A program made the translations under genes and the position numbers. The notes below the pieces were generated by a model, which made no database searches, was not told the origin of the DNA, and was given only the letters and a program-made list of their open reading frames with translations. A stretch of DNA of 64,000 nt from Trichodelitschia bisporula (taxonomy: Eukaryota): positions 877,061-941,060 of the forward strand of contig ML996695.1 in NCBI GenBank assembly GCA_010356995.1, written 5' to 3'. Positions 1 to 64,000 of this stretch are shown piece after piece. Positions within the stretch are counted from its first letter, which is position 1, and each line of letters opens with the position of its first letter.

Positions 1-516
1 CCAAGGGAGGGTTGCTAAAGTGTGTGCAGTTGAAGCAGATGAACTCGAGGGAGTAGACGCCGGCGGTAGAGTCGAGGCTGTCGACGTGGTTGGAGCCTGG
101 CTCCGAGGTGTTGGTCATCAGCCGGGCGTTGATGGCGGAGCTGTAGGCTGGCTCGGTGTTGCCGGTGGAGAGGCGCGGGGAGAAGGTTATGTTGGTTCCG
201 CTCTTGCTTGGGTAGGCGAGGAACATCAATGCGTTCTTCATCGAGGCCCCGATGCCGACGGCGATCCAGTCGAAGCCGCTTGGGGCTTGGACGCGGAAGT
301 AGAGATCGCCGGTGTCGGCGACCGCGCTCAGCGAGACTGTGAAGTTGGTCTCATCGAAGGAATACACAAACGTCGCTGAGCCAGCTGCCTGCGCCAGGGT
401 CGACAATAAGCCTGCCATTATTAGCCTCCCATACCCAAAACTCGTCAAAGCCTCATACCAAGCAGCAAAACCGCCGCGCGCAGCGCAGCGCCGAAGTTAA
501 AGAAACCCGCGCGCAT
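1..516 (-). CDS. Secreted or membrane protein with DOMON-like cytochrome domain of cellobiose dehydrogenase type (AA8-like); 3' part runs off the window
   Basis: Not in ORF track. ATG at 516, intron 412-458 (GTATGA...GCTAA...CAG). Spliced product MRAGFFNFGAALRAAVLLLGLLSTLAQA-AGSATFVYS...FDWIAVGIGASMKNALMFLAYP...ITFSPRLSTGNTEP...LEFICFNCTHF: signal peptide, W-x-A-x-G-x-G-x-x-M heme-Met motif, SPR..G..EP motif and CxNC disulfide typical of CDH cytochrome domains. Confidence 0.85.
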
Positions 517-1394
517 GATTTCGGCGAAGAACTACGAAGTGGAGTAAAAAAAAAGAGCTCGTCTCGAGGTCGCCGCGGACTCAGAATCGCGGTCAACGCT
601 GCTCCTTTTTAATAGATCCCCTCATCCCCTCTCGAAGCGCCCGCCGCGCCTGCGCGTGCACGGCATCTGAACCGCCCTTGGTCGCAAGGCTGGTTGGGCT
701 TGGCGCCTAACCGCCGTGCCTGATTGGCTGGCGGGTGTGAGATCACGGCGGGAGGGGGGGCCAATCCTGGGGATGGAGGGAGGGGTGATGGAGGCGAGGC
801 CGCGTGTGTGGTCTGTGGGGATGATGGATGAGGGATATGGTGGTGGGGTTTTTGGGTCGGTGGGATGAATGCGTGCTGAGATGCATGGAGAGGGTTGAAG
901 CGGGAGCCGGTGCCGCGGGAATGCTGACTTCAGATGGCGTGTGGAATCACTCATGGCATCGAAGTGCTCAAGAAGTGCAGTCGGCATGAATAATGACAGC
1001 AGGGGTGAATGGCTCTCTTGTTGGGTCTATTTTCGTCGTCGGGAAGACGTTCTGCATTTGGTGATACCTTTGAGTCAACCTGACCGGAAAGGCCAACTGC
1101 TAATCATCTTAGGTCTCAAGCCAGAGATATCGATGAGATTGAAGCCTTCAGAGAGTTTAGGATGGTTGTCAATGGAGTTGGAGTGAAGAGTGCAGCAACA
1201 TGAGATGAGGTTGTCCGTTCCGTCTTGGCAACTGAACCTCCTCCAAGCATCACGACCTTCCCAAAACGGAAATCAGCTGAACCTCACTTAACTACCCGCA
1301 ACACCAAGGTTCCATCAACACCACATCGTCATCGGGAAAACTCCGACAGTCCGATGTTGTTTCCGATATAGTACCCTAGCCTCTCCGTCCCCAA

Positions 1395-1450
1395 TTAGCC
1401 ACGCCTCCACCCCCCCCGCATCACGAGCCGCCCCCCGGTCAGATATATAT
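1395..1450 (+). promoter_or_regulatory. Putative LPMO core promoter: XlnR-like GGCTAA (reverse, 1395-1400) and TATA-like TATATAT (~1444)
   Basis: TTAGCC at 1395 and GATATATATT ~120 nt upstream of the ATG; short motifs that could be chance. Confidence 0.35.
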
Positions 1451-1566
1451 TTCTCCGAGCCATGGCGCGGAATATATCCACAGCGCACACACCCCACCAC
1501 ACCCGCGACGAGCTGCCATCATCAACCTCACCAACCTCACCACCCTAACCCCACCACCCCGCCCCA

Positions 1567-2382
1567 ATGGCACTCCTAACCCTCCTCCTCCTCCCCTTCC
1601 TCCTCACCCCCTTCACAGCAGCCCACGGCTCGCTCAAAGCCATCGAGGTGGCCGGAAAGCAATACCTCGCCTGGCAAATCAACGCCGATCCCTACGTCAA
1701 GCCGCCACCGCTGCGGTACGCGCGGCGGGTGCTCAATGAAGGACCAGTGAAGGACTTCACGGGCAAGGGGATAACATGTGGCGATGCCGGGAACGAGGCT
1801 GCGGGGGGCACGATCGCGGTGCGGGCTGGGGAGAAAGTGTACAAGCCCCCATCCCTCATATCCAAAACCGCAGAGGGGAAAGCAAACTGATGTTGGGGCG
1901 ATAGTAAGCTCATCTGGGACCAATGGGGCTCGTCCCACTCCGGCCCCGTCATGAACTACATGGCGAAATGCACGCCCTCCTGCGCGAACTTCAAAGGCGA
2001 CACCGGACGCCCCTGGTTCAAAATCGAGCAGTCCGGCTACGACAAAAGTAAGAACCCGCCCTGGGGTAGCGATCAGCTCGCGAGGCAGGGCGCTTCGTGG
2101 ACCGTGACCATCCCACCCAGCATCGCACCGGGCGAGTACCTCCTCCGGCACGAGATCCTAGGCCTGCATGTTGCGGGGAAGAGGAACGGGGCGCAGTTTT
2201 ATCCCACCTGCGTGCAGTTGAAGGTCAGTGGGAGTGGGACGGCGACGCCGAGTGGTGTTGCGCTGCCGGGCGCATATAACCCGGATGATAAGAATGGGAT
2301 TTTGGTGGAGCTTTGGAGGGTGAATGCGGGACAGGTGGAGTATGTTGCACCGGGCGGGCCGGTCTGGAACGGGACGCATTAG
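1567..2382 (+). CDS. AA9 lytic polysaccharide monooxygenase (no CBM)
   Basis: Signal peptide followed by mature N-terminal His (AA|HGSL); intron 1839-1904 joins to KLIWDQWGSSHSGPVMNYMAKC; YLLRHEILGLH...GAQFYPTC and PGGPVW motifs of AA9. Confidence 0.95.
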
Positions 2383-2429
2383 GACACCTTTTGTAGAATA
2401 TACATCGTGCTTACCATCCGCCATCTAAC

Positions 2430-3227
2430 CTAACCTCCCATCCCCAAACTCACACCACTGATATAAATCCCCCATATCAAGCCCACCGCCGCATACCAAA
2501 CCACGCGTCTCTCCACGGGTATCCACACGAAATTGATCACGGCAGCGAGCGGCCACACCAACCCGCCCGCCAGCATCATGGGCAGCGTCTCCGTGCGCAC
2601 CGCCTCCCACACTTGTCCCGCGGAGAACCCTTTCAGCACTGACATGAGCACCAGAAAGACGGTGTTGTACCACAGCGCTCCAAATGTACAGTCCAGCACC
2701 ACTTTGATCACCAGATACGTGATGTGCAGGCGCGGTTTCGCCGAAGCCTCCGCGGCAGCCGGGCCCATCAGTGGCGCCGCGTGCTCGACGTCTGCATTCA
2801 GATCCGCATCCGTATCGCGGTTCAGCTCGTCCAGCGGCAGCGTGGGCTCCGTATCCTCAGTCACGGGCTCATAAAACCCCGGGAAGGTATCTTCTAGCCA
2901 GACCTGCCACCAGAACACCGGCGGAGAGATAAGGAGGTTGAATAGCGCGAAGCGGAGTATCTCGATGGGATCGAAGTCCGTGATCTGGAACGTTAGCTCG
3001 GGCCGGACAGCGGGTGTGCGGCTTACCTTAGCGCGGTACAATCCGATAGCTTGCGCTACAACGTTGGATATCACGCCCAGGAGGGTTGCTTGGAAGGTTC
3101 CGACTGCGATGGGGGAGCTCAGCAGCGTGCGGAGTTTACTGATTTTGTGAGGTCTCTGACTGGCTTCAGAGGCGCGACGGGAACGAGGGGAGAGGCGCTC
3201 GATGGAGGCGCGCGCGATAGAGAACAT
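2430..3227 (-). CDS. Mpv17/PMP22 family membrane protein
   Basis: SNVVAQ, ILRF..F, WQ.WLE..FP, KVVLD, WPL...INF..IP...RV motifs; in-frame 42-nt intron 2985-3026 (GTAAGC...GCTAAC...CAG); likely ATG 3227. Confidence 0.88.
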   Translation of the reverse strand: MFSIARASIERLSPRSRRASEASQRPHKISKLRTLLSSPIAVGTFQATLLGVISNVVAQAIGLYRAKVSRTPAVRPELTFQITDFDPIEILRFALFNLLISPPVFWWQVWLEDTFPGFYEPVTEDTEPTLPLDELNRDTDADLNADVEHAAPLMGPAAAEASAKPRLHITYLVIKVVLDCTFGALWYNTVFLVLMSVLKGFSAGQVWEAVRTETLPMMLAGGLVWPLAAVINFVWIPVERRVVWYAAVGLIWGIYISGVSLGMGG

Positions 3228-3591
3228 GGTGCATGGTGAAGGAGTGGATGGGCGCGCTGGAGGTCTAAAGAGCGTGAGGGAGTGAAGGAGTGAGCGTGAA
3301 GGTCGCGTGGGGTACGTTGTCTCGAATGTTGGAGATGACTTCCTCGCCAAGGTTAAGATGCGCCACATATCTGAGTCCATCGCTGGAGTGGCAGGGGGCT
3401 GCGTGGGGGGTGTGGTGGATGCCAAAAATGGCAACTATGTTCGCCTGACCTGCAGCCTCACGTTGAACTTGGAACGGGTTAGCTGATACTAGTGCCAGGA
3501 CGACGTAGTCCGGCTGCTCCTCTAAGAGAGCCGTGATCCTCATCCAAGTTCTTCTACATAGAGCGCAGAGAAGAGCCAGGGCTCCCTATCA

Positions 3592-6024
3592 TTAGTCTTC
3601 GATATCGTCATCGTCTAAAACAAGAGCATCGACCTTCTCAGTCACTTTTCCAACCGTCCCTTTACTCCGAACCCATCCTGCCTTTTGCGGCTTTCTCCAG
3701 TCATCAGGAGCATCGGTGGTCCACTGCTCACCATTGGGCTCGTCCTCATCATCATCCCCGCCCTTCTCGCGGATCCCTCGCCCGAACATTACCACCTTGC
3801 TCAGGTCCGTCATTGAGGATGGGAAGCCGCCAGCTTTCCTTTGCCTGCCCCTCTCTATTTGTGCAAGATACGGTAGCCGCTCCAGAATCAGCTCTGGCTT
3901 CACGCGGTCACCCCCGGCATCACCGGATAACCCGACTCCCCACTCGCCGTTCCCCTTCATGCGGGCAACGACCTGCTCAACCATTTCTCCAATCTCTTCC
4001 ACCCTGCGCCACACGCGCAATGATATCGGATACAGAATATGATTAGCGTTCCCCTTCCTATAACCGCCATGCGGCTCTGCTCTTTTGACAGGATATGGAA
4101 GGTTGAACGACACGCCCGCAATAGCTACGTACGCTGAGAGATCTTCTTGCCTCAAGGCCTGCGCTGAGGCACCGACTCCGTTTCCGCTCCAACGGTCGGG
4201 GGAGAGTATGTCTGCGTCCGAGAGAGTGTCTGCACATGCGCACAGCGAGTCGAGCTCGTCCTCGGCTGAGAAGCTCTTGCAGGATGGGACGTAGTTTTCG
4301 TGAACAGTGGCAACGAACGTTGATGTGTCCGCCCCGAGTTCGGTAAGAAGCGCATCGGGAGTTATCGGTGGCTTTAACGGGCGAGCTAGATGCGGCAGAT
4401 GTGGAGGAGGCTGGGCAGCTTGAGGATCTGTGCGCTTGTTGTAAATTACCTTCCCGACGGCATGAAACAAATCAAGAGTCGAGCTCCGTATGTCAACATC
4501 GGTGGTGCCTTCGGCATCCTTGTTCAGAGGCAAAGATGGCATGAAAGACGATGAGCCTTTACCCAGAGAGTAAAATTCAAGGGTGGAGATGGCATTCCGA
4601 ATATCCCCGATCTCTGCGATGGACTTCAGCAGGGCCGTACCGGGGTTCTTCTTCTTTCCCCCAGAGGCGCGAGCCTCCTTTTCTAGTACGAGGTTTAACC
4701 CTTTGGCCATGATCGTTGGCGCTATAGGCCGGAATTCGATGGTGGTGACAGCATGATGGCCGAGGATTTCAGGGCCAAGAAGACGGTGCGCAGTAAAGCT
4801 ATCTGCCGCAGCGGTGGACGTGGACAGGAGAGTTTCAGATATTATCATTACGATCGGCGTTGCTGGCTTTGGAGCCTTGGAGAAGCTTGATGGGGATGGA
4901 GCGCTGGATTCGAGGTAGAGTTGAACGGCTTTCCGAAAGGATTGCAAGGCAGGCGAAGTCCTGGAGAAGGTGTTTGGAAATTCTTCAATCAAGATCATCC
5001 TCTTCTCCGACTCGCTAGAGTGGCTTGACTTAGGGTTTAGGGACCCATCGCCTACAAGATCCAGCGTCCCGAATGTGCCAGATCGGAGCATGAAATCCTC
5101 AAACTGCGCGGACATCGAAACAAATCCCTCATCTGATTGCATTGTGCCTGTAGGATTGCGCCACTCGTTGATCCGGAGGCCTAAAACCCGCGCCAGAAGC
5201 TGGACAGTGGTCGTCTTGCCGGAGCCAGCTGGGCCTTTGAGAAGCAGAAGCCGCTGGTTTCTCCGCGCTCCGCATACAACTCCTTCAATCCAACTCCTGA
5301 CATCATCGACCTTTTTCTTATGGACAGCCAGCTCTGAGATGGACACTGGGGCAAATCTCTCCATCCACGGTCGAGAAGCTTCGGGTTCTGGTTTCGCCGA
5401 CGGCTGTGTAGACGCGGCTGGGGTGGACGCCTTAAATCCATTCCTGGTCTTAAGGAATTTCTGGCTCGCTCGAGGAGGATCGTTTTCCTCTTCACGAATG
5501 AGGGTATCCACCTTCCTCTTCGCAGTTCGCAAAGGAATTGGCCTGCTGGTTATGGTGGGCTTCTGGTCGGCCAGCCTGATCATTTCCTCGTCGAGCGAGT
5601 CATCGTCCTCGATCAAGTCCTCTTCCATGTCCAAGCTTGGAGTTGGCGTTGGGCCTCTGAGGCTAGGCGACGCGCGCCTCTGCGCCTGCGACTGTTGTCG
5701 TTGCGTCGCAGCATTGAAGAAGGAGAGTATCGAGCGCTCCTTGCCCGGAGACTTGGTGGGCCTGGGAGGCTGCGCCTTGCGCTTCTTAGGTGAGGGAGAA
5801 AACTGGACGTCGGGTTGAGGGGATGCGATTCGGTTCGAGGATCGCAACTGGCGCTGCTTCAGCGGTGACTTCGTCGGAGGGTTGGCCGAACTCGAAGGTG
5901 CTGTGATCCGTTTTGAGAGGGGTCTCGAAGGTGGAGCTTCGGATAAGCGGGTGGGTTTAGCATGCGGCTCGTCGTCGTCCTCGGATGAAATGACAATGGG
6001 CCGCTCGCCGCGCTTTGGGGCCAT
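3592..6024 (-). CDS. RAD17: Checkpoint clamp loader subunit Rad17 (S. cerevisiae Rad24)
   Basis: 810-aa ORF: PW.ERFAP....ELAVHKKKV, Walker A GPAGSGKTT, ILIEEFPN, GDIRNAI, LFHAVGKVIYNKR, acidic DDDIED C-terminus. Confidence 0.95.
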   Translation of the reverse strand: MAPKRGERPIVISSEDDDEPHAKPTRLSEAPPSRPLSKRITAPSSSANPPTKSPLKQRQLRSSNRIASPQPDVQFSPSPKKRKAQPPRPTKSPGKERSILSFFNAATQRQQSQAQRRASPSLRGPTPTPSLDMEEDLIEDDDSLDEEMIRLADQKPTITSRPIPLRTAKRKVDTLIREEENDPPRASQKFLKTRNGFKASTPAASTQPSAKPEPEASRPWMERFAPVSISELAVHKKKVDDVRSWIEGVVCGARRNQRLLLLKGPAGSGKTTTVQLLARVLGLRINEWRNPTGTMQSDEGFVSMSAQFEDFMLRSGTFGTLDLVGDGSLNPKSSHSSESEKRMILIEEFPNTFSRTSPALQSFRKAVQLYLESSAPSPSSFSKAPKPATPIVMIISETLLSTSTAAADSFTAHRLLGPEILGHHAVTTIEFRPIAPTIMAKGLNLVLEKEARASGGKKKNPGTALLKSIAEIGDIRNAISTLEFYSLGKGSSSFMPSLPLNKDAEGTTDVDIRSSTLDLFHAVGKVIYNKRTDPQAAQPPPHLPHLARPLKPPITPDALLTELGADTSTFVATVHENYVPSCKSFSAEDELDSLCACADTLSDADILSPDRWSGNGVGASAQALRQEDLSAYVAIAGVSFNLPYPVKRAEPHGGYRKGNANHILYPISLRVWRRVEEIGEMVEQVVARMKGNGEWGVGLSGDAGGDRVKPELILERLPYLAQIERGRQRKAGGFPSSMTDLSKVVMFGRGIREKGGDDDEDEPNGEQWTTDAPDDWRKPQKAGWVRSKGTVGKVTEKVDALVLDDDDIED

Positions 6025-8766
6025 GCTCGGAATTTGGGGGGTGGGCAGGTTGTATCGCCGTCATTATGCCCCAGGATGCGGAGTCAGCGACGAACCGAGA
6101 GGATGCGCGTCTGCGCGTAGTCTCGTGACTTGATCAGGCAGAGAGCAAGGCATCGCGTCCAAGTTTGGTCTAGCGCAAGTCCATCGGATTTAGAACAAGG
6201 CTGAGGAAGGCAGGACAACGACGTTTAACAGTGAATTTTATCGAAGGTATGACATTCCGTGGTCTTCATTGATTGAAATAGGTTACGTTACGCTTAGAGC
6301 CAAATGAAACCAATAAGCTGAAAAGGGACAGCCTTCCAGCTCCGCAGCCTACTCTCGTCTGAAAGAGCCGAAACAATGGGCAAGAAACAGGTACTTGATA
6401 GTCAAATACAACTCACTGCTATTACTCTCATCCCAATACCTCCCTTGGTAAGACCTAAAGCCATTACGACGCAGTTTGCTTCGAGGCACTCCATGAAAGT
6501 AAGAGAGCGGAGAACTGCTTCGGCAATCATATCCGGTAGCCACAGAGCGGAGTCAATACGGATCCCAACTGATAGCCTGCGGAGTGCAACATAGATTTGG
6601 AATCGTACCATACCATATGTAAATTCGGCAGGATAAGTGCCGACCAAGGAGATATCATTTCCATCGAGGTCGGATACCAGGCTGTTTGAGAGCCGAGGAT
6701 GTTTTGGCCTCGGTTATATATCTGGTTGTGATTCTGCGAGGCGGCAGTTCCAATTCGGATTAGAGATGCATGACGCTGGAGATAGGCCGCTGTACTTACC
6801 TTCGGTTCAGCCATAACCGTGACGAACCATCGGTGATAATGATAGTTGAAACTGGAAGAAGTAACGCACGGAGGGCAGGGCAAATCTGGTATAGATGCCC
6901 CAAGCTGTACGGGTATCTCTTCGCATTCAGGCACCTCAGTACATAGTGAAACTACTTCTTGACTCCTCACTCATCACATCTGACAACACTCAAAGCGATG
7001 CCATCCATGAAAAATCTTCCGCAGCATGGAAGGCTACGGAACCCTACCTCGGGCATGCACTAGCAATCGACGTATCTAGACTCCAAGCAGTCCAACAGTA
7101 CCACCAGCCAGGATGATGAGCACGTCACTGTCAGCTAACAGCAGCGGCAGTGCGAGAGTGAGACGCACGCCACCATGCGGGAGCGTTAAATGAGCTGCCA
7201 TGACCGGAAAGACAGGGCTAAGATGAGAGCTGAGGCGAGGACGGAGGCGAAGTAGTACGGCGGCCCATGATGGCTGGCAGGAGTGGTAAACACATCGGAT
7301 GCTGATCGTGTGCTCTGCCGCTGCAACAACGCCTCTAGTTCATGACATTGCAAAGCCTATTTCATTTTGGGAGTCAAGGATCAGCCTCATTCTCGCCACA
7401 TGGAAGACTACAGCGCAATGGAGTTCTTGACACGAACACCTCAGATGTCAAAGTGCCAGCTGGACTGTGACTCCTTCTTGACGGTGCAGCGAGGTCGAGA
7501 CGGGAGGAACCTTGACTGCTTGTTGTTTATTAGTGAATTGCAGCGGGGCATTGCATGAGCCTAGCGGAAGCTCGGGAGTGGTTTGGCTGCTTTGGATTGC
7601 TTCTAGTTGTTTTGATCAGCTTGAGCTTGATGGAGACTCGACGTTGGCTTTAGGTGCATGACACTTGTTGTCTGTGGCACAGTCCGAGTGGTGGACTTGA
7701 GCCAAGACCAACGCCCGGTGGAATGGTGGCTTGCCGCCCGGCCCGCACTTGGCACAGCGAGGGTCTTCCAATGATACTCCACCACGACATCTGCCTTGAT
7801 GACTTCTTCCCATCTCAGCCTCTCTCCATCTCCCATCTTCCATCTTCCCCCCCAAACTCCACCTTAGGCTCCTGTATCTGCGCCTCGAGTCAATATGTCA
7901 GTCTCACTTTTGCTGTCGCCAAATTGGCCGAGGTCTTTACTCCGGTACAGCCGCCTTTGCCACCTCCCCCCGTAGGCAGCTCGGTTACCGTACCTACGCC
8001 CTGCCCGGCCACGCTGGGTTCCTAGGGAAAAGCATCCGCCCCATCGCAGTTCACCCTAACTTGCTGCATCCTTTGGGCTCCAGTTGATCCCGACTATCCG
8101 TAGCTTTGCAGCCATCAGATGCTCCACCAGACTCTTCAATTTTCTCGCAAGGCGGCCCCTTGTAGCGGCGCCCGTAGGATAGCCGAAGCGGCGAAGTCCT
8201 TGCTTTGTTATGCATCGTCGCTAACCCGAGTCTCACAACATCAACTGCAATGCCGCACCAGGTCCTCGTATCGAGGCCAATGGCCTTGACATTACTCCAA
8301 AATTCGGACATCATAGCCCCGCACTCCGAAGCCCTGCTGTCTCGTGTCGTTGGACAGCCGAACCCGCATCTCACAGAGAGCCACATCACTGTCCGCCTCA
8401 TGGCCACGGCCCTCCCAAATCTCCCCCACATGTCAGAGGACATTGCCCCCCTGGAGGCGCAGAAGCACGGGATATCAAACTCACCAGTGTTTTGTTCCCT
8501 AAACTGGACTGCAGTGCAGAAAAGCCTTCCAGTGCCAGCGCTGGATCGGACCGTTTGTATCTAAGAATCATTGTTTTCGCCCTGTGCTGCCACGCAAGCA
8601 ACCTTCTTCCCCTCCTCGTAATTCTCTTTGGCCCACGGCCCCCCTTCCCACCAGGCATCGCAAGGAAACCAGCCATATACGCTTCTCTCTCATAACCACC
8701 CCCATCCCAGCACCTCCCTCTCGCTGGCGACTTTGTATATCAACCTGCACTGCCAATTCGCGAAAC

Positions 8767-11700
8767 ATGGCGAAGGGCGGAAAGAAGAAAACCGGCGGCA
8801 AGAACAAGTCTCAAGCCGCCGTCCAGTCCCAACCTTCGCCGCCGCTGAGCCCTCCGCTTGCTGCCAGTAAAGAGACTGACGTTGCACTGCCTGAGTCTGG
8901 CATCATCGACCCCTCCCTCCCCTCTCCCGTTTCCAAGCCGGCCAGTGAGAAAGTCAGCCCAAGCGCTGGGCCTGTCGACTCAGCCGTTGCCGACGCAGAC
9001 ATAACCCCCGTTACGCTCGACCAAGACGACTCCCAGAACGAAGCTCCTACAAAAGATGAAGAGGTAGACCCTGAATCGGAGTTCGCCGAGAAGAAAAAGA
9101 AGAAGAAGGTCAGGAAGGGGAAGAACAAAAAGCAAGCGCCATCCGAAGAGCCTGTAGAGGAGGATAAGGCTGTTGAAGAGCCCGCAGCCGACGTTGTTGT
9201 TGCCGAACCCCTCCCCGAACCATCACCCGAGCCATCACCCGAGCCTGCAGCGGAAGCGGTACCGGAACCGACGCCAACAATTGTCGAGCCGGAACAACCA
9301 CAAGCTCCCACTGTGAATCCCGATCCATCACCAGCCTCCGAAGAACCCATACCTACCCCTCCAACCGAGACACCCGAACCCGAACCCCAGCCAACAGAAC
9401 CCGCAGCGGAGGTACCCGAGCCTTCCCCCGAGCCGGCCGCCGAGCCTACCCTGGAGCCAGCAGCCGAACCGACCCCCAAATCCACACCAGCACCGGTCAC
9501 AGTGTCTGAGGAGGAACCTACACCAGAGCCAGCTGCAGAGCCCGAGACCGAGCCTGAGGCACAACCAGCGACAGACCCCGAGCCCGAGCCAGCTGCAGAC
9601 CCCGAGCCCGAGCCAGCAGCAGAGTCTGAACCCGATCCAGCGGCAGAGCCTCAGCCCGAGCAAGCGGTAGAGCCTGAGCCTTCTCCTGAGCCTTCTCCCG
9701 AGCCAGTTCAAGAGGCAGAGCCGGAGCCCGAGCCTGCACCAGCAGCCGTTGAGGAGCCAGAGTCAACGTCTGTTCCCGAGCCGGAGTCTGCTCCCGAGCC
9801 GCCGAAGGAGCCTGAAGTCGAACCTCAGACAGCACCCGAGCCCGAACCTCAGCCAGCTGCGGACCCAGAGCCAGAGCCAAAATCCACACCCGAGCTAGTG
9901 GAGGAAGAATCTAAAGCTCCGGTCGAAGCTCCTGAAGAACCTGGACCAGCCTCGGAAGCATCATTAAACCCTCCAGCGGAACCCGAGCCTGCAACACCAG
10001 CTGCAGCAGAACCACAGCCGGAGCCCGCTGTCGAGTCCACACCAGAGCCAGAGGCGACACGCTTGGCTGAGACTCTTCAAGAACCTGAGCCTGCGCCTTC
10101 AATACCTCCTCCTTCCGACCCCGAACCCATCCTTGAGCCAGTGTCAGAGCCTGTCCGCGAAGTACCTTCTCCCGAACCAACTCCGGAACCCGTTCAGGAG
10201 AGCCCAGCTCGAGAACCGACACCAGCGCCATCACAGGAATCCATCCTCGAAGCACCTGTCCCCGCCCGACCCACCGCCTCTCCACTCCAGGACTTCCCCC
10301 AACCCACTCCCTCTCCCAAAACACGATCCGCTTTCGCCCCGCCCCCACACTACCCCTCTCCACTCCCACCTCGTGCCGTGCCTGCCATTTCCCGGAGCGC
10401 ATACTACCCACACCATTCTTTCCGCTACCCAGCCTATACCGTGGCGGACCCCACGCTCCCCTCGCCTCCGGCGTCTGACTCGCCCGCCGGGCCGTCTGAC
10501 GGCTATGCGCCGCAGACGCCGGGGCAGCACATGGCAGTGCCATACGGCCAGAACGGATACCACTCGCCGGCACTGACGCACGCCGCGCCTCATGGACACA
10601 GCTCGCCGATCCCACAAAGCGCCTCGCCGGCAAATATCTCACAACGCGGATCACCCGCCCAGCAGTCGCCGCTGAACCCACATGTTCAACCTGCTTCCCC
10701 ATTCCCTGGTCATGCTCAGGCGTACGGACACTACCCGCATGCGCCGCCGCAGAGCCCCTACATGCGTCAGCACATGCCCCGCCCGTCAAGGACGATGACG
10801 CAGCCTATGGGGTACCGGTATGGCGAGTACGGTGGGTATGGCGGGTACGACGGCTATGGCGCGCCGGCATACCATCCCCCATTTGGGCCCACGCGGCATG
10901 ACTCGTACGGGCCACCGCCGCAGAGCCGGTCGCAGCGGAATAGTTTCGTCGGCGCTCCTGATATGGAGCATCATGACATGCAACACGGCCCGCCGGACAT
11001 GGACGAGGAAAACTTCCGCCCACGACCGCCTACACGGTCGGCGACGGGGCTGCCGGACTTGCGGCAGATTCTGCAACAGCACGTGGAGGCGGTCAACCAG
11101 ATCGACGAGGAGAAGGAGCGGCAGTATGAGATCATCAGAGCTAAGGATGCGACCCTCAATGAAGAGAAGAAGAAGCACACCGAGGTGGTGAAGAGCAAAG
11201 ACGACCTCATCAGCCGGTTGACGAAGCAGCTCGACGACGCCTCGAACCGCCACGTGAAAGATACCAACAAGTTCCGCATGCAGATCGGTAACCTCGAGGA
11301 GAAGGCCAAAGATCTGCAGGAGGACATCGAGGAGCATGCCAAGGGGCGCAAAGACGCCGAGGTCAAGATCGGTGCACTCACCGACGAGCGCGACACTCTG
11401 CTCAGCGAGCGCGTCATCCTGGCCAAGGCGGCGGCCGAGGAGAAAGAGCGACTCGAAAAAGAGTTCGCCGACTGGCGTACGGATGCTGAGGCCAAGCTCG
11501 AGGCTGAAAAGGCGCGTGCGGCAGAGGAGAAGGCGCGTATCGAGGACGAACATGCGGGCTGGAAGACCACGACGCTCGAGGCGCACGCAGCGGAGATCAA
11601 GAAGATGACAGAGGAGTACGATGTCAAGAAGGCAGAGTATGAGTCCAAGCTTTGCGATCAGGAGGCCGCGTTCAAGGCAGCCGAAGAGAAGCTCATTGCC

Positions 11701-14700
11701 GACCATACGGCGGCGATGGAGGCGCAAAAAGTTGAGCTGGAGGGCAAGATTGCGACCTTGCAGGCGGAATTCGATCGCGTCAAGGGCGAACTTGAGGCCC
11801 AGCTTGCGGCGACGAAGTCAGAGCTTCAGACGACCAAGACGACGCTTGAAAGCACCAAGATCGAACTCGACACGACGATGACTGAGCTCGGGACCACCAA
11901 GGGCACTCTGGAGTCGGCGAGCGCCGAGTTGGCCACCACCAAGACCAATCTCGAGACCACGACCGCTACTCTTACGGAGACGACCGCCACTCTCAACACC
12001 ACCAAGGGCGAACTTGAGACCACCAAGGGCACTTTGGAGTCGACGAGCGCTGAGCTGACCACGACCAAGGCGGATCTCGCGACTACTAAGGGTACTCTGG
12101 AGTCGATGAGCGCTGATCTGGCCACCACCAAGGAGACGCTCGAGACCACCAAGAGCGACCTGGACAGTACTACCACTACCCTTGGTGAGACGCAAACCGA
12201 ACTCGAATCCACCAAATTTACGCTCGACACCACTAAGGCCGAGCTCGAGACTGTCAACGGTACCCTCGGCATGACCAAGTCCGAACTCGAGAGCACGCAG
12301 ACCGAGCTTACATCCACTAAGGCCGATCTGGAGTCTGCAAAAGCCACGCTCGCGACAACCCAAGGCGACCTCGATATCATCAAGGCCACGCTGGCAACGA
12401 CAACCTCCGAACTCGAGACGACGAAGACGAAGCTCGCCGACGAAACCGCCTTGCACACCTCGAACCGCGAAGCGTGGGCTACCGAGAAGACCGAGCTGAA
12501 CAAGTCGCACGAGGATGCCATCGCTGCCCTTGAAAGGCTCAAGGAGGAGGAGAAGGAGGCGCTCCGCTCGCAACACGCCCAGGAGAAGACCACCATGACC
12601 GAGGAGTTCGAGACGACTAAGGCGCAGATCATCAAGGACGCCGAAGACGCCAAGGTTGCGCTCCTCCAGTCCCATTCTGAGGAGGTCGAGTCGCTCAAGG
12701 AGAAGCACAAGGCCTCCCTCAACGAACAGACAATGGGCTTCATGCATCTCCAGGAGGCGCTAAACAAGCGCATGACAGAGGATAACGACAAACTCCGTGA
12801 GGAGATGGAGAAGAACAGGAAGGACTGGGAGATGGACAAGGCCAACTTCGAGCAGATCGTCGGCGAGATGAAGAAGGTGGCCGAGAACCTGGATACGGAG
12901 AAGGGGAGGCTGCAGAAGCTGGCGGATTGCTTTCGCGAGGTGACGGATGTGAAGAGCAAGGAGGACAGTTATTAGTAAGTTTGTCTGCATCATGACGGGC
13001 GTTCTCTGCGCGTGGAGTTTCCCTTTGCACTGATCTAGCATTGCTCTTTTTTTCCTTACCCACTCTCTTGCATATTTCCTTGGTCCAAAAGCGGATAATG
13101 AGTTCAGCAGCGTCTTGTCTCGCATTTCAGCGGATTCTCTTGTGTATCTAGTTCTAGTTTATCAATTGCTTCCCATCCCCCGTCCACACTCCACGCGCGC
13201 CGAACCCGGCCCCCAGATCCAAAAGAACTCGTGCTAACACCCTATCTCCCATAGTGAAGAAGCCTTCGCCAGGCTAACCCAGCAAATCCTCGAACTGGGC
13301 GAGAAACACTTCCAACACCTCACCGTCTCACCCCCATGGGAAATCCTCAAAAAAGTCCCCCGCGAACTCCCGGACATGGTCGGTGACACCGTCTCCGCGC
13401 GCAACCTCCGCGCCGCCTGGGTCTCTCACACCGTCTCCTCCCTCCTGACATCCCGCATCTTCACACCCTTCCTCTTCGCCCTCGGCCCGGGGAAGGAAGA
13501 ACTCGACGCCTCCTTCGGCGCCATTTCGTCCAAGTTGCGCGAGAAATCCGTCCGCCGCGAATCCGTCTGGCGCCAGCACACTCTCCTCGCGGCCTACACA
13601 CAAAAGGACGCGAAAGCGACCATCAATCTGGTCGCTGGCTCCGTGGCCGACGAGATTATGACCGAAATCGCGCCCTGGGCCGATAGCACCGAGGACGACG
13701 ACGCGACGCTGCGCGCCGCCGTGCGGCGTATCGTCAAGCTTGCGGCGGAGACGTGGCGGTACGCAAGGCTGGAGCGCGAGTTGATCGTTGCGCGCTTGCC
13801 ACCTGCGGAGGTGATTAGCGAGGAGGACTTCGATGCCGCGTTTTGGCCTGCGCAGCCGTTTAACACGGATCCGTACCCGGTCAGCAATATGGTCAGCATG
13901 TTCGAGTCGACGGCGCCGAGCTCGGAGCAGCGCCGGGTGCTGCTGCGGATACTCCCGGTGATCAGGAGGGAGCCCGTGCACGTCAGTCTGCAGTTCGAGG
14001 CTGCGGATGAGCACGACACCGGCGCGGTATATTCACACGGCCTTGCGCTGTACTCGGATGCTGCTCCTGTGAGAGCACGCGCTGTCGAAATGCGCCGCGC
14101 AAGTATGCATGCTCCTCCTGTGCGCGCGCCGCCTGCGGCTCCGGCTAACGAGGCCTTTGCGGGGGGCAAACAGGATGGGAGGAGGGGAGACAGCGGCGGA
14201 AGTGGTGAAACGAACGGACATGCGAATGGGAATGGTGTGGATGGGCACAGGAGTGTGAGCGATGCGAGTGAGGAGTTGAGGGGGATTGAGGAAGTGGAGG
14301 CGGTGGGGGAGATTGAGGAGTTGGAGGAGGGGGTGCAGGTGAGGGGGGTTGCGGAGAGGAGGCATTCTGTGCCTGTGCGGACGAGGGCAGAGACGCCGCC
14401 TTCGCCGCGGAGTCGGGATGTTGAGGATGAGGTTGTAGTGACGGGGAGGAGTCCGAAGCAGAGGAGGAGGGTGAGTCATGGGGGTGGGAGTCCGGGGGGG
14501 AAGAGCGTGAATGGGCAGCGGAGGGGGAGTAGTCTGGCCAGGAACGGGAGTGGGGGGGGTGGTAGTACGAATAAGGGGGGCGAGAGCAGGAGGTGGTCGC
14601 GCGGCAGTGCGATGGGGAGTCCGAGTCTTGCGCTGGAGCATGATGGGCGCCCGGCGGCGATTAAGGGGCTGTATACGAGTGGGGAGGAGAAGATGAGTTT

Positions 14701-14761
14701 GCTGGGACGGGTTACGAATGGTGTGGTGAAGGGGCGGAGGGTTGTTGCTGGGTTGCTGTGA
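8767..14761 (+). CDS. Uncharacterized ~1900-aa protein: Lys-rich N-terminus, Pro/Glu-rich repeats, long coiled coil with Thr-rich heptads, helical C-terminal domain
   Basis: ATG 8767; 280-nt intron 12975-13254 (GTAAGT...GCTAAC...TAG) joins EDSY|YEEAFARL in frame with ORF 13376..14761. Confidence 0.85.
11810..12434 (+). repeat. Coding 21-nt (heptad) degenerate tandem repeat, ~30 units, consensus TTK(G/A/S)(E/D/T)LE
   Basis: Recurrent ACCACCAAG...CTCGAG-like units; translation [22 protein letters not shown]...ELETTKTKL. Confidence 0.9.
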
Positions 14762-15190
14762 GTGGGAAGTTGGCATTTTGGGGCATTTGTCTGGTGGGTT
14801 CATTGCGTCTGCTTGAGGGTTCCTTGCATCTTCTTCTTCTTCTTGCTACTTTTTGGCTTCTTGTTGTATTTCCTTGTATTTTGTCACTTTTGCTCTTTTT
14901 TTTTCGTCCTGCGTTCAAGCATCATGGGAGGCATGGGTGTAATTATATTTTGGGCACGCCGGAACTCGTAGCCATTCACGGCATGTACCTATCAGGAGTG
15001 AAAACGTCGGGAAAGTGGCATGGGGATCTGGGCGCAAAAAGCTTCCTGTTTCTGTTTTTCAGCATATACATAGCGCAGCATTTTGGGACAGCCTGTGCAT
15101 AGCACGCCCGGGGAAATAGCATACGCATTCATCTCTCATGAACCCTCACAGTACCCAAAGCATCGCAACCGCCCAAACCAGCACCGTCTG

Positions 15191-16187
15191 TCACAGATCC
15201 TCCACAACCTGGAGTGCCAGCGCTGGTACCGCATCCACCTCCTCAGACCCTAGCGCCCCCGCTGGCACCGCATCGTATCCACCCACCTCCTTGGGCAGAT
15301 ACCTAATCCCACTATGCGGACACCGTCCGGCGCCGGGATTCGGCCCCGCGCCCGAGAAATCCGGATCAATAGCCACAAATTCGCCTGCCTGCATGCTGCC
15401 CTTGGTGTGGAAATGGAACCAGACTTCGCGCAGCTCGCCGCCCTGGCATCCGACCACCGGCTTTACACCACGGGGCGAAGTCAAAGCGGCTAAGATCTCG
15501 TTGAGCGTGTATGTTTTAGTGGTAGAGGGGACGATGTTGGCCTGTGCGAGCCACTGGTTGGGGTTAGCTATTGCGGATGAGGGATGGGGAGGTGGGCGGT
15601 ACCTCGTAGGTGGACACGTTCTTGAACAGCTGCACCGCCTTGTCGAAGTAATCCACAACCTCGCGCGCCGGCTCGTAGTTGGCGTAGCACTTCGGCTCCA
15701 GCGTGCTCACGCACGTGCCATGCTTACTCCACTCATGCTGCCACAGATTCTCATCCCCATTAATCCCCCTCCAATACGTCCTCATATATTCCAACAACTC
15801 TTGTTTTCCAAACCTCTCCAGCACGCGGGTCACACTGCTATAATCCCGATTACACGTCTCGCGCCCGCATTTCCGGTTCCGGCTGCTGCAGTCCCCGCTC
15901 CGCGCGCAGTCACACACGCTGTCGAACGTCCCGTCGCAGTGGTCCGGCCACATGCCGTGGATGGTCCAGCTTGTGGCCGGGCCGATGTAGCCTGGGTTGC
16001 GGGGCCCTTGGCGGGGATCGCTGTTCCAGAATTGGGTGAGGGCGAATTGGCCGCCGGGCGTGTTGGTGCAGCAGGTGTTTACGTAGCCGGGGGCGGGGCA
16101 GGAGAGTCCCGGTTGGGGGCAGGTTTGGGAGGGGACGAAGGCGTGCGTGCCTGGGAGGGCGGCGAGGAGGGGGAGGAGGGACCGCAT
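15191..16187 (-). CDS. Secreted ribonuclease T2
   Basis: Signal peptide, TCC..PGG, CAS I WTIHGMWP, CAS II WQHEWSKHGTC; intron 15554-15602. Confidence 0.95.
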
Positions 16188-17317
16188 GGTGGTGGTGGTG
16201 GTGGTGCGGTGGTGGTTGGGATGGGTTGGGGGTGAGGTTGGATGGGTTGAAGGCACGCGGGGAAGCGTGAACTGAGGACAAAGATCAGCTTCGTCTTTCA
16301 CGCTGGGGAGGCTGCAAACATATATGTACCCCACGGATCGGAACCACAGCCACGCAGTCAACCTCGCCGGCGGTCGCTCAGCCCACAGGTCCCAGCGCCT
16401 CAATCAACAGGCTGGCTGATGGGGGTCAGTTGATCCCGATGGTCCAGTCAGCGCACGCGGCCTCGGCACGCGTCTCGCTCTTTACAAAAGACGGTACCGT
16501 ACTCGGTCTCGGAGCTGCTCAGTTTCTCGGTAACGTTCTTTGGGCTTGTCGGCGATGTTCAGCTTGGGGGCAGAAGGTGAAGCGATATTGTTGAGCGATG
16601 CACGGCGGTCTTGTTCGTGGAGGTGGCGATAGATGCGGTTCTGGGGCTGGCTAGTCGAGGCGCGTAGGGATCAAGGAGCGGCTGGGGTCTGGGCGTGGCG
16701 GCAAGTTCCGCGGCGGCGGGAATTGGCGAGGCTGAGGTTGTGATGTGCTTTTGGCGTCTAGAAATGCAGCTTAGGAGTTGTGCGGTGCGAAATGCTGAGG
16801 ATGCGTAGGAATGCGTCGTTAGGTGCAGCTGTGACTTGGTGGAGGTTGGTCAAGTTGGTGGAGAGTAAAGGGGTGAGGAGGTCAAAAGCATGGAGCTACC
16901 CAAAGACTTTCATAGCGCTGCGGTAAATAGTACTTGCCTAGTCACTTTGACGGGTGAGCGAAGAGGTGCTTCTATCTTTACTGCAGGCTTGCAAGAGGAA
17001 AGTGGAGCATGATGATGTCAAAGGCTTGATTGCTCCATTACCCTACACATAAGACCAGTGCACGAATGCGAGTTGAAGATGCTATGGTCCAGATGGTGCT
17101 GAATAAAGCGACTCGAATTTGACTGACGAGTATCTAAACCATAAAGCAACAAATAACTGAGCGCCATGTCCCGGGTATCATACGCTTCCCGACGCCATAC
17201 ACAATCGCTCTGCCCTATCGATCACGGCCTTCAGCTCAGTTCAGTAGAAGCAACCCATGAAAAGCATCTAACTCAATCTTCAAAGCGCAACACGATAAGT
17301 TCTAAATTTCGAGACTC

Positions 17318-19144
17318 TTACTCAGCCGGCCCCATCAAGTACACCAGCTCAGGGACATTTGGATCCACGGACCACAAGCTCATCCACCGGCTGGTAATCC
17401 GACGGATCTTGTTCTCGCTAAGTACAAACAGCGCGAGCCAGATGTGGCGTGCAATATGCCCGTAGCAGTACACGTGCGCAAGGCCTAGGCCTCTCTGCTC
17501 CGCATTTTCTTTATGGTCCCGGGTCGTCCAAGTCGCGATCCCCGCCTTGCCCTGTGTGACAAACCGCTGGAGACTCTCCCAGAACTTTGCCTGGAGCTCA
17601 AGGGGCCAGGAAGAAGTGTCGAAGACCCAGTAGCCGCGCTCGCGTATAGCTGGTAATTTGACCTGATGGCGGAGACAGCGCTCGAACTGACGCATATTGA
17701 TGGTGTCCTCAATTGTTTGCAGCGCCTTCGTCATATACGACGGCGGGCGGTCGGCCGAGAAAATGTTGGCGGGTGGGTCGGGAGCAATGACGTATTTCGG
17801 GAGCGCGTGGATGCGGGAAATAACTAGTGCATCTGGGTCCGACCCATCGGCTGTAGTCTCGGCACTCGATTCGGGGATGTCTGCCTCTTGAGATCCCTCA
17901 ACCTGAGCTCCCTCCGCCTGAGCTCCCTCCACCAGAGACGGGAGCGCGTCGATGCTGGAAATGGCACGTGCGTGTTCGATCGGTTCATCGGGTGTGGTCT
18001 CTGCACTCGACTTCCATATATCTGTCTGCTGTGATCCCCCCACCTCAGACGGTGTGCCAGTAATTATCCGTAAAGGGTCGGACGTAAGCTGATGCAGCCT
18101 GTGAAGAGAGTCCTGCAAGATGAACAGATTCTCATGCAGTGTTTGCGCAGATGGAGCGCCCGGATCGTTGTTAGGGATGGGTCCCGCCGGTCCATGGCTT
18201 TCATTGAAGCTGAGGCGGAAGGTCTGGTCGGTCAACTCGTCAGGGCCATCCGTCGGGCTCGCTTCCGTGCTGCCACTTTGGGCACCCTGGCCCAGAGAAT
18301 TGTTGGATTGACCGATGCCAACCATGTGCGAGAAGTTCCACTGCATTGTTGGCGATTGGCTCCACGAAAACGTCTCAGGAAGCTGGGTTCCGGTCTCTGC
18401 GGCGGAAAAGGTGCGCAAGTGCGGTGGGGAGGGCCCCAAAGGGCTGTCAAGGCGGGTCCGCTTCGGGGGTGCTTCGAGGTCGGTGATGGCTCGCGCCCGT
18501 TTGCCCTCAGCATTAAGGAGAGACGCCTCCTGGCTGCCGGACGGTTGAACTGGCTGACTAGAGGGCACCATGCTAACAGACGAGGTGGCGCTGACAGAGA
18601 AAGGATAAGGGGTTGGAGCGCGGCGCTTGGTGAAACTGGGATGGCGAGCTTGCCAGGACTTCTCCAAGGTATCGAGCCTTTGGAAGAAGGACGTCCTTTC
18701 GAGCGAAGAATCCGTTTCGAAGCTGGTTGTCGGCTCGGAGACCGACGGTGTGTTTATGGAATTGAGATTACGAGCTTGCCAGTCCTTCTCTAAACAATCG
18801 ATCGTCTGGAAGAAAGACTCGGTTTCAAGCGAGGGGTCCGTTTCGAAACTGATGCCTGGCTCGGCTCGGGCGAGTGCGGCCATGTTTGGGGATTGCGGCT
18901 TTGTCATTCCAAACGAGTTTGCAGTGCCGGCCTCTGACCGCACGGCTTCTTGCAAATGCGCATCCGAGACAGAAGCTCTTTGCTTGGAGTGGACTGCAGT
19001 TTGTGAACGCGATATATCCGATCCCTGCTGTAAAACGGGCAGCCGATTGCTCGGTTCAAAGTCCATATACGCTTGAGCTTCGGCACGGTGGGCGTCGTCA
19101 CGCCGCTTCGACGTGGGAGCAGAGATGTGGGCAAGGACTCTCAT
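17318..19144 (-). CDS. Uncharacterized protein (608 aa) with globular-looking N- and C-termini
   Basis: Intronless ORF; N-terminal VLAHISAP...D..HRA.A.AY.DFEP, low-complexity middle, Trp-rich C-terminal domain (RERGYW...FW..L...V..GKAG...VYCYG...HIWL.LF). Confidence 0.8.
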   Translation of the reverse strand: MRVLAHISAPTSKRRDDAHRAEAQAYMDFEPSNRLPVLQQGSDISRSQTAVHSKQRASVSDAHLQEAVRSEAGTANSFGMTKPQSPNMAALARAEPGISFETDPSLETESFFQTIDCLEKDWQARNLNSINTPSVSEPTTSFETDSSLERTSFFQRLDTLEKSWQARHPSFTKRRAPTPYPFSVSATSSVSMVPSSQPVQPSGSQEASLLNAEGKRARAITDLEAPPKRTRLDSPLGPSPPHLRTFSAAETGTQLPETFSWSQSPTMQWNFSHMVGIGQSNNSLGQGAQSGSTEASPTDGPDELTDQTFRLSFNESHGPAGPIPNNDPGAPSAQTLHENLFILQDSLHRLHQLTSDPLRIITGTPSEVGGSQQTDIWKSSAETTPDEPIEHARAISSIDALPSLVEGAQAEGAQVEGSQEADIPESSAETTADGSDPDALVISRIHALPKYVIAPDPPANIFSADRPPSYMTKALQTIEDTINMRQFERCLRHQVKLPAIRERGYWVFDTSSWPLELQAKFWESLQRFVTQGKAGIATWTTRDHKENAEQRGLGLAHVYCYGHIARHIWLALFVLSENKIRRITSRWMSLWSVDPNVPELVYLMGPAE

Positions 19145-19667
19145 CGTGGGGAAAGTGAAGCATAGTAAAACCGCTGGTGACTGTGTTTATATATGCGGCC
19201 ATTGTCAGGGCGACGTTGCCAAGCTTGCACTGCTGTGTTGAGCGAGCGTTGCTATCGTTTCAATAGACCCGGATCACATCTATCGAATGCCGACGGTAGG
19301 ATGCCATGCTTCGCAGAAGGGAGGGCCTTGGGACATGAGCGAAGGAGCTTCCGTATGGTCTCTATACGGTACCGCTGGTGACAGACAGAAGTGAATGAAA
19401 GTATATCGTGGGATTGGGGATGGAAGTGAGGGGTGCACGGGGTGTTTGCCGTGTCGTGTCGTGTGGGGGTTCACGTGAATGCCACGCTCTCATGTGACCA
19501 CTCGAAGCCACTGAATGCCTTATTGCCTGACCGTCAACGTTTTATGCCTGATGCCAAGATTTCCGCCTCGCCCCACAGCGGGACTCTGGACGAATTTGAT
19601 GTTCAACTGTCGCCAACCTCATCCCCCCACCAAACCCGATATCCCCACACATTCAACAACCACAATT

Positions 19668-21484
19668 ATGGCGCCGGTATCATTGCTGGACCTTGTGAGC
19701 ACGCTGCCCGCCACCGACGGCTGGGGTCCCCCTCCCTCCACTGAGACCACACTCGATGGCGTTCCCTATGCTCCCTACAGCAAAGCGGACAAGCTTGGCC
19801 GCATGGCCGACTGGACTGAGGGGAAGGATCGTGAGCGGGGCGGACGGCAACAATACGGAAACCGCAATTACAGAGGTGCGCATATGTTTCTTTCCTGTGC
19901 GACCAAGCATTAATGAGTTTCAGATCAACAAATCTATGGCGCGGGCCAGACGAACAATCCGTTTGCCATCCAAGTCGCAGAGGAGGAAGCTACGTTCTCG
20001 GTTGTCGACAACACCCGCACTTCGGCACGCGGACGGGGCTTCGGTCGTGGTGGAGGCACCGTGTTCCGCGGCCGTGGGCAGCGGGGCGCCGCTACCCAGC
20101 GTGGCGGGCGGGGTACCTTCCAGCGCGTTGGCGGTGGTCGTGGTGGCCAGGGCGGCTATGATTCTCGGGGCGGCCGTGGCGGTCGCGGTGGACGGCGGTT
20201 CGGCTACCGGGATGACAAGCCTCAGCGGAATCGTGATGCCTCTATCCAGGTTAAACCTGACTGGACGCTGCTCGAGGAGATTGACTTTGCTCGGTTAACC
20301 AAGCTGAGCCTTGATACTCCGGATGGCGATGACATCGACAGCTACGGCTTTCTTTACTTCTATGACCGCTCGTACGACAAGCAGCCTGGCACCAAGACGT
20401 CCGAGCGGAAACTCCAGGTGCTCGAGCGCGCGGCGTACAATGTCACGACATCGAGCGATCCTATCATCCAGGAGCTGGCTGAGAAGGAGGAGGGCACCAT
20501 CTTCGCTACTGACAGCATTCTGTCAATGCTCATGTGCGCTCCCCGCAGTGTGTACTCGTGGGATCTCGTCATCACGCGGCAAGGCGACAAGGTCTTCATC
20601 GACAAGCGTGAAGGCTCGACGCTGGACATGGTCACGGTCAACGAGAACGCTGCAGATGCTCCGCTTGAGCTGTCCGAGGGCAACAAGGACACGATCAACA
20701 GCCCGGGCGCCCTGATGATGGAGGCGACGCACATCAACAACGTCTTCCCGATCCAGGTTGTCGTCGAGTCGGAGACAGCCAAGCGCGAGATGCCTAACGA
20801 GCATCCCTTCTACAACCCTGCCGAGGAGACGGACCCTGCCGCATCCAAGGCCTACAAGTACCGCCGTTTCGACCTGTCGCTTGCGCAGGATGAGGAGCCC
20901 ATGCACCTGATCGTGCGCACGGAGCTCGACGCCGTGCTTAAGAACAATATCAGCGGCGAGGATCAGTTCCTTACCATCAAGGCGCTGAATGAGTTTGACA
21001 GCAAGGCGCCTGGCAGCGGTGGTGCGCTTGACTGGCGGTCGAAGCTGGCGTCGCAGCGTGGTGCTGTCGTGGCTACCGAGATGAAGAACAACAGCTGCAA
21101 GTTGGCGCGCTGGACGGTGCAGAGCATTCTGGCCAAGGCGGACATGATGAAGCTTGGGTATGTATTCTTGTCCTCCACATGGATCTCAACTAACGAGCTA
21201 GCTTCGTTTCCCGCATCAACCCGCGCAACCCCAACGACCACATGATCCTCGGCGTGCTGGGCTACAAGCCGCGCGACTTCGCGGCGCAGATGAATCTCAA
21301 CCTGGCTAATGGATGGGGTATTGTTCGCACTATCGTCGACATGGTGCTCAAGATGGGCGACGGCAAGTATGTGCTCGTCAAGGACCCGAACAAGAACGTA
21401 CTGCGCTTGTACTCGGTTCCGGTTGATACCTTCGAGGAGGAAGAGGCTGCGCCGATCAAGGGTGACGATGCGGTCGAGGAGTAG
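19668..21484 (+). CDS. eIF3d: Translation initiation factor eIF3 subunit D
   Basis: [24 protein letters not shown] region, [26 protein letters not shown]; introns 19876-19923 and 21158-21201. Confidence 0.97.
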
Positions 21485-21815
21485 GGTACTCGGGGTTGGG
21501 ATGCGTGATTAGCCGTAGGGATTCTGGGCGGAATCGGCAGGGTGCGGACGGTTGCATCGGGGTAGGTCCATAGACACGAATTATGTGCTGTCATCTGCTT
21601 GCGCGTCTCAGGTGCTGGTATCTAATGTGAAATCTGCTCATCTGTAAATTCCGTGACAAGGATCCAGCCTTGCCGGCCTGGCATCCCGTCTTACCTCCGC
21701 CTCCACTCGCCGGAGCCGGGTCAACGAATTCCCAGCTCGCGCATTTCTCAGCAACGGGTCATTGTTCGTCGACGCTTTTCGTCCGCAACTCATACCTCAA
21801 TTGCACAAGCACATC

Positions 21816-22201
21816 ATGAGCGCTGTCAAGACATGTACGTCCCCTCCTGTCCACTCCGAATTCCTAATTCTGCTCCTCCTCCTGCCCCCGCTCCCACGCA
21901 ATGCCACCCGCTAACCCGTCCGCCGTAGCAATCGCCACCACCGCGGCCGCGGCCGCAGCTCCCGCAACCATGAGCGGCGAAGCCTGCCCCGCGAAGCCGA
22001 AGGTACACACTACCACAATTGTCCCTTGCCTCGAAGGAAAGCGCTAACATCCCGCAGCCCTGCTGCGTATGCATAGACGAAAAAGCCGCGCGCGACGAAT
22101 GCATGCTCTTCAGCCGCAGTGACGACGCGGCAGGCGAGTGCAAGGACCTCGTATCGCGGTACCGGAGTTGCATGGCCGGATTCGGGTTCCAGGTCAACTA
22201 A
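21816..22201 (+). CDS. COX17: Cytochrome c oxidase copper chaperone Cox17
   Basis: Two introns; spliced KPKPCCVCIDEKAARDEC...C...YRSCMAGFGF (CCxC plus twin CX9C). Confidence 0.93.
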
Positions 22202-22424
22202 AGCCACCTCCAGAATGGCGGCGGAAAACGGAACATATACCTGGCGTTTAGTGTGGGCTCGAGAAAGAGTTATGAATGGAATGGCGGAAAGCGTGTACAA
22301 TATGCATAGATGCGCCGCGTAGACAGGGTTGAACAGCAATATCTCACTCCTCTCATGTTCATGCATTTTATTCTATCCACGTACAGACCGGGTATCATGC
22401 AACCAACTCCCAAAGCCAACAGAT

Positions 22425-24246
22425 CTACTCTTCCTTCCGCTTCTCCTCCACCCCTGCAACATACCCCCCTTGCACAAGCAACCGCCCCAAACACCACAAA
22501 TAACACAGCCCGAACCCCCCAGCGCCAACAAGCACATTCACTACAACCCACAAGTCCGGCTTCCCCTCCGGCGGCGGCACCAGCGCCTCAAGCACATGCC
22601 ACGCTACCATAACGGAATAAACATCCAGATGCACCACCTTCGTCAGCAACCCGATGTGCCCGCGCTCGGACTTACGATACGCGCTCAGCGAAAACGGCGG
22701 CAAGCCGAGGAGCCACGCCCACAGCGGGAGCAGCACGGCATACGGCACCGCCAACCCATCCCTCCGCAGCAGCGGGAAAAGCGTCCACGCGCCAAGCACA
22801 TTCGCAAAGCCGACCCATGTGCGCACGGGGGCGGCGAGCCCGCCCTTGCCGCCGAGCAGCATGGTCATGGGGAGGAGAGGGAGGAGGATGTTTTTCTCGT
22901 GCACCTGGTAGGCGCAGAGGAAGAAGCCCCATGCCGTTGTTGCTGTGGCGAGGGGGAGGAGGTCCTTGCGCGGTCGGTGGAGGAGGATTAGTAGGGGCGG
23001 GAGGATGGCAGTAGTTGTGGCGGCGAGGGCGGCGCGTTGGACTAGGACTTGTGGGTAGATGTGTAGCTTGTGGAAGGTGTGGAGGGCGCACCAAACGTTT
23101 GCAACTTTGTCTTCGAAGAGGCCGCGCGCGAAGGGGAAGATGCGGTGGATGGATTGCGTGAGCTGGAAGATGGGGGCGAAGTACCAAGCCTTGGGATTCA
23201 GGGGAGGTAGGACGGAGAGGAGAGGCGGGTTGGTGGCTCCTTTGATGGTTATGCCCCGGCGAGCGTCGTAGATAGCGCCGAGGAGAAGCGGGGCGAAAAG
23301 CAGGCCGAAGGAGAGGACGGTCACGAGGGCGATGCTGATGAAGCGTGAGAGGTTGATCTTGGGGCTGATGCAGCTCCCAAGAAGGTAGGCGAAGATGGCC
23401 GGCGCGTAGAAGAGGGCCATTTGCTTGAAGCCGAGGGCTGCGACAAAGAAGACGCACGCCCAGCGCAGGCGGCCGGCTATCATGCTTGATAAACTTGCCA
23501 GGCTGAAACCCAGCATCACTGTGTTATATTGAAAGTGGCCGTGGTCGATCAGAAGGGTGCTGGGCTGCATGAGGATAGCCACTAGCGCGATGGAGCTCTC
23601 CCACGAGCTGACGCTTTCGAGACGAGATATCCGGCGGAGGAACACCACGACGGCGGGGATGTATATGAAGTACTCGGAGAGGAGAACAGTGCCGCGCATG
23701 TAGACTTTCAAAAGGGAGTCGTCGAGACCACGGGAGGCGTCGAGCGCAAACCATGACGGTTCAATGAGCGAGCCACTGACGGGTCAGCAAGGCTACATTG
23801 CAGCAAGCTACACTTACACTTTGCCGAGCAGCCAACTATGGTAGGCTGTGAGGGGCGGATAGTCCAGTCCCCACCATTGTAGATCATAAAAGTACCATTG
23901 ACTGATGGGCAGGTGGATTGTAAGCTCCATCCAATGTCGCTGTGCCTCAAAGTCACCGTGCATCGGGGGAGCTTGGTATCCTAGACAACATGTTACTAAA
24001 GGAGATGGGACAAAACAAGCAGTACCAACCGGAGTATGTCCACAGTCCCGTAGCCCAGCGGAAGAGGGCGACTGTGAGAAGTACAGAAGGGAGCACGAAC
24101 CACAGCGAGAGTCCCTTTGCAGGCCAGAGGAAAGCGGCGAGAGGGAAAGCCGGTTTCCGCTGGCCATTGGCTTCTACGACGCTACCATTGTAGGTGATGC
24201 CGCGACGCTTCCGAGGTTTGTGAGACGTCCTGGCGGAGGAGGACAT
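22425..24246 (-). CDS. ALG6: Dol-P-Glc:Man9GlcNAc2-PP-Dol alpha-1,3-glucosyltransferase
   Basis: [58 protein letters not shown]; introns 23981-24029 and 23776-23817. Confidence 0.96.
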
Positions 24247-24859
24247 GATGGGATGTGGTAGTTTGAGCTGTCGTCCTGAAGGTCTCAGGATCTCCAAATC
24301 CTGGACGTGGTGTTGAGCTTCCAGTAGGATTGACATCACATGACTGGGCCATCGGGCGAGCAGCTGCGGTGTGGTCCGTGCCGAAAGTGCCAGGGTACTT
24401 TTTGTGGATTAGCGCGCTTCCCTGCTTCCCTTGGCCCCGCACCTCGCACACGCTAACCACGGAAGTGCGAGAGGCGACAGGCGGTGAGGGGGCTGGACGA
24501 GTGGCTGGGCGCTGATTTTTTTCTGCCACAAGAAAAGTTTCCCTTCAAGTAGCAGTCGCATTGCTCCCGTTATCTTCTCCTCTTCTTCCTCACGCTCCAA
24601 CTTCTTCCCAACCTCAATCCATCTTCTTCCCTCCCATCTCTTGTTCATTGTCACCTGTGGGCAGTTTCGAATCAAACAGATAAACCTTTAAGTCTATCTA
24701 TCAGTGGTTACTAGAGGGTCAGAGGGCTCAGTTAAGCACACATTCAAGTGGTTCGTCGGCTTTCCATTCTTGGTTTTATCTGCGCTTCATTGCGCCGTCC
24801 GTGATTCTGTGGGCTCGAGGGTTCTGTGGGCTTGTTGACATGCGCATCACTCATCTCGG

Positions 24860-25110
24860 CCGCTTGTGGGAACACATGCCTTGATGGCGCTTACTTTGTG
24901 GTCTTGTGGGCTTTGCCGCTTCATGCGGGCTCGAGATCTGAGGGTTGTCGCCGTTACCAGCGCAGCGCATCTGAATATGGCCCCGGCCGCATCATGATGA
25001 CGCTGCGTTTAGCTCGTCTTTGCAAAAAGACAGACCTTGCCGCGTTTTGCATGAGACTTCGAGTCTCGGAGGGCCTTTGAGCGATGCTTCATCTACTTTA
25101 CGACTGAAGC
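24860..25110 (+). ncRNA. Candidate intronic structured RNA with box C/D motifs (snoRNA-like) in the 5'-UTR intron of NSR1
   Basis: Predicted intron 24751-25141 (GTTCGT...TACTGAC...CAG); CTGA 24971, ATGATGA 24994, CTGA 25104; several hairpins. 5' boundary uncertain. Confidence 0.55.
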
Positions 25111-25154
25111 TGCTCCATGACAGACTACTGACTTATTCCAGAACCAGAATCACC

Positions 25155-26778
25155 ATGGGTAAATCAGTGGACAAGAAGGCGCCGAAGACGGCGAAGCCGG
25201 CCAAGGCTGCCCCCGTCAAGGCTGCTGCCGTTGTCAAGGAAGGTCGCGTCACCAAGCCTGCGCAGGCTCCCAAGGCCAAGGCTAAGGAGACTGCAAAGGC
25301 CGTGGCCACCAAGGTCGAGGGCAAGGGCAAGAAGGACAAGTCGAAGAAGAAGGAGCCCACTCCCGAGCCGGAGTCGGAGAGCGAGGCCAGCAGCTCGAGC
25401 TCTGACAGCTCCGACAGCGAGGAGGAGGCCAAGCCTGTGGTCAAGACCAACGGTGCGGCTAAGGCTGCTGTCAAGACCAACGGCGCGGCTAAGGCGGCCA
25501 AGGTCGTCAAGAAGGCCGAGTCCAGCTCCGATGAGAGCAGTGACGACACCTCTGACAGCGAGGAGGAGGCTAAGCCTGCTGCGAAGGCCGCCGCTAAGGC
25601 CGACTCGGACTCTGACTCATCTGACTCTGATTCCGAGATGGAGGATGTAGCTGCGGCTACCACTACGTCTGAGGAGACTGCTACCGCGGCCTCGGACTCG
25701 AGCGATTCGGATAGCGATTCGGATGCTGAGGAGAAGCCTGCGAAGGCTGCCGCTGCTGAGGTATGTACCATTCTCCCTGATCATGAGAATACCGCTGACC
25801 CATTCAGACCTCTGATTCCGATTCTGACTCTGACTCTTCTTCCGACTCTGACTCTGAGGATGTCGAGGTGAAGCCCGAGCCTGCCTCCAAGAAGCGCAAG
25901 GCCGAGACCGAGGCCGCGCCTGCCGCTAAGAAGAACAAGTCGGCAGAACTGGATGGCCGTGAGAGCAAGAACCTCTTCGTCGGAAACCTGTCGTGGAACG
26001 TCGATGAGGATACTCTGCGTGCCGAGTTCGAGGAGTTTGGCGAGATCATTGGTTGCCGCGTCATGACAGACAAGATGTCCGGCCGTTCCAAGGGGTAAGC
26101 GTGCTCCTCTGTCTATCAACCTTTGCTAATCCATTTAGCTTCGGCTATGTCGAGTTCTCTGAGCTTGATGATGCTGTCAAGGCTATGACCACCAAGTCTG
26201 GTGCTCTGCTCGATGGCCGCAACATCAACGTCGACTACAGTGTCCCGCGCCCCCAGGGTGACTCCAACGGCAATCCCCGTGAGCGCCAGGATGCCCGCGC
26301 TAGCAAGTATGGTGACAAGCCCAGCACCCCGAGTGACACCCTGTTCGTCGGCAACATCTCCTTCGATGCCACTCCCGACATGATCTCTGAGGAGTTCGGC
26401 AAGTACGGCAGCATCACCCGCGTGTCGCTTCCCACCGACCGCGAGACTGGTGCGCCCAAGGGCTTCGGCTACGTTGGCTTCAGCTCCATCGACGAGGCCA
26501 AGGCTGCTCTCGATGCGCTGTCCGGTGCCGAGATCGCTGGCCGCAACATTCGTCTTGACTACGCTGCTCCCCGTGACGACAGCGGCGCCGGTGGTGGCCG
26601 TGGTGGCGGCTTCCGTGGTGGCCGTGGCGGCGGTGACCGTGGTGGCCGTGGTGGCTTCGGTCGCGGTGGTGGTCGTGGTCGCGGTGGTGACCGTGGCCGT
26701 GGTGGTCGTGGGGGCTTCAGCTCCACCAACCGTGGCGGCTTTGGTGACTTCAAGGGCCAGCGCAAGTCTTTCGACTAA
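25155..26778 (+). CDS. NSR1: Nucleolin-like protein (Nsr1/Gar2)
   Basis: Lys/Ala and Ser/Asp-rich N-terminus, two RRMs (LFVGNLSW...SKGFGYVEF; LFVGNISF...KGFGYV), RGG tail ending FKGQRKSFD; introns 25761-25807 and 26095-26138. Confidence 0.96.
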
Positions 26779-27919
26779 ACGTCTTTGAGTTTTGTTCGAT
26801 GGTAGGAGTGTACTGATATGGCGATGATACCTGAGTTGTATAACTTTGCAGTCATGCAGTGTTGGGACGGCTCATGGGTTACGGTATGCGGTGTCTTCTG
26901 CAGGCGTCTGGGATCTGAAAAGTGAGTTTAGTTTAGTGGGATGTGATTATTCGCTCTCAAGGGTTGATGAATCGCGTAATACAATGTCTACATGATAATC
27001 TGGTGTTCCTGATTTGTGCTGCCGAGGTGTGCCTAATGCTTGGGAGCTTCTGTAAGTGATGCCTTTGTCGAATGCGAGGCTGACTGTCGCGACAATCTAC
27101 GGAAAACCGCTCAAGACAACTCATGGAGCTTTGACCTCCCTTTACGTGTACCACACGACCAACGTACCGCATCCACAGACGAGCTCATCACGACCTCAGA
27201 CGTTCTCGGCTCAGAAATCCAGAATCATTAAGCATCTCAGCCGCAATCAGCTGCACCAATGCCATGACACCTGTTAAGCAATTTTTCATCTTTTTCGCTC
27301 CACAATACCATTCCACACCCACTTTTCGCCAATCCCCCTGCCCGCCCAGCCTCTATGACCGCCCTATATAATCGGCGCACATATTGCGGAGAACCCCGTC
27401 GCGATCATCTCTGCGTAGGGCATGCGCGCCGCCAGGTACATCCGCCGACCGCACACTCGCTTCGGCGCGCAGCGTGGGCCGTAGGACGGAGTGACTTTCC
27501 CCATCGGCGCACGCCCAGTCGCATTTCAGCATGCGCACGGGCGGTGCATCCGTTTCCGAGTGGCTCTCGCCGATGCCGCCGTGTTCCTAATTGCTTAAGC
27601 GGGCCCGTATAGCGCGGCGTCCTATATGGTCAATTCATTAGGTCATACTCCGGGCGGCGGTGGGTGCTGGGGGCGGTCCGGGGGTGTAGGTATAGTGATA
27701 TAGGGCTCGCTCGCTCGCGAGTAGGCGGGGTTTTTAGGATGGGGCGGTGGCTGGGCGGGTTGAGTGGAATACTGGAGCTACGGTGAGGCGTCGGTGTAAG
27801 CATATTAACGGTGATGGTGGAGTGCCGTGGAAGGAATGGTGAGGGGGGAGGAGGCTTATAGACGGCTTGGACGCTGTTTGGTGTCTGTGAGTGCGTTTGG
27901 GCTTTTTGGAGTAGGAATC

Positions 27920-29719
27920 ATGCATCTTATCAAACTCTGCGTCGCGGCTGCCGCACTCGTGGCCGCCGTGCCGGCAGGCACGCAGGAAAGGGGCCCGAAT
28001 TCTTGTGTACGTCCCTTCCCTCCGAGCTGTGACAGCTCGATAACAGCTCGGCTAACAAACCCCAGTGCAGCGCCCTCTCTACCATTCTCCCCGGCAAGGT
28101 CATCACGGAAGCAAGCAATGACACGGCCTATACCGCTATGGGGAAGACCTACGCCTCCAGCCGCGCCGGTGACCTCCAGCCCGGCTGCTTCGTCCTCCCT
28201 GAGAATGCGCAGGATGTAGCCGCCGCCGTGGGACTGCTCGGGCAGGATCGCTGGACGCGAGTTGACGAGTGTAAGTTCGCAGTCAGGGCGGGCGGACACA
28301 CCCCCTGGCCTGGGGCAAACAATATCGAGCGCGGCGTCACGATCGATCTTTCGAAGCTGAAGGAGGTGACGCCTAGTCCGGACCGGAGCTGGCTTGCGGT
28401 CGGCGCGGGCAATCGCTGGCTCGAGGTATATTCGAAGATTGAGCCGCTGGGGCTCGCGGTCTCTGGGGGTCGCTGGGGAAATGTGGGCGTGGGTGGGTTA
28501 TTGACGGGTGGTACGTGTGCCCTGTGCTCTCATGGAGTAGTCAGGGACTGACGCACCAGGTGGCCTCTCCTTCTTCCAAGGCCGCGAAGGTCCCGCCTGC
28601 GACGGCGTATTGCGACACGAAGTGATCCTTGCCAACGGCACAATCATCTACGCCGACCGCACACAGCATGCGGATCTTCACCGCGCACTCAAGGGCGGGA
28701 ATAACAACGTCGGCATTGTAACGCGTTTTGACCTGAAGCTCTTCCCGCAAGGCCCCATCTTTGGCGGGCTTCTCATGTCCGCGTTACCAAAGCAGAAGTC
28801 CCTGCAGTGGTTCGAAGATTTTGCGAATTCGTCCCGGACCGATTCCCGCGCTATGGTTATGTATGGCTACTTCAACGCCCTCGGGCAGTGGTTCTCCGGC
28901 GGCCTGGCTACGTATTCGGAGCCTGATCCGAATCCGCCTATTTTCCGCCCGCTCCTGGAAGCGCCTGTCACAGCCGCCGCGCTGCTTGGTGGGTTCAATA
29001 TATCTGCCTTCTTGCCTGCGTGGCTGCTGCCCGCCGGCACGCCCGCCCCCGCCGCTGGTACGCCCATACAGACCGGAAGCAACCCCGCCCTGATGCCCGA
29101 GGGCGGCTTCGCGCTCCCCGCGACCATGAACATTACCAGCTACGCCGCCATCGCGGAAGCCAATGCCCGGAGCACCCCGGCCGGCGCGACAGGCGGGCTG
29201 ATGCGCAGCCTGTTCAGCACCTTCTCTCACGCGAACAGCGCAACGTACCAAGACGCTTTGCTGAAGCTGCACGATGAGTGGCAGCGCAAGTTGCCGTTCC
29301 TCGCGGGCGGGGGGCTGATTTTCCAACCTTTGTGGCGCGGGGCCCGCGACGCGAGTGCGGCGGCGAGTGGAGGGAATGTGCTCGGCTTGGAGTGGGAGGG
29401 GCGGGATATCGTGATTGTGCTGGTGCAGATAGGTTGGGTAGGGCAGGGGAATGACGATGCGGTTAGGGAGTGGAGTAGAGGGTTTATTAAGGCGGCGCAG
29501 GATCTGGCAAAGACGATGGGCGTATACAGCCCGTACGTGTATGCGAATTATGCGGCGGAGTGGCAGGATGTTATTGGCGGGTATGGGGAGGAGGCGAGGG
29601 CGCATTTGGAGAGAGTTAGTAAGTTGTATGATCCGAAAGGCGTGTTCCAGAAGAGGGTGCCCGGTGGGTTCAAGTTGAGGAGGACGGAGGGGGATTGGGC
29701 GCAGTTTGAGGGGAGGTGA
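27920..29719 (+). CDS. Secreted FAD-linked oxidoreductase, BBE-like/AA7-like
   Basis: Signal peptide, FAVRAGGH, VTIDLS, VGVGGLLTGGG, ALKGG.NN.GIVT, Y.NYA, YDP.GVFQ...PGGFKL; introns 28007-28065 and 28511-28559. Confidence 0.92.
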
Positions 29720-30254
29720 TGGGGTGAGTAATTTCATTTGCGTGGTGGGTAAAAGTAGTGTATTTCGGAACGAGGCTGAGAATGCAGCCGATGAGGCGTC
29801 TCATTGTCAAGGCTGAAGGATTCATGTCGAAATAACCGTCATCATGTGTACCGATTCTCCTTTGCTCTCCGGAACCTCTAATCTCGAGAGTTGTTGGCTT
29901 CCCTAACATGATTCCCCTTCAAAGTACTCGGTCCGTAAATGTATCGCTCAATCCGAGTCCCCGAACTCGCGTGCCGGCCCGCCCACACCCCTCTCATCCC
30001 GCGCCAAGCCTCTTCCCCGCGCAAAAATTCCGCCACCCGCTGACCTCATCGGTTGCTTTTCCCGAAAGCTCCACGATCAACGCTCAAGTCGCCAACATTT
30101 CCTTCCTATCTCCCGCCACATCTCCCTCTCATACCCGCACACACATACGCCCACCGCTCTACTCTGTGCCGGCCTCAGATCGCGCGACTTTGGTTTCGTC
30201 CCGTCTCGACACCTACATCTCGTCAACCTGAGTCGCGAGCTCAACATCGCCACA

Positions 30255-30998
30255 ATGCGCCCGCTCCTCCGCGCGCCCGCGCTCGTACGACACATCCGCA
30301 GCGCTCCCCTCCCCGCAGTTCAAGCTCGGCGATGGCGCGCCTCTCAAGCAGCCCCCGCCTCCACCTCCTCCGCCCAGCACCAACGGCAGACCCCACCGCC
30401 GCCATCCTCGCGCCCACAACCCGAGACGCCCTCCGCACCGCAGCCTCCCCCTCCCTCAACCCCCCAAACCTACTACACCCTCTTCCCCCTAACCTTCCCC
30501 CACGGCCCACCACCCGCCGGGCCCTTCACTCCACCGCTCAGCACCCTGAAACGCGAGTATCTCCGCCTACAATCTAGCGCACACCCGGATCTACACCATG
30601 GACAAGCAACCCAAGCCTCTGCAACCGTGTCCTCAGCACTCATAAACACGGCGTACAAGACGCTGGCGCACCCGCTGCACCGCGCGGAATATCTGCTTAG
30701 TTTGCGGGGCGCGGAGCCGCTGGCCGAGGCGGCGAAGATGGGGGATGCGGAGGGGGATGCGGAGTTGTTGATGGAGGTTATGGAGGTGCGGGAGGCGGTG
30801 GAGGGGGCGAGGAGTGAGGATGAGGTGCGGGGACTGATGGGGGAGAATGAGGAGAGGATTAAGGAGTGTGTTCAGGGATTGGAGGAGACGTTTGGGAGGG
30901 ATGATCTTGAGGCTGCGGCGAGGGGGGTGGTTAGATTGAGGTATTGGGTGGGCGTGGAGGATAAGTTGAAGGAGTGGGTTGGGGAGGGGGAAAGGTAG
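30255..30998 (+). CDS. JAC1: Mitochondrial Fe-S cluster co-chaperone HscB/Jac1
   Basis: Arg-rich presequence, J-domain HPD, INTAYKTL..PL.RAEYLL, LLMEVME, RLRYW. Confidence 0.93.
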   Translation: MRPLLRAPALVRHIRSAPLPAVQARRWRASQAAPASTSSAQHQRQTPPPPSSRPQPETPSAPQPPPPSTPQTYYTLFPLTFPHGPPPAGPFTPPLSTLKREYLRLQSSAHPDLHHGQATQASATVSSALINTAYKTLAHPLHRAEYLLSLRGAEPLAEAAKMGDAEGDAELLMEVMEVREAVEGARSEDEVRGLMGENEERIKECVQGLEETFGRDDLEAAARGVVRLRYWVGVEDKLKEWVGEGER

Positions 30999-33116
30999 GG
31001 TTGTTTGGATTACTGTAGGAAGGTGCATGGCGTGGCGCTCGATGATGAGTGCTCTGTATCAGTATCAATAATATCCAGTCCGCGCATGTCTATCCGCGCG
31101 CTTCACTCCGCCATACTGCAGCTTCCGGTCACCTTGCCCATGTGCTCCTTGTATGACGTCCATCCACATCTACATGAGAATGGCATTGCACCCAAGCCTT
31201 ACGCCTTATAATGTGAAGATCATCTCCAAGCTATCTCCACAACACCTTGGCGAAATCGTAAATATCCTGGCAATCGAACGACTGTGGAGCAGTAAGACCG
31301 GGCATGAGCCGCATGATAGCCCATATTTTCCGATCCTTGCAGTTTCACCTCTCCGGGTGCCAGGTGATAGGAGATGCGGGCCAAAACCGAATTCTGGAAC
31401 AGATTGGGCACTGCCGGTCAGCTGCTGAGCCGGCTCCCGTGTTATACCCGGATAACTATGCTCGGAAGATGTCAAGCAGCAAGGTCCAGGAAACAGATAT
31501 TCGCCCGGACTCGAATGGTGTCCGTCGCCAATAAGCAACACTTCACTCAAGCTGCACAGTAAGCAATCACTTTCAAGATATGGAAGAGGGAAGTCTTTGA
31601 GGAATTTATCCCAGTCTACTGGAACGTCGAAGCCTCCGTGTACTCAAGTACGTGCAAAGGGTACAATGAGCGTCGGCCAGTATATCGATTCGCTTCCGGC
31701 TCCAACAGCGAGAACCGCTTGTTCAATACGAAGCATTATGCCGTAGCCCCGTGCCGGCATCGAGCAGGACCAAGCTCCGAGGTGTCGGTGAAGGGTCGTA
31801 CCTTTCCTAGGCCGGCGCTTCAATTAGCCGGCGCACTGATAACCCGCGTGAGGGACTAGTTTAGGTAAAGGCATCGCGGGCTTGGTTGTTGAGCTTGGTA
31901 CCGTATCGCGGTGAGCAAGCGTCAACTATCTCAGCGTTCGGTTGCTAGTGCGACGAGTCATTAGAGTAAGCATGGCACTACGGTATGGGGGCGTGGGGGA
32001 GAAATACGATAGGATCAATAAGCCGCTCAGCAGCGGGCCTAACCGTCGTGCAGCCGCTATCTGTCAATATTCTGCTTGAAAGCAAAGCTTAGGCCTTAGT
32101 ATGTGAAGTATCGAGATATCCGCCGTACTACTCCGGTGTGTTTTCATGGGATTAGGCACATGGGAGGTTCCTATCATTTTGCAGTGCATGCGATCCCCGG
32201 CGTTTCATGCGGTGCACTACATCTACCTGCAGTGTTATCAACGACACTGCTGCACTCACAGCCATCACCGCGACAAAGACTCGATGAAGAACCAAAGATA
32301 TTCTCTCATGAGAATCTCCGACGTGGAATATTTTGAGCCAGCCCCATGACGCCACAGACGCTAGACATGCGACGCTATTCCTGACGATATGGCGCTAGAC
32401 GCACTACGCTGTCTAGAATCGCTAGATTATCGTAGCCTCAAGCCACCAGCTCGCAAAACGTGGGTTCCCGCTTTCGAAGAACATTCGATGTTTGCGAAAC
32501 GGGTCGCCTTCTTCAGTTTCTTCGAGACCAGGCCTGCTTTTGCATGGATGCAGCGGCGTAGTATTCTGCCCAGTTCGTCTCCCTCTTCAGAAATACCATA
32601 CGAGTATGAGGTAACTCCGACTGCAGGCCCCTTCTCCGTACGAGTACTTACGGAGGTATTCCGTAGCCATACGCACTATCAAACAACGGCCTAGACTTCA
32701 CGTCCTCACCCATTCGTGTTAGCCACCCCAAAGTCCCAAGTCCTCAGCCAGCCAGTGAGAGACGAGTAATGAATGAGCTTTCCGAACAACCCCGAGCGCT
32801 CCGGCGAGCCACGAAGCTTCGGGATTCGGGAAGGTGGACCTCGAATCCATTACGATGAAGCTCCCCGCATTTTTTTTTATTCCTTGCCGCCGCATCCCTT
32901 TACCCCATCGTGGCCCCGGATTGCCGCTAGAAATTCACTTGCCGGAGGCCACGCCAGCATTGGGGCTCCAGTCATGGCGGTCGCTCCAAAGAGCCATCGT
33001 CAGGCGACTATGGGGAATAGATAAAACCCATCACCCTCCACCCTGCGCCCGCGACCCCTACTGTGTGTTCCAAAAACCCTTCTCGCCTGATCTGATATCA
33101 TTTCCGCCCCCCACCG

Positions 33117-35770
33117 ATGCCGCAATTCTGGATCCTGGGCCTAACGCACCGCAAGCGTAAGCAGCGCGAGCGTGCCGAAAAGGCGGACCGTGAACGTGCC
33201 GCTACGGAGGCCGGGTCCAAGGCTTCGGACCGAGTGCCTGTTTCCGTGGACATAACCCCCTTCTCGCCTTCCGCGTACTCGGCGTCTGTGTACACGGAGT
33301 CCTCGTCGCAGGCGCCGAGTGGGCGACCCAGCACGCCAGCTTCCAACAGTGGTTATACAAATGGAAACCTCGGCAGTAGACATCATGATAATGGACACCA
33401 CGTCAATGGACACCATGCCAATAGGAATGCGAGCGGACTCCATATCACTACCAACGCGGGTCATACAGTGGTACATCATGCTGTCGGCACCGCAAAAGGT
33501 CCAAACAGCCCCATCAGCTCGGTTAGCATCAGTTCGCAGTCTGTGAACGGCACACCCACATCGCTCTTCACCGACGATATGAGCCCGGAGGCGCTAGCAC
33601 TGAATCCACTGGAGGACGTTACGCACGACGTGGTGGTGGTGGGCGCGGGGCCGTCGGGACTTCTTCTAGCGTGCGTGCGACCATCGCCGACCTTGATGAT
33701 GGCGCGCGAAACAGGTTGGCTGATTGCGCGGGTGATAGGGCAAATCTCGTGCGCTTTGGCGTGCGCGTCGAAGTGGTGGATAACAGGTCGGCGCGGACGA
33801 ATACTGGGCGTGCCGACGGCCTACAGCCGAAGACGATTGAGACTCTCAAGCAGATGAGACTTGCCGACCGCTTGCTACTCAAAGGGGTCAAGGTATTTGA
33901 CATCCACTTCTGGGTGCGTTCGTTCGTGAGAATCTGATAGCGCAGCTAATATGCAACAGCGCTCCGGAAAAACGGGCAAGATTGAGCGCGTTGCCCGCCA
34001 ACCCTACTACTCGCCGGAGCTGGATATGCGCGACCCGTACCTACTGCTCGCACATCAAGGATTTGTAGAGGATTTGTTCCTCAAGGACATGCAGGAACGA
34101 GGGTTGGAGGTCCACCGGAACCTGAGCTTCGTCGACTACACCCACGACTCTGGCGAGTCGCCAATCCACGTGCTGCTCAAGAGCGAAACCCGCCCCGTCC
34201 GCCTGACGACGCGGTACCTGGTCGGCTGCGACGGTGTGCATTCGGGCGTGCGCACGGCCATGGGTGCGCGGCCCGTCGGGTCGTCGTACGATGCCGTATG
34301 GGGCGTGCTTGATGGCTTGCTGGAGACGACGTTTCCGGATTTGTATAGCATGGTCATTATCAACCATGCGGAGAACGGGTCGGCGCTGCTGTTTCCGCGT
34401 GAGAAGGGGATGACGCGCCTGTACGTCGAGTTGAAGCGTGAGCTGCGCAATGGACCGTCGAAGAAGGAGTTTTCGCGCGAAATGGTCATGGCGCGGGCGG
34501 CGGAGATTTTCGAGGTGCGCTAGTCTTTGAGTGGAGACTGAGGTTGAAGCTGATGCATATAGCCGTACTCGATCCGGTGGAAACATGTTGGTACGTACGT
34601 CCTTCTCTTCCGGGAGGCTCGGCTGACGAAACAGAATGGTTCGGGCTCTACCAAGTTGGCCAAAAGATTGCCAGCGCCTTCCAAGACACGAATGCGAAAG
34701 TCTTCATAGCGGGCGACGTAGGTGCCCTCACTCCATATGTCCAACCTCTAACCCGACAGGCCTGCCACTCCCAATCGCCCAAGGCCTCGCAAGGCATGAA
34801 CCACTCCATGCACGACAGCTGGAACCTCGCCTGGAAGCTGAACCTCGCAGTGCGGGGGCTAGCTAAGCCCGCTCTGCTTGCGAGCTACGACCTCGAGCGC
34901 CGCCAAGTCGCCGACCGCCTCATCACCTTTGACTTCGAGCACGCGAGCACCTTCGTCGCAGGCGACATGCAGGCGCTCAGCGCCAACTTCCGCAAGAACA
35001 TCAAGTTCATCTCCGGCTACGGTGCAGAGTACGCACCCAACGCGCTTTGTGTACCGCAGACGCAGGGCGAGGTGCGTGGGCTTCTGCGAGCGGGAGAGTT
35101 GCCGGTTCCCGCCCGGGTACTGCGCGCGTTTGACCGGAACCCGGTGGACTTGCAGCTAGATATTCCCGTACTAGGTAATAAGCCTCCTTCCAGCCGAAAA
35201 GAGGCGGATAGCTAACAGCGCAGGCCAATTCCGCATCTTCGTCTTCGCCCCCTCCCCCATCACCCCACGCCCCTTCCTCCAAGCCCTCAGCTCACACATG
35301 CTCTCCTTCAACAGCCCAATGGGCAAACTCACCTGCGCCGCCAACGCATCCTACACCACACTGCCTCCGCTCGCCGCCCCGTCGGACGAATTCATCCGCC
35401 CGGAGCGGTACACCACGATCAGTGGGCTATTTACCTTTGCACTGGTTATTCCGCCGCAGGGCGAGGAGTTCGATGTCAAGGATTTACCGGCTGCGTGGCG
35501 TGACTCTGCGTTTACGGTTTACTTTGATGACGAGGCGGGTAGTGCGGCGGAGAAGTGGCTGGGTGGCGTGGAGAAGGGGGAGGTTGCGGTTGTGGTGTTG
35601 AGACCGGATGGATATGTGGGTACGGTGGGGAGGTTTGATTCGAGGGGATGTGGGATTATGGAGGGAAAGAAGGCGGGCGAGTGGCTGGATGAGTATTTTG
35701 ATGGCGAGTTGGCTTTTGTGGTTCAAGATAGCTGCTGACGAATGTAGGCTTCTTGACTGCCGGATACTGA
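33117..35770 (+). CDS. FAD-dependent monooxygenase, phenol 2-monooxygenase-like
   Basis: VVGAGPSG, GRADGLQP, YLVGCDG.HS, VFIAGDACH..SPKASQGMN..MHD..NLAWKL, VVLRPDGYVG; introns 33671-33738, 33914-33959, 34515-34562, 34591-34634, 34718-34759, 35175-35223, 35704-35747 (GC-AG). True start could be a later ATG (~33579). Confidence 0.92.
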
Positions 35771-36491
35771 CCGGCGGCGAAGTCTTGATGGCCCCTCACC
35801 GATCGGTGGCACTGGGGCGAGGCACTAATTTAAAGGCAGGATGAAGGCTTGCAGTCGCTCATGAGAGAAAAAGGCATCGAACGTTGTCTTCCTTTCGGGC
35901 TGAGTCAGAGCTTGGTAATCATGAGCTGGTGGCTACACCAGCACCAAGATATCCGGCTCCGGTGGGAGACGCCGAAGCTGCTCAGGTCGGCTTTTGCAGC
36001 TATTTTGTCACCAGGTTTGATGCAATCTGTGACCGAAAGGTTGGAAGTAGGTACGGGTTTTGGTGTTTACCATCTTGGAGTTCGCTCTGCACCGGTGGAC
36101 ATAAATTATCACCTGTCAGTATGTTTGTCAGTAGAGGAAGAGTCGGAGAGTCAAAGATACACAGCAATAGTACACCGATATCGCAACTCAGTCTCTCTTC
36201 ATTCACAGACGGCATTTGATATGGCCCTAAGGAAGGAGCATCCTCATGTCACGAGGTACATATCAGCATCAGAAGGAGCATCTTTATTCTTGAAGAAAGG
36301 GACAGGACGACTATGGCAAGCGCGCAGAAGGATACTTGACACGGCATTTCATACGTCATAGGACGGCTCCCGCCGCTCCCTCCCCATTCTCTTCTCTTTG
36401 TCTTTTGATCAGATTTTACTTTCAATTTGTACTTGTTGCTACGCCCGCTGAGGCTATGCCCCATCATTATTGACAATCTCTAGTAACCCAT

Positions 36492-37558
36492 CTACGCAAT
36501 AGGTGGCAGACCCGCGGCCAGCGTATCCGACTTCAACCGCTCCAACGCCTCCTCCTTACTCGCAGGCATCAGCGCGCCTTCGGGCGGGCTATTCTTCCTC
36601 TTGAAGTCATCCGACATCTCCGCATACGTGACCCACTCCACACCCTCATGCGAATTGATATACTCAATCAATCTGCGTCCGTCAGCTCGCTCAACCGCTC
36701 CCCGCACATAGCAACTCACCGTTCATGCATGAGGATAACATGCGGCCTCCCGGACACATCGGGATGAATCGTAATCGGAAAAATAAACTCATCATACTCA
36801 CGGTAAAAATAGTCAAAATGATCGCGCCACAAATCCTCAACATCCCTCGGGTTAACCCAGCCATGGCTATTCGGCGCCTTCTTGATAAACATCATCGGCG
36901 GCAAATCGTCCAAATACCAATTCGCCGGGATCTCGACCAAGCCCGTCTCCTTCCCCGTCTTCAGCGGCTTCATCCACTCCTTCGCATCCTTTCCATAATC
37001 AATCTTCGTCCAGCTATCCCCAACGCGGGCCCAGTACGCCTCGCAATCGTGATGACTGAACGAGTGATCATACTCCACCCCATACTGCAGCAGGAGCTCG
37101 GCGCCCTCAGAACTGGTCTCCCACCACGGCGCCACGCTCCCACGGGGTGGCACACCGCCGCAAAACTCCGTCAGCAGCGCAACCGTCTTGGCCAGCACTG
37201 CACGCTGCTGCTCACTGCTCATGTCCACGGGGTTCTCGTGCGAGTACCCGTGGAGGCCGATCTCGTGCCCTGCGTCGCGCACGGCTGCCATGTCAGCCGG
37301 GAAAGTCTCGAGGCTGTGCCCGGGGATGAACCAGGTCGTGCGCATGTTGTACTTCTTGAAGAGCTTGAGGAGGCGCTGCGTGCCGACTGTACCAGCAAAA
37401 TAACCTGAAGAAGTAAGAATAACGCAAAGCAGACTGGAGAGGGGGAGCAAACCGCGGCTAATGTCGCTCGGTGAGTCTTCACCCCCGTAACTGCCGAGCC
37501 AGCCGGCGACGGCGTCGACGTCGACGCCGTAGCCGCAGAGGACGCGCTTTTTGCCCAT
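36492..37558 (-). CDS. Cytosolic CE4 polysaccharide-deacetylase-fold hydrolase, Helicobacter PgdA-like subfamily
   Basis: [70 protein letters not shown]; no signal peptide; introns 37405-37452 and 36673-36719. Confidence 0.93.
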
Positions 37559-38696
37559 TGCGGGGTTGAGAATGGGCTCTGAGGGGAGTGAAGGGTGTGA
37601 GGCTAGCTATGGGACTGACGGCGAGCAATTGGGCTCGCAGGACGGTGATGACGTGAGGGTCACAGCTGTGTCCTGTCGGCCGTCTATATACCCCTTCACC
37701 TCGCTTCCAGCGGCGTACCCCGCGTATCTGCTACCGCGTCACTATCATCGCGTCCATGCCGCCGTGCCGCCTATCGTGATCTAAGCGGCATTGGGATCTG
37801 TGATTGGCGGGGTACGGCGGGAACGGGAATTACTGCGTAGTAAAGAGTTACCTTATCAAGTTGAAAGACCGATGGGGTATCTGATTCCGCTGGCCGCTGC
37901 ACTACCCCGCGGCTGGCTGGATGGTGGTCGTCGCGATGCCAAGGTCTGACATCATGTGCGGGGTTGGCGAGGCTTATCGGCGGGGTGGGGTTGGTATGGG
38001 GAAGGGGAGGAAAGGAATGATGTGCCCGGTTCTTACGTTTTGATAGGCGTTCTTTGGTAGAGGTTTGGCTCTGGACGAGGCCATTGCTGGGGCTGGTGGT
38101 CGATGTAAAAACTGGGAATGTGAGGTTCGAATATGATTGCCTGATTGGGATGTGAGGCTGCTCGGATCGTCCCAAAATGGCAACCATGCCACTAAAGCTG
38201 TATTGAGTGTGCAAATCGTCGTGGCAACAATGGAGGAGATGGGCCTCCCTTACCAGCAGTACACGGCCCGAGATGGAGCAGGAGCTAATGGAGACACGAG
38301 GCAGGAGCTAATGGAGCCATAAGGCAGGAGCATTGCAGGACATTTGCCACATGGTGTATTTAGTCTTGAGCATCTCTCTCCTCTCCCCTCTCCTTCGTCT
38401 TCTATCGCCTCTCGCTTCACACCGCAGGTATTGCGCGTGTCAAGCCTTTTCTTCCGTAACTAGTTCTAACACCCCTTTTCACCTGCACCCTGATCAAAGA
38501 GGCTCTCACATCCCCTGTCCATGGCATGAATCCCTTCCCTGTAAGTCCATGAAAGTCGGCCCAGCGACACGGCGTGTACTCGGGGGGGAAATACCGCACG
38601 GCTGACCCGCCACTCATACCCCGCACGCATAAATCGCTCAAACGAGCCAAACCGTAAATCGCATAAATGGTATCCTACACGCTCCCAGACCCGATA

Positions 38697-40518
38697 TCAA
38701 ACCATCTTCGCCTCATCCGCCAACTTCCCGACGCCAACGCCTTCTGAGCTCGCCCCATCGCCCCCCTTGCCGTCAATCAAGTTCCCCTCAGCACCCAGCA
38801 TCAAATGATCGACGTTGACCTTCGGGCCCTTGAACCACTTCCGCGCGGACACGAACCACCAGACGGTAATGATGAACATGGGGCCGCCGTAAACGAGAAT
38901 GGTCCAGTTCATATCGGGGGGCCTGGGAACGCGTTAGCAAAACACTCCATCAGAGGGGGGAAAAGGGGAACACATACGTCAAATCTGCACCCTTAACGCT
39001 CGGAAAATTTAAGATCGGAATCATGAGGCACACGAACGCAATGCCAACACATCCAATCGGTATACTGAAGCGGCCCAGATTCCACGGTCCAGGCCTGAAG
39101 CGATTGCCCACGAAAAACACGCGGATGAAGACGGGCGTGATGAACGCGACTTCGGCGGCAATGGCACCGACGCTAAACAGCGCACCAATCGACACACTAC
39201 CGCCGAAAATCAGCAGCAGCATCAGAATCCCGATAACGACGTTAAACCACACCGCATTAACCGGCGTCCTGGTGCGCGTGTTCACATGTGACCAGTAGCG
39301 ACTAAGCGGAAAACACCCGTCGCGGGCATACGCAAACGTCACACGCGACGCGGCGATCATGCACCCCTGGCCCATGAAGAACCCCGCAATAATGGTGAGG
39401 CTCAAGACCGCCATTACGATTTTCTGTGGCAGGCATTGCATCAGGTACGCAGCAAAGGGCTGTCCGAGATCCGAGTCGATGGCGCCGGGGATGTCGACGA
39501 CCGTATATGCAACGACGAGCTGCAGGAACCAGCCGAAGATGCCGCCCAGCGTGCTGGTCATGACAATGGCGCGCGGCGCGGCGACGTTCGCGTTGCTGCA
39601 TTCCTCGGCGAGATGGAAGGGCGCGTCGTACCCGGACATGGTCCACAGGACGGCGACGAAGGAGAGCAGCACAGCGATGCCGTCGGGCCAGTCCGTGGTA
39701 TTGCCGATTGTGCCCCAGACTTCGCTGCTGGGAGTGAATTTGGACAGACCGCGGGACTCGCGGTCCGTACCGGCGGGAATGAGGATGAGGACGATGATGA
39801 GGGCGATGAAGTTGAACGTCGAGCCGAAGGAGTTGGTCTTCGCAAGCCAGCCTGTCGGCATGGACGACATGACGCCGTGGATAAGCATCAGTAGCACGGT
39901 GAGCAGAAACACATGCCAGTCCTGCGGGATGTAGCTCGGGTGGCTAATAGATGCGGCGGCGAGCAGCATGGCCGACGTGCCGTAGTTCACCGACGGTGCG
40001 CCCGTGATTTGCACCAGCCAGTTCGACCAACCCGTAATCCAGGCCGCGAAGGGGCCGTACCCGGGCGGTGCCAGCACGGCGGCTGCGTAGTACAGCCCGC
40101 CGCTCGTGGGCATAGAGGAGCACAGCTCGGCCATGCTCATGGCGACACACTGAACGCCGACCATGGCCACAATCCAGCCCCAGGTCATCCCTAACCTATC
40201 GTCAGTCACCAATTCAATTGCAGCTCGGGGATACGTACCTCCCGTCCCCGCATACCCCATGCCATAATACAGCGTGCTGGCGAATGACGGCAGCAAGCCG
40301 AGCACAGCGAAACTGACGCAAAACGTAGTGAACAGGCTGAACTCGCGCTTGAACTCCGGCTTGTAACCCAGCGCCGCGAGAACCTCCCCATCCTGATCAA
40401 ATTCATAATCCGGGTCGAACGAGGCGTCGGGTGGCAGCACCGACGTGACGGGCTCCTCTGCGACACTCTTCTTGCGGCGCGCAGCCGCGCTCGTGACGCT
40501 GATATTGCGCTCCGACAT
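38697..40518 (-). CDS. APC-superfamily amino acid/GABA/polyamine permease (ACT family)
   Basis: LGYKPEFKREFS, AELCSSMPTSGGLYY, GYDAPFHLAEE, SRV.FAYARDG.FP, MNW; introns 40191-40238 and 38923-38977. Confidence 0.94.
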
Positions 40519-42575
40519 GATCAATCGCGCACGGGGATGCGCAAGGACTCGACGGCTCCGATGGCAATGAAGAAGGCGATAAAAACAGCTGCGCTCAAGC
40601 TGACAACCCGTCCCGCAGGCGCAGCGCGGCCTCGCAGACTTAAGAAGGATTGCGCGCCCATCATCCGCTCCACTGGATCAGCGAGTCCGCACACATTACG
40701 GCGCGAGCGGGGGGTCAGGATGCTGGGCCTCAGGGGCGGCTATCATAGGTTCGGCGGCGGGTAGTGTGGCGGATGTGCTGCTGCTCCGTCCCACGCGCGA
40801 TAAGGCGCATGTTCCCCGCGTCTGAGCTACCTTGCTTGCGGCACACACGCCGCTACCGCACCCTGGACGGCTGGCGCCCATGGCCGGAAGTTATGATTTA
40901 AGAGCTTGTAACCGGCCATCATTTGCTGTTCCTGGGTACTACGGTAGGTTTGGTGTGGTAGACGTGCGGGGTCCAATGCGGGGCCTTGGTGTTTGTGTTT
41001 GGTGGGAATAGGGATGAGGTTGGAGCGAAGCCTGGTATCTGGTAGGCGCGTTGAAGCTGGGGAGATAGAGATACGGTAGTGCGGAGACACCCCCGGTCAG
41101 AACACCCAACCTCCAAGTTCCTGATCGCCGCCGAGGACTCGAAGCAGCAGGATACCATACGGGTGCTGGCAGGAGAGTGGACATGATGAAGCTTCATTGC
41201 AATGCACATACCTCCAATTCGCCTTCCTCCGCTCATCCACAACCACTCATCCTCGTCCTCGGTCGACGTCGTCGAAATCAAGCTCCGATAACCATTTCCG
41301 CGCCCCACCTCCGCACCAAAAAGCAAAAAGCGAGCCGCCCCGATAAGGCGGGGTACCCTCCCTACTCCCACCCTCGATAACCCGTGCGCCCAAACAAACT
41401 CCTCCAAAAAGCCTCCGAAGCAAAAAACGGCCTTCGGCGAGCGGCCCGTCATCCATGCGGCACAAATGCAACTGTTCAGTATCACGTCTGTGCAAAAGAG
41501 CCCGTCAGCATCCCAAGATGCGCCACACGCCCTGCCACATTCTGCTGTACCTGCCGAACGCAGCCTGGCGCCTTCCCATCCCACCACCTCCACCATCCGG
41601 GAACACGGCCTCACTCCCACCCATCTTCCGTATGCTCGGCAGGATAAGCCCTTCTCGGGATTACCGGAAAAAGGCCGGGATCGCGCGCACCAGAAGATCT
41701 TATTCCAACCTCGCGGCCCACCCACCCGGCGGATATTATGCCCATTGGGGAAGGGCCATACGAGAGCGCGATCTGCCCCTCCCCGCTTCGGCCCTTCTTC
41801 GCTCACGCTTCACAGTACCGTACTGCGTAGATACAACACCGCGGCGCTCGGCATGTGCTCCAAGCTGCTGCTTTTCATTACTACAGATAAGCTCCTCTCG
41901 CCTCATTGCCGACGAAGGCAGCATCTCACTCTCGCTCGCAAGATGGAAGAGTGAAATAAGCACCAAGCCACGCTTCGCGTTCCCTTTTTTGACATCTCCA
42001 CCAAGACCACTACGGAGAGAGAGAAAAGCGCACAACGAGTGGATGAGAGGATACAAGAGAGAGATGAACGTGCTCCGATAACGCCGACAAGGTTAACGAC
42101 GCTCAAAGAAATAAAAAAAAGGGGTTATCATCGTCTGACACAAAACGCTGCCCACAGAGCCCTCCTCTCGAATGCTCTACGTAAGGGGAAAATAAAGAAG
42201 AAAGAGGTTAAACAGAAGACAGGCAGACCCTCGCACTTAAGGGCCATACTTGTTCCCAAAGCTGATTACGAACCCGCTCAAACACCCGATAATATCCCCA
42301 CCTTCCTTGCCCTTTCCCTTTGCCCACCGCCCCCCATTCCTCCCAGCTGTTTTTCCAACTCGAAGTAAAAACGTTGGCACGACGCAAATGACAACCAGGT
42401 ATCCTGCCTACACCATCGCAAGATCCGTTCAAACGACAAAAGCTGTGCGCAAAGCCGGCCGCAGCCAACCCACGTCCCCACACCGTAGCCCTATAGCGCC
42501 CATGCGTGCGCAATCCCTAATCCACCAACAACCAAGCGACACGAGAGCCAGAGACGAAACGACCCAGCCACGTCT

Positions 42576-45500
42576 CTAGGATATCCCCAGCGAGTCTTGC
42601 TTCTGTATACCAGGCGAGCGGAACTGGCTATGGCGGTTCGGCGACGGCTGCGAGAAGTTATGCGGCTGCGAAAAGTTCGGCGGCGGGGTACCCATGGGTT
42701 TGGGGCCACCCATGCCCTGCGGCGGGCCGTAGCCCATGTGCCGCGCCGAAGTCTCGTTTTGCCACGCGTGCGGATCTGCTGCGTGCATGACGCCCGTCGA
42801 GCGTCCCTCGCGCGAGCGCTGGGGCCGGTGACCATCTGGTGACTGGATGGTCGGTTGGGGGACCTTGGCGAGGTCGCCGAACTTCTTCACGATCTCTTTT
42901 GTTGTGATGTCGTTGTTGTCTAGTAGAGCGGTCTCGCTCACAATGGAGAGAAGATCCTCCGGGACCTGGGCATGTTAGTTAGGCATAAGGAGGCGTGAAA
43001 GAAGTGATGTACCTCACACATGCTCTCGTTGCACTCGATCAAGCAGTGGATGGCTTCGATGGCCAGGAAGCTGAGGTCCATGTCGGGGTTGTTCTTGTTG
43101 CCCGAATGCAGGATATTAGGTGCGATGACTGTCGCCAGGTTATGAATGTCCATCTTGCTTCCCGTCTCCTCGTCCACCGTGTGGAACGATGACACCCAGT
43201 TAAGGAAGGAAAACAGAACTTCCATGGTGTCGCGGTGAACCTTAGGCAGCAAACAGCACGTGAGATGTAGCACCCTACGGCGCTTGTCCTCGTCGGGAAT
43301 TTCTGCACCTGGTTAGCACGCACTGAGGAGAAACATGAAGCAACTTACTCGCTGCGAGGATGAACAAGTGATGCAGCTTGTACGTCAAGATCGGATCAGG
43401 TAGCTCGCGCAAGAACTTCTTCAAGAGTGCAGCAACCTGCACAGCCGTTTCCCGCGTCAGGTCGACCCCCTCAGAGCCCTTGGTGTCGATTTCCTCTGCG
43501 AGCTCCTTCAGCCGGCGAATGTTGCCGTTCTTGCGGAACACGCCTTCGACGGACATGTCCATATTACGCATAGCAGAAACGGCATTCTCGACGATTGCTG
43601 GGATCCGCAGCGTTCCCGGACCAACACCATCCGTCGACTCGGCGCCGTCCCGCTCAACAACATACTCCAAGCTCTTTCCGAAAATACCCTTCTTCTTGTT
43701 ACCGCCCTTCTCATTCTTGAAAGCCTTGCCGAACCGGTCCCAGAAAGTAGGACTCTTTTTGGTCTCAATCAGATCCAGCAGTTCTTGCTGGGTGAACTGG
43801 TTGTCAAGCAGCGGTTCCATCGAGAACACGGCGATATGGCGGACGATAAAGTACTCCAACGCCGACAGCTCCGAGAAATATTTCTTCGGCCTTGAGCCAT
43901 GTTCGCGCATCCGATGATCAACGTCCGGGCCGTCCGAAAAATCGCGTCGATGCCCGTTCAAGAGCTTCACCTTCGGATCCTGCGCAACCAGGTGCCCACG
44001 GGCATACCTGGCCGCATTCGGACGCTGGTCCTTGGCTTGCTCGGCCTGCACGAGACGCGGGATGTCGTCGAGCGCCATCGACTGTGCGCCAAAGCTGACA
44101 TGAGATTCATCGTCGGCTTCGGGCATGGGCTCTTGCTGGCTCCGATCGGTCAGCCCGGTGCCGCCCTCGCGGATGATCGAAGCGCGCGGCCGTTTCGACG
44201 TGTTCGAGAGGTGGCGTTCGAGTCGCGTCGATCGCAGCCGACGAATGTCGCCGAGAGCTTGCTCATAGGACGCGGAGAGGCGGCGATTGTCTGCAGCACC
44301 CGTACCCGCGTAAGACTTTGACCTAGACTCAGACCGAAGCATATTCGGCTCACCAGATGTAGGAGACAGAGTCTGGCCACCATCATTTCCACTCGGACGA
44401 ATATTATCTACAAGGTAATCAGAACGTCAAGGCCTTCCAAGTATGTATCGGGTCTTACCATCGGTATGTGGGAGAGTGTTTGCATGACGAAGTGTCGCCA
44501 AAAGTCGAGCATGGGCGACTAGTAGCAGATGGACGTATTGCTGCAGTCGGGTAATGTACACAAATCCGCCCTGGGCATCAGGTGCTTGGCCGACGTGGTC
44601 TCTGCAGAAAGATTTACGAATATTTGGGCTCCAAAAAGCTTCCTGGTAGGTTTCGCTGACATCGCGCCCGCATGATGAGCAGACCATACAGGTTAGGTGA
44701 AAGTAGCGGCCCGACGCCTTCAGGCACTTGTCCTCAACCGGTTTTTGGCAAAGCGGACAATGATCGGCTTCCCCGCTGACATATGGCGCAGAGTCGGCAA
44801 CATGATTGGTCGCTTCCAGATCGTCCAGCCGCTTTTCCAGAGTGTCGATGCGTTTCAGGAATTGGTTAAGGCCTTCGGTACTGCCCGTTTCCCGCTCGAG
44901 TCTGAGAGCACCCTGCAGGCAGATGCGGATCAGAAGCTTGAGGTAGTGAGCAAGCCCGGTGACCAGTCCGAGGAGGTCTTGTGTCACACCAAGGCGTTGG
45001 CTACCGGATTCGGATGACGCCGCAAGGAGGGCAAAAAAAGCGACAACCTTTTTACACAGCAGCTTTGCCTCACGAGAATAAGCTAGACCTATGACTGTTA
45101 GCTTTCATTTTCGTAGTCACCAATTCAGATCACCTTTTGATGTTTGAGTGCTCAACAAGCGATCCAGCTCATCCGTGCACTGAAAGAACACATCGACATG
45201 CACAATGAACCGCCGCGCAGCACAGATACCATCGAAATATCCTCCGTTGCTGACGTTGATAAGCATGTCCGAAATGCATGTTGCCGACTTTTCTTCGAAG
45301 TTGGACAACGTCTGCCAAATCCAGATGACTTTGCTCTCCACGCGCTCCTCTTCTTGGCGCACAATCGTGCGTATTTCCTCGGTCGCATCGGCCTCGCTGA
45401 GGTCGTCAGACGGCAGCTGCGGCGGGCGGTCCTTTTCGGTATTGTGCAAGCGCACGTTCCAGTACTTGTGGATCATGTAGCATTCTGGGTGCCAGTGCTG

Positions 45501-46394
45501 ATTCTCTCCATTGCGGAAAATTTCGACAAACTGTTTTAGAATTGCATTGTGGCAGCCATGACACCGTTGAGCAAAGCGAGTTGAGTAATGATAGTGGCAG
45601 TATACGCTGCCTTCGTGCTCGTAGTAGCTGTCCTGCGCGCCAAAGATGGTTGGGCAAACGGAGCATGTGAAGTGCTCGATGTGGTATTTCCGCTCAAGAG
45701 CGGTGATGTACGATCCTCGAAGAGCACCACCGCATTTGGCACACAAAAGATCTAGGCGCTTAAAATAGTCTTTCTCGCACAGTGGGTACTGGTTGGGGCC
45801 TTCGTCCGGGACGGGGAAGAACTTGGAGGCGACAATTGTACCGCATTCCTGGGCATTGTTAGCTAACGCACATCAAAGAACGCGACATCGTGCAGAAAGC
45901 GTACTTACATGACATGTGAAACAATCGAGATGGTAGGTATTATCCAGAGCGCGAACAAACTGTCCTTGCAGCGGTTTCTCGCACTTGCCGCATATGCGTG
46001 ACCCGCTCGGCCTCCGACTGCCACTATTCGGGGTCGAGGCCTTCGGCCGCTCGGTCCCAGGGACTAAGCTGGATGGGAGATTGTTGCTGCTTCCCGCATT
46101 CTGGCGATCGAGCGGGAAGCTGTTCTGGCGCTCTGGCGGAAAGCTGTTCTGACGCACCCATTCCCTCTCGGCGGGATCTCTATCGTAGGGACCAGGGGGG
46201 GGGGCGCTACCCTGGCCAGGAGGCGGCGATGTGGTGTAGAGGCTGCGATTGTTCATGGCATGTCGCGCATCGTGACCAGGCGGTTGCATCTGTTGGCCAT
46301 GGCCGTATGCTGACGGACCGGCTGCTGGACCAGCGGCATCGGCCCAATCCCCGCGCCTATCCGTAGGCGAGCCGCCCGCGGACGGGGCACTCAT
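42576..46394 (-). CDS. LRG1: LIM-domain Rho GTPase-activating protein
   Basis: Three LIM domains (CGKCEKPL..QFVRAL...YHLDCFTC; CAKCGGALRGSYITAL; CPLC) and RhoGAP (SVEGVFRKNGNIRRL, LLKKFLRELPDP, KMDIHNLATVIAPN); about five introns. Confidence 0.93.
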
Positions 46395-48218
46395 GGCGAC
46401 GGCGCCTCCCAACTTTTGACGCTGAGGGTTGCGACGTTGTTGCTGTGCGCAAAGTGTGACTCCGGAGGTGCGAGCGGTGATAGAGATGCGATTGCGGGGG
46501 TGCGAATCGGAGGTCGATGTTCAGTATGTTGGCGACGGCCGGGGGATGGAGTGAGGGGGGCGGTGCGAGGGCGGTGAGATGAGCGGATGAAAGCGGGGCT
46601 GCGACGAGAGCAGGACGCGTGTGAGGGAGGCAAAAGGGTTTGCGAGATGAAGAGGAGAGCAGCAGGATGACAGGGAGGTGTGGGGTTGTAGATGGAGAGG
46701 GGTTTGGCGGGATTAGGTTGTGATCGGTGGGAGATGTTTGAGGGTTGTGGGTGGTTGTGATGGTTGGAGGTTGTGGAGGTGGTCGGTTGTTGTGCGGGTT
46801 GCGGGCGTGTGGACTGTGCTTTGGGGTGCTTGGGTGCTTGTGCAGTTGTGTGGTGGACTTGGTGGTCTGTGTGGGGCCGTTAAAAGGTTGCTGAAGAGAC
46901 GTGGGAAGTCCTGAACTTTTTCGGTATCGTTTACGGACAAGTTGGGGTTTCTTTAGTTAGACTGCACTACAATTTTGATACTGACACTGGTACTAGCTCT
47001 AGCACTGACAGAGTGCAGACTGCAGACAAGTTGTGGAGAGGGGGGAGAAAGCAGTGGCAGTGCAGTACTACGGATGTACAGCAAGCAGAGTAGGTACTCG
47101 TAGTGAGAACAAGGGCCGTTTCTGTTTCTTTGCTTGTGCTTGGTTTCCTCTAGCGTCTTTTTTTCATCTTTCTCCGCAGTCCGTAAATTAGTTTGACCAG
47201 CGGAGCCTGGGGAGGAGAACCAGGATGGGGATGAGGAGGGGGTTCGTGTCGGAGTACCAGTAAGCAGAGAAGAGACTTGCAGATGAGCGACAGACTGCAC
47301 AAGTCCAATCATGCAGAGATATGAGAAGAGAGAGGCGGGACGGGAGAAGGTTGGGCCAAGAGCCGCACGCTACGCTGTTCTCTGCACATCCCAATTGTCA
47401 GTTGAGGTTCCAATGCCAATTGTGGCTCATCCATAGTTTTGTAGCTTAAGGTACGGATGTAGCCGCAAGCATTCTATATCAAAAGCTCAACTCCTCGTGT
47501 GTCTAGCTAACAAGAGCCGCAAACCATTTGATATCAGAGTTCGACTCCCCACTCATAAGGACCCCCTCCCTCACAGCTCTCGTGTCCTCGCATGTCTCAT
47601 GTCTCTGCCCCTTCCGGAAAGCCTCCATCACTTCCACCACAGCATCTCACGAGACCCACGCGAACTCCTTCTTTGTACCGTACATCTGTTACACCACAGC
47701 TCTCCCATCGTGCCTATCCTGCTCGCCCGTTGCACTGCTTCTCTTACCCACGGCGCTTATGTATCCTGCTCGCCCGTTGAGCTTTAAGCCATGTTCCATC
47801 AAATATAGAAACAGTCTAGGACCCGGAACTACCCCCGCGCGGCTCTCCGACCTATTTGCTACCCCCCCCCACGTCTTATTTCCACATCTCTCATTTTCCG
47901 CCTCCATCTGTAGAACCGCATTCCACCCATCGCATTCTCGCATCTTGCATTATCATTCCATCCCACCATCTCCTTGACGAGACCAAACAAAAGCTCAGAG
48001 CCCCGCTAGCCTCAATAGCCCGCCGCGCCCACACGACCCCAAATATACCAAGCCTCCAGGACCCCTCTGCAAAGCCCAGACCATCCCCACAAAAAGTCAC
48101 CACCAACCTCCCCAGCCCACCATCACCACCACACTCAAGCAGCAACCCCGCACTCCCCACAAAGAGAATAGAAACCTCTTTCTCCACACTCTGTCAGAAA
48201 CCTACTGCTACAGCAACT

Positions 48219-48873
48219 ATGAACGGCCAAAACACCAACGGCAACGCGGGCGGCAACCCCAACGCTCAGAGCGAAATGTCCCGCCGCTTCGCCAAACCCA
48301 AAATCCCCGACTACCGCATCGCCATCCGCGAGCGGCCCAAGACAACCCCCGTCGACGAAGAAGCGGGACAAGAACTGCACCTCGGCGAGTTCCGCTACGT
48401 GCACGCGCTCTCCGTGTCCGAGGCGCGCCTCATCATGGACAAGTCGCTCGAGAACCGGCAAAAGCACAACAAGAAGATCGGTGACTCGGAGTGAGTGATG
48501 CTTGTTCGTCCTCTCTCAACCCAAAGTTAATCTCCTCGCCAACAGGGTCTTCTTGAAAATGCAGACGTACATCGATACCTTCGCCCGCTTCCGCGCGGAG
48601 AACATCGTCGTCGAGCTCGAGCTCTTATTCCATCAGTACCCGGCCCTCGAGACCTTTGAGCGCTCGCAGCTGAGTACGTTCCACTTCTTCCTTTCACGTT
48701 CCGCCTTTGAGCACCCCCAGCTGATCCGCCCGAACCCAGTCTCCCTTTGTCCCGGCGAAGCAGAGGAGGCCAAGACCCTCATCCCTTCCATCACGGACAA
48801 GATCTCCGATGACGATCTGCAGCAGCTGCTTGATGACATTGCTGCGCGCCGCCAGTACATGGTTGACGCGTAG
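48219..48873 (+). CDS. RPB4: RNA polymerase II subunit Rpb4
   Basis: EEA..L.LGEF....ALSVSEARLI, FARF, FERSQL..LC...AEEAKTLIPS; introns 48491-48546 and 48674-48739; alternative ATG 48276. Confidence 0.93.
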
Positions 48874-49572
48874 CCGTAGCCTAGCGGGCTGTTCGCTTGC
48901 ATGCACATGTACAAAAAGGATTGGTACTGGTAGGGATGCTATGGGTTCGGGTCTGGCGTAAACGGTTGGGGAGCATCATGGGATCGGTGCATGGCTTTGT
49001 TAACTACACGATAATGGCGATGTAAAATGTGAAGGGCTTCTTCGGTGATGTTGACGCTGTGAGAGAGTCACGATAGCTTAACACAACATGGGCAAAATCT
49101 AGATGGCGGACCGGTTCTCCGTGATTGCTATTTCAGAACCTCTGCTATGTACATCTATCCCCTCCACGGTTCCTCCGTGCTTGAGAATGGCCCCTCCACC
49201 AACCACCGAACCATATCGGACACGATGAATTCATCTGTCCAAACAAGGTCAGTCTTCAAACAGGACAAAGGGTGGTATCAGCAACTACGCAGCTCTCAGC
49301 GCGGTCGCACTCACACATCTCCTCAAAACAGGCTACCGCATATACAAAGCAACATGTAAAAGAAGCGGGAAACTGGTATAGAGAGAGTCCACACTCGACG
49401 CCGAAGTTCCAAATTGTCCCCCGAACCCCAACTCCGCGCTTGGAAAATACTCAAACATCCGGACTAAACAAAGAGAAAGTAAAAGAAAAAGGAGTGCGGA
49501 CAATAGCCCATAGCTTATCGTCAAATGGTCAGCGAAAAAGGTGCAGGATCAAAGAACATATTTTGCATAGTA

Positions 49573-52500
49573 TCAATATTTTTGCGGCGGTGAGCCGGTC
49601 GCAGGACTCGGCCCGCGGGAGAGGAACAACGGCCGGGGCGTCGGGTCCGTGTCGGATTCTTCGGCATGCGGAGGTTTGGGAGTAGCGACGTCGAACTCGG
49701 CACCGTCGGTCGCATCTGCTTGCGCAGAGGGAGCGAAGAGTTCGGGCGGTGTCAGCGTGCCGTGCTTTGTCTCTGATTCGTCAAGCTGCTGCTCAGCACT
49801 AGGAAGCTCGGCAATGGCGGGCGGGGGCGGAGGCAGCGTCTCCCTCACCGGTACGTCCTCAACCGAGACGACGCTCCCATGACTGTTGGTGCGAAGCATC
49901 TCAGTGCCGAGCTTTGATGAGCCCCTTGGCCGGCCGTTTTTGGGACTTTTGGTGCGAGCATGTGTGTTGCCGAGTTCCTCGTCTTCGTCGTCACCGGATT
50001 CCGCAGATTCGGGTTTCTTTTCTAGAGAACGACGTTTGAGGCTGGTGCGTTCGGTCGGAGTGCGTCGCCGAGGAGGTGAAGACGGGGGGTGTTCCAAAAC
50101 CGGAGGGGCGGATACTTGATGAGTGAGAACCGCCTTTGGCTCAGGCTCGACACCCGGACTTCCGCTGATACCTAAACCATCGAAGCCCTGGATGAGGTCC
50201 TTCTCTTGCCACTCATCAATTGCTTGCTGTCTGATAACCACGATTGCATCGTCTGCCCGAGAGTCCCCCTCTCCGAAGAAGCTCGAGCCGATGGAGTCTT
50301 GCCTGCTAGAGCCACGGTAGCTGCTCGAGGGAACGGTAGCGCCAAAGCTTGAAGAGTTGGAGATTGGACTATCTTCAACCCGACTGGATTCCTGGCGGAG
50401 TCCGGAGAGGGGCAGCGAGGCATACTGTTGAGGCGTCCAGTTCGGCGGTGGTGGCTTCCACTGACACAAGCGACCGAGAATATCAGTGAGTTTTGCAATG
50501 GTGGGAGGCTTGTCGATCAGACCATCGAAATGATGGCTCGGTGGCAGCTCCTTCAGGTAACCGGTGACGCACACAATTGGCGTACGGGTGTTCGCATTCT
50601 TTGTGTCACGAATCATGCGTGCGACGTCGGCTCCGTTGTTCTGGGGAAGCTTGTACTCCATCATGATCACGTCGAATTTCACCTCACTCATGGCGTACCG
50701 CATCGATTCCGGACCCGTTTGTGCAGTGATGGTGCGACACCGTAACTTCTCCAGGAGCTTCTCCATGACCAGTCGGGACACTGGATGGTCTTCGCAGACG
50801 AGCACGTCAAGAGGCCGAAACATAGGTCCCTCGAGTAAAGTGATCTGGGAAAGCCTCCTCGAGCTTTGCCGGCGCCGCTGAACGCGGAGAAGGGCCTTTT
50901 GACGCGGATCCTCATTATCCGAAGATGATGGAGAGGCCTCGATGACCTGACTGCGACGCTTGTGATGGTCTGTCACCAGGTTTTTGACGACGTCTTCACT
51001 TTCCTGGGAGCTCACAGTATGGGAGCGAGTCCTCGGTGACGTAACCTTGGCTACAGCTGGGTTGCTGATCGGCCTTTGCGTGGACAAACTCCGCTCATGG
51101 TGAGATGCGGACCCAACAGGCGACTTGGCAAGCTTGATGGGCGAACTCGAGGTGGTCTTCATATTGGACATCAGCCTGGGTGCATCAAAGAAGCTCCCCG
51201 GCTGCAGCGAGCTGCTGCTGTGCGATAGCGTGGATGAGCCGCTCGAGGTTTTCCGACGGTCCTCCCGCTGCCCGGCAGTAAACTGGACCAGAAGAGGGGA
51301 CGAAGGCTGCGATATGCGGTTCGGTGATGACGTCGTCTGAGTGAGCAAGAGCGGTGACGACGGCCTGGTATTCTTGCTAGCAGCCGACATTGTTCTCTTA
51401 AGCGGCATTGGCAATGGCATCTGCATCGGCACAATGGGGCTAGACTCGAGCGACGGAGCCGACGTCATTGATGGTGAGGTGAGCGTGGATACGGCTTTGG
51501 TCTGCGCTTGCATCGTCTCTGCCCGGAGCTTTTGGATCACATCCTTGTTTGCCTTTTCGAGAACGGGAAGGTTTTTGAAGGCAAAGTTTCCGAAATCGTC
51601 GGTGGCAACAGGCTCACTAAGCCTGCGGCTCCGGCCATCTCGAACATGAGCGGGGATGTGCAGTGGCATGAGAGTCCGCTTCATGGAGTTGACTTGTGAC
51701 CGTACGCGAGACAAGGCATCATGAGGGCGTTCCGGATAGTCCGCTCCAGGCGTTCCGGCAGACGAGGTTCCTTGGTCTTCGAATTCCGAAGCAAAGCTTT
51801 GCAAGGTGGCTCCGCGGGCATCAAAGTACTCGGTATCTTCCGGGTTTTCCGGAGCGGGAACGAAGGAGGCTTCGTCTTCGCGCAAGGTTTCCCAATTGAC
51901 ATCGGCGAACCAAGGATGGTTCTTGATTTCTTCTCCACCACTGGCAAATTGCTCGCCCACGTTTGCTCCAAGGCGATTCGACGGGTCAAGGCACATCAAC
52001 CTATTCATGAGATCCTTGGCTTCATCGGACACCGGACAGACTTCTTCTGGAGGCCAGTCAATCTCCCGTGCCAGGATGCGTTGGAAGACCTCCTCAGGTG
52101 TGTCCGCATGGAAGGGTGGATATCCAAAGAGGAACTCGAATAGTATGCATCCCATTGACCACCAATCACTGACTTCGTCCTGCCCAACACCATTGATAGT
52201 CTCTGGAGCGAGGTAATCCGGAGTGCCAACAAACTTCCGAGTGGTATCCTGGGGGTCAAATAGCGCAAGGTTAGGAGGCAACATTCCCGACGCCGTTACT
52301 GGAGGGGTATTGCTGATCTGCATCAAGCTGGTGTTACTGGCCACTGGATGAAGTAAGTATGGATCGGGAGAGTGGTTGTCTCCGTGGATAGAACCCTCGT
52401 CAATTGCTGAATGCGACCCATTCCCACTTTCATCCGCGATGGAAAGCTTCCGTAGCATGGATTGTAGGGCATCACTGTTTTCGCTGTCGCTCCTGCTCCC

Positions 52501-55432
52501 CGCTTTCGATGACTCGCGGTTTAGGCTGAAATAGGACGGTTGTCCGAGGTCCGTCTGAAAGGCGGGTGTCAGACTTGGAGTCTGGCTGGGCGAAGTGCCT
52601 CCCTGTATGTCGAAAGATGCTGACCGGGATGACCCAACCGAGATTGCGCGGTGGAATGGGCCTTGCTTGAGCAAGTCAGGAACCGGGGGCTCCGTCTTGT
52701 TGTTGAGAGCGCGCTTTTGTCGGCCCACAAGACCCATACGTGACAGACCAAAATCGGTGAGCTTAAGATGGCCGTTCTGGTCAATAAGCAAATTGTCGGG
52801 CTTCAAATCGCGGTGGACAATCCCGCGGCTGTGCAGATGCTCGACCCCAAGTACGACTTCCGCAAGGTACTTTTTCGCCCAGTCTTCGGGCAAGCCCCCG
52901 AGCACCTTGACAAGTGAAGCGCAGTCGCCGCCATTGAGATACTCCATAACAAGGTACAGGTAGTCCTTGCTCGAAAAGGTCCAGTAGAGTTTGGCAACAA
53001 AATCGCTCTCTCCTTGCCACATCATGATAGCGCGCTCAGCTTTGACGTTCGTGACTTGATTCTTCGCAACCATGTCGGCTTTCTTCAGCACTTTGATAGC
53101 AAAATAGTCGCCCGTAGACTTCTTCTTGGATAGGTAGACGCTCCCAAACGCTCCTTTGCTGATGGGCTTAATGATTTCAAAATCCTTGATTGACGGAGGG
53201 ACGGCACGGGGTTGCGGATGGCTACTGACAGCAGCAAGCCGTGGAGATACAGGGGGTCGGAACACTTCAGACGATGCAGTGGAGGACTGCCGCCGGTGGT
53301 GATGATTATACAGGTGCTGGGCTACGATCGAAGGTGACGAGAACTCGCTCGTCGATAATACAGGCGATGTGATCGGCGACTCCATCATTTCCACGCCACT
53401 TGGAAGCCTAGGCTTGGGCATCCGCAGAGGGGACGCCGGCACCGGAATGCTTCTAGCAGGCGACTGCCCTCTGCTGGACATGACGCTAGGAAGGATGAGG
53501 CTTCTGCGTTTTCGGTCGCGCGAACTCGTTACCCGGGTAAGGCTAAGTTCCGAGCCAGGCGAATCGACACGTCGTGGAAGGGATATCGCTGATGAAAGAA
53601 CGCTGCTATCGCTATCGGCACCCGTATCGCTCTCGAAGTGAATTGAAGCGCGGTTTGCGGGGCGTACTACGTTCGTTGGTCCACTGTTGGAGAAGTCCGT
53701 ATGCGAACGCGGCGTCTGTATGCCTCGAGGGCTGCTAGAACGCGTAGACGTGGCGGTAGACGAGGCCGGGCGGTTCAGGCGAGAGACCAACGATGCCTCG
53801 GAAGTGTTTCGCAAAGCCATTGCCATGGGCGACAGGTTCTCCGGCGAACATGAAAATATCTCTTCCGGGGGGCGCCCTTCGGGAGGGGGATCGGCTTCAT
53901 TGACAATCGGATCTGCCACACCCTCCTCCTCCTCCTCGCTCGAGTCGCTGATTTCACCCGCGGCCAGACGCCTCGCCTTCTCCATTGCAGCATCTATGCA
54001 CTCTGAAACTAACAGATCAAATTCAATGCGAATGCGCTCGGAGTACTCCAAGATTTTACGGTGCCGGAAGATGGCATCTACTTTGGCCCTGGCGAGCTTT
54101 GAAGTGTCCTCGCACAGAGCTGCAAGGCCTGGCTCTGCTTCAAATGTAAGTGCCCCTGGAGACTGCCATTGAAGAACCTGTGCGGACCGGCTCTCTGACT
54201 GCGGTGACTGCGTACGAAACTCTCCTGGTGGCTGACCACGGGTTTCCTTCAAGGCAGGCGTATTTATTTCCAAAGCGGTATCGCAGAGATCCAATACCAG
54301 TTCAACCATACGAGCGATGGGTCGCCGTATAGCAAAAGATGGTCCTCGGTGATGGCCAAACCCTTTGCTGGAGCGGTCTCGGCTGCGAGAAGGAGAGGCA
54401 GGGGACGCACGTCCCGACGATGGCCCCGAAGAAGGCGTGGAGGCAGATCCAATGGGGAAACCTTTGTACTCCAGCACAGCCGGAAGCGCAGGAGCAATTT
54501 CACCAGTTGATCGGGGCTGACGAGAACGAGTTTCCAAGGCATCGAGCACACGTACGATGCAGAGACGTTGTTCAACCAAGCTCTCGTGAGCCAGCTGAAC
54601 TTCCATCTCTGCCTTGTGCTCTTGAAGACAGAGCTCCGTGTGCTTTTCAAACCACCATGGAGTAATCTGGCGCTCGCAAATCCTGCAGAGAACCGGCAGA
54701 GGGGGTGGATGCTGCGCAGGGTCGTTCGCTCCGACCTCGGCCAAAGCCGTAAGATACCTTGCGAGCATCTCAGCCCCAACCCCGAGGGACTCGACGAGTA
54801 CCGATGGCAGATCGATGGTTACTTCGCGAATGACATAAGGACGGATCATCCACATAGTCTAATTGAATTAGTAGTTTCTCTACACAGATGCTGCCGAAAC
54901 TTACGTGACTCTCACCCCCTGAAGTACGGTCATACACCATGATGCCCTGGCCTTCGAGGCAAATTGTCGGATCCTCGACTGGCTCTTCCGGGGCAGGCGT
55001 CTCCTCTCCGGGACCTTCCTTCGAATGTGCATGTTTCCGACGAAAAGATGAGTTGGGACCCAGAGGGACAACGAAACGAACGATCTGGCTGCGAGAGTCA
55101 TCCTTGCGCATAGACTCAATTGCTTCTTCAAATGCCGTCTTGTCCTCGAGCAGGATATCCGCTATGTTCTTCCCTCGAATGGATTCTGGGGGTGTTCCGA
55201 CCACATCACTCCATGACGGGCTAATCCAACGAATCGAGCCGTCAAGACCGAGGTCCATGATAATATTCAGGCTGTGCTCCGCCGCCTCTTTCAGGTCCTG
55301 GCGCTCCACGCGAAAGTCTTCGCTAACCGTCCTCTCCATCCGACCACGATATGGGTCACGACCGGCGGGATCGTCTCTGAGTGCAGCGACGGACCGCGCC
55401 ATAGGCGGCGGCTGGAGAGCGGGGTTTGACAT
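49573..55432 (-). CDS. RIM15: Greatwall-family kinase Rim15/Cek1 (PAS, C2HC finger, split kinase, receiver domain)
   Basis: PAS (WISPSW..VVG), CRICE...HTELC, IKPISKGAFGSV, HRDLKPDN, DFGLS, FVGTPDYLAPE, VLVCEDHPV; intron 54859-54904. Confidence 0.96.
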
Positions 55433-56037
55433 GGCGGTCAAGTGTGATTTGTTTGCAGAGAGGGCTTGGAGTTAACAGACACGGGGTAGTCTGCCCGGAG
55501 GCAGACGGAATGGAAGGCTATATGGCGATCGGTGACAGTCCCATCATGCCAATCGTTCTGGATGGGCAACCGCCAGTCTTGCTGTGAGTGTGTACGTGTG
55601 TTTGTTCGCGTGTGTACAACAGAGGGGAGCGGGGGAGCTCGATACGCGGTAGAGAGCGGAGCGCCGGCAGGGTCCTTATGATTTACAAGGCGCAAAGTGA
55701 GGGCGAGAAGGGCGAGTGGCTTGAGGGTTGAAGGGTGCTGGTGGAAATCTTTGAAGGTTAACGAGTGGGAACTGCGAGAATGATTGCGAGGAGGGGTGGT
55801 TGCTGTTGGATGTCAAAGGCAGATAAAAGCGTTGGCGGACGAGGAAGGAAGCACCATAGTTTGGCGTTTAGAGAGCGATTGAACGATATCAGAAGGGGCA
55901 AAAGTGGTGTTTTGCAAAGGCACACACACTTAGGCCTTGAGATGGAAGGGATGGGTTTGGATAGGATCACAAGTTGTTGCAGCAGCGCGATGCGGTGAGC
56001 AAAGCAGCAAGCAGCAGAAAGAGCGTAGAGCCAGTTT

Positions 56038-56055
56038 AGAGAGAGAGAGAGAGAG
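56038..56055. repeat. (AG)n microsatellite upstream of RIM15 (CT-rich on the RIM15 strand)
   Basis: AGAGAGAGAGAGAGAGAG. Confidence 0.85.
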
Positions 56056-56550
56056 CGATTGAGGGGTGGTGTGGCTTCGGCAAGTGGATAGGATAATGGC
56101 CACAAGGATGTGAGCCAAACTCGTCTTGCCATTGGTCAGCTTCAGACGCACATGATCCAACTCGGTCTGAGCGTATGATCGTTCGGCCAGCGAGACTCTT
56201 TCACCTCTTCAGTGATCTCATTTCTTAACTTTTTGTTTTTACTTCTTCAAGAGCTAAGGTATAAGACACATGAAGGAGATCAGAAAGGCCTCAAACTTCT
56301 ATATTTTGCCTTGGGCAGTCAAAGGCGGAGGGGCGGAGGGGCGGAGGGGTGCGGAGACTACTGCAGAAGGGAGAAAAGAGAGGGCCTCCCACGTATCCCC
56401 TCCTGCAACTTGGGCGGGAACTGCGGGATTACAGCGGGGGGTCCGCCTAATGCACAGCTATTTCCTGCCCCACTCCACTTGCACTCTCTCACGCTTCAGC
56501 TGTATACGGGCTGTGTCCAAACACCAAACATTTTATCACACCCCTTCCCT

Positions 56551-56670
56551 CACTCACGCACTCCCCTCCACTCACGCACTCCCCTCACTCACGCACTCCC
56601 CTCACTCACGCACTCCCCTCACTCACGCACTCCCCTCACTCACGCACTCCCCTCACTCACGCACCCCCCT
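56551..56670. repeat. 17-bp minisatellite CACTCACGCACTCCCCT x7
   Basis: Seven head-to-tail copies, one inserted C after copy 1 and one substitution in copy 7. Confidence 0.97.
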
Positions 56671-57199
56671 CACTCCCTTCCCCTCACCCCGGCTCTCCCA
56701 ACCCGCAGGGTCGCCGCGGGATTGCCTTGCCTTGCATTTCTAAATTCTCGCCGGGCCACGCCTTGGGTCGTTGCCCTCGAACCCGACGGTCACAACGCGA
56801 CGCTTCCCCGCCCAGCAATCCCCAAGGAAAACCGCTTAGAACTTCCCCCCCTCCTTGTTGCCAATCGTGCTTTCTCACTGGCCCCCAAACAAACTCCCTT
56901 CCACCAGGGCGTACTGCATCCCAAAATGTCAGGTTCATCCCCCACGGTTTTTGCTTCTCCCATCTCGAGAGAGCAATTTTTTGTCCATTCGCGAGCTTGA
57001 CAAACTTTCTAGGTGTTCATGTGTTCCCCATGGCCTGCCTGTCGTGCCGGTTGGCCTGGAGACTTGCGTCCCGGACACTCGTTGCTGGTGAAATGCACGG
57101 CTCCCGCGTGCGGCATTCTTGCATGCCTTCCTTGCTCCGTCTTACCTCTCCAATCGCCTCCCGGTCGTCTGCGCGGGGCCCGTTTCACGGGAACGACGT

Positions 57200-58850
57200 T
57201 GCTGGCAATGCCCAGCATGGATCCTCATGACAGCTGCAGCGGCCCTCCTCAATTTGTCTGGAGTGCCCATGGCAACAGGCCGAGCGCAACTCTTCATCCG
57301 TTGATGCACCCCCCGCCACTCTGCATATGGAGATGCCGCAGCAACCTCATGAGAGGTGATGGCGGTGTTTTTGGGGTTTCGCTGCAGTGCTTCTGCCGCC
57401 TGCATTGTTCCAGCATCCGGGCATGCACAAGGCATCCCGCGATGCGATGCCAACTCCACCCTGGACATCAAACTCCGAAAATAAAAGGTCGGGCCGGATC
57501 AGCGTATCGTGGTCCTTGCGGAGGTCGATTCCAAACATCGGCGATTTATGCTTCTTAGGCGTCTTGGTCTTCCACGGTGGACGATCGTAAGCCGCTTAAC
57601 GTGAGGGAGATGCAGCTAGATCCGGCCCTCTATCCCGTGGAGAGCACCCCTCACTGGGAATAAGCTTACATTCCGACTGACCTAGATTATTTGAGTCTAG
57701 GTCCGCTCTTCATTCCCAAGGCCCTACATATTGTGAGGGTGGCCCCCATTACGGAGCATATGGCCTTGCAGCCCGCCGAGTATCTGCTCTGGTGCAACGA
57801 GCCGAGTGTCTCAGTAATTATCGTCCGGTGCCGCAGCCAGCTTTGAAACACCCTGCAACGAAATGCACCAAGAGTTCTGCGGGTTAGGGACTAATATTAG
57901 ACGCGGACTATGACGTCCGTTGAATGTTTAGTTAGTCTGATATGTCGGTCGAGAACCCTTACGTATTATCTCTTGCCAATACAGTTTGCGTCTCGACCTT
58001 TGGCTTCTCCGGTTGATTAGTTCTCTGCAGAGTAACCCTTGGCCGCTACCGTGTGGCGAGCCTCGCATTAGAAGAATAGTGTCCCATGGGATTGCTCAAG
58101 AGAATGCTTCGGTCCTCGCGACCTCTAGTCGGAGGGTAACAACGTAGCCATGTCGCACCGTTGGAGCGAGGAATTCTCGACCCCGCATTCACGCGGCCTA
58201 GTTCAAACTTTAAATCTGCTTCCACATGATGGCTTCTGTGCTCTCTGCTCGGCTCAGCCAGTGGTATCCTGATTCCGGTACCTCCAAAAATGTAAGCATA
58301 TTGGCGGAATCCTGCGAGCATCCTTTGATGTTGCCCGACGCGGCTTGCCAAGGCAGTTGAGGTTGCCTCTTACGAAAGAAGGAGCCGCGTCGTTCCTTTA
58401 CTTCCAGAGTACTTGAGCTGCTAACTGAAACTGGCCAGAATGCTTCTGGCTGGGAGTCTCTTTGAACTTTGTGTCCCGTCAGATACATCTGCATCCATCG
58501 AAGGTTAAGGTAACGTGATCTGACAGCACTTACCTGTAGCTCTCGCCTCGCCAGGACAACTGGACGCCGTGACTCATCCGAGGGCGAAGTTGCCTGGTGT
58601 TGCCTTCTTGTAGCCTGACACCCTCTGACGCGTTTCAAGATGTTGAGGATAGGCAGCTCTTCACCAGAGACGCGTCCAGTCGGCGGCAGAATACTCGTAT
58701 ATCATTGAGTCTGTTGCCAGCAGGCCGGCTACAAGGCTCCGCAGACCGATGGCGGAGAAGCAGCGCGCACGGTCCATCCCCATTCGACGAGGGGCCTCAG
58801 GGTTCAGGGAAAGTAGCTAATCACTTCACTAACTTTCCCAACTATTGGCT
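57200..58850 (+). ncRNA. Candidate long structured non-coding RNA (identity unknown)
   Basis: No credible protein; at least 15 mostly nested 7-11 bp helices, several with G-U pairs on the + strand. Boundaries approximate. Confidence 0.55.
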
Positions 58851-59132
58851 CCGACGCGTCCAACAGACACTCCCTTAACAGCATCCACGACGGAACGGCG
58901 AATTGTATGCTAGAGGCTTTTACGGGCTCCCTCTGCGTCTGTCAGGGCCGTGGTGCTTGATTTCCTCGAACGCGCGCTACTCTCCCTCCCCTGTCCACGT
59001 TCTCTATCGCCGCCAACTTCACCTGTACGACACCTCCTCCGTCGTCTTCAATTGCCACCTCATCCACGACTTACGATGTACATCAGCTCGGACATCTTTC
59101 GCCCCTCCGTCAGCTTCGAACGCGATGCAAAG

Positions 59133-59766
59133 ATGGAGGGGAACCAGCAGTCTGGAAGCTCGAATATTCTGAACTCGTTTGGCAAGAGGAAAAGGACGGC
59201 GGATGTTCACGACGGCCGGTCTACGGTTTCCACTATGTACGTGAGGCAGCAGGACTCCTTTCGTAAACGACCTTTCTGACGGCTGCTCTAGCAGCCCCGA
59301 CAGCAAACTCAGACTACGCTTCCAGACTTTCGAGAACATCTACAGCTCCGGCTCTGGTCAGACCAGTGCAACGTCCGATCATCACGTTCAGACGAACAGC
59401 CCCCGCGCCTCGCCTCCGATCAAGACCCGCCGTATCCTCATCGCCTCGAAGAGCCTCCGGGCTGCCACTGCGAAGTTAGCCGCTGACAACACCACCAAAC
59501 CAATCATAATACCATCTCCCGCACCACCTGAACTGCTCGCTCCTTGCCACGTCTGCCACAAGGCGCCACGCCAAAAGCGCGACCTCGAATCGTACGAAAG
59601 CTGCTGGCGTTGTAAGAAGCGGTCTTGTTACATTTGTATCCGGCAGTGCGAGGCACAGTGCGGAGGCCGGAAGATATGTCGCGAGTGCTGCGTCGAGCGA
59701 GGTGAAGATGGCGACGTCTTCTGCCTAGACTGTCTCCAGAAGGAGGATCTTGAGATGCAAGAATAG
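59133..59766 (+). CDS. Small Cys-rich zinc-finger protein, SIVA-like pattern
   Basis: Exon 2 absent from ORF track. Intron 59237-59291 (GTACGT...CTGAC...TAG); KRKR near N-terminus; C-terminus CHVC...CWRCKKRSCYICIRQCEAQCGGRKICRECC...VFCLDCL. In-frame upstream ATG at 59076. Confidence 0.85.
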
Positions 59767-60440
59767 GGTCTTTTCGTCAGCGCCATTACCACGGATTCAC
59801 AGGAGTTATGGGTCCACAGGATATATCATGGTCATGGTTCGGCGCCCAGAGCTACGGCAGGGTGTTGTTCACAGCCGGCGTAGTCATCGAGTGGTAATTA
59901 TCATCTAGGGCGCGGGATGTGGCATTTTCAGCCTAACGGTGTTTCTTGGAGCGTTCATTGTACATAAACTTCTGTATCTACGTTGCGTTGGCCCCTTCCA
60001 TATCACTTGCTTGTAAGGGGCATGAAACGCCGACTTCGCCGCATCGGTGCTTTCCCTCTTGCTGTGACTCGAGCGGCGTCTGCCTATTTATGGCTTCCTC
60101 CACTTCCCATACTTTAACTCTGGTCCATCTCAGTACACAGCCAGACGACGGAATAACCGATCCTTCGCTCGAAGCCTAAAAACCAGGGCTCCGTATTTTT
60201 ATAGCCGCTTAACCCCGCCACATCTCAACCCCTCCCATACTTCGTCTCCAGTCCATCTCCGCGCATGGTCAGCCAACACAACAACCTCTCTCCCGCTCGA
60301 ACCCCAACCCAAGGCTCCGCCCTTACATAACCGGTTCAACCCCTCCACCTCTCGACCCATCAGCCCCTCACCTCTCAGCCCTAACCCCCACAAACGCCAC
60401 ACCCGTACATCGCAACGTACCACGTACGCTTCAACAACAT

Positions 60441-61412
60441 ATGGCCCGCAACCCGGGCTCCTCCCCTCCCCTCCCCTCCCTACCGCAAACACAAACAACA
60501 TCACAATCAGCCTCTCCGGAAAGCCAACAACCAAACCCTCACCGAGCCAACAGCCCTTCCTCCTCACCCGACTCCTCCTCCACAGTTCAACCTCCAACCT
60601 CCCCCGCCATGGACCCAACACCCCCCAAAAGCTCCCCCCCCGAACCATCTTCCATACCACTCCCGCCCTCAACAACACTCACACATACCGATCCCACGCG
60701 CCCCATCCCCGAACCCCTCAACCCAATCGAAGTCGCCACGGCCCTAAAACGCATGAAGCCATACCGCAACCACGGCTCCCAACCCCACCACCACAAGCCC
60801 CCCCCCCCGCAACAACCCCCCGCCCCCACTCTCCCCCCCAACCCCGCCCTCCCGCGCCCACCCTCCAAACCCTTCTCAGGCGACAACCCCGACGCGCTCG
60901 CCCTGCGCTCCACGCTCTCGATCCTGCAACTGCAGCGACAGCAAGCAGAGCGCGACATGGTAGCGCTGGCGCGGCAGCGCGACGCCGCGTTGCGCGATCC
61001 GGAGGCCTTTGTCGCGGAGGTGCAGCGCCGCGGTGGCAAGAGCGAGGGGGGTGGGGCCGGGGGTGTTTTGGGGCCGACGTTGGCGGGGGTGCTGAGGGCG
61101 GGGAGAGGGGGGGAGGAGGAGAGTGGGGGAAATGGGGAAGGGAAGGAGGGGGGGGTTGGACGGTTGCCGGTGCCACAGAATGTCGTGCGCGCGCCGCCGA
61201 TTAATTGGGCGAAGTATGGGGTTGTTGGGGCGGGGTTGGAGCGGATTCATGAGGATTTGAAGGCGAGGCCGGTGGAGGGGGTGCCGGAGGGAGTGTTGGA
61301 GGGGAATGGTGGGGCGAAGAGGGAGGCATATGTGCTTGCGGCGCCGTATTCGCCGTTTGCTGATGAGGAAAAGCTGAAGCAGCAGGTGAAGATGGGGGAG
61401 AAACAGGATTGA
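60441..61412 (+). CDS. Protein with ZZZ3/Ahc2-like helical domain
   Basis: NPDALALRSTLSILQLQRQQAERDMVAL....DAALRDPEAFV and LPVPQNVVRAPPINWAKY; start may be ATG ~60609. Confidence 0.75.
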   Translation: MARNPGSSPPLPSLPQTQTTSQSASPESQQPNPHRANSPSSSPDSSSTVQPPTSPAMDPTPPKSSPPEPSSIPLPPSTTLTHTDPTRPIPEPLNPIEVATALKRMKPYRNHGSQPHHHKPPPPQQPPAPTLPPNPALPRPPSKPFSGDNPDALALRSTLSILQLQRQQAERDMVALARQRDAALRDPEAFVAEVQRRGGKSEGGGAGGVLGPTLAGVLRAGRGGEEESGGNGEGKEGGVGRLPVPQNVVRAPPINWAKYGVVGAGLERIHEDLKARPVEGVPEGVLEGNGGAKREAYVLAAPYSPFADEEKLKQQVKMGEKQD

Positions 61413-61851
61413 TGGGCGTTAGTACGGATGACGGGATACTGGTTAACGGGCATCGGATATGGATTATGAGATACGGGTTATGCGGCCATGATATGATAAC
61501 GCCGACATGTACTAACGTAGTAGAAAAGGACGGGTCTCACGAAGCAAGGCATTCACTAGTTTAATGTATCAATATCAAGGAAGATCATGAAATGCCTGCT
61601 GCCATTGTCACTTCTCATATCCCACCACTACCATCTACAACGTAGCACAATGCACCCTTCACGCCAGCCCCAACGACCAGAGGTAACGACGGGCCGTTCG
61701 TCCCACTAACATGCTTAACACTGAGTGGTATCAAGAAACGCGGGTTGCCGCAAACTCCCGCCGAACCCACAAAACATACACAGAAGCGAACATATGACAC
61801 GCCTTGGGGCCCCTCACCCATCGGGCATAGAGCAACTCGCTCGTCCATCCC

Positions 61852-64000
61852 TCACAGGCCCGACCGCCCATTCACCGCCGCCCGCGCCCCAATCTGCGCC
61901 TCCGCTCGCCCAATAACCTTCTTAACCTGCGTCCACTCCTCAACCTTACTCGTCTCCGTCCCCCCAAGCTCACTCCCCACCTCAAACACCGTAACCACGC
62001 CATCGAGCCCGCCGACCGCAATCTTCTTCCCCTCGTTCCTTTCCCACGCACACCGATTCAAGCTGCGCTTCAACCACGCCGCACTCCCGCCCGCGCGCTC
62101 ACTCGGCTTCACGCTCGCGACCGGGACCTCGATATCGACGTTCACGTCCCACACCTCGAGGGTGCCCGCACCGTCCACGGCTGCGAACACGCCCGGCCGG
62201 ACGGGCGACCACTTCGCGTCGAAGACGAGGTCCTCGCGCGGAAATTCCATGACCGGGCCCTGAACGCTATTCCCGCCCGTCACAGCAGTGCCCAACGCAG
62301 CTGGCGGACGCACGCGCCACAGCTTCACACTCCAGTCCATCGACGCCGAGAGGACCAGGTCACCGAGATCGACGGGGCCGCGCGCGGGGTGGAAGTCTAG
62401 CGACATGACCGGGGCGGCATGGCCGGTATACCGCACGCGAGCATCGACGCCTGCTTTCGCACCCGCACGCTCGTAGCGGTGGCAGGCGTAAACGGTGCCT
62501 TCCTCCGTGCCGGCGAGGAAGTAAGTAGGATCCGCTTGGGGGAAGGCGATGCAGAGCGGGGCGATGTCTTCCGTTTTGGAAGGGGAGGGGGCGAGGAGCT
62601 CGAGGTATTCCTGGGGCTGGGCGAGCATGTCGATGGACCAGGAGCAGACTACGCCATCGGTGCTGCAGCTGATGATGTTGTTTGCGTTTTGGGTGCCGAC
62701 GATGTCGAGGCTGTAGATTGGGTGGGTGTGGCCTGCGCCTGTCAGGGGCGTTTTTTGTACTGGTGCTGTCGACTTGGAGCGCGTGTCCCAGAGGAGGACT
62801 TGGCCGCTGTAGCAGCCGCCGACGATGATGGAGGGGTGGAAGGGGGAGAATTTGGCGGTGAGGATGTCGGAGCTGGCGTGGAAGGTGTATTCGGGTCGAG
62901 AAGGCATATGCGCATTCCATATCTGTAGCAGGCCAGACGGATCGTGAGGCGCGGACGGATTCTTGGTGTAGGCCGCAAGTAGCAGCTCGGGGTACTGCAA
63001 TAGTTAGTCAAAGGGAACTGGCGCTGTAAGAGGCACAAACCTTGGGAGAGAATCCAAGGTCGCTGATCATGCGCTTTTTACTCCATCTCTCATCCCAATA
63101 CTGCGCAACCTCCTTTACTCTCCTGCCCTTCTTCACGCGACCCGCTCCGTAACCCTCATCGTCCTCATCCAAGTCGCCTTTGCCCTGGGTGTAGTCGATG
63201 AGGAGGTCGTACTGCTCGTCCAACGCCCTCTCGATGACCTTTGTAGACTGGTCTATGAAGTCTTGGAAATCCCGTGAGCCTGAAACCGCCTCGAGTTCGT
63301 CCGTTGAGAGTGTCCGCGCTGGAAAGCGCTCCAGCTGTTTGGCGTCCGCTGCCGCTTCATCTGCGGGCTTGACGGCAGATTTGACTTCCTCCTCAATCTC
63401 CTTCCTCAGCTCTTGCCGTATCTGCTCCAGCCTATCCTTCTGCCTTCGTCTCCTGGGCGAGCGCCCATCCCCAAGCCAGTCCTCGTCGTCTGAGTCCGGC
63501 TCGTTGTGCCGCCGTTGAGGCTCCCAGTCATCGACCGTTTGCACCGCTTTGCTGTAGGTAACGATCTCGGGCGCTGGCGCCGCGTCTCCAGGGTCCTCAT
63601 AGACGGTATGTAGCGGGGCAACGGAGAGCGTCTGGGTCCCAGAAGCGACGTACGTGGATTCAGACTGCACTGACGCGCCGGCTTGCGACTGGGGCTCATC
63701 GCTACCGCTCGACAGCCGCGGTGTGCTCACCAGGCGGTCATCGCTGAAGGGTCGTGAGCTAACCACGCTCCCGGGTCGACTCCGGCTACCTCCCCGTGGG
63801 CTTGCGGTCTCGCGGGGGCCAACTGAGCTGGAGCGGCTCTCTCCAAGCACACTCGTGAGGATATCGTCAATGTCTCTTTGTCTGGCGGCACGGTTAGGCG
63901 TAGGCTGGATGAGCTATGGAAGCGTTAGCAAGCCAAATGCCAGGAAAGCAGCCGTGGCAGAATAGCAAGCTTACGTCTGCGTGCTCGCCCGACGCTTGCC
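61852..64000 (-). CDS. nudI: Cytoplasmic dynein intermediate chain (5' end beyond the window)
   Basis: VTYSKAVQT light-chain site, F.DFID.STKVIERAL, WD40 repeats (GGCYSGQVLLWD, GHTHP, VGTQNANNIIS, SMDWSVKLW); introns 62995-63040 and 63914-63974. Confidence 0.96.

Follow-up and report, generated by a model that had tools for sequence, protein, structure and literature searches.

The leader of the nucleolin/NSR1 gene of Trichodelitschia bisporula very probably acts as a cis-regulatory RNA element of some kind. An array of ten GWGGG words, which are candidate protein-binding sites (24657..25073, + strand), is spread over a non-coding first exon and a long 5'-UTR intron, and a conserved core hairpin (24858..24880) lies within it. 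Positions refer to the window, the 64,000-nt stretch of contig ML996695.1 that was analysed. Judging from sequence comparison, we lean towards Nsr1 itself as the protein that would read the array. Both the array and the core hairpin were missed by the sequence-only reading that preceded this analysis, which had taken the intron for the site of an atypical box C/D snoRNA or of a Snu13-binding splicing element. This conserved element is apparently unpublished.

The frame that opens at 25155 encodes a nucleolin/Nsr1 protein with an acidic/serine N-terminus, two RRM domains and an RGG tail (coding region 25155..26778, + strand, with introns at 25761-25807 and 26095-26138). Its best named relatives are Pezizomycotina proteins that carry the annotation nucleolin or nuclear localization sequence binding protein. 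In a quick tree built from the RRM region, it falls among Dothideomycete proteins, the nearest being from Phyllosticta (68% identity, weak support); the class labels of the loci below were taken from this tree, in which the named genera stand in the classes that we take to be theirs. Classification of the loci by sums over nearest named proteins was dropped as too noisy. The neighbouring genes in the window (19917-24300 and 28033-30998) are those for eIF3d, COX17, ALG6, a FAD-binding oxidase and an HSC20-like co-chaperone, of which ALG6 is divergent from NSR1, and no tRNA was found in the 64,000-nt window.

The leader consists of a non-coding exon 1 (24601..24750, + strand), whose start is the first contig-covered base and may differ from the true start site, and of the intron (24751..25141, + strand). 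Exon 1 has no ATG and holds three of the GWGGG words, at 24657, 24714 and 24722; the others start at 24809, 24817, 24826, 24866, 24906, 24940 and 25069. The landmarks named by the sequence-only reading, namely the minor-class donor GTTCGT (24751..24756, + strand), the branch point TACTGAC (25126-25132) with the acceptor CAG ending at 25141 (25126..25141, + strand) and the ATG at 25155, were all confirmed in the sequence. Its proposal of an unusually long, 391-nt leader intron also proved exact: in both sets, contigs from two runs of one sample, whose RNA status is a guess, join 24750 to 25142 and so leave out 391 nt bounded by GT and AG; the shorter side of this joint has 28-29 letters. The same contigs also skip the coding introns of 47 and 44 nt. 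The whole leader intron is covered as well by a separate contig in both sets, which reaches fewer than 31 letters past the junctions; in set X1, for which all 4 records were listed, both coding introns are only skipped while the leader intron is also covered. The contig depths (388 and 1043 for the intron, 1435 and 4487-5932 for the spliced form, 3631 and 9907 for exon 1) and ends (24303-24600 is left uncovered and the X1 intron contig ends at 25154) carry no weight, because contigs cannot rank gene parts or show RNA ends. A second YAG lies 6-7 nt past the acceptor (window 25139-25147) and recurs in the leaders of nine loci (L002, L003, L005, L008, L011, L013, L016, L017 and L048); it is a possible tandem acceptor, the use of which was not seen in the contigs.

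Orthologous loci were collected by a metagenome scan with a 45-protein alignment; at least 425 of 581 candidate stretches were confirmed, and the best 78 loci were used. With a threshold of E 0.002, the intron itself matched 17 of these best 78 loci, in most cases across 24720-25005. In 45 of 79 loci, this one included, a start codon was located that has at least 300 nt of sequence before it, and 31 of the 45 leaders hold 6-13 sense GWGGG words in 600 nt, the other 14 holding 0-3. On the antisense strand, the count is 0-1 in 30 of the 31 array leaders. Removal of nine near-copies left 22 non-redundant array leaders, a set chosen after the counts were known, with 6-13 words each against 0.6-1.5 in shuffles, and none of 300 shuffles reached the count of any leader. 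Both versions of the word are enriched in them (GTGGG, 136 vs 10.7 expected; GAGGG, 95 vs 11.8 expected), and the consensus across fungi reads Y-H-G-W-G-G-G-C-U-U. The array is kept even where the leaders cease to align, at Eurotiomycete- and Lecanoromycete-like loci.

It is the word, and not the G content, that is kept, since 231 of 274 GGG runs in the leaders (84%) follow GT or GA, compared with 24% in the flanks. Raw GWGGG is unspecific in this G-rich window, where 6 of 228 tiles hold ten or more. The flanked pattern YH-GWGGG-H, which was itself derived from the leaders it scores, occurs 9 times in the NSR1 tile, at most twice in each of the other 227 window tiles and at most three times in each of 246 orthologue flank tiles. 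The canonical G-quadruplex (G4) pattern (four G3 runs, loops of 1-7 nt) is found in 2 of the 22 leaders, this one not being among them. Basidiomycete-like loci showed no array; their G-rich stretches were rejected as candidates, being RGG-coding or neighbouring sequence. Genome-wide, two cluster patterns had 11 and 52 matches, the controls having 9 and 21; of the 52 places, 30 were examined, and none showed a dense array on another protein-coding gene. Two loci, L081 (G000:C3:791920-794944) and L193 (G000:C8:167972-171012), are imperfect, apparently non-coding repeats in which no gene was recognised. In each, a pyrimidine-rich region that resembles a start site is followed by a one-strand GTGGGC/GAGGGC array (9 flanked words within 500 nt in L081 and 7 in L193), and both may be repeat debris or decoy RNAs.

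The position of the array differs between lineages. In 12 loci, 5-12 sense GWGGG words lie within 600 nt past the stop codon, and in the tree these loci group with Coleophoma and Rhexocercosporidium (Leotiomycete-like) on one side of a branch with support 99; the 3'-UTR form therefore counts as one event, all of its loci being in one clade. Among the 31 loci with both ends available, the array is in the leader in 23, in the 3' UTR in 6, in neither in 2 (with cut leaders) and in both in none. A word GCCGCA accompanies the array in 9 of the 22 leaders and in 7 of 9 3' arrays (antisense, 2 and 2). In L034, L038 and L044, the array is seemingly exonic, and a short intron with a donor of the ordinary kind follows it. 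L004 and L051 have no leader array and L010 and L023 no 3' array, the other ends of these loci being cut; all four are Dothideomycete-like, L004 has a short leader intron, and they are possible losses. Behind the 3'-UTR array, 460-490 nt past the NSR1 stop, a donor-like word TGGTGAGT is found in 8 of 11 Leotiomycete-like loci (L027, L029, L030, L068, L069, L072, L074 and L078), two others ending earlier and L040 having a variant. No branch point or acceptor was seen behind it by pattern; the word could mark a regulated 3'-UTR intron.

Short hairpins accompany the words in the leader. The core hairpin (24858..24880, + strand) comprises a GGC/GCC helix, an internal loop and a UGUG-GGAA-CACA stem with a GNRA-type loop, and is common to 18 sequences, in which 92.4% of 198 cells pair and two-sided changes occur at 4 of 11 named pairs. 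The share of paired cells beats all 500 shuffles and the slid controls; the consensus fold retains 7 pairs, one with a two-sided change, so that the support comes mainly from sequence conservation. In the fold of the full-length leader, the inner stem has a probability of 0.96-0.99 and the GGC/GCC helix of 0.01. A model built from the 18 hairpins found 23 places of at least 39 bits in the window and the 78 loci, the next best having 17, and all of these places are on Dothideomycete-like branches; a short-pattern search found one copy in the genome. A second small hairpin, CCGC-UUCAU-GCGG (24916..24928, + strand; 12 sequences), pairs in 48 of 48 cells with one two-sided change, which is not significant (41 of 500 shuffles). 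The long hairpin suggested earlier at 24883-24955 has z -2.2 against shuffles, and the whole 391-nt intron folds like its shuffles (z -1.31, 9 of 100).

The donor word recurs in relatives. GTTCGT stands at the matching place in 7 other leaders and GTCAGT or GTTAGT in 8, all of them inferred donors. In this genome it is of a minor class, short-intron patterns numbering 208 for the GTTCGT type (control 175) compared with 3266 for GTRHGT (control 602). The GTCAGT/GTTAGT donors need not be weak, since they start spliced coding introns in L079, L006 and L013. Of 16 leaders, 10 have a GWGGG word that overlaps the inferred donor; the leader of this species has no such overlap. Retention of the leader intron was seen in relatives: L005 keeps it but is without the two 49-nt coding introns that its genomic partner L079 (99% identical) has, and the transcript-type contigs L007, L011 and L016 show the same against partners 80-88% identical. 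It is possible that such retention in transcript contigs comes from the choice of the assembler. In this species, retention adds ten upstream ATGs to a leader whose exon 1 has none, every one of them stopped before the main ATG, and by these ATGs the retained form may be unproductive. Upstream ATGs are absent from 6 of the 22 non-redundant array leaders, and nuclear retention or decay may therefore outweigh the upstream frames. These six leaders and the exonic arrays of L034, L038 and L044 also mean that splicing control cannot be the sole output.

We somewhat favour Nsr1 feedback as the best mechanism for the leader element, a proposal that draws on the sequence and its comparison. The strand bias, the fixed word repeated about ten times and its positional freedom point to an RNA-binding protein. 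About ten YH-GWGGG-CU words, which are spread over exon 1 and the intron with short hairpins around them, would then be putative sites of a G-rich-RNA-binding protein, most likely Nsr1. Free Nsr1 in excess of nascent pre-rRNA would load onto its own transcript and hold back the removal of the intron with the minor-class donor, and the retained RNA would be poorly translated owing to its ten upstream ATGs, or destroyed; the net effect would be a negative feedback that limits the amount of Nsr1. Yeast Nsr1 binds single-stranded TG1-3 repeats. Available data on yeast Nsr1 also describe its binding to a G4-forming oligonucleotide, for which G-runs and the RGG tail are needed (PMC7768239). Nsr1 would be the simplest reader of the array because no other gene in the scanned DNA carries the array and because the yeast protein binds such G-run oligonucleotides. 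On pre-rRNA, the accessible text of another study ties recruitment of yeast Nsr1 to 18S nt 1137-1154 and assigns the direct recognition to Nop9 (PMC5389560). Autoregulation through a protein's own intron is established for fungal RNA-binding proteins, as far as the available parts of two studies report (PMC13630204; PMC8216456). It is nearly an even question whether the array is a feedback module portable between transcript positions, with YH-GWGGG-CU as the true RNA motif of fungal Nsr1. With about the same reserve, a single sensor may have been given different outputs: in the leader intron of Dothideomycete-like fungi, in the exonic 5' UTR of Eurotiomycete- and Lecanoromycete-like ones and in the 3' UTR, ahead of the donor-like word, of Leotiomycete-like ones.

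On the other hand, all of the conservation data would fit equally well if another G-rich-RNA-binding protein (for example, a Gis2/CNBP-like, Gbp2/Hrb1-like or Npl3-like factor) read the array, or if the leader formed long-loop RNA G-quadruplexes, so that NSR1 would be tied to growth or stress with no Nsr1 feedback. The GGG runs, of which a leader has ten or more, could stack, and nucleolin and other proteins bind G4 structures, according to the available text of PMC7768239. We consider this alternative rather unlikely. A general factor should have its sites clustered on other genes, but no such cluster was found in the other window tiles or the 246 flank tiles, and the sole other dense clusters among the loci examined lie in repeats; the scarcity of canonical quadruplex patterns and the fixed flanks of the word speak against the G4 version. 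The words could also be DNA sites for a transcription factor or a chromatin organiser, as the array begins within about 60 nt of the transcript start, beside the divergent, bidirectional ALG6/NSR1 promoter. This is very improbable in view of the strict sense-strand bias, the array past the stop codon in one clade and the hairpins with kept pairing that accompany the array.

Two further alternatives concern the 3' half of the intron, where the letters named by the sequence-only reading are all present: GCGCAGCG at 24960, CTGA at 24971 and 25104, ATGATGA at 24994 and CGCTGCGTT at 25001. The hairpin at 24960..25008 (+ strand), which carries CUGA (24971) and AUGAUGA (24994), has the K-turn geometry that had been claimed for it, with a 3-nt CAU bulge, tandem GA/AG pairs, a U-U and a G-C pair and helices on both sides, as found in this species. 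Its helix pairs have probabilities of 0.97-1.0, and the stretch 24955-25012, a region picked after the fact, is very stable (z -4.6, none of 200 shuffles). It might thus bind Snu13 or another L7Ae-family protein in this lineage and tune splicing, alone or with the array, as the bulge and the GA/AG pairs are those of a C/D K-turn and the comparison set holds no close relative, the nearest protein being 68% identical over the RRMs. We hold this to be quite improbable. The boxes are not conserved: of the 21 other non-redundant leaders, one has a strict C box and none has a box pair that includes one. The site corresponds to that of a GCGC(AU)...GCGC hairpin with a variable top in Pleosporales-like leaders, and the K-turn boxes fall in this freely varying top, which the relatives form without them; the homology rests on position and the GCGCAU word only, because the alignment put this species out of register. 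Loose K-turn-like patterns number 0-10 per leader. A K-turn-like motif (CUGA-GGG...UAU-GAGGG) can arise from two GAGGG words about 300-345 nt before the ATG in L003, L011 and L013; it is gone in Pleosporales-like leaders where the words read GUGGG. A Snu13-type K-turn added to the array and linking nucleolin supply to C/D snoRNP supply in this lineage is similarly doubtful, and a Snu13-bound K-turn in an NSR1 intron would not count as autoregulation. The earlier suggestion of a regulatory element in the intron stands as a conserved, probably regulatory RNA element, but the Snu13/K-turn part of it is kept by no orthologue.

The snoRNA reading, in which the intron would hold an atypical C/D RNA or a bipartite 5.8S guide, is not supported; it fails because there is no Rfam match, the guide geometry is wrong, the boxes are unconserved and a canonical guide sits elsewhere in the genome. 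At the gathering score, no Rfam family matched the window, and a search of the intron at E up to 10 gave nothing credible, this intron scan returning one lncRNA chance match upstream (E 1.3), and nothing real was found in 8 orthologous loci, whereas true C/D RNAs of this genome do score against Rfam. The unconserved 3' part of the intron (25016..25107, + strand) holds two small hairpins, CUUCAUC and CUGA (25104), with no canonical guide recognised. Both hairpins that had been named are present (25016-25031 and 25053-25067), the first with one A fewer than quoted, and CTTCATC starts at 25087 and not at 25088. The proposed complementarity to 5.8S rRNA exists as a 9-mer and a 7-mer, but such matches are expected 0.21 and 3.5 times for a 391-nt intron and a 155-nt target and are thus within chance. 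The 9-mer CGCTGCGTT abuts the C word, with no D' after it, and forms the 3' strand of the stable helix, and the 7-mer ends 10 nt ahead of the D word CTGA at 25104; N. crassa C/D guides pair over 10-17 nt and abut D or D', by the accessible account (PMC2780460). The C word at 24994 is paired with the upstream CUGA in the local hairpin at a probability of about 1.0. The set of 21 other leaders, which lacks close relatives, has CGCTGCG in none and CTTCATC in 2, so that the check on orthologous leaders proposed earlier found the box pair and the 9-mer in 0 of 21. In the window, CTGA..RTGATGA occurs 4 times against 1.5 expected (8 of 100 shuffles).

For the 5.8S site, the canonical guide is on G000:C7 (L210:1496-1575, near 1234692), a snoRNA of the Afu_294 type (RF01506, 49.1 bits, cut-off 43) that reads C box, CGCTGCGTTCTT, one base and CTGA. 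Afu_294 of A. fumigatus and CD29 of N. crassa are box C/D guides with a 5.8S-complementary D' element, and the NSR1 intron resembles them in the letters (C)GCUGCGUU (8-9) with a C box upstream. In the true guide, however, the match is 12 nt long and lies 11 nt past the C box, with one base and then CUGA after it, whereas the 9-nt match of the intron directly adjoins the C box, lacks a D' word and is base-paired. A second C/D RNA (L210:824-912, RF01860 Afu_455, 63.2 bits) lies about 600 nt upstream of the Afu_294-like RNA. On G000:C22, an intact intronic CD11-like dual-guide C/D RNA (L209:1430-1520, near 302663) gave no hit in Rfam at E 0.1; upstream of it lies a U31b-like RNA (L209:930-1016). 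A version of the snoRNA reading that sees in the 3' half of the intron a box C/D RNA of about 115 nt (C at 24994, D at 25104), either particular to this lineage or in decay, could appeal to the spacing of the C and D words, which is that of snoRNAs, to CAGA (25031) and AUGAGA (25051) as possible D'/C' and to the occurrence of CGCTGCGTT in the true 5.8S guide of the genome. Moreover, the stretch before CTGA 25104 resembles, by eye and with two insertions, the CD11 guide for 26S Am356 in the available supplement 4 of PMC2780460, although no exact match to the intron was found by eye among the N. crassa guide-target pairs in that supplement. This version is very unlikely: besides the evidence above, the C-to-D stretch folds at chance level (z -0.89), canonical guides for both sites are found elsewhere, on G000:C7 and G000:C22, and neither boxes nor matches are conserved in orthologous leaders. 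This judgement is one of probability, since the leaders compared include no close relative and the rRNA of this species was not found in the assembly, in which 5.8S, SSU and LSU rRNA had no match; of 88 viral-contig matches to a 16-nt 5.8S word, none was in an rDNA context. The "atypical snoRNA" of Li and Breaker was considered and set aside, as it differs in host gene, mostly introns of cpc2-type G-protein genes in the accessible text (PMC5640933).

The NSR1 element may, by analogy, work like known autoregulatory introns. As in those elements, conserved sites and structure, here the GWGGG array and the core hairpin, lie in the gene's own non-coding RNA. Besides the RPL22 genes, RPL30 is a further yeast case of splicing autoregulation. 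In yeast RPL22A/B, as far as the available text describes it, an RNA-binding ribosome-biogenesis protein likewise acts on its own long intron with conserved structure and sites (PMC13630204), and a non-consensus donor in some of the yeast ribosomal-protein cases and a proposed negative feedback via intron retention are further likenesses. The NSR1 element differs from these introns in having a multi-copy linear word with small hairpins instead of one rRNA-like fold, in lying in a leader intron, an exonic 5' UTR or a 3' UTR according to lineage, and in that the binding is putative. Vertebrate nucleolin recognises the nucleolin recognition element and the ECM motif. Work on nucleolin/Nsr1 with G-rich and G4 nucleic acids is comparable in its G-run ligands and in the RRM-RGG protein of the same family, but in its accessible part concerns G4 DNA or pre-rRNA elements (PMC7768239). 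Pezizomycotina-restricted conserved elements in introns or UTRs of RNA-binding-protein genes were reported by Gao, Jones and Rivas 2021 (PMC8216456) and Li and Breaker 2017 (PMC5640933); nucleolin/NSR1 is not named (0 matches) in the available text of either. A literature search, with most subscription papers outside it, found no GWGGG RNA motif, no nucleolin sites in the protein's own fungal transcript, no Nsr1 RNA motif and no feedback control of fungal Nsr1, and the main text of the EuPRI preprint has no match to Nsr1 or nucleolin.

Finally, nucleolin/Nsr1 is a central factor of ribosome assembly, and a snoRNA in its intron, had it held, would have been a modest addition. A word repeated ten-fold on the gene's own transcript and kept across several fungal classes, on the other hand, gives a concrete candidate motif and an element ready for reporters, by which the questions of the RNA motif and of the feedback become directly testable. 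The shift of the array between the leader and the 3' UTR would be an unusual natural experiment on the rewiring of a post-transcriptional circuit.

Follow-up and report, generated by a model that had tools for sequence, protein, structure and literature searches.

What kind of RNA, if any, is made from a 1.6-kb non-coding tract in which short helices are packed one within another? The tract, at 57200-58850, lies in 64 kb of DNA from a filamentous ascomycete (the window, meaning the whole stretch analysed), and an earlier note, made from the letters alone, had read it as a long structured RNA on the plus strand, either of telomerase-RNA size or the remnant of an RNA replicon. The main effect of our analysis is to correct that reading: it had named the wrong strand, a structured RNA is not demonstrated and a telomerase RNA does not appear to be made here. 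Instead, a real, unannotated spliced transcript can be placed in a gap empty of gene models, beside a central starvation and quiescence kinase.

Setting of the tract

The tract lies in the right half of the gap between two divergent genes:

49573-55432, minus strand: RIM15-type kinase gene (exon 1, 55432-54905; 46-nt intron, 54904-54859; exon 2, 54858-49573)
from 59076 or 59130 (alternative starts), plus strand: small Cys-rich gene, interrupted by one intron (59237-59291)

Pfam searches of the RIM15-type protein gave Pkinase and Response_reg domains and weak PAS matches. The plus-strand neighbour had been labelled SIVA-like; its product is Cys-rich and matched no Pfam family, so the label is not supported. 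The two start codons are 3.6 kb apart, and the gap holds no long ORF. For a fungus with a compact genome this is a long gap.

Four public sequencing runs were found to contain the stretch, two of DNA (X1 and X2) and two of RNA (X3 and X4). The DNA runs may be the source of the assembly. No dispersed repeat of the tract was found elsewhere in the window, and the DNA contigs cross it without a break, which fits a single copy. Its GC content (0.52-0.57) is the same as that of the flanks, and a tRNA scan of the 64-kb window gave no genes.

The tract lies within a spliced minus-strand transcript

All RNA evidence comes from X3 and X4, which represent one sample of one study. Their contigs, which are unstranded and have no defined transcript ends, were aligned to 54000-60500. 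Together they span 56635-59455, and 56635-58466 and 58534-59236 are covered with no differing letter. Three joints are present in the RNA contigs and missing from X1 and X2. Two of them are introns of the neighbouring genes: 54859-54904 (CT..AC) belongs to RIM15 and 59237-59291 (GT..AG) to the Cys-rich gene. The third, at 58467-58533, skips 67 nt with CT..AC ends and was found in one contig of X3 and one of X4. As these three spliced joints do not occur in the DNA runs, X3 and X4 are RNA-derived. X3 is also without cover at 55953-56386, inside the aligned region, and this silent stretch, together with the spliced joints, makes DNA contamination unlikely. The stretches without RNA cover at 56044-56583 and, in X4 additionally, at 57892-58195 were not treated as evidence.

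The CT..AC ends of the third joint are a canonical GT..AG on the minus strand, so the intron belongs to that strand. It is the sole strand-informative feature, and it sets the transcript on the minus strand, opposite to the one that had been deduced from G-U pairs. Part of the RNA cover could be a plus-strand transcript. Only the spliced form was found at 58467-58533 in the contigs of either RNA run. The transcript has the following parts:

58534-59000 (59000 is a placeholder), minus strand: exon 1; contigs of X3 and X4 join 58534 to 58466 and continue to 59236
58467-58533, minus strand: 67-nt spliceosomal intron, GTAAGT at its 5′ end and a branch-like CTGAC 12 nt before the AG
56635-58466, minus strand, taken from the intron end alone: exon 2, the transcript body with most of the tract, continuous in X3 record 19

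In X3, record 19 consists of 56635-58466, 58534-59236 and 59292-59455, and the body is covered continuously for 1.8 kb. In X4 the cover is made up of record 23 (56635-57891), record 24 (58196-58403) and a further contig from 58389. Word depth per contig was 170 in X3 and 9.1 and 4.7 for the body in X4, which is a poor measure, and expression was not ranked. Record 19 fuses the minus-strand spliced transcript with the plus-strand mRNA of the Cys-rich gene. The merging of both strands in one contig indicates that the two RNAs overlap or abut head to head.

The tract is thus the middle of an unannotated, spliced, ORF-poor lncRNA of about 2-2.2 kb or more, running towards RIM15. The suggestion of an unannotated lncRNA therefore stands, with RNA contigs that span the whole tract, a canonical intron and no coding sign. 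A stable transcript of at least 200 nt, as expected of an lncRNA, is provided by the X3 and X4 contigs (one sample, one study), and spliceosomal processing is seen at the joint 58466/58534. The flagged interval of 57200-58850 proved to be transcribed throughout, but the transcript exceeds it, reaching to at least 56635 leftwards and past 58534 rightwards. CACTAAC at 58827, noted as branch-point-like, is without a plus-strand joint nearby, and the motif was treated as chance.

A repeat with CCCCT cores and possible action in cis

At its left end the transcript runs into a short tandem array upstream of RIM15:

56547-56675, no strand assigned: 17-nt tandem repeat in 7.5 copies, CCCTCACTCACGCACTC on the plus strand (TRF score 242, 97% matches)

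The repeat contributes nine CCCCT cores, which resemble the core of stress-response elements, to 56501-56700. This 200-nt bin is the window's densest in CCCCT/AGGGG (9 vs. 5 in the next best bin outside the neighbourhood of the repeat). The array lies 0.5-0.6 kb upstream of the ends of the RIM15 RNA contigs (55884 and 56043). RNA and DNA contigs alike break at the repeat, with ends at 56598 and 56635, and because the DNA contigs do so too, an RNA end inside the array cannot be read from the contigs. At 56400-57000 the GC skew of the plus strand is about -0.45 (C-skew), and the minus-strand RNA would accordingly be G-rich there.

We consider the chances about even that the transcript is a spliced non-coding lncRNA of Pol II type on the minus strand which, if functional, acts by being transcribed. 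If the RNA is functional, its action is probably in cis. Transcription begins to the right of 58534, at or next to the place where the plus-strand Cys-rich gene has its promoter or 5′ region. The 67-nt GT..AG intron is removed (58533 to 58467), and the RNA crosses the tract towards RIM15, being traceable to the CCCCT-rich repeat at 56547-56675, upstream of the RIM15 contig end at 56043. The act of transcription is a likelier basis for such action than the global fold, and transcription into the array upstream of RIM15 could modulate activator access or chromatin. This proposal draws on geometry: RIM15 and the transcript share one strand, and the contigs of the transcript reach the CCCCT array. 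The Cys-rich gene is a second possible target, by head-to-head overlap. If the cis model holds, the locus would be a further case of a regulator gene under an upstream same-strand lncRNA, in a little-studied fungus, with control linked to a tandem array of stress-element-like motifs.

The main rival accepts the same spliced transcript and regards it as a functionless by-product of bidirectional or overlapping initiation in the promoter region of the Cys-rich gene, tolerated in the unusually long gap of 3.6 kb. We rate it as unlikely, though it deserves serious weight. The contigs run unbroken from the 5′ region of the neighbour, the word depth of the X4 body contigs (a poor measure) is low, and bidirectional promoters give rise to a large share of fungal lncRNAs (PMC12566771). 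Nor was conservation seen. When metagenomes were scanned with the Cys-rich protein, two loci were obtained, one of which (L002) is only 1.8 kb and too short for comparison. The one usable locus (L001) has a 41% identical Cys-rich orthologue with an amino-acid-permease-like ORF upstream and has no RIM15, so it is not syntenic; blastn of this locus against the tract gave no similarity, the best chance matches outside the coding match having E≥0.2. Three observations argue in the other direction, none of them strongly: the exclusive presence of the spliced form in the contigs of both runs, the continuity of the X3 body contig over 1.8 kb, and the length of the gap for a compact fungal genome.

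To return to the cis-acting lncRNA, a more specific form of it is doubtful. Here the transcript would be a dedicated RIM15 regulator that terminates in the rapidly evolving array of nine CCCCT cores and gates activator access, while its spliced, hairpin-rich body sets its own stability. If true, stress signalling and the dosage of RIM15 would be linked by feedback in a way not described for filamentous fungi. In one literature search, none of the 10 papers listed, out of 785 that matched, reported an lncRNA upstream of RIM15.

Comparison with other fungal lncRNAs

Tandem upstream lncRNAs have precedents in S. cerevisiae, in the pairs SRG1/SER3 and IRT1/IME1. In Fusarium, carP is a 1-kb lncRNA located upstream of carS on the same strand, with a deletion phenotype (Parra-Rivero et al. 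2020, PMC6971296). The tract transcript is like carP in being of kilobase scale, from a filamentous ascomycete and upstream of a regulator on the same strand; both are poorly transcribed and without a credible ORF. The two differ in that carP shows 75-80% conservation across two species of Fusarium and its loss produces a phenotype (PMC6971296), whereas the tract transcript is known from contigs alone. The tract transcript also has an intron and overlaps with a divergent neighbour gene, unlike carP.

In S. pombe, nc-tgp1 has its poly(A) site at the Pho7 element of tgp1 (PMC12566771). The arrangement resembles ours, being a tandem upstream lncRNA that extends into an activator region; here the contigs reach the nine CCCCT cores. 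Interference was demonstrated genetically for nc-tgp1/tgp1 and the two S. cerevisiae pairs, whereas for RIM15 we infer it. N. crassa has 1478 intergenic and 1056 antisense lncRNAs, which are typically shorter and without introns (PMC12566771). With filamentous-fungal lncRNAs in general, the tract transcript shares expression below that of its neighbours, the lack of an ORF and an origin near the promoter of another gene. It differs from most of those in N. crassa in being longer and spliced, which makes its intron slightly atypical.

Helices and folding of the tract

The helices that drew attention to the tract are real. All ten of those given by coordinates were confirmed in the sequence (7-11 bp each), and the three nested motif pairs were located at 58041/58193, 58100/58173 and 58113/58166; the position of CACTAAC was likewise as given. 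Perfect stems of at least 8 bp with a span of up to 160 nt number 8, vs. 2.69 ± 1.60 in dinucleotide shuffles (0/100 reach 8), and those of at least 7 bp number 22 vs. 11.5 (1/100). Dense packing of helices thus holds against shuffled sequence, but it is not unique to the tract. Among 38 tiles of 1650 nt in the window, with a mean of 2.9 stems (sd 1.9), the unrelated tile 36301-37950 has 9 perfect stems and the tile overlapping the tract has 7. An extreme count is expected here, since the densest part of 64 kb had been chosen.

The excess of G-U pairs on the plus strand was likewise confirmed in part. Each of the seven non-Watson-Crick positions in the listed helices is a G.U on that strand. 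In an unbiased count of G-U-allowed stems of at least 10 bp the excess is only mild, with 15 on the plus strand (7.2 in shuffles, 1/60 reaching 15) and 9 on the minus strand (6.4 in shuffles, 13/60), and the tile background on the plus strand is 9.6 ± 5.0.

Windowed folding z-scores on both strands, proposed in the earlier note as a check, were calculated for eight non-overlapping 150-nt windows over 57600-58799. The means were -0.57 (plus) and -0.32 (minus), inside the ranges of 13 control blocks for both strands (-0.62 to +1.08 and -0.44 to +0.37, respectively). With another window phasing the plus-strand mean was about -1.1. Both the stem counts and the folding z-scores therefore lie within the background of the window itself, and the claim of a long structured RNA is not upheld. 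Three sub-domains were scored separately, with z figures that are biased because the borders, including 58600-58742, were set from the helices after the fact:

58600-58742, plus strand: best-folding sub-domain, a three-way junction with 58607-15/58727-35 around two hairpins, helices verified; plus z -3.06 (1/200 shuffles as good), minus z -1.33 (20/200)
57940-58005, no strand assigned: hairpin 57947-54/57991-98, stable on either strand; plus z -2.69 (3/200), minus z -3.27 (2/200)
58330-58460, minus strand: two hairpins, 58336-46/58382-92 and 58431-40/58444-53; minus z -1.83 (6/200), plus z -1.14 (29/200)

The last pair is located directly downstream of the minus-strand 3′ splice site. Taken together, the density of structure is not clearly above the local background, the preference of folding for the plus strand is weak, and most of the short helices are probably no more than local hairpins that arose incidentally.

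An RNA on either strand whose function depends on its fold, with 58600-58742 possibly placed in a plus-strand 5′ leader of the Cys-rich gene, is on these data improbable. The count of perfect stems against shuffles (8 vs. 2.7, 0/100), the plus-strand z of -3.06 for 58600-58742 and the 15 vs. 9 G-U-allowed stems would fit such an RNA, and the leader variant agrees with the presence of only three plus-strand ATGs between 58534 and 59076. Set against it are the nine stems of the unrelated tile, the block-mean z inside the control range, the post hoc choice of the 58600-58742 borders and the contigs, which have no plus-strand joint or end. Rfam searches argue against it as well: there were no hits at E≤1 over 54500-60500, and E≤10 over 56400-59100 yielded two chance matches only. 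The two were mir-927 (19.4 bits) and v-snoRNA-1 (18.4 bits), for which the gathering scores are 60 and 75.

Relation to the RIM15 transcript

The transcript shares strand and direction with RIM15 and could be a 5′-extended RIM15 isoform made from a distal promoter, that is, a long leader and not a separate gene. The known leader is already long: contigs extend to 56043 and the ATG is at 55432, a distance of 611 nt. We nevertheless hold this origin to be quite improbable: no contig links the two transcripts, the RIM15 contigs have no loose end at either 55884 or 56043, and on the minus strand 55884 is directly preceded by TC and not by the AG of an acceptor. Contig breaks caused by the repeat limit the isoform test at RIM15.

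Coding capacity

The claim that the tract is non-coding was borne out, with ORFs of up to 108 aa and negative coding tests. The longest ATG ORFs overlapping 57200-58850 are of 108, 94 and 91 aa, and in the spliced minus-strand transcript, too, ATG ORFs do not exceed 108 aa. The longest stop-to-stop frame in the tract, of 163 aa, is interrupted by the intron at 58467-58533. Codon log-odds, for which the window's seven ORFs of 400 aa or more served as training set, were obtained for 12 candidate ORFs, 11 of them in the transcript region and one antisense to the start of the Cys-rich gene. The scores ranged from -0.27 to +0.15 and were negative for 8 of the 12, vs. +0.20 and +0.21 for the RIM15 exons. 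Twelve frames, taken from the tract and from the flank to its left, matched no Pfam family at E≤0.1. The homology searches used single, unjoined frames.

A messenger for a small protein or peptide, or the transcribed relic of a decayed protein gene, would have to be sought among these short frames, and we think it as poor a candidate as the RIM15 isoform. A canonical intron in a transcript otherwise devoid of an ORF speaks for it, as a relic would account for the intron. The first AUG past the intron, at 58321, with an A at -3, starts a frame of 91 aa, and exon 1 contains a 40-aa ORF (58783-58661) with a GC3 of 0.71 and a codon score of +0.15. Yet the 91-aa ORF has no homologues in an index of 5.8 billion proteins, no Pfam family was matched and the codon scores are mostly zero or negative. 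The most protein-like frame, of 82 aa (57595-57350), gave five hits at E≤1e-3 in an exhaustive HMMER search, among them an FMN_bind repeat protein, a plant B3 protein and a translated tandem repeat. These are repeat-inflated artefacts: the proteins are internally repetitive, come from unrelated families and are matched over several short stretches. On these negative coding tests, the transcript is taken to be non-coding.

Telomerase RNA and RNA replicon

The size of the transcript is in line with the 1.3-2.4 kb of Pezizomycotina telomerase RNAs (TERs; PMC3592445), and a possible template was found in its body:

57881-57889, minus strand (the transcribed strand): CCCTAACCC, a telomere-template-like 9-mer; a motif match, probably incidental

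A minus-strand telomerase RNA with CCCUAACCC (57889-57881) as its template is very improbable, even though the non-coding RNA is about 2 kb long and its strand carries the 9-mer. Pezizomycotina TERs have a template of about 1.5 telomere repeats, a template boundary helix and a pseudoknot with U-A.U triples. Inspection by eye showed a 5-bp hairpin (57922-57903) 13 nt upstream of the box and, downstream, a U-tract (57486-57478) able to pair with an A-tract (57374-57368); a plus-strand stem at 57366-57483 is among the G-U-allowed stems. The box itself, however, is not unique, with three matches in the window (1543 on the plus, 57881 on the minus and 60379 on the plus strand) vs. 0.33 expected. 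The internal intron is ordinary and fully spliced.

The AGAG-loop-CUCU motif derives from the vertebrate P6.1 hairpin, and Rfam includes an ascomycete TER model. The Rfam scan, which the earlier note had asked for with telomerase models, gave no match. ATAAGT has four matches in the window and none in the region, and the AGAG N3-8 CTCT hairpin, a coarse test, has four in the window and none within 55000-60000, so that the AUAAGU site and a P6.1-like hairpin are both missing. AUACGU (57966-57961) and ACUAAC (57936-57931) occur 5′ of the box, where the contigs are without a joint. According to Kuprys et al. 2013, the terminal module of TER comprises an Sm site, AUAAGU and a branch point (PMC3603654). 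Pezizomycotina TERs (Qi et al. 2013, PMC3592445; PMC3603654) resemble the tract transcript in being non-coding transcripts of Pol II type of about 2 kb, located between genes and carrying a CCCUAA-type box. In contrast to them, the tract lacks the terminal Sm/AUAAGU/branch-point module, the P6.1-like hairpin and a model match, and its box is not unique.

The remnant of a structured RNA replicon, such as an integrated virus- or viroid-like element, is effectively refuted: hairpin density and nothing else speaks for it. Against it, Rfam gave no match, Pfam gave neither a polymerase nor another family in the 12 frames scanned, and terminal repeats are absent; the GC content equals that of the flanks, and the tract undergoes splicing by the host.

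RIM15 leader and upstream repeat

RNA contigs of RIM15, the minus-strand kinase gene, reach at least 611 nt upstream of the ATG (55433-56043), giving a long, pyrimidine-rich leader, and each of the two RNA runs has a joint that confirms the 46-nt first intron (54859-54904). A tandem repeat lies 0.5-0.6 kb upstream of the ends of these transcript contigs:

56547-56675, near-perfect 17-nt tandem repeat, 7.5 copies

From this repeat come nine CCCCT cores within 200 nt, all in the same orientation, and no denser cluster of them was found in the 64-kb window. The array could represent an activator-binding array born of the repeat, or a G-rich zone in which the upstream RNA terminates.

Telomere-like 9-mer

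If the spliced lncRNA upstream of RIM15 were a telomerase RNA, the telomere-like 9-mer CCCTAACCC at 57881 would be its template. We observed three copies of this 9-mer in the window (1543, 57881, and 60379) vs. 0.33 expected from shuffles; a template-like box is therefore by itself weak evidence for a telomerase RNA in this genome.

Cys-rich neighbour gene

59076-59766, plus strand, Cys-rich gene; orthologue at 5310-5870 of the metagenome contig L001

The product of this gene was assigned to no Pfam family. Its orthologue on L001 is 41% identical and conserves the GKRKR motif of exon 1. As the orthologue adjoins an amino-acid-permease-like gene, the synteny of the Cys-rich gene with RIM15 does not hold at the distance of L001. 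In one contig of RNA run X3, 32 C-rich letters matching nothing in 54000-60500 stand directly before 59426, within the gene; they may stem from an alternative upstream exon, or else reflect a chimera or an artefact of assembly.

Composition and inverted repeats

The window's top count of short inverted repeats, nine perfect stems of at least 8 bp, falls in tile 36301-37950 and exceeds that of the flagged tract at 57200-58850. At 60200-61400, extreme GC skew climbs from -0.64 to +0.57, with GC content up to 0.73 and open frames overlapping on both strands. Beneath this extreme lies:

60213-61412, plus strand, proline-rich, low-complexity ORF
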